In this document: positions 1-25,280 of the stretch, in pieces
Layout of the letters: every line of letters starts with the position of its first letter
Position numbering within the stretch: the first letter of the stretch is position 1
Origin: Candidatus Aenigmatarchaeota archaeon
GTDB lineage: Archaea > Aenigmatarchaeota > Aenigmatarchaeia > JACPZZ01
Direction of reading: 5' to 3'
DNA length: 25,280 nt
NCBI GenBank assembly: GCA_043801595.1
Contig: JAZDLW010000031.1
Span: forward strand, 1-25,280
Notes under the pieces: model-generated
Database searches by the model: none
Told to the model about the DNA's origin: nothing
What the model saw: the letters and a program-made list of their open reading frames with translations, nothing else
Position numbers and translations under genes: made by a program

Positions 1-52
1 AGAAGCAATGTTGCTGAGATGACAATGGATTGTTTATAGCACCGCAATCCGT

Positions 53-355
53 CTAACTTTTTCCGGCTTTCGGAATTACGGTTATTTTGCCGGTTTTCGG
101 GACCGAGATCTGCAGCGAACCGCGCCACTCTGTCACATAACCGCCTTCAACCTCGACTTCGTCGTCCGGTTTCATCGAGTCGATCTGTTTTTCCCACAAA
201 GACAGTTTTATGGAGCCTGTTTCGTCCTTGATGTACGCTTCTGCTACCAGACGTTTTCCGAAGCGCGTGTTAACCTCTCTGGGCTCGGTTTTTTCCGATA
301 CTTTACCCTTAATGCTCACGTCTTTCATGCCTACAGACAATTCTGAGATATTCAT
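53..355 (-). CDS. Single OB-fold single-stranded DNA-binding protein (SSB/RPA-like)
   Basis: 100 aa with the archaeal SSB OB-fold pattern (ISEL..GM..V.I.GKV...R.VA.A.IKDETGSIKLSLW...V.V.GGYV.EW.G.LQI). Confidence 0.88.
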   Translation of the reverse strand: MNISELSVGMKDVSIKGKVSEKTEPREVNTRFGKRLVAEAYIKDETGSIKLSLWEKQIDSMKPDDEVEVEGGYVTEWRGSLQISVPKTGKITVIPKAGKS

Positions 356-391
356 GTAAAAGAATTATCGCATTAAGCTAAAATAATCGGC

Positions 392-904
392 TTATGTGCT
401 GTTCGTGCCGTTTGTCTGGTCGGTTGCGGTGGTCGGTTTTAGTGTGCAACCTATTGGCGGGTACAAAACAATCCGGCAAAAGCCCTGCTCAATCGTTGCA
501 GTATCAATGCTGTCACCCTTTGCAGACCACTGGCCTATCTGGCTGGATATTGCCAGACGCGGCAGGTCGACGTAATCGCTTTTCGAAGCCTTTACTTCGG
601 ACAAAATAACCTGGTCGTTAAACTGGTTTGCCAGCGCTTCCAACAACGGAATTATTTGGCCGCATTTTGTGCAGTTCTGCGAATCATATATAAATTCTAT
701 GACTGTTCTTCCGTATTGCGATTCAAGCGTTTGCTGCTGGTCTGGCGCAAGAAGATAATCAATGATATTGCTTTTCGGCAGAGTTGTTGTTGCTGTGCTG
801 CCTGTTGTTAGCGGGCTTGCCTGCAATACCGCAAAACCGATCAGGGAAACTAACATTGTCGCGCCCATGAACACAGCCATCAATAAATTCGAACCGATCT
901 TCAT
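392..904 (-). CDS. Membrane-anchored thioredoxin-fold protein (CxxC)
   Basis: N-terminal hydrophobic helix, then beta-strand TVIEFIY followed by CTKC and an amphipathic helix. ATG at 904 preferred over TTG at 910. Confidence 0.6.
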   Translation of the reverse strand: MKIGSNLLMAVFMGATMLVSLIGFAVLQASPLTTGSTATTTLPKSNIIDYLLAPDQQQTLESQYGRTVIEFIYDSQNCTKCGQIIPLLEALANQFNDQVILSEVKASKSDYVDLPRLAISSQIGQWSAKGDSIDTATIEQGFCRIVLYPPIGCTLKPTTATDQTNGTNST

Positions 905-953
905 GTGCAAACCTTTAATAGTTAGTCTTTAAAAAGATAAATCTGGTGTTTCG

Positions 954-1109
954 ATGGAGTTGAATTACTACAAAACGTGCCAGATCTGCAACCTCGCATT
1001 CGACACCGAACTCACCGAACGCCAATGCTGCGACCCGTGCATTAAAATGCTGAAATATCTGCGTTCGGAAGGACGTTTAGACCGTCGATGGTTGGATTTT
1101 TACACCTGA
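954..1109 (+). CDS. 51-aa putative zinc-finger microprotein (CQIC...CDPC)
   Basis: Hand-translated, not in ORF track: MELNYYKTCQICNLAFDTELTERQCCDPCIKMLKYLRSEGRLDRRWLDFYT. Fills the intergenic gap; TATA-like TTTAAAAA at 928-935. Confidence 0.65.
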   Translation: MELNYYKTCQICNLAFDTELTERQCCDPCIKMLKYLRSEGRLDRRWLDFYT

Positions 1110-1144
1110 CAAACCTTTTACCGCAGAACTCGCTATAATATAGC

Positions 1145-1309
1145 ATGACAATAGACGGAGCGGGCAAGATTCATTTTCTGGCAACATTCGTCGTGGCTGT
1201 TGCTGCGGTTTATCTTGTTGTTACTGGCCAATTTGAAACAAGACTTTTAGGGTTTGCAATACTGATAGCGGACATAATACAATTCGGGCTGTTCTACGAG
1301 AAATTATGA
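1145..1309 (+). CDS. 54-aa small membrane protein with two predicted TM helices
   Basis: Hand-translated: MTIDGAGKIHFLATFVVAVAAVYLVVTGQFETRLLGFAILIADIIQFGLFYEKL. Its 3' end overlaps the stop of the convergent gene by 6 bp. Confidence 0.6.
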   Translation: MTIDGAGKIHFLATFVVAVAAVYLVVTGQFETRLLGFAILIADIIQFGLFYEKL

Positions 1310-2104
1310 CCTTAGTATTTCTTCGGCCTGCAAAAGAACGGCTTTCGGGTCGCCAAATATCTTTCTTAGCGTCGGCTGGCCGGCGTTGATGACGTCCCTT
1401 ACAGTAAGAACGTTCTGTTCGAACGCGCGCCTTGTGTCGGTTTTTTGCACGCTTTCCAGGATCGTTATCGGATAAAATTTCTTTTCATCGATAAGCTCAA
1501 TCAGCTTTGGCAATCCAAGCGAATAGTTCCAGCACATCAGTTTGATCCCTTTGCATGTTGCGTATTTCACAGCATGGTCCGACATCTTCGTATTGCAAAC
1601 CAGCCACGCCTCGTCGAACTTGTTGTTTTCACGCGCGTCCTCCCATTTTGCCCACGTTTCCATTGCATCGCCCAGTCCTGTGAACGCGTGATGGTTGGAG
1701 TGATGTTTGCATTCGATCATTGCTGTTATTTTTCCGTCTTTCGCGATCAGGTCTACTTCGTGCTCGACGCATCTGCCTTTCACGATCTTCGACCACTCTA
1801 CGGAATAATCGTGCTCTTCCAAAAGGCGTTTGATGTATTTTTCGAAAAACATCCCTTCCGGACTTAAGTTCGCAAGCGCCGCGCGCAGGTTGTATTTCAT
1901 TGATGACGCAACGCTGTATTTCCTGATCTCCAGCAGAATCATCTGCAAAAGTTCCTTTGTTGTCATTTTGTCGTAAGCTTTTTTCTTTACATTTGCGAGA
2001 ACAGAGTCTGCCTGCGATTTCGAAATTCCGGAACGGATGCACGTGTTGATGATTTTATTGCCGTCGAATTCTTCCAGCCGACCGTCGACTTTTTTTACAA
2101 ACAT
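1304..2104 (-). CDS. ATP-cone domain + Mrr-like PD-(D/E)XK endonuclease fusion
   Basis: N-terminal VKKVDGRLEEFDGNKI (ATP-cone signature); central FEKYI..LL...EHEVDLIA...IECK nuclease motif. Confidence 0.82.
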   Translation of the reverse strand: MFVKKVDGRLEEFDGNKIINTCIRSGISKSQADSVLANVKKKAYDKMTTKELLQMILLEIRKYSVASSMKYNLRAALANLSPEGMFFEKYIKRLLEEHDYSVEWSKIVKGRCVEHEVDLIAKDGKITAMIECKHHSNHHAFTGLGDAMETWAKWEDARENNKFDEAWLVCNTKMSDHAVKYATCKGIKLMCWNYSLGLPKLIELIDEKKFYPITILESVQKTDTRRAFEQNVLTVRDVINAGQPTLRKIFGDPKAVLLQAEEILRS

Positions 2105-2166
2105 AATATATATATTTGGTAAAAGTATATTTTAATCACTAAAGCGAACTTACGGGTTGGCTAAAT

Positions 2167-5100
2167 TTGAATACTGGCACTTTAAGGGGCAAAATTGCGG
2201 TTTTCGGCGCGTTTCTGTTAGTCCTATCCTTCGTTTCGGTCGGAGCTGGCGCATTTACGGTTGATTTCACTTCAAACATTTCCGTGCAGTTCAATTACAA
2301 CATGACAATCTCCGGAAATATCTATAACAACACCGGAGAAAACGTAAACGGTTCGAATTGGTTTGTCAATGCTTCGCTAACGAACGGAAACTTTGTACGC
2401 GCAATGCCTTACATACTTTCCTCAGCGCCGACAAACTCAAGCTTCAATGTCAGCATTAACACGACAGGCATATCAGGCCCGTCGTCCGTTTTCCTACAGA
2501 TTTCAAACGGGACAATGACTGTGGGTAGAACTCTCAAATTCATGGTAACAAACATATCGAGTGCTACAATATCGTTTGTCGGCAAATCGCCGCCATTTTC
2601 GCCCGGTGACTTCATAACAGCGAAAATTGTTGCGAAAAACTGGTCTGGTGTGACTGTTGTCGACCAGACAACAATCAACGGAACTATATACGCTGCCGAT
2701 GGCCCGAAAACGACATGGGGATCTAACTCGTCAAAAACAAACGCGAACGGCGAAACGCTGCTAAACTTCTCAATACCAACGAACGCCGAAGCGGGCAATT
2801 ATATATTGTCAATTGAGGGCAGGGCAGGTTCGATATTCTTCGGAATCGAAAAATATTCGCTGACTGTTATGGCAAAAGACAGTTTTGGCAATATCAAAAA
2901 CGCGTTCGCGCCCGGAAGCGCAGCCACAATCGAATCGAGATTGACTTACACAAACGACACGTCCATTTCAGGCGCTGCAACAACAATCGAAATAATAGAC
3001 CCGACCGGATTGTTGACAAGTTCTTCCGGTTCGTCGTATACTGATGGCCGATTCCAGTACAACTACACAGCAACCGCAACAGGAACTTACAAAGTGCGCG
3101 TACAATCAGGCGGGCAGGGAGCTGCAGGCTCGTTCGCAACGCGCACGATGTCTGCGACAATAGTGCCGAGAGAGGCTGCATCGTTCTTCAGGGAATTCGC
3201 TGGCAAAAAATTGTTCCCGCCAGGACAGAATGTCTCGTTAACGATATTGCCGACAAACGTAAGCAGCGGAGAGATACTGCCGTTAGGATCGACGTCGTAT
3301 GACTGCTCGCAAAACAATTTTACAATACTCGATACGTATTTCGCAAACAACCAGACATCGCTAAACAGCACTATCGGTAAGTGGCTTTCATTTGTGCCGA
3401 CAACGCACACGGGCGTTGCGGTGTGCGGAATAGAATTCAATCTTACATCGAACTATGTCGGGCTGTTCGGAATAAAAATTAATGTCACCACAGCGGATAA
3501 TTCCAATTCTATAGCACAGGGATACTTCTCAATACAAAGATATGGTTTATCGGTTGAACCGTCTTCCGACTATGGTGATAACGAATTCATGTCCATGTTG
3601 TTGCCCGGCGCGAATGCGACGTTCAAGCTCACTGCATTTGACATATCCAGCGGCGAAAATCTTAACGGCTTTAATATAACGAATGCCACTGTGCAGAAAA
3701 TAACACTGTTATCAACATCCGGTCTGGGGGCAACGGAAATAACGGACGTAACAAACAGCTTCTCGTTCGTCGATGCCGCTACTGCTGATGGCAACGAACC
3801 GTACCTTGTCGGAGGACCTATACCGTCGATTGCGGGTCCGCAGATAATCACAATAATGGCGTCTGTGAACGGAACGAATAACATAACCGCCGATGCTTTA
3901 TATCTCGGCAAATACCTGATGGGCTACGGAACGCCTTCCGGAAACAGATACGGCGGGGAGAGCGGCGGTGGAGGAGGCAAGCAGGAAGGCGGAATGGGAG
4001 AAGGTATGTCGATAGACTGCTCTGGAACAACAGAATTCAATGTAATGGTTTTCGATGCAAAGACGTTCATGCCCGCGAGCTCGGTGTCATTTTTATCCAT
4101 TTTATCTGCGAGAGACGAGTTGACGGGAAGCGATATAAGTTCGTGTTTGGCAGTAACAAAAGGCCTGACCAGTTCGTCGGGTCAGGCAAAGATAAACGTA
4201 ACTTTCTCGAGCGCATGCACATACGCCGGGTTCAATTTCGTGCAGTTCAACGTGTCGTTCCAGGATAAAACAGACCAAATACCCGCAGGTTTCAGCTGTG
4301 TATCAATGTCGATGACGCCGAACACCTACAACAACTTGGGCCAGCAGAGATTTTCATTTTCGCCGACCGCGAACATAACAATGCTCGTGCAGAATGTTTC
4401 ATACACCGCGAACTCGTCGCGCATTGTGGTCGGCGGAAACGCCAGCGTTGTAACCCTGATAAACATGAATCCGTCAACAGGCGCAACTGTGCTAACGCCG
4501 ATTAGCCTGATCAATGTTTCTTTGGTATTGCACAACGGAAACTACGAGGGCAACATCACGATAAACCCGATGCAGTTCATGTCTGCAGGAAAACCGCTAA
4601 CAAAATGGCCCACAGGCTTCTTTGAGCTGCGAGTAAAAGTGTGCGACAACGCATCGACAGCGACAAAAGGCTATTCGGGCGCTTGCGGAACGTCATCAAA
4701 CTCGGGATTCAAGATCGCGCCGTTTGATATGTGGACAGACTGGTGGATGAGCGCGAATGCACAGGCCACGTTCCAGCCTGGACAAGCTGTTGTAAATATC
4801 AGTTTATTTGCGGACCTATGGCCGTGGAATGTCGCGAATGTGTCAAGAATCGTTGTCGAACTTATGAACTTTGAGACTGGCAAGAAAACAAATACGACAT
4901 CCGTAATGTGGCTGAACGGAACGCCGGCATTTGATCCTTATTACGCGGGGTTCGGAATTCCCGAACCGTCCAGCACAATTGAAAATATAACATTCAACTT
5001 CACAATACCCGTTACAATTAAATCAGGAAATTACGGTGGAATAATAACAGCTACGAACGGCGGCAGTGGTGAAACAACCGACGAGATGGTACAGGTCACG

Positions 5101-6972
5101 ATCAAAGGGCTGACTATCGGAGTTCCGCTAAAGGAAAACTGGAACGCGCCGAACGGGCATTGCTGGCCTACAAGCTATTACATCCAATTTTGGAATTTCA
5201 CAGCACCGAACGGCATGCCGCTTGGCAACATGCACGTACAACAAGGCACAACAGACGGGTGGACATACCAAAACTGGACTCACATAAACAACACATATCT
5301 TGGAATGAATGCGGCTGTAGCGGATAATTCTATGATCTGCACAGGACTCACAGTAGCAACGCTTAGCGACATCGACAATTCGGCGTCAACAAACTACACA
5401 GGCATAAACATAATGGCTGTGTCGAATGAAACGAACATCTTTGTTTTCATCGGCAACAGATCAAGTGTTCCAGCAAACGGTTTGATAACCGCGGAAAATT
5501 GGAACATAACAGGAATAACACGGCTGAATAACACAAACACTATACCGTTGACCGGTTATGAAAAGACCTATCTTTGGACAGCAGACGGCGCATCGTTCAT
5601 AAGGTTCGTCAATGTGACAACGCTCACGCCGTGCAATGAAGGGTCTGGACAGGGTTGCACAGTAATAACTAACTTTGCGTTTGCAGGTGGCGCCAAGATC
5701 AGGGAACTTATTCGAATGCCGTTTGTCGCATTCAGGGGAAGCGGAACAGCCGGTGCTGCTAATGGCGCCACGCCGCTTGCGAAGTACTGGTTCAATATCA
5801 CAGATGTTGCTGAGATGAACACGGAAGGGTTCGGAATAAAGTCGACTCTGCCTGCTAACTCTACGGACTTTGTTGTGAATTTCACTGGTTGGACAGATTT
5901 CACAGGAAACCTGACAGATGCTAATGGGTTGGCGTTCGTTCCGCTAAACGTAACGAAGAGCGGAAGGTTCATGGCGTTCTGGAAAGTCAATTCCACGCCA
6001 GTTGAAAAATCTTCGTTCAAAAACTCAGTGAACTTCAATGTGCGCTCATTTAATTCGTATGGCAATTATGTGCAATTATTGCCGGCAACAACGCACAGAA
6101 TAACATTGTACGCGAACCCGACGACGTTCATGACAGCTGTTGGAAATAATGCCGGTTCGGGTTTCAGTGAAGCTGTGGCGCCTACAATTTTCTATTCTGG
6201 AAACTTCACCGAAACCGCCGGAAACGAACTTGTTAGGGACGGTGTGATTGAGACGTTCTATTTTGTGATATCCAACTCAACGCCGATGAACGGCGCTGCG
6301 TATTACCGAGGAAACCTGACAAGGATGTACATTGACGATGATTCTAACATGACTGATAACTCGCAATGCTCTGCCTCGGAAAACGCAAACAACCAGAACC
6401 AGAATGAAACATCAAACCCGAACTGCCTGGGTTCTTCGGGCAAGGTTTTCAATTATCCGACAAAGATGATCGAATCAACGAGCAGCAACAAACAATTCTC
6501 ATTCGGAGAAAACCTACGACTCGGGATGACTGACTGGTGGTTCAACTCCACACACGCAATACTGAACTTTTACGAGGCGAACCCGTCAATAGACTGGGCA
6601 ACCGTAAACTCGATAACGCAGCGCTTCGGATTGCGCGTTTGCGCGTCGACATTCGCGAACAGTGCGATGAACGCTACGTTCATACTGAAGTATAACAACT
6701 GGATGAACGGCGAGGTTTCCGCGAACGTAACCGCATACAACATAACGCACAACATCGCGGTTAACGCGCCCAGCAACATGTCCGGATCGATATACGATGG
6801 TTGCCTGTTAACAGAAGTGTTGCCGCAGAAAGGAACATGGACGCTGGGAAGGAACGAAATATCAGGAACAACCTACGAGATCGATAACAACGGCGTTGCA
6901 ACAGGAACCCAGGAAGATTTGTTCGCCGGACCGATCGAATATCTTAGCGGTGGAAGCAAGAACTTTGGATGA
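2167..6972 (+). CDS. Very large secreted surface glycoprotein (Ig/MG2-like beta domains; S-layer or adhesin-like)
   Basis: 1601 aa; N-terminal signal peptide; very many N-x-S/T sequons; rich in Asn/Thr/Ser/Gly; MG2-like segments (FSPGD...NFSIPTNAEAGNYILSI); no C-terminal TM. TTG start uncertain. Confidence 0.75.
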   Translation: MNTGTLRGKIAVFGAFLLVLSFVSVGAGAFTVDFTSNISVQFNYNMTISGNIYNNTGENVNGSNWFVNASLTNGNFVRAMPYILSSAPTNSSFNVSINTTGISGPSSVFLQISNGTMTVGRTLKFMVTNISSATISFVGKSPPFSPGDFITAKIVAKNWSGVTVVDQTTINGTIYAADGPKTTWGSNSSKTNANGETLLNFSIPTNAEAGNYILSIEGRAGSIFFGIEKYSLTVMAKDSFGNIKNAFAPGSAATIESRLTYTNDTSISGAATTIEIIDPTGLLTSSSGSSYTDGRFQYNYTATATGTYKVRVQSGGQGAAGSFATRTMSATIVPREAASFFREFAGKKLFPPGQNVSLTILPTNVSSGEILPLGSTSYDCSQNNFTILDTYFANNQTSLNSTIGKWLSFVPTTHTGVAVCGIEFNLTSNYVGLFGIKINVTTADNSNSIAQGYFSIQRYGLSVEPSSDYGDNEFMSMLLPGANATFKLTAFDISSGENLNGFNITNATVQKITLLSTSGLGATEITDVTNSFSFVDAATADGNEPYLVGGPIPSIAGPQIITIMASVNGTNNITADALYLGKYLMGYGTPSGNRYGGESGGGGGKQEGGMGEGMSIDCSGTTEFNVMVFDAKTFMPASSVSFLSILSARDELTGSDISSCLAVTKGLTSSSGQAKINVTFSSACTYAGFNFVQFNVSFQDKTDQIPAGFSCVSMSMTPNTYNNLGQQRFSFSPTANITMLVQNVSYTANSSRIVVGGNASVVTLINMNPSTGATVLTPISLINVSLVLHNGNYEGNITINPMQFMSAGKPLTKWPTGFFELRVKVCDNASTATKGYSGACGTSSNSGFKIAPFDMWTDWWMSANAQATFQPGQAVVNISLFADLWPWNVANVSRIVVELMNFETGKKTNTTSVMWLNGTPAFDPYYAGFGIPEPSSTIENITFNFTIPVTIKSGNYGGIITATNGGSGETTDEMVQVTIKGLTIGVPLKENWNAPNGHCWPTSYYIQFWNFTAPNGMPLGNMHVQQGTTDGWTYQNWTHINNTYLGMNAAVADNSMICTGLTVATLSDIDNSASTNYTGINIMAVSNETNIFVFIGNRSSVPANGLITAENWNITGITRLNNTNTIPLTGYEKTYLWTADGASFIRFVNVTTLTPCNEGSGQGCTVITNFAFAGGAKIRELIRMPFVAFRGSGTAGAANGATPLAKYWFNITDVAEMNTEGFGIKSTLPANSTDFVVNFTGWTDFTGNLTDANGLAFVPLNVTKSGRFMAFWKVNSTPVEKSSFKNSVNFNVRSFNSYGNYVQLLPATTHRITLYANPTTFMTAVGNNAGSGFSEAVAPTIFYSGNFTETAGNELVRDGVIETFYFVISNSTPMNGAAYYRGNLTRMYIDDDSNMTDNSQCSASENANNQNQNETSNPNCLGSSGKVFNYPTKMIESTSSNKQFSFGENLRLGMTDWWFNSTHAILNFYEANPSIDWATVNSITQRFGLRVCASTFANSAMNATFILKYNNWMNGEVSANVTAYNITHNIAVNAPSNMSGSIYDGCLLTEVLPQKGTWTLGRNEISGTTYEIDNNGVATGTQEDLFAGPIEYLSGGSKNFG

Positions 6973-6980
6973 ATGATTGA

Positions 6981-8477
6981 ATGAGAAAAATAGTATTATC
7001 ATTGATTATCGGCATGTTGATGCTGACGTCCGGCGCTTTAGCGGCGACGGTTACAGTAAACGACCCGTCTTTCGATTCGACGACAGCGGATGCCGGAACA
7101 ACGAGAACAATAAGCGTTACGATGTCGACTGATACCGGAACTGCGACAATAAACTCGTTTTCGGTAAGTTCGTCGCCTTCGGGGTTAACAATAGGCTCTG
7201 TTAGTACGCCTTTCACTGTCGGAACATCTGGAGCGACGAAAACCTTCACAATAAGCTCGTCAACTGCGAATACATATTCTTTCACTGTTACGTTGTTAGA
7301 TTCGGGCGGTTCGAGTTACAGCAGCAGCGCCTCGACAATCGAATACGTCAACCCGTCGAGCCTGACGCTCACTGTTGTTGAAGAGTCTTTGTCAACGGTT
7401 TACGATGGCAACAACACCGGAATAGCGATAAATGTTGAGAATGCGCTCGCGACTTCGCAGACTAGGAATCTCACGCTCTATCAGAACAAATCAAACACTT
7501 TCGTTGTTAACACTTCGCTGGGAAGCGATCCTGCTGCGCAAACATTGTCGCTGGCGGCGGGGCAAACGAAATCCGTTGTTTGGAACATAACGATCGGTTC
7601 GTTCGACGGCACAGGCCACGCGATAATAAGGCTCGGCGACACGACATCGTCGAAAGTTTTCACGCTGACAAAGGGGACGACAACTACAACAGGGTCGTCC
7701 GCTACAACAACGACATCGAGCACAGGAAGCGGTTCTTCCGCAACGACAACGTCCACGACCACAACAACCGTAAATACGGGACACGAAATACAAAAAATCG
7801 TGCAGGATATCGTGCAGAGGAAAAACGATGAGATAAAGTCGCTTATAGACAGCAAAGAAGAATTGAAAACTGGTCTCAGACTCGCGCTCGGAAAGAACAT
7901 TTCAGAGGAGGTAAAAGCAATTGTTGCTGCGGCAACGGAAAAAATACAGAAACAGATAAGCGTAAACAGGACCATAGATGTTGACACGATAAACTTGCGG
8001 TCTTCGGTCATTTTAAAAATAAAATTCAACGGGACTGAACAGGTCAACAATTTCATTGTTAAGGACATTGTTCCAAAATCGTTCGCTGCCAGAGCTTCGA
8101 ATATAACGCTGTCGGCTCCGAACGCAATTGTGAACGTAACAAACCCTGATCCGGAATTTTTGTTCACCTATGCGAGCATGCTGCCTGGCGCTGAAAACAC
8201 GATAACGTACAGCGTAAATGAACGCGTATTTACGATACTGGGTGAATACTCTGCGCCGATAATACTCGCTGGTTCGACACAAACTGCGCCGTCGAACACA
8301 ACGCTCACGAACACGTCCTCGACTACTACAACGACCGTGCCTGCTGGCGGAGGCGCGAATAACTCGCTTGTTTTCATTATTGCCATTGTACTGGTACTTG
8401 GCGGCGCGTTCTGGTTCTACATGCAGAACTACGCCAAAAAGAAGCCATGGCAATCTATGGCAAAACAGTCGCGATAA
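6981..8477 (+). CDS. Membrane-anchored surface glycoprotein with Thr/Ser-rich linkers and C-terminal TM
   Basis: Signal peptide, beta-rich domains, poly-Thr linkers, a helical segment, then TM LVFIIAIVLVLGGAFWFY and a basic tail. Starts 8 bp after the previous gene. Confidence 0.8.
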   Translation: MRKIVLSLIIGMLMLTSGALAATVTVNDPSFDSTTADAGTTRTISVTMSTDTGTATINSFSVSSSPSGLTIGSVSTPFTVGTSGATKTFTISSSTANTYSFTVTLLDSGGSSYSSSASTIEYVNPSSLTLTVVEESLSTVYDGNNTGIAINVENALATSQTRNLTLYQNKSNTFVVNTSLGSDPAAQTLSLAAGQTKSVVWNITIGSFDGTGHAIIRLGDTTSSKVFTLTKGTTTTTGSSATTTTSSTGSGSSATTTSTTTTTVNTGHEIQKIVQDIVQRKNDEIKSLIDSKEELKTGLRLALGKNISEEVKAIVAAATEKIQKQISVNRTIDVDTINLRSSVILKIKFNGTEQVNNFIVKDIVPKSFAARASNITLSAPNAIVNVTNPDPEFLFTYASMLPGAENTITYSVNERVFTILGEYSAPIILAGSTQTAPSNTTLTNTSSTTTTTVPAGGGANNSLVFIIAIVLVLGGAFWFYMQNYAKKKPWQSMAKQSR

Positions 8478-8555
8478 AACGTTTTTAAACCTGCGCCTAG
8501 AAAAGCTGATTAGTATAACAGCTAAACGCATACCGATGTATGTGTTAGTTTGGAT

Positions 8556-8656
8556 AGCCCCGTAGTGTAGTGGTCAAACTTGTGTCTTTACTGGCATAGG
8601 ACTAAGCACGGGAGCCTCTGGAGTTCCAGACCGCGGTTCGAATCCGCGCGGGGCTA
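8556..8656 (+). tRNA. tRNA-Gln (anticodon CUG) with a 28-nt intron at position 21/22 (8578-8605)
   Basis: Acceptor stem AGCCCCG/CGGGGCT; anticodon arm GGAGC-CT CTG GA-GTTCC; T arm CGCGG-TTCGAAT-CCGCG. Removing 8578-8605 restores the D arm GTGTAGTGGTCAAGCAC. CCA not encoded. Confidence 0.93.
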
Positions 8657-8664
8657 CTTAACTA

Positions 8665-8695
8665 GAAACAGACGCTGTTGGTATGCGTCTGTTTC
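8665..8695 (+). terminator. Perfect 11-bp hairpin directly after the tRNA (terminator or 3' trailer structure)
   Basis: GAAACAGACGC-N9-GCGTCTGTTTC followed by a pyrimidine-rich run. Confidence 0.5.
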
Positions 8696-8705
8696 AGTTT
8701 CCCTC

Positions 8706-8734
8706 GCATACCGTATATTGTATCGGTATGCTTC
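8706..8734. repeat. Palindromic 29-bp repeat, copy 1 (upstream of pyrH)
   Basis: GCATACCGTATATTGTATCGGTATGCTTC; 28/29 identical to 9497-9525. Confidence 0.9.
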
Positions 8735-8746
8735 AGTCAACCGAGA

Positions 8747-8754
8747 TTTATAAA
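8747..8754 (+). promoter_or_regulatory. TATA box of pyrH
   Basis: TTTATAAA about 30 bp upstream of the ATG at 8783. Confidence 0.6.
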
Positions 8755-8782
8755 TTCCAGATTTCAATATGGATTGATCTGA

Positions 8783-9469
8783 ATGGAAAAGGAAAAAGTC
8801 GTAATAAAACTGGGCGGTTCTTTCCTGTTCGACAAGGGGCCGAACACCAAATATATCAGGGAAATAGCCGACTCCCTCAAAAAGCTTTCTGGCAAATATC
8901 ATTTTATCATAATCATAGGCGGAGGTGCTGTGAACAGGATGTACGTCGAAGCCGCACGGGAGATGGGTTCCAACGAGTCTTATTTTGACCTCATAGGGAT
9001 AGACACGTCAAGACTCAATGCAAGGTTGTTCGCTGCCGCGCTCGGCAGCTCAGCTTATCGCGAACCGTGCAAAAGCTTTGAAGAACTCACAGCCGCAGAG
9101 GCGACAGGCAAGATGATTGTTTTGGGCGGGCTTGTGCCCGGACAGTCGACAGACGCGGTTGCAGCAGAAGTGGCGGAATATCTGAACGCCAAAAAACTTG
9201 TGATAGCGAAAGACGTTGATTACGTTTACTCCGACGACCCGCGCAAAAACCCCAACGCAGTGAAATATGAAAAACTTTCGAAAGACGAACTCATCAACAT
9301 AGTTTCTAAAACAAAAATACGCGCCAAGGAGTATTCTGTGATAGACCTTGTCGCTGCGATGGTAATACACCGCGCGAGTTTTTCTACGGTTATCGTGAAC
9401 GGAGCGGATGTTAAAAATATGGAGAATGCGATTGTCGGGGAAAATTTCAAGGGAACGAGGATAGTCTAA
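8783..9469 (+). CDS. pyrH: UMP kinase (archaeal type)
   Basis: VIKLGGS, IIGGGAV.R.Y, D.IGI..SRLNA, GG..PGQSTDAVAA, DVDYVYSDDPRKNPNA motifs. Confidence 0.96.
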   Translation: MEKEKVVIKLGGSFLFDKGPNTKYIREIADSLKKLSGKYHFIIIIGGGAVNRMYVEAAREMGSNESYFDLIGIDTSRLNARLFAAALGSSAYREPCKSFEELTAAEATGKMIVLGGLVPGQSTDAVAAEVAEYLNAKKLVIAKDVDYVYSDDPRKNPNAVKYEKLSKDELINIVSKTKIRAKEYSVIDLVAAMVIHRASFSTVIVNGADVKNMENAIVGENFKGTRIV

Positions 9470-9471
9470 CT

Positions 9472-9544
9472 AAAACATGCCGAGTTACCGACTGAAGCAT
9501 ACCGTATATTGCATCGGTATGCTTCTGTTAATACGGCATGTTTT
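9472..9544. repeat. Long nested hairpin after pyrH containing copy 2 of the palindromic repeat (9497-9525)
   Basis: Outer stem AAAACATGCCG/CGGCATGTTTT; inner stem GAAGCATACCG-N10-CGGTATGCTTC; ends in a T run. Confidence 0.88.
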
Positions 9545-9565
9545 TAACTGAACGGGGGTGCAAAC

Positions 9566-9622
9566 ATGAAAAAGAAGAAAGGAAATAAAAAGAAGAAATG
9601 CGGATGTTGCTGCAGCGGTTAG
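9566..9622 (+). CDS. Possible 18-aa Lys/Cys-rich micropeptide MKKKKGNKKKKCGCCCSG
   Basis: Archaeal SD-like GGGGGTG 5 nt before the ATG; strongly non-random composition; too short to confirm. Confidence 0.35.
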   Translation: MKKKKGNKKKKCGCCCSG

Positions 9623-9819
9623 TTTGATTTAACAACTTCGATGACATCAGCCGGATAGAGAAGCGCGCTAATTCTTTGCGAATTAAAAATTAATTGCGAG
9701 TTTATCCTTAACGACTAACCTTACCTTAAACAACCTTGTTGAGGAACTAGCGTTTCCTGCTATCGCCGGCGTCTGGAAAAGCTTAAATTGTTCGATTTTC
9801 AATTGATTGAAGTGATGAT

Positions 9820-10263
9820 ATGCCAGTAATAGGAATGCAAATAACGAAAATAGAAGCGACACGCAAGAGCGATCCGAAACCAGGTTTTAAGGTTGAATCG
9901 ACCCCTACGATAACGTCTGTCGAAGAGAAGGAAATTCCAGCATTGGGCAAGGATAAAGCGCTGACAATCGGTTTCAGTTTCACGGTTGATTACAAGCCTG
10001 ACATCGCATTCCTAAAAATAAACGGCGAACTTCTGTTCCTCGAAGAGGGGGAGAAAAAAGGCATGAAGGCCTGGGCAAAAAACAGGACTTTGCCAGAACC
10101 AATGATGATCGAAGTTTACAATACGATATTCAGGAAAGGCCTGATAAAGGCGCTCGCATTGTCTGAGGATATGCAACTGCCGCCTCCGCTGCAGATTCCA
10201 ATAGTAACGCCGAAAAAGGTCGGGGAAAATGAGGTCGAAGGCCAGAGCAATTACATCGGATAA
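9820..10263 (+). CDS. Conserved archaeal hypothetical protein (possibly SecB-like fold)
   Basis: 147 aa; four beta-strands then a helix and a C-terminal LPPPLQIP motif; SD-like GAAGTGA. Confidence 0.6.
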   Translation: MPVIGMQITKIEATRKSDPKPGFKVESTPTITSVEEKEIPALGKDKALTIGFSFTVDYKPDIAFLKINGELLFLEEGEKKGMKAWAKNRTLPEPMMIEVYNTIFRKGLIKALALSEDMQLPPPLQIPIVTPKKVGENEVEGQSNYIG

Positions 10264-10310
10264 TATTCTGCTTCAAACCGACGCGCTCTGCAGAAAATAA
10301 TTTTAAAATT

Positions 10311-10724
10311 TTAAACGAGGATTTGCGACGCGGAAAACTCGGAATATAACTCAGGCGCAAGCTGTTTGACTTTTTTGAGGACAGCTTTGTTGCCCTCGCC
10401 GTTCGTGAATCGGTCTTCTACAAAAATCCTGCCGTCCGGCAGGACTACCATGTCCGCAGTTTCCATGGGTTCGTACGGTTTAATCTTGAGATTATCGAAC
10501 ATCATGTAACTTCCTGACAACGACCGATCGACCAGCATGGTCCTCCCGTCAGTCAAACCATAAAAACTGAAAATTCTCGCCGGCATTGCGTTTGGCCTGT
10601 ATACCAGCTGGTTGATGCCGTCGCTTACCGGACCATCAAGCATCCTTACTGGATTCTTATCAGCGAACGAACCGTGGTTTCTGGCTATATTGCCAACTGC
10701 GAGCAGATAGTCTATCCAAGCCAT
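10311..10724 (-). CDS. Hypothetical protein
   Basis: Fills the gap between genes with protein-like composition. Start may be 10724 (MAWIDY) or 10742. Confidence 0.55.
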   Translation of the reverse strand: MAWIDYLLAVGNIARNHGSFADKNPVRMLDGPVSDGINQLVYRPNAMPARIFSFYGLTDGRTMLVDRSLSGSYMMFDNLKIKPYEPMETADMVVLPDGRIFVEDRFTNGEGNKAVLKKVKQLAPELYSEFSASQILV

Positions 10725-10841
10725 AAAAATAATCGTAAACATACAGATTTAAAGCCGATGCCTTCAGTGTAATAAAATATAGGCAAACACCTCATTGTTT
10801 TATGAGAGCGCTTTTCGTTGGTAGTTTTTAAAGGAATCCTA

Positions 10842-11360
10842 ATGACTAAAGCTTTATTTGTGGCTAGACTGCAGCCTTTTCACAATGGGCACCTGCACGC
10901 AATAAAAAAAATTCTGGAGAAATACAATTCTGTTTTGATAGCAATAGGCAGCTCGCAAGCCTCGCGCGAGCGGAACAACCCGTTTTCATTCGATGAAAGA
11001 AAAGCGATGTTAAAAAATGTTCTTAAAGGCGAGGGGATTTTTGAAAAATGCGAAATCGTAGGGATTCCGGACGTTAACAACGATGAGGAATGGCTTCGAC
11101 TTGTGGAAAAATACGATTTCGATGTGGCAGTTACAGGCAACGCATGGACACGCAGGTGTTTGGAAAAAAAATATCCAGTCTTCGAGCCCGCGTTTCTTGA
11201 ACCGGAAAAATACAACTCCACCAGCATAAGGAACGCGATACGCAAACACGACGCTTGGAGCGATCTGGTACCGAAACAGGTTTTTGATTTTGTAACGGAA
11301 AAAATCGATTCCGGCGAGGTTTTGATAAGCGGACAAGCAGAACGGAAACGCGAATGGTAA
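10842..11360 (+). CDS. nadM: Nicotinamide/nicotinate-nucleotide adenylyltransferase (archaeal NadM family)
   Basis: RLQPFHNGH (HxGH), IGSSQ, NPFSFDERK.M, NSTSIR..I and W..LVP motifs; ATG at 10842. Confidence 0.92.
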   Translation: MTKALFVARLQPFHNGHLHAIKKILEKYNSVLIAIGSSQASRERNNPFSFDERKAMLKNVLKGEGIFEKCEIVGIPDVNNDEEWLRLVEKYDFDVAVTGNAWTRRCLEKKYPVFEPAFLEPEKYNSTSIRNAIRKHDAWSDLVPKQVFDFVTEKIDSGEVLISGQAERKREW

Positions 11361-11402
11361 ATATTTAACAAACCCGCGGCAATTAGTAAATTAGGCAAAA
11401 TT

Positions 11403-12089
11403 ATGGAGCGGTATAAAATTTCAGGCAAAGTTATTTTCGTGACCGGTTCGAGCCGTGGCATAGGGCGCGCGACCGTGCTTGCATTCGCAAAACAGGGCTG
11501 CAAGGTTATTGTTACTTATTTCAGTGGCAAGGACGAAGCGGTGAATGTTGCGAAAGAATGCGCTGATGCGGGCGCCGCAGACACAATGGTTGTCCAATTA
11601 AACATAACGGACAACAAAAGCATCGCGGCTGCTATTAAAAAGACTGTTGAAAAGTTCGGGAAGATTTTCATACTCGTGAACAATGCGGGCGTTGTTGTCA
11701 TGAATAGGTTCGAGAAACAGACAATGGAGGACATTGAAAAACAGGTTCGGACAAATCTCGAAGGCACGATGAAAATGACGCATGAATGCCTGCCGCACGT
11801 CGAGGATGCGATAATAAATGTCGCGAGCATTGCGGGCAAGATTCCTTACGAAACCGTAGCGCCGTACTGCGGGACAAAATTCGGGATACGCGGATTTACG
11901 CAGACATTGGCGCTTGAACGAAAGGACATACGATTTTATTGCGTTAATCCGGGAATAACCGCAACGCGAATGACGAATTTTCGCGGGAGACCGCCGGAAC
12001 AGGTCGCTGATGTTATCGTGAATGCGGCGAAAGGCGTTTACAAGGTGAAATCCGGAGCTGACATTGATATAGACGAAATTCTGAAATGA
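11403..12089 (+). CDS. Short-chain dehydrogenase/reductase (SDR)
   Basis: TGSSRGIG, LVNNAG, NVAS, YCGTK (YxxxK) and NPG motifs. Confidence 0.95.
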   Translation: MERYKISGKVIFVTGSSRGIGRATVLAFAKQGCKVIVTYFSGKDEAVNVAKECADAGAADTMVVQLNITDNKSIAAAIKKTVEKFGKIFILVNNAGVVVMNRFEKQTMEDIEKQVRTNLEGTMKMTHECLPHVEDAIINVASIAGKIPYETVAPYCGTKFGIRGFTQTLALERKDIRFYCVNPGITATRMTNFRGRPPEQVADVIVNAAKGVYKVKSGADIDIDEILK

Positions 12090-12093
12090 TAAC

Positions 12094-12306
12094 ATGGACG
12101 TGAAACTGGGAATGTACAGACATTACAAGGGAAAGTGTTACGAAGTTATCGGAGTCGCGAAACACAGCGAGACGCTTGAAGAGCTTGTTGTTTACAAAGC
12201 GTTATATGGGGATAATGCATTGTGGGTGCGGCCGAAGAAAATGTTTCTCGAAACTGTAGACGCCAACGGAGAAAAGGTTCCGAGGTTTGCGTTGGTTAAA
12301 AAATAA
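12094..12306 (+). CDS. DUF1653 family protein
   Basis: G.YRHYKG..YEVIGVAKHSETLEELVVYKALYG...LWVRP..MF...PRF pattern. Confidence 0.92.
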   Translation: MDVKLGMYRHYKGKCYEVIGVAKHSETLEELVVYKALYGDNALWVRPKKMFLETVDANGEKVPRFALVKK

Positions 12307-12307
12307 C

Positions 12308-13063
12308 CTACCTTATTTTTGCTATTGGCGGCATTGTTAATTTGTGTTTATTCTTTTCGGTCATAGCAACAACGTTCTCGATTTTTCCGATAGCGATGTT
12401 AAGATCTTTCGCAACCTGCTTTGGCGATTTCTTTTCATCGAACAACGCTGCAAGTATTTTATCGAGCTCGTCGTAGGTTGTTCCGAGTTCTTTTTCGTCG
12501 GTCTGTCCTTTCCACAAACCAGCTGTTGGCGGCTTTGCTATTATTTTCTCGTGTATGCCCATTTCTTTGGCGAGTTCGCGAACTTCGTGCTTGTATAGAT
12601 CGGCAATGGGCAGGATGTCAACTCCGCCGTCGCCATATTTTGTGAAATAACCGATTAACATTTCGCTGCGGTTGCCTGTTCCTACGACCAAGCGGTTCAT
12701 CGAGTTTGCGTAATAATACAGGACAATCATCCTTGCGCGGGGCGCGAGGTTTGCAAGCGCGATACTGTTTTTCGGGTCTGCGGAAAGTGCCTGCTCCAAT
12801 TCAGCCAGGATTTTATCTATGCCAACGATTTTGCAGTCCATGTCGAGCCTTTTCGCAACAGCCTCTGCGTCGTTGGTATCATCGCTGCTGCTAAATTCGG
12901 ATGGCATTACGATACCGAGAACTTTGTCCTTTCCCAGCGCTTCGACGCATAGCGCTGCTACTAACGAAGAATCTATGCCGCCGCTTAGGCCAATGACTAC
13001 GCCGTTTGGTGCTTTTTCCCTAATGAAACGAACGATTGTTCGCTTTGCACTGGTAATATTCAA
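12308..13063 (-). CDS. nadE: NH3-dependent NAD+ synthetase
   Basis: GLSGGIDS, N..PRARM..LY, GTGNRSE..IGYFTKYGDG, PPTAGLW.GQTDE motifs; no glutaminase domain; TTG start. Confidence 0.96.
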   Translation of the reverse strand: MNITSAKRTIVRFIREKAPNGVVIGLSGGIDSSLVAALCVEALGKDKVLGIVMPSEFSSSDDTNDAEAVAKRLDMDCKIVGIDKILAELEQALSADPKNSIALANLAPRARMIVLYYYANSMNRLVVGTGNRSEMLIGYFTKYGDGGVDILPIADLYKHEVRELAKEMGIHEKIIAKPPTAGLWKGQTDEKELGTTYDELDKILAALFDEKKSPKQVAKDLNIAIGKIENVVAMTEKNKHKLTMPPIAKIR

Positions 13064-13196
13064 GCAATCGCCTAATGCAATCTAAAGGGTTTCAAAGTTA
13101 AGTAAAACAGACGAACTGTAAAAAGCATATTATATATGGTATAATCGTTTGCCGGCAAAACTCACCTTCTTCACAACAGTTTTACGATTTTTCACG

Positions 13197-13315
13197 TTGT
13201 CGACAAGGCTAACAAATCATCAAAAAGATCGTTTTGCCAACGGGTTTTCTGTCGGTTTGTTCCGACAAGTGGCGACAATTGGTCGTGTTTATCGAAGTGT
13301 CGGGTGATGTGTCGG
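13197..13315. repeat. TGTCG(G/A) motif cluster A
   Basis: TTGTCGACAA (13197-13206), TGTCGG-N6-CCGACA (13250-13267), GCGACA, and GTGTCGG at 13297 and 13309. Confidence 0.6.
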
Positions 13316-13750
13316 TTATTTTCGCCCATAAAGCAAGGGGCGCATCGATGGTAAGTCCCTTATGATGGCGACCAGTTCCTGTGCTGTGTAAATTTTGCCT
13401 ATTTCTACCTTAAGCATTGGCGCGGAGATCTCATCCAGACCTGCATCTGCTCCGTCGGAACACCCATCCCAGTTTCCGCATTTGACACACAATGAATCAT
13501 ACTGGTCAGTGATCTTTACGGTGGTTCGCGGGTGCTTTACAATGTAATCCCATGTTTCCGCCTCGTGTTCGACAAATTCGCGGCCATAACCATTGAAGTT
13601 GCCGATTTCTGGGTCTTTCCCCAGCTGATACCATCTGGCAAGGGATGCTTCGACAGAAGGCCGGTACAACGTGAAATCCGCGAAACTGAAAAGGTGGTGC
13701 GCCCTGATTTCAACAGGTTCCTGTAACGTATCTTGTTTTGAACAAATCAT
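13316..13750 (-). CDS. DUF1284-like putative metal/Fe-S binding protein
   Basis: IRAHHL...GYG.EFV...V.I...D.LC.KC pattern; SD GGTGA before the ATG at 13750. Confidence 0.65.
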   Translation of the reverse strand: MICSKQDTLQEPVEIRAHHLFSFADFTLYRPSVEASLARWYQLGKDPEIGNFNGYGREFVEHEAETWDYIVKHPRTTVKITDQYDSLCVKCGNWDGCSDGADAGLDEISAPMLKVEIGKIYTAQELVAIIRDLPSMRPLLYGRK

Positions 13751-13755
13751 AAAAA

Positions 13756-14361
13756 TCACCTGAAAAGCTCTGTGTAAAGAGTTTTGCCGTTTCCAGTCAT
13801 TGCACATTCGGCTTCCCTGAATCCGTCTTCGTCAGCATAAAGGCAGTTTCCAACCTGTCCGCCCATAAAACTTACAAGCACGTTTTCTGGAAAGAAAAAC
13901 TGCATATTATCGGGAAGAGGATCAAGATTGGCGTGCACACGCTCTGTGTTGATTATCTGCGAATATGCAATAGGCTGCAGTACACATTCATGAATAACGC
14001 CGCCTTCGTATTTTGACAACTGCGCGCCTATTTCGGCAAGACTAGAGATCCTTACGCTGGACATATCAAAACCGGTGCCTTCTCTCGCATATTCTTTCCA
14101 GTCGTTTTCCCTCTCCTTCAAGGAGTAAACGTGTTCCTCCATTGTGTCGGGTGACAAATAAATTTTCGTCTGCAATGAGTATACCGAGCCTTTCTCGTAC
14201 CTTAGATCAACTGAAAACGGCCCAGCAGAAACATAAATTCCGGATCCGTCCTCGTGCACACTAATTTTGTCGGCTCGCGTGTCCCAGAGCTGCTGGCAGA
14301 ATTTTGCAAAATGTGGGAAAACCCATCCCCTCTCCCTACTCACAAAAAGTTTTTCGGTCAT
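13756..14361 (-). CDS. Hypothetical protein
   Basis: 201-aa ORF with SD AGGTGA; closely spaced between co-oriented neighbours. Confidence 0.65.
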   Translation of the reverse strand: MTEKLFVSRERGWVFPHFAKFCQQLWDTRADKISVHEDGSGIYVSAGPFSVDLRYEKGSVYSLQTKIYLSPDTMEEHVYSLKERENDWKEYAREGTGFDMSSVRISSLAEIGAQLSKYEGGVIHECVLQPIAYSQIINTERVHANLDPLPDNMQFFFPENVLVSFMGGQVGNCLYADEDGFREAECAMTGNGKTLYTELFR

Positions 14362-14371
14362 GGTTTCACCT

Positions 14372-15016
14372 TCAACTGTTGATCGGCTTCCTTAGCGCAA
14401 TGAACGCTTTTAGTTCGTTGGAAGGGTTTGCCATTTCAAACCCTGAAAAGAATTTAGTTAGCGGCGCGTGTACTATGAAATCCCTTACAAGATAGATACC
14501 GCCCGGCTCCATGACACGCAAAATCTCGTTTTTTATGTCTGACCTGTCCTTGTGCCTGTCCCTATTTTCGCCCTTTGAACTGACAATCTGCGGATAAGTT
14601 AAAACTTTGACAATCTGCATCGGATTCCCGTTTGCATGGCTTGCAAATATTATGTCATAGTCCTGTTCTTGGTGGTCGTACAACATGGTTGATAACGCTA
14701 CGCCGAAATAACCTGTTGGGAACGGCATGCTTCTAGCATCTGCTCTTATGATTTTCTCGGGGTATTTCACAACACTTTTTGCGAATTCCGCTCTTTCAGG
14801 GTCGCCTTCCAAACCATAGCAGTCAACACCCTTCTCTTGGAGACGTTTAACCATGTAACCGCAGCCGGAACCAACGTCGATGACTCTCTTACCTAGATAG
14901 GCCTTCAGATCCACGCCCCATGCGTCACGCAAATCATAGTTAAGCGCATCCAGGAAAAGATCTGCGTCTTCGCCGTTGCGATAGCTTTGCGCTGACTCTG
15001 GGAACATAGCTTGCAT
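14372..15016 (-). CDS. Class I SAM-dependent methyltransferase
   Basis: VIDVGSGCG (motif I), YGLE, ADARSMPF and EILRVMEPGG motifs. 5' end uncertain. Confidence 0.88.
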   Translation of the reverse strand: MQAMFPESAQSYRNGEDADLFLDALNYDLRDAWGVDLKAYLGKRVIDVGSGCGYMVKRLQEKGVDCYGLEGDPERAEFAKSVVKYPEKIIRADARSMPFPTGYFGVALSTMLYDHQEQDYDIIFASHANGNPMQIVKVLTYPQIVSSKGENRDRHKDRSDIKNEILRVMEPGGIYLVRDFIVHAPLTKFFSGFEMANPSNELKAFIALRKPINS

Positions 15017-15257
15017 CCAGTTTCTTGGTTTTACTTCCCTAAATAGTTATCACTGCCTCGTAGTCCCTCTTTCGTGGAACTCTAACCCTCACTTTGAAAA
15101 TTAGACTACGCTACTTTAACATATAATTAAAATAATATAAATTATATCTTATATTATCTATTAGAACTATAAAATTAGATATAATACGATGGTTATTTAG
15201 CAGTATCGTTGTTACTGATTTTCTGGTGTTCTGAAGAAAGGTCGTGAGAGTTGTCAT

Positions 15258-15677
15258 TTAAACGAACTGCACCTCCTTGTCAAGCTGTTCTGCGCGATTC
15301 TGGAGTTTCTCTAAAACTTTATCAGCGTCCTTGCGAATATTTAGTATAATACGAGCGATTTCTCCCTCTGCTAAGCAATATTCGTTCGGAGCCAGCTTGT
15401 TTAACAAACCAGCGTCAATCAGGCGACCGACGTATTTGTAGCAAGTTGAGCGCGGAAGGCCTATGTGTTGCTGTATCTCCTCGATTTTAGCGCTGTTTTT
15501 GGCTTCTTTTTCTATTTTAGACTGGTTGCGGCCAGCTAAAAACATGAATATGTCGGTTATTTTATCGCCTTGCTCGTCCCTGTTGATAAGACCCAATGAA
15601 TTGAGAAGCCAGTTAGCGATCAATCTCGCGTCCTTTGTTTTCGGGACCGGAAGATCGGAAATGGTGATTTTCCGCAT
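15258..15677 (-). CDS. Winged helix-turn-helix transcriptional regulator
   Basis: IEEIQQHIGLPRSTCYKYVGRLIDAGLL HTH; N-terminal WL..SLGL..RD; C-terminal coiled helix. Likely start is the ATG at 15677. Confidence 0.8.
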   Translation of the reverse strand: MRKITISDLPVPKTKDARLIANWLLNSLGLINRDEQGDKITDIFMFLAGRNQSKIEKEAKNSAKIEEIQQHIGLPRSTCYKYVGRLIDAGLLNKLAPNEYCLAEGEIARIILNIRKDADKVLEKLQNRAEQLDKEVQFV

Positions 15678-15860
15678 AATACTCGCAATGTAGATTTGTC
15701 TCGGATGGCTTATATAGGTTAGCAGACGATGAACAACGAAAACGGCGATTTCTGATGCTATTGCGAAAATCGAAGAAAAGTCTCGGAACATATATAAACA
15801 TGGGAAAACTAGCCTTCGCAGCACCAAGCTTCCTGGGTAATTGATACGAAAGAAGCTATG

Positions 15861-16187
15861 TCACAGATTTTGTGGACTTTCCGATCTTTTGGTCCTGTTT
15901 TTCTCAAAATTTGTCATCTTTGTGACCAAGCCTTCAAGGTAGTTTGCGATCTCACGACCATCGTCTGTGAGCTCAATCATCTTAATCCTGCCTGTTTTCT
16001 TGAAATCAACAAGGCCCATTCTCTTGAACTTGTCAAGAAGCTTCACAGTGTGCGAATAAGTACAGTCAACCTCTTTTGCCAATTGCGTGGCATATTTGGG
16101 CGATTTTGCACAAATAAGGAGCCTTGCGGGCTTTTCGTGTAAAAACAAGGTTTCTAAAATGTTGTTTTCCTCGATTTCCTGCTCCAA
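15861..16187 (-). CDS. MarR-like winged-helix DNA-binding protein
   Basis: YATQLAKEVDCTYSHTVKLL..F...GLV.F.K.GR.K.IELT..G; SD-like GGGGGCGTGA before a TTG start. Confidence 0.85.
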   Translation of the reverse strand: MEQEIEENNILETLFLHEKPARLLICAKSPKYATQLAKEVDCTYSHTVKLLDKFKRMGLVDFKKTGRIKMIELTDDGREIANYLEGLVTKMTNFEKNRTKRSESPQNL

Positions 16188-16316
16188 CTCTCACGCCCCC
16201 TATGCATATTCTTCTTGAATTTTAAACTTAAATACTTTTATTTATATATTATAACATATTTATTATGATATGTTTGTTATAAATTATTTAATATTAACTG
16301 TGTTATTTAACTCATA

Positions 16317-17348
16317 TTATTTACTGCTGTTTCTAGATTCCAATGCGAATGTTGTGACAATCACAAGAAAACCAAGTACAATCGAAAGTGCGACTGTTGT
16401 CAGTCCTTTCTGCGGAATGGTTAGGAACTCGGATACGCTGTACAGTACGAATGTTGTTGAAAAACCCAAGATTATCAGTGTTATTGATTGCGCATACTTC
16501 TTCGGATGATCGATTAACCAACCTACAAACATCATTACCTCGGCCAAGAAGAATATGTAAACCGAGTTGTAGACGAACACGCTCACTGACTTGTACCACA
16601 CATCAAAGCCTGCTTTTGCAACCGCTTCATATCCCTTGGATATTCCTACTATGCCTATTGCCACTGCAACGATGTACAGGAAGAACGCTGTTTTGTTCGA
16701 TTTTAAGGAGAGTTTTGCCTCATTTATCATGCCACCGATAAGGCCTTCCAGCTGGAATCCTTTGATAAAGAGATAAGCGCCGAGCACGCCGAGGATAAAC
16801 CTCCATGCCATTACATCAAACACCGAAAACAAAATCAGCGCCAATGCGGGAAGACCGAAAACGAGCCTTGCGAGCCGCGGATTGTCCAGGGAGTTTTTAA
16901 GAAAGTTTTGTATTGTGAAATAGATGCCTTCGAGCCGCTCGCTCTGGCGTATGATAACGCGGCGGACTGATATTATCCTGGCTTTCGAGCTTAGAAGCGG
17001 GATAACGTATTCGTCGCTTGCACCGTCACTTACAAAAATGATCCCTTCCGGATCGAACTTCTCTGTCACCTTGTCAAGCTGGCGGATGATCTCGCGGTCG
17101 GCTTTGAAACCTTCTTCCTTGTGACCGGTTATTGTCGCCACTTCGACGTCCGATGCCTTTGACAACTGGTCATAAATTTTGACAGCCTCGAATATCGCGT
17201 TCATATCGGATTCTTCGGGATCGCTCAATCCGAGTTCTGTCGCAAGTTTGATGTTTTCTTCCCGCCCGACTATCGGACCCTTGAACGATGTTTTCCGGCC
17301 TACATCATCGTCGCGGTCGGCGCACAAAACGAGTATTTTTTTCCTCAT
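16317..17348 (-). CDS. DUF373 family membrane protein
   Basis: LVLCADRDDDVG.K....PIVGRE, DPEESD.NAIF, FVSDGASDE, RRVIIRQS, then several TM helices; SD GGTGG before the ATG at 17348. Confidence 0.9.
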   Translation of the reverse strand: MRKKILVLCADRDDDVGRKTSFKGPIVGREENIKLATELGLSDPEESDMNAIFEAVKIYDQLSKASDVEVATITGHKEEGFKADREIIRQLDKVTEKFDPEGIIFVSDGASDEYVIPLLSSKARIISVRRVIIRQSERLEGIYFTIQNFLKNSLDNPRLARLVFGLPALALILFSVFDVMAWRFILGVLGAYLFIKGFQLEGLIGGMINEAKLSLKSNKTAFFLYIVAVAIGIVGISKGYEAVAKAGFDVWYKSVSVFVYNSVYIFFLAEVMMFVGWLIDHPKKYAQSITLIILGFSTTFVLYSVSEFLTIPQKGLTTVALSIVLGFLVIVTTFALESRNSSK

Positions 17349-17365
17349 ACATACCACCAAGTTTT

Positions 17366-17416
17366 ATTAGAAAACCGTCAGGTTTTCTAATTGAGAAAAC
17401 TAATGGTTTTCTCAAT
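17366..17416. promoter_or_regulatory. Tandem related palindromes in the DUF373/histone divergent region
   Basis: ATTAGAAAACC-GTCA-GGTTTTCTAAT and ATTGAGAAAAC-TAATG-GTTTTCTCAAT, each with 11-bp arms. Confidence 0.7.
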
Positions 17417-17536
17417 GAAATCTGATCAGAATTTGGTTTTCAGAAATATAAGCGAACGGATAAACGAGCCGCCTATAAAGAACGAAGGTTTTGCACGGAA
17501 CCCGCGGACCGCAAAGATTAAATGTAACGTTTTGCA

Positions 17537-17755
17537 ATGAGTGTTATGACCGAATTACCTTATGCCGCGTGCGAAAGAATTCTAAGAAAGGCAGGCGGCG
17601 GACGGGTTGGAAAGGATGCTGTCGACGAGTTTGCAAAAGTCCTTGAAGGCGTTGCTGTTGAACTGTCTGCAGAGGCTGCGACAATGGCACGGCATGCAGG
17701 CCGAAAAACGATTATTGACGCAGACGTGAGGCTTGCGAGAAAAAAGCTGATATAG
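17537..17755 (+). CDS. Archaeal histone (HMf family)
   Basis: ELP.A...RI...AG..RV..DA...A..ARHAGRKTI...DV.LA. Start may be 17546. Confidence 0.95.
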   Translation: MSVMTELPYAACERILRKAGGGRVGKDAVDEFAKVLEGVAVELSAEAATMARHAGRKTIIDADVRLARKKLI

Positions 17756-17815
17756 ATTTTTTATAGGAACAACAGTGACGCGCGAATATTAATACGCTCA
17801 ATTTCAATTCTAAGC

Positions 17816-18814
17816 ATGCTTACGCTAGACGAGATAACGAACAAGATATCCGAGCAAACCGGCCTTGATAATACGCTGATACAAGGCAAGATAGAGGATA
17901 AAAAAGTGGAATTATCCGGGCTAATATCGTCGGAAGGCGCTGCGCACCTTGTCGCACGCGATCTTGGTGTTGACCTGCTAAAACGCATTAACATACGATT
18001 AGAGGTAAAAAACATTGTTCCTGGAATGCGGAGCGTTGAGATAACCGCGCGCGTTGCGAAGATTTATCCTACGCGAGAGTTTGAACGCAATGGTAACAAA
18101 GGCAGGGTTGCGAATATTGTTTTGTGGGATCCTACCGGAACCGTGCGCATGTCGCTGTGGAATGACGAAATAAAAATCATAGAAACGCTGAAAGAGGGCG
18201 ATGTTGTAAAAGTCTACGGCTACAGCAAAGAGGACAACAGGGGCAGTGCGGAATTGCGCCTGGGAAACCGCGGAAAGATCGAAAAAACCGATGTTGATTT
18301 TCCTGCAATCGAAGAAATCCATGTGCAGGAAAAACGGTCAAACATATCGGAATTAAGGGAAGGCTCGATAACAAAGATCCGCGGCGCGATTATGCAAATT
18401 TTTGAATCAGACCCGTTCTATGAAATCTGTCCGAAATGCGGGATACGCGTACGATCAAACGAAAATAAATTCTTCTGCGACGAACACCAGTATGTGACTC
18501 CGGATTATTCGATGGTGATATCCGGTGTTATTGACGACGGTTCGATGAGCATGCGGGTCGTATTTTTCCGCGAAACGGCTGAAAAACTTCTCGGCGTGAC
18601 AGTAAAAGATGCGCTTGCTCTTGCAAAAGACAAGATGAACCGCACTGCCGCCATTACCGAAAACGCAGGGAAACTGCTGGGAAAGGAATTTATATTTTCA
18701 GGAAGAGTAAAGAAAAATGCGATGTTTGACAGGATTGAGATGATAGTTTCCGACATCGAAACTGTCAATGCCGCAGAAGAGGCGAATAAAATTTTAGTTG
18801 CGATGGCTGGTTGA
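17816..18814 (+). CDS. Replication protein A-like subunit (N-terminal helical domain, two OB folds, Zn ribbon)
   Basis: GLIS.EGAA.LVA..LGV; OB motif [16 protein letters not shown]...CDEH zinc ligands; IDDGS..MRVVFF. Confidence 0.88.
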
Positions 18815-18815
18815 T

Positions 18816-19754
18816 ATGAAGAAGCTTGAACTTGAGGATTTACCGGGTGTCGGCCCGAAAGTCGCGGAAAAATTAAGAGAAGTCGGTTTTACCGATTTAA
18901 TGTCTGTTGCCGCTTCGTCATCGGGCGAACTTGCAAATGTCGCCGATGTCGGAGAAATAACAGCTTCGAAAATAATCGAAGCCGCGAGAAACGCGCTTGA
19001 CATGGGTTTCGACACTGCTGAAAAGCTAAAAGAAAAAAGAAAGACCGTCGGTTTTATCACAACAGGTTCCAAAGCGTTAGACGCTCTTCTTGGAGGCGGC
19101 ATTGAAACACAAGCGCTGTCCGAAGCGTACGGCGCTTTCGGAAGCGGAAAAAGTCAGCTGGGTTTTCAGTTACTCGTAAATGTGCAACTGCCAATCGAAA
19201 AAGGCGGCCTGAACGGGAAAGGAATGATGATTGATTGTGAAAACACATTCCGTCCCTCGCGCGTTGAACAGCTTGCCAAGGGGCTAGGCCTGGATCCGCT
19301 GAAAACGCTGAAAAATATTCTCGTGGCTAGGGCGTTCAATTCGGATCATCAGATGTTATTGGCCGAAAAGGCCGCTGACCTGATAGAAAAAAATGATATC
19401 AAGCTGGTTGTTGTTGATGGTTTGATGTCGAATTTTCGCGTAGACTACACAGGACGAGGGACGTTATCGGAGCGGCAGCAGAAATTAAACCGACACCTTC
19501 ATCACCTGCTGAAGATGGCCGACACCCATAACGTAGCAGTTTATGTCACAAACCAGGTCATGGCACGTCCGGATATGCTTTTCGGAGACCCGACAGCGCC
19601 CATCGGAGGGCATATATTGGGGCATGCGTCAACAGTCAGATTCTACCTTAGAAAAAGCAAAGAGGACAAACGAATCGCGCGATTAATAGACTCACCGCAC
19701 TTGCCTGAGGGCGAGGCTGTGTTTCGCGTAACGCCGGAAGGCGTAAAGGATTAA
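18816..19754 (+). CDS. radA: DNA repair and recombination protein RadA
   Basis: N-terminal Hh[10 protein letters not shown]; Walker [53 protein letters not shown] at 18816. Confidence 0.98.
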
Positions 19755-19788
19755 CCAAGATTATTAAGTCAGAAGCGCTAATTCTATT

Positions 19789-19829
19789 TGTCGGATACCG
19801 ACACTTCGACTTGTCGATGTGGACCGACA
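19789..19829. repeat. TGTCG(G/A) motif cluster B at the promoter of the wHTH coiled-coil gene
   Basis: TGTCGG-ATA-CCGACA (19789-19803), TCGACTTGTCGA (19806-19817), CCGACA (19824-19829). Confidence 0.65.
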
Positions 19830-19842
19830 GTTGGCAGTCAAG

Positions 19843-20475
19843 ATGGGCGTAATAGGATATATCAAATCCTTGTTTTACGGCAAAAAACTTACGCCTGCAG
19901 CCGCACAAACACAGCTTGCTCAGCCTGTTGAACCGATTGAACAGAACGTAAAAATGACTCCTTCCGAATTTGAAGAGTTTCTTCGTCAGGGGGGCAACAT
20001 GGACTATGCTATAAACAAGGTCGAGAGTATGGAAGAGCGGATAAAGGCGATTTCCGAACACCCGATCCAGAAAAAGGTCATCGAACACGAACTATTGTCA
20101 GGCATGCTCGAAACCATGAAGGACATGAACACAAAGCTGTCCTATTTACCCGAGATAAACGAGCGCGTTAATTCATTACCAACTCTTGCGGAAACATACT
20201 CGCTGCTCCAAAAAATGACGCCTGGGGCGCCTACTAATGTCCAGAAAGAGCTTGAACAAATGGTCGGAAAGGTCGAATCGCAGCTCGATGAAGCGTATTT
20301 GCTGTTATTAAAGGGAAAGGGAGAGATGACAGCGGAACAGGTCTCGCAGGAGTTTAAAATATCGCGCAACACCGCTTCGGAACGATTAAATAAGTTGTGC
20401 GATCTGGGAAAAACAAAAAAAACCAGGAAAAACAGAAAGGTTTTCTTTACCCTCACTTCCGAAGGCGTGGTTTAA
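19843..20475 (+). CDS. Uncharacterised protein: N-terminal amphipathic helix, coiled-coil, C-terminal winged HTH
   Basis: MGVIGYIKSLF N-terminus; helical heptad-like middle; MTAEQVSQEFKISRNTASERLNKLCDLGK.KK.RK.RKVFF HTH plus wing. ATG at 19843 preferred over GTG at 19819. Confidence 0.8.
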   Translation: MGVIGYIKSLFYGKKLTPAAAQTQLAQPVEPIEQNVKMTPSEFEEFLRQGGNMDYAINKVESMEERIKAISEHPIQKKVIEHELLSGMLETMKDMNTKLSYLPEINERVNSLPTLAETYSLLQKMTPGAPTNVQKELEQMVGKVESQLDEAYLLLLKGKGEMTAEQVSQEFKISRNTASERLNKLCDLGKTKKTRKNRKVFFTLTSEGVV

Positions 20476-20521
20476 AACTTAGAAAAAATTCTAATCAAAA
20501 AAACTTCTTCCTAAGAAGTTT

Positions 20522-20788
20522 TTAGGCAACTTCTTCTTCGCTGATTATAACGAAGTCGCCGACCGACTTGACCGAAGAGAACGGTATTAAACGTCGCCCC
20601 TTCTTGTCTTCCTGCAGGTTCAACCCATCTGCGTGTTTAGTCGGGTCGACCATTATCAGGTTCATCAGTTCGCCGGATTCGGTTATGAAGCTGACATCGC
20701 CGACTGTTCCGAATTTTCTTCCGGTTTCCTCGGAAACAACGACTTTACCTACAAGGTTTCTTGCACGTATTCTCTCTTCGCTTGCCAT
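20522..20788 (-). CDS. cdpB: PRC-barrel protein, CdpB-like cell division protein
   Basis: A..L.GK.VV....G...G.V.D......SG.L..L...IPFSSVKSVGDFVII stand-alone PRC barrel; SD GGAGGT. Assignment to CdpB is by family resemblance. Confidence 0.75.
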   Translation of the reverse strand: MASEERIRARNLVGKVVVSEETGRKFGTVGDVSFITESGELMNLIMVDPTKHADGLNLQEDKKGRRLIPFSSVKSVGDFVIISEEEVA

Positions 20789-20850
20789 TTTTTTAACCTC
20801 CGATAATCAAAACTAAAATAATAATAGGCTCCGATACTTTAAATACTTCC

Positions 20851-21924
20851 CTAGGTTATTGCTGTTATTGTCCTCACTTTCGGAGAAATTTTGTAAACGA
20901 ATCCTTTGCCGCGTTTTTCCCTTAGTATGCAATCCGTGTCCATCAAGCGCCGCAGGATGTTGTTCACAGACCTCGATGCATGGTCTTCGGACTTGTAGTC
21001 TTCCACGCCGATTTTTGCCGCTATTTCCGACGGGTTCAACAAACCCTGCCCGGATAAAAGTTTCAGTATCTCTTTTTGTTTTTCCGGCAGCGACTCTATG
21101 AAATTCACGCTTGGCGCGCTTATTTCGGGCGGCCTTACGGCATCGGCGGCGCCGGCATCGATGATCTGAATTTTCTTTTCAGCGGCCTCGCGCGTCAGGT
21201 CGTCGCACATTTTCAAGACGTTGCGCGGAAAGCCGCCGGTTTTCTGGTAGATAATGTCGAGCGCTTCTTTTGAAAACGGACCCGTGCCTGTTCCGCCAGC
21301 AAACTCTATCCGCTTCTTTACAAGCGCTTCAACTTCTTCACGTGACAGTGACGTTAACTCGACGCGACTTGTGACCCTGTTCAACAATGTTTCAAGTTTT
21401 TCTTCCAGGACTGTTTCAAGAACCGACAATCCGGCGATCACAACGGAAATATTGTTGACCTGATCGGCAATCGTTCGCAACCACTCCAAGACAGGCAGCG
21501 AAGCCTCGTGACATTCGTCGACCAGAAGAACCATCTTCCTGTTCCTGAGTTTTTTGTTAACGTAGACCGGAAGTTCATACAACGTAACGCGGTCACGTGA
21601 AAGCAATCTGTCGAAAAATGAAGGTCGCAGAACGGATTTGAATATGTGAACGAAATCTTCCGGGTTCTGCGGCGGCTTTGTAATGTACAACACCAGATAA
21701 TCATCTTTAACAGTCTCGATCATCTTTTTCAGGAGCGTTGTTTTGCCTGACCCTGTCGGACCTATCAACAGTGTGACTTTTTCGTTGTTCTGGGCGTTCC
21801 GAACCAATGTTGCCAGCTCCGATGAATAACCTACAAAGAGCTCTGGCATGATCTTCAATGAGAACGGGTTTTCCTTCCAGGATTGGGGCTGGTTAGCGTT
21901 TGCGGTCGTATCAACGATGTTCAC
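20851..21924 (-). CDS. AAA+ ATPase (ExeA/AAA_22-like) with C-terminal winged HTH
   Basis: NPF motif, Walker A GPTGSGKT, Walker B LLVDE, arginine finger LLNRV, sensor GGFPRNV; C-terminal wHTH (LPEKQKEIL..L...NPSEIA...SVNNILRRL...REKRGKGFVY). Confidence 0.88.
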   Translation of the reverse strand: MNIVDTTANANQPQSWKENPFSLKIMPELFVGYSSELATLVRNAQNNEKVTLLIGPTGSGKTTLLKKMIETVKDDYLVLYITKPPQNPEDFVHIFKSVLRPSFFDRLLSRDRVTLYELPVYVNKKLRNRKMVLLVDECHEASLPVLEWLRTIADQVNNISVVIAGLSVLETVLEEKLETLLNRVTSRVELTSLSREEVEALVKKRIEFAGGTGTGPFSKEALDIIYQKTGGFPRNVLKMCDDLTREAAEKKIQIIDAGAADAVRPPEISAPSVNFIESLPEKQKEILKLLSGQGLLNPSEIAAKIGVEDYKSEDHASRSVNNILRRLMDTDCILREKRGKGFVYKISPKVRTITAIT

Positions 21925-22170
21925 GTTACTTCACTTAAGTAATATCACATTCACGTGAATATAAATTCATCGACGTGAAGACACGTGAAGATACGTTACC
22001 TTTAAATATCGGTAACGTGAAGTAACGTAAGGTAACGTGAAGTTAAACACGAGAATTGGGCGGTAAAAGTGGAAACTAGATACTTTCTGGCAATCGAGGT
22101 GGATGATCACGTGAAGGTTCACGTGAAGGAGCTGCAAGATCGCGTGAAGGACTGTGAAGCAGACGTGAAG
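21920..22170. repeat. Iteron-like ACGTGAAG repeat array with roughly 10-bp phasing
   Basis: Exact ACGTGAAG at 21973, 21983, 22015, 22035, 22109, 22121, 22163; variants near 22025, 22142, 22152; inverted copies at 21920-21934 and 21993-22000; palindrome ATTCACGTGAAT at 21949-21960. Confidence 0.92.
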
Positions 22171-22641
22171 CTTGTAGAGCCGGAAAACCTCCATTTTACG
22201 GTCAAATTCCTTGGTAACCTGGATCAAACAACGATAAGACGGGTTATTGACGTATTAACACCCCCTCTGGAGTGTGAATTCACTTCTAAAGTGAGCGTTC
22301 AGGGTATCGGTTCCTTCGGGCCTTCTTCGTCTCCTAGGATAATATGGGCGGGTGTTAGCACCGGAAAACCATACCTTGCCGGGCTTTTTGGGGTAATTTC
22401 CGAGAAAATCAACGATTTAGGCCTAAAAACCGATGAAAAAGAGCAAATTCCCCACATTACCATAGGCCGCGTGAGGTCGGATAAGAATATAAGCAAGCTG
22501 AAAGAAATTATATCAAAGGAAAGTGAGACTTTCTTCGGAGAAACCGAGATAACCGCGATAAAGTTAAAGACAAGCCGCCTTACTCCAAGCGGGCCGGAGT
22601 ACTCTGATGTTCACGTGTTTTTGTTGAAACGAAGACCGTGA
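22069..22641 (+). CDS. thpR: RNA 2',3'-cyclic phosphodiesterase (2H family, LigT/ThpR)
   Basis: R.FLAI, NLHFTVKFLG, PRIIWAGV, PHITIGRV and S.LTPSGP.Y motifs. Confidence 0.94.
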   Translation: METRYFLAIEVDDHVKVHVKELQDRVKDCEADVKLVEPENLHFTVKFLGNLDQTTIRRVIDVLTPPLECEFTSKVSVQGIGSFGPSSSPRIIWAGVSTGKPYLAGLFGVISEKINDLGLKTDEKEQIPHITIGRVRSDKNISKLKEIISKESETFFGETEITAIKLKTSRLTPSGPEYSDVHVFLLKRRP

Positions 22642-22669
22642 AGCAAATTTTTGGTTGTTTTCTAGGAAG

Positions 22670-22750
22670 TGTCGATCTGTCGGCTAGTGTCGGATATATC
22701 GATGACAATTCAAAGTTGGGTGAGACACCTATATTGACTGGAAACCGACA
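22670..22750. repeat. TGTCG(G/A) motif cluster C between convergent thpR and dnaG
   Basis: TGTCGA 22670, TGTCGG 22678, TGTCGG 22688, TATCGA 22697, CCGACA 22745. Confidence 0.6.
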
Positions 22751-22853
22751 ATTCGCATGTAATTTTGAATGCATAAATAGGCTATATATAACGCTAAAGC
22801 TAATAATAAAGAAAAATAGCCCGCATCTGGGCTAAATAAGGCAGATTATTACT

Positions 22854-24176
22854 TTATTCCGCTTTTTTACCCAACAGCGCGGCTTTGGTTATCACGATAA
22901 CGCTGGTCCTTGGCAAACGATCGCGTTCCATGCCTACGAGAAACTTCACACTGTTAGCTTCGGCTATTTCCGTTAATTCCTTCGTAACCATACCGTCAAG
23001 GACTATGGCGTGGGCGCGAATGCCTGACAACGATCCTGCAATGTCTTTAGCAGGAACACGACCAAGTAGGTTCAGGCTGTCATCGTAGATGCATGCCGCT
23101 CTTGTGCCGACAAGCTCCTCCAAAGACTCCTTGAATATGTCAGCGTACTTCTTTGGTATCTTGATTGTCCGCTTCGCATCGTCGCGGTCATGCCTCTCTG
23201 TCATAGGTTCGTGGAAAGGTTTCGCCTCAACAGGCTCTGTTGGTTCCGAAGATTCGGTCGGCTGGTATTCTGTTCTTGGTATCATTGGTTCGGGCCGCGG
23301 CCTAAATTCGGTTCTTCTTTCCTGGTAGTCCGACTTTTGGCCAAAGGACTCCTTTCTCTCAAGCCTCAACTGCTCCATTGAAATCTTTTCACGAAGCGCT
23401 TTGTACACTTCTTTTTTTGTCAACTCTTCGACTTCTTTGCCTTGCGGCGCAAAAGCCACATAGTCGATGTCGGTAAGCTGAAGCAGTTCTTTCAAAATCA
23501 GCTCTCCGCCACGGTCGCCATCGAGGAACACTGTAACTTCCTTTTCCTTTACAATGTCGCGAATTTCGGGCGGTATTGATGTTCCGCCAACAGCGACTGC
23601 GTTTTTGATACCATTCTTCAACAGATTCAAAACATCGGCGCGACCTTCGACAAGCGTTATCGCGTCCGACTTCGCTACGTCCGGACCTGCGGGCAAACCC
23701 TTGAATACTGTTATCTCGCCTGTCCTGACTTCCTGTTTAATTTGTTCTGTTAGAACGTCTGATTCTGGCAGCGAATTGTATACCAGATCTTTCAATATCC
23801 GCTTTGCTGTCTCGACAATGTATTTTCTCTTGGAAATACGCACGTCTTCGACTTTTGTGATTTTGATCGTGGCTGCGCAAGGCCCGACACGCTCTATTGT
23901 TTCAATAGCAGCGGCGATTAACGCAGTTTCGGAAGCGTCCATAGACGACGGTATGATTATTCTTCCGTATGATTTTGCGTTTGATGAATTGATGAAAACC
24001 TCGATGCGTCCTATGCGGCCGGTTCGCTGCAATTCCCGCAATTCCAGCTCTGTTCCCAGCAGACCTTCCGTTTGCCCGAATATTGCGCCGATAATATCGG
24101 GCTTTTCTACAACCCCTTCAGCGTCTATCTGCGCTTCTATCGTATATTTTGTTGTTGACTGCGGCAATTTTGCCAT
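22854..24176 (-). CDS. dnaG: Archaeal DnaG-like protein (TOPRIM; exosome-associated in characterised archaea)
   Basis: GVVEKPDIIGAIFGQTEGLLG, LQRTGRIGRI, ETIERVGPC, VEGRADV.NL, FLDGDRGG, EVEEL motifs. ATG at 24176 preferred (24185 possible). Confidence 0.97.
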   Translation of the reverse strand: MAKLPQSTTKYTIEAQIDAEGVVEKPDIIGAIFGQTEGLLGTELELRELQRTGRIGRIEVFINSSNAKSYGRIIIPSSMDASETALIAAAIETIERVGPCAATIKITKVEDVRISKRKYIVETAKRILKDLVYNSLPESDVLTEQIKQEVRTGEITVFKGLPAGPDVAKSDAITLVEGRADVLNLLKNGIKNAVAVGGTSIPPEIRDIVKEKEVTVFLDGDRGGELILKELLQLTDIDYVAFAPQGKEVEELTKKEVYKALREKISMEQLRLERKESFGQKSDYQERRTEFRPRPEPMIPRTEYQPTESSEPTEPVEAKPFHEPMTERHDRDDAKRTIKIPKKYADIFKESLEELVGTRAACIYDDSLNLLGRVPAKDIAGSLSGIRAHAIVLDGMVTKELTEIAEANSVKFLVGMERDRLPRTSVIVITKAALLGKKAE

Positions 24177-24382
24177 TTGAATCATTCCTCCATGATTATT
24201 CGGATAGCTTGCTATCCGATCGATTAACCAGAAAAAACCTTACAAACCCAAAATCGGCCTGCCACAAACCTTCAACCGCACTGTGCAATGTTTTGCGCGG
24301 TTGTTTAATGAGTATGAACGTTGTTTCCGGTGTAAATCTAAGATCTTATGATATCGCGGGTTTATAAGGATTGCGGTAGCCG

Positions 24383-25162
24383 TTACATCCCGAGTTTTTC
24401 CGCCCCAAAAACCACACATCGCATTCCGACAGAACCGTAAATTATCTCATTGTTGAAAAACTGCGGCTTCTCGTTTTCGGAAGCGCCCACAGCGTAAAGC
24501 AAAGGCATGTAATGGTCGTTCGTAGGATGCGCCATTGATGCTGACGGATATTTCAGATAGTTAATAAGTTCTTCGTAATTTCTTTTCACCAGATTGGTTT
24601 TTACAACATTATCGAAATCTGTTGCCCAGTTATACGGGTCTGCGTCTGGATCCGCCATTGCAAGATTATGAACAATGTTCCCGCTTCCGATAATCAGAAC
24701 GCCCTCGTTCCGCAATTGCGATAACTCCTTCCCGATATCAAAAGCCTTTTGTAATGAGAGTCTGTAATCGAGGCTAAGCTGCACAGTAGGTATGTCCGCT
24801 TTAGGATACATGTTTCGCAACACTGACCATGTTCCATGGTCGAGACCCCACTCGCTGTCCGATTCAATGTTGACTGTTCGAACAATATCTTTTATTTTAT
24901 TGACAAACGCCGGAGAACCGCTGGCCGGATATTTTATTGTGTAAAGGTCTTTCGGAAAACCGTAGAAATCGTGAATTGTTCTCGGCTTCTCCATTGCCGT
25001 TATCGCTGTGCCTTCGGTCAGCCAGTGCGCAGAAACGCATAGAATCGTTTTCGGTTTCGGAATCTTTTTAGCGAGTTTTTTCCAGTTATTGCTGAATATG
25101 TTATCCTCAACAGCGTTCATCGGCGAGCCGTGCCCGATGAACAACACAGGCATTTTCGGCAT
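24383..25162 (-). CDS. ygiD: 4,5-DOPA dioxygenase-type extradiol ring-cleavage dioxygenase (LigB family)
   Basis: PVLFIGHGSPMNA, SAHW, PRTIHDFYGFP, WGLDHGTW, GSGNIVHNL and AHPT.DHY.PL motifs. Confidence 0.93.
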   Translation of the reverse strand: MPKMPVLFIGHGSPMNAVEDNIFSNNWKKLAKKIPKPKTILCVSAHWLTEGTAITAMEKPRTIHDFYGFPKDLYTIKYPASGSPAFVNKIKDIVRTVNIESDSEWGLDHGTWSVLRNMYPKADIPTVQLSLDYRLSLQKAFDIGKELSQLRNEGVLIIGSGNIVHNLAMADPDADPYNWATDFDNVVKTNLVKRNYEELINYLKYPSASMAHPTNDHYMPLLYAVGASENEKPQFFNNEIIYGSVGMRCVVFGAEKLGM

Positions 25163-25280
25163 ACTATGATAAACAAAATCCGATTAATAAATTTTTCGCG
25201 GATGCCAACAGGATAAACGCATACAAACGAATAAAATCATATTTTTATTTTTCCGTCCGCAATGGCTTTTGCCAATTCAC

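Follow-up and report, generated by a model that had tools for sequence, protein, structure and literature searches.

Partition systems such as SegAB with segS, HpaAB and ParABS have a repeat site beside their own genes and near the origin (PMC12139799, PMC13722703). MuB and TnsC, to go by the titles of their structure entries, form ATP-dependent filaments on DNA. In Bacillus, RacA and Noc are membrane tethers comparable to streptococcal RocS, with DNA binding, a coiled coil and an amphipathic helix in one protein. RocS itself is described (PMC11500499) as having a DNA-binding domain, a coiled coil and an amphipathic helix, with membrane binding that needs oligomerisation.

The window analyzed here is the whole of a 25,280-nucleotide stretch of a contig from a Candidatus Aenigmatarchaeota archaeon. 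Aenigmatarchaeota are tiny symbiotic archaea, and the hosts of the locus are uncultured; to our knowledge, hardly any account exists of chromosome handling in DPANN archaea. A preliminary description of the window had suggested that two DNA-binding proteins and a PRC barrel may be one module, an origin or centromere plus membrane tether coupled to the divisome. The explanation that we favor, with a probability of roughly 0.45, is that the locus houses a centromere-like nucleoprotein array that lies close to the origin, regulates itself and may be tethered to the membrane. It would be a candidate for a new means by which Aenigmatarchaeota anchor or separate their chromosomes, and with a named protein, a defined motif, a rule for its spacing and a known locus at hand, the question can be approached directly with purified protein and DNA.

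Layout of the Locus

All three open reading frames of the preliminary description, which code for a winged-helix (wHTH) protein, a PRC barrel and an ATPase, were confirmed between histone-RPA-radA and dnaG, and both repeat clusters (YGTGAA and TGTCGR) are genuine. The left-hand context is formed by plus-strand genes for an archaeal histone (17537–17755; Pfam PF00808), RPA (17816–18814; Pfam PF01336 and PF08646) and radA (18816–19754; Pfam PF08423). These are followed by the wHTH gene (19846–20475, plus strand), whose product has a predicted N-terminal amphipathic helix, a disordered linker, a helical/coiled-coil middle part and a C-terminal winged helix; by the gene for a CdpB-like PRC barrel (20522–20788, minus strand; PF05239); and by the gene for an AAA+ ATPase of the ExeA clade with a C-terminal winged helix (20851–21924, minus strand; start codon uncertain). 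The earlier gene list needs two corrections: it left unmentioned thpR, an RNA 2′,3′-cyclic phosphodiesterase gene inside its coordinates (22069–22641, plus strand; TIGR02258, 138 bits against a cut-off of 65.7), and the wHTH gene most likely starts at ATG 19846, a conserved Met, rather than at GTG 19819. Archaeal dnaG (22854–24185, minus strand; NF003108, 474.6 bits against a cut-off of 300) forms the right-hand context. A synteny check run over related loci showed that the gene order is conserved, the flanking genes of the ATPase gene being thpR, PRC, radA, a kinase gene and dnaG, with radA downstream of it in 55 of 65 loci.

The ATPase

The ATPase gene is single-copy in 140 of the 201 genomes of the phylum and is missing from two families, f18 and f19 (51 genomes). 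Sequence and fold search agree that its Walker A motif (residues 55–62) is a classical AAA+ GPTGxGKT and not the deviant ParA type; Walker B lies at D136/E137, R183 and R234 are invariant, and so are Y310, R318, N321, N322, R335 and Y344 of the wHTH domain (residues 275–357). The helix at residues 102–108 has an amphipathic pattern, with hydrophobic residues at 103, 104, 107 and 108 in 93–100% of 27 sequences.

Among named families, TIGR03015 matches best (E 8e-22), at 77.9 bits against a cut-off of 324.5. ExeA-like marks are present (an N-terminal NPF motif, a Walker B of the form hhhhDE, and GGxPR), and in a quick tree, built from rows picked by similarity to the query, the ATPase groups with ExeA-like proteins against Cdc6, yet apart from bacterial ExeA, a clade of 100% support. 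Further archaeal clusters of ExeA-like proteins with a wHTH occur in Woesearchaeota, Micrarchaeota and Thermoplasmatota. The top Foldseek match is 1fnn, an Orc1/Cdc6 structure (E 3.8e-14, TM 0.54), and fold comparison gave Z 18–19 for Cdc6/Orc1, Z 18.2 for MuB (rmsd 3.6 Å, 224 residues aligned) and Z 17.6 for TnsC (rmsd 3.8 Å, 237 aligned). The AAA+ and C-terminal wHTH fold is held in common with Cdc6. The ATPase profile scored at most 13 bits against 19 Cdc6 proteins, the match to NF001624 (ORC1-type) reached 19.5 bits against 354, and a search against sequences of solved structures returned P-loop-level matches only. A profile search detected no Cdc6_C domain (PF09079) at the ATPase, the sole match in the genome being C11. 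Profile, tree and score tests thus bear out the earlier statement that the protein is not a canonical Cdc6, ParAB or SegAB.

No transposase was recognized, by inspection rather than by family search, among the clustered ORFs of 80 ATPase loci; that the gene occurs once per genome in conserved synteny speaks against a mobile ATPase gene. No publication with this ATPase or array was found in a literature search that largely left aside subscription papers, and the neighborhood table of the PRC-barrel paper (10.1101/2023.03.28.534520) may include the locus.

A Phased YGTGAA Array

The hexamer ACGTGAAG occurs eight times in the window, seven of the copies being clustered, against 0.85 expected, and none of 100 shuffles reached eight. 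No other 6-mer of the 814-kb assembly clusters as strongly (log10 P −20.5, the next being −9.3). The full motif behind it is YGTGAA, found in both orientations, and the array of 13 boxes (21920–22169) is phased and kept in relatives. Seven of the 13 boxes cover the divergent ATPase/thpR intergenic region and the ATPase start, and six lie inside the thpR coding sequence.

At least four boxes are present in 59 of 75 ATPase loci, with a median of 9 between −300 and +30 and a shuffle mean of 0.32. The same number was reached in none of 69 PRC, 52 radA and 20 dnaG control upstream regions and in one of 34 for RPA. Up to 40 boxes (median 18; 73 loci; background included) fall within 1.5 kb, and density is highest in the 600 bp 5′ of the ATPase start, regardless of the distance to cdc6. 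The spacing follows a helical phase of ~10.6 bp, with peaks at 11, 21–22, 30–33, 41–43 and 51–54 bp. Boxes invade thpR codons only where thpR directly adjoins the ATPase gene in divergent orientation (2.35 boxes per first 150 nt in 26 such loci vs. 0.26 in 39 others).

The array and the gene go together. Among genomes that are kin and not independent samples, a phased triple was found in 80 of 140 with the ATPase vs. 3 of 61 without it; strict phased triples are absent from 60 of the 140, including all of f2 and f16. In all five f18/f19 loci examined, ATPase and array are both gone from the thpR-PRC interval. The ATPase orthologue whose recognition helix is altered has no array; the Nanopusillus orthologue has neither an array nor a PRC neighbor in 4 of 12 loci examined. 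A mobile REP-like repeat was ruled out, since the array is confined to about one locus per genome and is bound to one gene; it is not a regulon. The expectation that repeat arrays would recur at related loci therefore held, each being tied to its DNA-binding gene.

The Second wHTH Protein and Its TGTCGR Clusters

TGTCGR alone is a weak mark, with 66 copies across the window and 1.4 per kb genome-wide, and three clusters stand out. Cluster 1 (19789–19829) consists of two palindromes TGTCGR-N3..6-YCGACA immediately 5′ of the wHTH start and has 4–5 copies in 6/6 family relatives examined; cluster 2 (22670–22750) lies in the gap between the convergent thpR and dnaG 3′ ends, with 3–5 copies in 7/7. 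Cluster 3 (13250–13315) lies 6.5 kb from the wHTH gene and combines a single palindrome with two direct copies. It recurs at the identical 6.5-kb offset between convergent ORFs in G005, a genome of the window's genus, and also in G004, with other genes as neighbors. In some genomes, clusters 2 and 3 are found at convergent gene ends, where an operator is unexpected. As a phylum-wide mark of the locus TGTCGR was ruled out, the palindrome-plus-site pattern being present in 8 of 201 genomes.

In the AF2 model of the protein (mean pLDDT 65.8), the wHTH domain exceeds 90, and the middle and N-terminal helices are modeled at low confidence, the latter at ~50. The N-terminal amphipathic character was read from the sequence pattern; the hydrophobic moment is 0.29–0.57 in 14 of 15 rows, the last row being mis-windowed. 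The wHTH domain folds like ArsR/TrmB regulators, and the fold search gave no match at E ≤0.001, with generic wHTH folds, AspA (7.7e-3) included, beyond that threshold.

In other lineages, the same slot holds analogous proteins, each with its own motif, and genes of amphipathic helix-coiled coil-wHTH architecture are convergent to PRC in three lineages. Since no family but the window's has this wHTH gene at the locus (5/80 loci), a single three-gene module is not supported. Conserved repeats do accompany each DNA-binding gene, but the locus is made of two separable units, a core of ATPase plus array and a family-specific wHTH gene with TGTCGR clusters.

Position Relative to cdc6

ATPase and cdc6 share a contig in 19 of 36 genomes and are 1.5–33 kb apart in all 19, the other 17 being uninformative (separate contigs). 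The same-contig control was 4/35 for rpS2 (two within 35 kb) and 0/37–38 for sepF. The main array is typically 5–33 kb from cdc6, and in most families this proximity is common to the whole dnaG-thpR-PRC-radA block. Family f7 departs from this: its ATPase gene, whose array can count 43 boxes in 850 bp, has left the PRC/radA block and lies directly before ORB-cdc6, without PRC or radA. The gene and its array thus remain near cdc6/ORB even when neighbors change.

Of 36 cdc6 loci, 24 have ORB-like boxes; the window contig has no ORB-like match. Skew switches, where seen, are nearer to cdc6 than to the ATPase, and the ATPase-cdc6 intervals retain the ATPase-side skew sign in three genomes (G207, G208 and G211). 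G005 shows no switch at the locus (15/16 skew windows positive), G209 has the opposite, weak polarity, and the pattern of G123 is ambiguous. Since cdc6 with ORB-like boxes is separate and the skew switches fall nearer to it, the array as the origin itself is ruled out, and the ATPase is not the initiator. An origin-proximal position, which the window by itself could not show, is supported through the cdc6 linkage. The repeats thus share with the sites of partition systems their closeness to their own gene and to an origin, the latter placed by cdc6 and ORB-like boxes, with which skew agrees only in part.

Proposed Mechanism

The computed support for a centromere-like array is a phylum-wide single-copy gene with a phased array at its 5′ end, the two being lost together. 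The invariant wHTH recognition helix would read YGTGAA, and boxes one turn apart would line up protomers on one DNA face. ATP-dependent contacts between AAA+ domains, like those of MuB/TnsC filaments, may then build a cooperative oligomer on the array, which would also repress its own promoter in the manner of plasmid centromere/operator sites. The short amphipathic helix 102–108 may bind membranes only when multimerized and so tether origin-proximal DNA to the membrane, by which new origins would be held apart until ATP hydrolysis releases the tether. The initiator-specific motif contacts DNA in Cdc6/TnsC, and because helix 102–108 lies in the equivalent segment, it may not face the membrane. 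The second wHTH protein could be a lineage-specific, RocS/RacA-like extra tether that uses TGTCGR sites of its own within this region, and the PRC-barrel gene a CdpB-like passenger of the conserved neighborhood.

More tentatively, most Aenigmatarchaeota may segregate or anchor their chromosome by a one-protein, ExeA-clade AAA+ machine that polymerizes through its own winged helix on a phased, origin-proximal array and tethers this to the membrane, to which exchangeable amphipathic helix/coiled-coil/wHTH proteins, each with a separate motif, would add tethers. Bacterial ExeA proteins would then derive from archaeal DNA-binding ATPases of this kind.

Alternative Explanations

The ATPase could be a second initiator-like protein that aids or times Cdc6 at oriC, by remodeling, looping or handcuffing between array and ORBs, with no role in segregation. 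Its top fold matches and its place beside ORB-cdc6 in f7 agree with this, as do secondary GTGAA clusters 0.6–4.4 kb from cdc6 in six genomes (G207, G211, G010, G034, G036 and G037) and weak Cdc6_C matches in ATPase-less lineages (5/5 tested). However, no secondary cluster was found at cdc6 in the window's genome, the profile scores against Cdc6 are low and the main array is usually kilobases away. GTGAA around 41 ORB-like sites is weakly enriched (18 vs. 9.6 expected), at least two copies occur at 4 of 36 ORB loci and some of these are degenerate ORBs, so boxes as general ORB flanks found weak support. We consider this role unlikely.

It is likewise doubtful that the ATPase is a plain ATP-sensing transcription factor, repressing its own promoter and the downstream cdpB-like PRC gene, with the second wHTH protein also an autorepressor. 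A regulator that is not an initiator has a precedent in Orc1-2 (PMC9738581). Because the array extends over both divergent promoters, autoregulation alone explains part of it; a wHTH of ArsR/TrmB regulator fold would suit such a role, and PRC is co-directional within 1.5 kb of the ATPase gene in 57 of 72 loci (immediately adjacent in 23). Set against this are the lack of a regulon, the motif-free upstream regions of radA, RPA, dnaG, PRC and histone, sites at convergent 3′ ends, an array that can reach the f7 extent and invade a coding sequence, and a gene that accompanies cdc6, not PRC, in f7. A plain autoregulator would be of an already known type, not a new category.

The boxes may, improbably, be mini-ORBs of Cdc6 or sites of a small conserved HTH protein instead of ATPase sites. 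Some ORB-like sites include CACGTGAAA, lineages that have lost the array have an altered canonical Cdc6 as well, and a gene for an HTH protein of ~100 aa lies nearby in many loci. But ORBs are TCCA...GAAA with a G run and array boxes TTCAC/GTGAA without one, and small HTH genes have at least four upstream boxes in 0/13 and 1/20 cases and were not found at the window's locus; the peak before the ATPase start at any cdc6 distance and the array-less orthologue with a changed recognition helix also point to the ATPase.

Highly improbable is the full version of the preliminary description, in which ATPase, wHTH protein and CdpB form one module coupling the chromosome to the FtsZ/SepF divisome. The PRC protein is a stand-alone barrel in an FtsZ/SepF archaeon, the sole strong PRC match of its genome and 53–94% identical across the class; sepF was found in 41/41 genomes, and the PRC gene often runs with the ATPase gene and, in three lineages, faces an amphipathic helix-coiled coil-wHTH gene. 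Divisome coupling is unsupported because PRC and ATPase separate in both directions: PRC is kept without the ATPase in 5/5 f18/f19 loci, and the ATPase away from PRC in 3/3 f7 genomes and four Nanopusillus loci. Unrelated genes often intervene between the two, and the ATPase and sepF share a contig in none of 37 genomes. The complex prediction for ATPase residues 13–357 with the PRC barrel scored 0.00 in two runs and is uninformative either way. The study 10.1101/2023.03.28.534520 reports that PRC genes often adjoin translation/RNA-processing genes without a functional link.

A secretion or pilus ATPase of ExeA (GspA/MshM) type, as implied by the database name of the orthologues ("general secretion pathway protein A"), by the best named family and by a probable type II/IV secretion ATPase, identified by eye, that 11 of 80 loci have on the far side of radA-RPA at a distance of ~3.8 kb, is extremely improbable, given the score far below cut-off, the clade separate from bacterial ExeA, a wHTH in place of periplasmic/peptidoglycan domains and an array left unexplained. 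The preliminary description had named ExeA proteins in secretion loci as evidence against itself; the sequence is indeed ExeA-like, but no secretion, pilus or exosortase operon was found in the 80 loci examined, and a conserved wHTH is present instead.

Comparison with Known Systems

The composition of the locus appears new, as it matches none of the known systems compared; its function we infer from sequence. A protein labeled "general secretion pathway protein A" is reassigned, a role in binding DNA is suggested within the ExeA clade, and the YGTGAA array is a possible marker of the cdc6 region in Aenigmatarchaeota genomes.

Like Orc1/Cdc6, the ATPase has an AAA+ domain, a lid, a C-terminal wHTH and repeats beside its gene. 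It differs in its identity of at most 18%, its separate clade, its boxes, which are 6-mers in helical phase, and the co-existence of a canonical cdc6 with ORB-like boxes. The ExeA/GspA/MshM and XrtA/PEP-CTERM ATPases (TIGR03015) are the closest sequence family, from which it is set apart by its score, by a wHTH in place of envelope domains and by its own DNA array. The AAA+ cores of MuB and TnsC superpose on it, whereas the ATPase is single-copy, vertically kept and has its own wHTH of sequence-specific type. The PRC protein resembles CdpB in being single-domain, highly conserved and from SepF-bearing genomes, a likeness of architecture, and its neighborhood is absent from those described in the available part of 10.1101/2023.03.28.534520. 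The second wHTH protein would resemble RocS in its predicted architecture, with the domain order reversed and with clustered specific sites co-occurring. SegAB, HpaAB and ParABS employ a ParA-type ATPase and a separate centromere-binding protein, whereas in Aenigmatarchaeota a single ExeA-clade chain combines ATPase, wHTH and a putative membrane helix; the proposed one-protein machine would thus be unlike ParABS, SegAB or SMC.

Gene order at the locus and the YGTGAA array

The window is one contig of an assembly that measures 814 kb and is 86% complete; its close relatives carry the label Aenigmatarchaeota. Histone, RPA and radA genes (+) precede a gene for a 209-aa wHTH protein with a predicted amphipathic helix and coiled coil (19846-20475, +), and are followed by a PRC-barrel gene (20522-20788, -), a 357-aa AAA+-wHTH ATPase gene (20851-21924, -), the RNA 2',3'-cyclic phosphodiesterase gene thpR (22069-22641, +), which the preliminary description left out, and dnaG (-). 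The genes and repeat clusters of that description are real: the ORFs are present, and ACGTGAAG occurs 8 times versus 0.85 expected, the strongest 6-mer cluster of the assembly when all 300-bp windows are compared. Thirteen YGTGAA boxes, six of them within thpR, form the array (21920-22169).

Boxes were counted in the best 80 of 213 ATPase loci, some of which are near-duplicates. Of these, 75 had sufficient flanking sequence; in them the region from -300 to +30 of the ATPase gene held a median of 9 boxes (shuffle mean 0.32), and 59/75 held at least 4. At least 4 boxes were found upstream of 0/69 PRC, 0/52 radA, 0/20 dnaG, 0/13 histone and 1/34 RPA genes. Unbiased 6-mer ranking retrieved the motif again. 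Same-strand spacings peak at 11, 21-22, 30-33, 41-43 and 51-54 bp, a period of one helical turn, and the first 150 nt of thpR carry 2.35 boxes where thpR is the divergent neighbour versus 0.26 otherwise.

A strict phased triple of boxes was found in 80/140 ATPase-positive versus 3/61 ATPase-negative genomes of the phylum; it was absent from 60 ATPase-positive genomes, including all those of families f2 and f16, in which the array is more degenerate. In families f18 and f19, thpR directly abuts PRC, and ATPase gene and array are both lost (5/5 loci). The array is not universal, since the Nanopusillus orthologue has neither array nor PRC neighbour in the 4 loci read of 12; its recognition helix is changed, which fits a coupling of helix to motif. 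By these comparisons, the array goes with the ATPase gene, and its boxes are putative binding sites of the ATPase wHTH.

Many families have genes for ~100-aa HTH proteins (at least 3 subgroups) no more than 2.5 kb from the ATPase (region of L009:1165-1467; L012, L016, L018, L022, L030 and others), at varying positions and even beside ATPase-cdc6 in family f7; no such gene was found at the window's locus. They are a possible further component. Elsewhere in the window, 2167-8477 encodes a 1601-aa protein with weak Ig/MG2-like matches and then a 498-aa orphan, probably surface proteins. In one f7 genome, the PRC gene lies ~1.1 kb from sepF (G020:C2:4474-5837), consistent with CdpB identity.

Conservation and predicted fold of the ATPase

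The ATPase is present in 36/40 relatives and single-copy in 140/201 genomes of the phylum (E <=1e-60); at this threshold, 0/42 f18 and 0/9 f19 genomes have it. One genome carries a second, divergent paralogue (G017:C1:13446-14477; G017 is the same as G211). Across an alignment of 27 sequences, Walker A, Walker B, R183 and R234 are invariant, as are Y310, R318, N321, N322, R335 and Y344 of the wHTH; R183 is presumably the arginine finger and R234 sensor II. For the structure model (pLDDT 86.5), the best whole-chain match is Cdc6/Orc1 (Foldseek E 4e-14; Z 18-19, rmsd 9-14); the core matches MuB (Z 18.2, rmsd 3.6) and TnsC (Z 17.6, rmsd 3.8). Helix 102-108 is hydrophobic at i, i+1, i+4 and i+5 in 93-100% of alignment rows; it is similar to MinD-type membrane-targeting helices but occupies the place of the DNA-contacting motif of initiators. 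Related AAA clusters in Woesearchaeota, Micrarchaeota and Thermoplasmatota are leads only.

Linkage of the ATPase to cdc6

A separate canonical cdc6 of the window's genome lies close to one end of contig C11 and is preceded by a box like an origin recognition box (ORB). ATPase and cdc6 share a contig in 19/36 genomes having both, in all 19 at 1.5-33 kb; for control pairs, the figures were 4/35 (rpS2-cdc6, 2 of them within 35 kb) and 0/38 (sepF-cdc6). Among 8 further genomes chosen for long contigs, the distance was 5-29 kb in 7 and the pair was split in one (G210 and G211, repeats of G005 and G017, were left out of the count). In family f7, the ATPase lies away from PRC and radA: directly upstream of ORB-cdc6 in G038, with 43 boxes over 850 bp, and in G013, and one gene away in G020. 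The ATPase tracks cdc6, not a division gene.

Proposed function and alternatives

The most likely reading, to which we give a probability of about 0.45, is that ATPase and array form a one-protein centromere complex tethering origin-proximal DNA to the membrane. The wHTH would bind the phased boxes, AAA+ contacts would build an ATP-dependent oligomer, which would also autorepress, and the multimerised amphipathic helices would hold the DNA at the membrane. Four ParA/MinD-like ORFs found by motif scan in the window's genome could be partners of the ATPase or do its job instead.

An origin co-factor, for which an origin-binding accessory protein is a precedent (accessible part of PMC12141716), is unlikely. 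The array itself, part of the block described earlier as a possible origin or centromere, was rejected as the origin: ORB-like boxes lie at cdc6 in 24/36 loci, and GC skew (four-fold sites, sampled windows) turns from + to - at or near cdc6/ORB in G207, G208 and G211, where the ATPase-cdc6 interval has the sign of the ATPase side and the switch is therefore closer to cdc6. Skew agrees weakly with a switch at cdc6 in G028 and G123 (the latter with four segments), is weakly opposite in G209, and shows no switch in G005, of the window's genus. Skew alone cannot separate origin from terminus; we argue from the ORB-like boxes that the switch at cdc6 is the origin. The + to - polarity in G207, G208 and G211 is the reverse of that usual at bacterial origins. 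At least 6 genomes have secondary GTGAA clusters at 0.6-4.4 kb from cdc6, but GTGAA is only weakly enriched beside ORBs (18 vs 9.6 expected).

In several families (L152, L154, L157, L165 and others), the ORB-like boxes that precede cdc6 have a TATAACA-N-TGTTATA-like palindrome between them. The sole Cdc6-like protein of family f18 is short (349-361 aa) and divergent, with a weak Cdc6_C match (L254:5288-6370, L255:5518-6567, L256:5351-6397), and there is no ORB-like box in 12 kb at these loci; in this family, also without the ATPase, replication initiation may be different.

That the ATPase is a plain ATP-sensing regulator like Orc1-2 (accessible part of PMC9738581), acting at the array by its own 5' end, seems improbable to us. 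Boxes acting as mini-ORBs bound by Cdc6 are very improbable.

We give still less credit to the module coupled to the divisome that the preliminary description envisaged. In 57/72 loci (best 80 of 213), a PRC gene lies at most 1.5 kb from the ATPase and reads in the same direction, but only in 23 are the two immediate neighbours. Coupling is unsupported because the two separate both ways, PRC being kept where the ATPase is lost and the f7 ATPase standing without PRC, and because the ATPase follows cdc6; it shares a contig with sepF in 0/37 genomes. The earlier interpretation is partly supported: repeat conservation and cdc6 proximity speak for it, while the array as origin was rejected and divisome coupling found no support.

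A secretion ATPase is barely conceivable. By sequence, the protein is ExeA-like (77.9 bits against TIGR03015, cut-off 324.5; 19.5 against an ORC1-type profile; its own profile gives <=13 bits on 19 Cdc6 proteins). A quick tree (109 rows, selected for their similarity to the query, with 6 Cdc6 added) shows its family as a clade (94) separate from bacterial ExeA (100) and Cdc6 (100).

The second wHTH protein and TGTCGR clusters

Because TGTCGR is common across the genome, its clusters were tested for conservation. Two palindromes upstream of the second protein are kept in 6/6 relatives of the window's family, bearing out the repeats described at its 5' end; the cluster at the point where thpR and dnaG converge is kept in 7/7, and a third in G005 and G004 though its neighbours changed. 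Two more co-directional wHTH genes of unassigned function (15258-16187) are kept in G005 between DUF373 and this third cluster.

The protein, whose model is confident for the wHTH only, has no close homologues outside the window's family. Among 22 weak homologues read, 4 f18 coiled-coil-wHTH genes have 6-9 TGTCGR and a similar recognition helix (HHalign 86%); the other 18 have 0-2. In two f9 lineages, analogous amphipathic-helix/coiled-coil/wHTH genes lie convergent to PRC in the same slot with other motifs: one contains TGTYGA 14-16 times within the gene (HHalign only 25%), and the other, the third analogue overall (L314:4727-5500, G094), is preceded by TAAGTA/ACTTAA repeats of its own and differs in its recognition helix. 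At f9 loci L025:2862-3530 and L026, the coding sequence of a wHTH gene consists of tandem TCAACA-containing repeats (STVVN/NQQL peptides), with a secondary GTGAA cluster in front.

Comparison with known systems

No description of the ATPase or array was found in the literature searched; the accessible parts of PMC13228585 and 10.64898/2026.05.13.725050 hold nothing on the locus, and that of a PRC-barrel survey (10.1101/2023.03.28.534520) does not mention the window's neighbourhood. As a member of the Orc1/Cdc6, ParA-type or secretion ExeA families, the ATPase fails on the features tested. The predicted architecture of the second protein recalls RocS, with domain order reversed (accessible part of PMC11500499). 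The proposed ATPase complex, if right, would work like segS/SegAB and parS, as far as the accessible parts of PMC12139799 and PMC13722703 describe them.

Follow-up and report, generated by a model that had tools for sequence, protein, structure and literature searches.

A helically phased repeat array beside an AAA+/winged-helix ATPase gene in Aenigmatarchaeota, possibly a self-regulated nucleoprotein hub near the replication origin

The window analysed here, a whole stretch of 25,280 bp, comes from a member of the Aenigmatarchaeota whose 814 kb assembly is 86% complete. It contains a gene for an AAA+/winged-helix ATPase and, divergent from it, thpR; a lattice of short repeats crosses the 145-bp spacer between the two genes and enters thpR (Table 1). 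Neighbours of array loci include thpR and the genes for a PRC-barrel protein, RadA, RPA and DnaG. The PRC-barrel gene is the most constant neighbour of the ATPase gene, and thpR adjoins it in 63 of the 80 loci compared. Locus statistics throughout are those of the best 80 of the 242 loci found; these loci are kin, some of them near-identical, so that their independence is overstated. A weak match of one neighbouring gene to the Pfam family 'Cmi2_C' was uninformative.

Table 1. Genes, sites and promoter-like elements at the array locus (window coordinates)
Feature	Position	Strand	Remarks
PRC-barrel gene	20522..20788	-	Pfam PF05239; downstream of ATPase gene; in 69 of the best 80 of 242 loci
AAA+/winged-helix ATPase gene	20851..21924	-	357 aa, GTG start; Pfam AAA_22; proposed binder
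thpR	22069..22641	+	RNA 2',3'-cyclic phosphodiesterase / 2'-5' ligase family; TIGR02258 above cut-off
Intergenic half of lattice	21920..22042	.	Centres 21925, 21955, 21975, 21985, 22017, 22037
Degenerate in-phase sites, intergenic half			Centres 21935, 21995, 22027
Coding half of lattice, in thpR	22106..22170	.	Centres 22111, 22123, 22144, 22154, 22165
Palindromic site ATTCACGTGAAT	21949..21960	.
Second TTCACGTGAA	22118-22127		The two copies are all those of TTCACGTGAA in the assembly
TATA-like box, ATPase gene	21960..21965	-	In 20-bp gap between centres 21955 and 21975; presumed promoter element
TATA-like box TTTAAATA	22001..22008	+	Likely of thpR; in gap between centres 21995 and 22017; presumed promoter element
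Outlying site in ATPase gene	21336..21345	-	Codons ~193-195, S-R-E-E
Outlying site in ATPase gene	21593..21602	+	Codons ~108-110
Outlying site in thpR	22610-22617

The array and its conservation

Seven exact copies of ACGTGAAG lie on the forward strand (21973, 21983, 22015, 22035, 22109, 22121 and 22163), accompanied by six one-mismatch or inverted copies (21919, 21929, 21949, 21953, 22117 and 22142), in agreement with an earlier note on this DNA that had reported seven exact and several variant or inverted copies in about 250 bp. Markov models of orders 2 and 4 predict 0.005 exact copies per 250 bp, and the remaining ~813 kb of the assembly contain just 22 more. When sites with at most one mismatch are counted over the whole assembly, the richest 300-bp window holds 13 and the runner-up three; the array is the sole cluster of such density in the assembly, and ranks as the top cluster both here and in two near-whole chromosomes. 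The genome-wide count against a Markov background proposed in the same note revealed a strong local excess of a word that is not evenly frequent. Read on the strand of the ATPase gene, this word is TTCAC(G/A)T, sometimes extended to the palindrome TTCACGTGAA. The 12-bp palindrome and the outlying copies described previously (at 21336, 21593-21600 and 22610, inside both flanking genes) were also located.

Consecutive site centres are spaced by 30, 20, 10, 32, 20, 74, 12, 21, 10 and 11 bp, and the 11 strict centres follow a period of 10.5 bp (R 0.85, p 0.0008 against random placement), which bears out the claimed helical phasing; three degenerate sites occupy further helical turns. In six sister species the sites hold register, the intergenic half is conserved, and the site at 21336..21345 has a counterpart at about +580. 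Two of these species carry a 21-bp insertion, corresponding to two turns, with the phase kept. Since the sister species share the register, an assembly artefact is excluded, and the array is confirmed as a real feature.

Each of the two TATA-like boxes occupies a one-turn gap of the lattice, that of the ATPase gene being conserved in the comparison with sister species, and the GTG start codon of the ATPase falls within a site. The box TTTAAATA had previously been described as bracketed by an inverted pair, ACGTTACC (21993-22000) and GGTAACGT (22011-22018); the arrangement is present, and is better interpreted as a thpR TATA box in a one-turn lattice gap. TATA-like boxes were found in 47 of the best 80 loci, and in 35 of these 47 a site centre lies within -25 to +35 of the box; centres peak at -11 and -21/-22, with none from -9 to +4. 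Predicted cognate sites, recognised by position and covariation, are therefore present at the ATPase's own promoter, where the ATPase probably regulates its own expression.

Within the thpR reading frame, five sites (22109-22170) fall at codons 14, 18, 25, 28 and 32, spelling the peptide DHVKVHVKELQDRVKDCEADVK. Synonymous codon shuffles yield 1.05 expected sites against the five observed in thpR (P 5e-5), and likewise 1.05 against five in the ATPase gene (P 0.0015). Judged from these shuffles, the sites inside thpR are preserved through codon choice.

The ATPase is encoded in 205 of 301 genomes of the phylum, almost always as a single copy, and is a gene that two families, f18 and f19, do without (present in one of 58 and none of 17 genomes). 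A comparison of orthologous loci, suggested in the earlier note, found arrays there as well: 78 of the best 80 loci have at least six TTCAC(G/A) sites in the 1.2 kb upstream, with a median of 12 sites per locus and at least 20 in 20 of the 80, on a background of ~1 per kb. Site density is 6.4 per 250 bp beside the ATPase start versus about 0.2 in flanks. Pair spacings across loci peak at 11, 21-22, 30-33, 42-43, 51-54 and 62-65 bp, giving a period of 10.55 bp that persists to 110 bp (mean cosine 0.58, versus 0.15 in flanks). Coding-sequence sites exceed the codon-shuffle expectation 3.9-fold in the ATPase gene, 3.3-fold in the adjacent thpR and 3.5-fold in other upstream genes, and 1.4-fold in distant genes; conserved sites reach about 650 bp into the ATPase gene and 1.2 kb upstream within other genes.

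A three-site phased pattern was detected in 13 of 22 genomes with the ATPase versus none of 18 f18/f19 genomes without it, and comparison by hand with the positions of the ATPase gene placed 38 of the 41 matches within 1.3 kb upstream of it. Two loci with the canonical recognition helix (L221, in which a stop interrupts the frame, and L224) had no 500-bp bin with four sites. One genome (G271) has two core ATPase copies, both accompanied by an array and separated by 200 kb, on an N-gapped scaffold that may be chimeric; it was given no weight. A five-site phased TTCAC cluster was also seen on a contig without the ATPase (L290:2352-2393, G031:C3), near a small ORF and a tRNA-like stretch.

The ATPase and its recognition helix

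In family models the protein is AAA_22 / ExeA-like, with every named NCBIfam family below its curated cut-off, including the ExeA-like TIGR03015 (E 8e-22). The Orc1 family model PRK00411 gave 19.5 bits against a cut-off of 354, and Cdc6_C (PF09079) matches only the cdc6 gene of the source genome, on contig C11, and not the array ATPase. Against the host Cdc6 the profile-profile probability is 31%, and a quick tree places the ATPase on a separate long branch. Among solved structures, the DNA-acting matches given by a profile search were VchTnsC (E 5.6e-10), MuB (6e-8), RuvB and Orc1, ranked below midasin and Clp ATPases. The AlphaFold model (pLDDT 86, pTM 0.69) found Cdc6/Orc1 as its top Foldseek match (E 2e-14, TM 0.54), and VIA-align gave Z scores of 18.7-19.6 for ORC/Cdc6, 18.2 for MuB and 17.6 for TnsC, with rmsd 8.6-13.4 for full-length matches. 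Model and fold searches thus predict an AAA+ module with a C-terminal winged helix, as in Orc1/Cdc6, and the protein is ExeA/TnsC-like in sequence and Orc1/Cdc6-like in predicted fold. Invariant in 30 of 30 aligned sequences are Walker A and B, R183 (a putative arginine finger), R234 (a putative sensor II) and the helix residues R318, N321 and N322.

Homologues occur in Nanopusillus, Nanobsidianus and Nanobdella aerobiophila, and a metagenome scan for Nanoarchaeales homologues yielded one true locus among 37. Source annotations of the family read 'ExeA', 'T2SS ATPase' or 'thymidine kinase'. No homologue was found in the phage collection searched, and the plasmids searched contained distant ExeA-like matches and two haloarchaeal ones without the array. 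A large group of homologues of 430-540 aa (P0044-P0073), matched in the AAA+ part alone, lacks the wHTH and begins with a long N-terminal extension; TPR families occur in two proteins like these.

The predicted recognition helix spans residues 313-329 of the model and reads R[SA][VIL]NN[IL][LIV] in 79 of the best 80 loci. Paralogue searches in the 301 genomes gave 16 matches, two of them core genes, and a quick tree resolves the paralogues into two sister clades, B and C. In clade B the helix is SRASxAKQLSRL and the word around the promoter G(T/A)GACA, with 9, 7, 6, 7, 5 and 9 copies per 700 bp at six loci of family f11 (flanks also enriched, 3-8) and 3 and 1 at two f27 loci. In clade C the helix is KPTKTITSQLAYL, and AAGTAT counts are 5, 7, 5, 3 and 5 at five loci, with flanks at 0-1.2. 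TTCACR occurs 0-2 times in each of 13 paralogue loci of both clades (one further locus was unparsed), while core loci average 12.7 copies of it and 0.31 and 0.64 of the other two words. The paralogue words were chosen by eye from three loci and the remaining loci counted afterwards; the loci being kin, only three independent clades underlie the covariation. No array was visible at the one Nanopusillus-type locus obtained, whose helix differs again.

Three helices accordingly go with three words, the covariation with the wHTH recognition helix that the earlier note had proposed to look for, and its suggestion of a cooperative-looking platform for the adjacent ATPase is supported, since the array accompanies the gene and the word shifts with the helix. 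Other candidates fail on distribution: a small wHTH protein is encoded near 17 of the best 80 loci and was not found in the source assembly, and a coiled-coil wHTH protein (19819-20475 type) near five of the 80, and both were rejected as binder. Because paralogue clades with other helices carry other words and the array tracks gene and helix, the ATPase very probably binds the array directly. Paralogues distant from the origin also have self-sites that hug the promoter (in G123, ~432 kb versus cdc6 at ~690 kb), so that an array in itself implies no job in the origin region.

Origin, segregation and possible roles

Canonical cdc6 was found in 69 of 70 genomes. In the source genome an ORB-like GTTCCAGTGGAAA and a G-run lie just upstream of it (C11 ~46085-46110), overlapping the end of a 141-aa ORF, and this locus is likely the canonical origin. 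ORB-like elements lie upstream of cdc6 in all three genomes inspected (the source genome, G123 and G167). Synteny with a sister species suggests the contig order C14-C22-C11, which would put the array about 11 kb from the ORB. With cdc6 taken as origin marker the ATPase gene is near the origin: of the 48 genomes with both on one contig, 46 have it at most 35 kb from cdc6 (median 21 kb), these 48 being drawn from 74 genomes chosen for longer contigs and same-contig sampling favouring short distances. In both near-whole chromosomes nine of 242 orthologues are found no more than 35 kb from cdc6, including dnaG, polB, radA and RPA, and the proximity, shared with replication genes, may reflect hitch-hiking.

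The array word, TTCACGT, is no ORB/mORB sequence with a G-string, as the earlier note had observed; the ORB-like element sits beside cdc6. In duplex stability the spacer ranks at the 50th percentile among 261 intergenic regions, a weak test, as the cdc6-upstream control was no less stable. Raw GC/AT skew of G123 and G167 was uninformative. Orientation-corrected skew switches near the cdc6/ATPase region with opposite polarity in the two chromosomes and does not separate the loci; in G167 the switch at 614-625 kb is nearer to cdc6 (628 kb) than to the array (656 kb). Of the three roles the earlier note had offered (origin iterons, a centromere-like site or an autoregulatory operator) the first is the weakest: given a separate cdc6/ORB, probably about 11 kb away, and a spacer that on this weak test is not unusually meltable, the array is probably not the main origin.

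Initiator-fold ATPases whose genes adjoin cognate repeats are known; what differs here is the other word, the one-per-turn lattice crossing coding DNA and the absence of an apparent initiation role. Orc1/Cdc6 with its ORB/mORB repeats (PMC3089459) has the AAA+ plus C-terminal winged-helix plan predicted here and repeats beside its own gene. The array ATPase differs in its distant sequence, its word, the 10.5-bp lattice and the sites in coding sequence, and it coexists with a normal cdc6/ORB locus. Another parallel is the non-initiator Orc1-2 of Sulfolobus, which recognises a hexamer (DDRE) at its own promoter and at others (PMC9738581): both combine an initiator fold and an apparently non-initiating use with a short site at the own promoter. 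However, Orc1-2 belongs to the Orc1 paralogues and controls a regulon, whereas the array ATPase is ExeA/TnsC-like in sequence and has a single large phased array, and the search for a conserved regulon found none.

Profile and structural similarity (Z 17.6-18.2) link the protein to the filament-forming AAA+ ATPases TnsC and MuB, and the ExeA-like match below cut-off links it to ExeA/GspA; it differs from these in its fixed single-copy chromosomal position and cognate sequence-specific array. No transposase was present among the window neighbours examined or the constant neighbours of the best 80 loci, and no secretion genes were seen beside the array ATPase. Bacterial DnaA oligomers extend along arrays of low-affinity sites (PMC4285127). 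The array ATPase, of the initiator clade, would be expected to extend similarly over arrayed weak and strong sites; it differs from DnaA in that no unwinding element was detected, in its wHTH in place of DnaA domain IV, and in its archaeal host. The datA-type titration loci provide a further DnaA-related comparison.

A cluster next to its binder's gene has a precedent in segS beside segAB of Sulfolobales (PMC12139799). As with SegB/segS and ParB/parS, there is one origin-proximal cluster beside the likely binder's gene, in genomes with SMC. The differences are that no ParB was found, no ParA-type gene lies at the locus (ParA-like matches of the source genome are on other contigs, and no SegA-SegB pair adjoins the array), parS flanks are absent, and the protein proposed as binder is an AAA+ ATPase in its own right. 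Bacterial parS, TGTTTCACGTGAAACA, has TTCACGTGAA at its centre, an identical 10-mer core (PMC7022226). None of 126 palindromes was within two mismatches of the 16-bp parS, 124 having 4-6 mismatches and the other two three. ParB_N (PF02195) scored above cut-off in none of 28 ATPase-bearing genomes and PF17762 in none of five, all of them incomplete. With no palindrome near the 16-mer and no ParB found, ParABS was rejected. An SMC hinge was found in 42 of 43 genomes, whether or not they encode the ATPase; SMC and FtsZ are present in f18 and f19, the families that do without it, and neither SMC nor ParA-like proteins are distributed in a complementary fashion to the ATPase, both occurring with and without it. 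A possible centromere-like role fits the position of the array, and the PRC-barrel neighbour hints at division in the light of two PRC-barrel preprints; the Dip/Arco division-site papers concern a GTPase and are unrelated.

The array is tentatively interpreted, with somewhat less than an even chance, as a self-regulated, origin-proximal nucleoprotein hub that is possibly centromere-like. The recognition helix of the ATPase would read TTCAC(G/A) sites, one per helical turn; the protein would coat the lattice as an ATP-dependent oligomer, whose growth along one helix face appears likely, and this coat would throttle the ATPase's own promoter, while the array may organise the origin region in the manner of a centromere and not act as an origin. 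An array of 10-30 sites may be explained by a task at the level of the chromosome, such as to anchor or segregate the origin region, to load SMC, or to signal that this region has been copied. As the ATPase is widely kept and its own locus is its one dense target, it acts either there or off specific DNA. A bolder version, which must be called rather unlikely, is a ParB-free centromere in most Aenigmatarchaeota, where the ATPase would polymerise on the phased array 2-35 kb from oriC, anchor or load SMC, and couple duplication to division through the PRC-barrel protein, its word having converged on parS.

The hub is favoured over a plain operator or titration pad because sites are kept hundreds of bases inside genes, because the origin-proximal cluster is a single one, and because of the segS precedent (PMC12139799). 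On the operator reading, which is somewhat unlikely, the ATPase would repress its own and the thpR promoter, thereby keeping its own amount steady, and work elsewhere, on non-specific DNA or with, for example, the PRC-barrel partner. The placement of both TATA-like boxes in one-turn gaps, the start codon inside a site, the site centres around the box in 35 of 47 loci, the promoter-hugging self-sites of origin-distant paralogues, and Orc1-2 as a non-initiator Orc1-fold protein on its own promoter (PMC9738581) all agree with it; but distal sites, ~650 bp into the ATPase gene and 1.2 kb upstream, exceed the needs of promoter occlusion, as do the 20 of the best 80 loci with at least 20 sites. A second, ORB-independent origin or an oriC enhancer, with the ATPase as alternative initiator or helper loading MCM, is less probable still. 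The predicted fold nearest to Cdc6/Orc1, the single cluster per chromosome amid replication genes, the skew switch in the same general region of both near-whole chromosomes, and the analogy with DnaA growth on low-affinity arrays (PMC4285127) point towards it, though nothing except the fold gives a second origin positive support. Against it stand the near-universal cdc6 with its ORB-like elements, a spacer no more meltable than the median intergenic region on that weak test, an array that crosses a coding sequence in the window, a G167 skew switch closer to cdc6, and the failure of the ATPase in the Orc1 family model.

It is improbable that a regulon including ftsZ and mcm is controlled by the ATPase as a cell-cycle transcription factor, with the array as the strongest, autoregulatory target. 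Satellite clusters do occur upstream of mcm (four sites) and ftsZ (two) in G123, and of ftsZ in G167 (two sites), L348 and L351. However, only two of 38 ftsZ upstream regions scored in ATPase-bearing genomes have at least two sites, compared with one of 19 in genomes without the ATPase, and none of 10 mcm regions does; short upstream sequence or a missing anchor had removed four of 42 ftsZ genes of ATPase-bearing genomes (one of them the source genome's own, at a contig end), one of 20 others and 14 of 24 mcm genes. In a genome-wide scan of three genomes, no other gene of the source assembly (86% complete) had more than two sites in the 250 bp upstream, and the ftsZ and mcm clusters seem sporadic, with no conserved regulon found. 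A different binder (ParB, the small wHTH protein or the coiled-coil wHTH protein at 19819-20475) is very improbable: the 10-mer core matches the centre of parS as given in PMC7022226, while the parS flanks are mismatched, ParB_N is above cut-off in none of the 28 genomes, the wHTH genes accompany few loci, and the word tracks the ATPase helix.

No paper on the array or on this ATPase family in archaea was found in the literature searched, mostly non-subscription, which includes PMC7617429, 10.64898/2026.05.13.725050, PMC13228585 and 10.64898/2026.07.23.738820; nor was any account of chromosome organisation or segregation in these DPANN archaea found there. No ParB was found in the genomes tested. 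A single, phylum-wide origin-proximal array with a candidate binder makes the segregation question testable, and the predicted recognition code of three helices and three words can be tested with one purified protein and short DNA. Even on the dullest reading, what emerges is a family of initiator-like, self-targeting ATPases that had gone unannotated.

Other repeats and genes of the neighbourhood

For a second word, (C/T)CGACA, the three densest 120-bp clusters in the assembly lie in the window, at 19789-19829, 22670-22750 and 13198-13315 (4, 4 and 6 copies), with 13 other places holding three copies. At 19789-19829 it is arranged as two inverted pairs that straddle the beginning of the coiled-coil wHTH gene (19819-20475), and the clusters there and at 22670 are kept in sister species. 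The clusters are likely operators of the coiled-coil wHTH protein. In family f9, a coiled-coil HTH gene in the same position carries two perfect 10-bp TCAACA tandem arrays in frame (L292:6831-6900 and 7148-7215) and a TTCACG cluster at its promoter; its product has no significant BLAST similarity to the coiled-coil wHTH protein of the window.

Clusters of a third word, CTCACA(T), lie beside a small wHTH gene of 104 aa upstream of the array (G123:C1 ~665.9-666.2 kb, L061, L100 and L107), and are probably the small wHTH protein's own operator. Two more wHTH genes of the window (15258-16187; 189 aa, TrmB-like, and 108 aa), beside genes for DUF373, histone, RPA and RadA, are syntenic in a sister species. 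At 2167-8477 the window encodes a pair of secreted-looking, Thr/Asn-rich proteins of 1601 and 498 aa, which are probably surface proteins.
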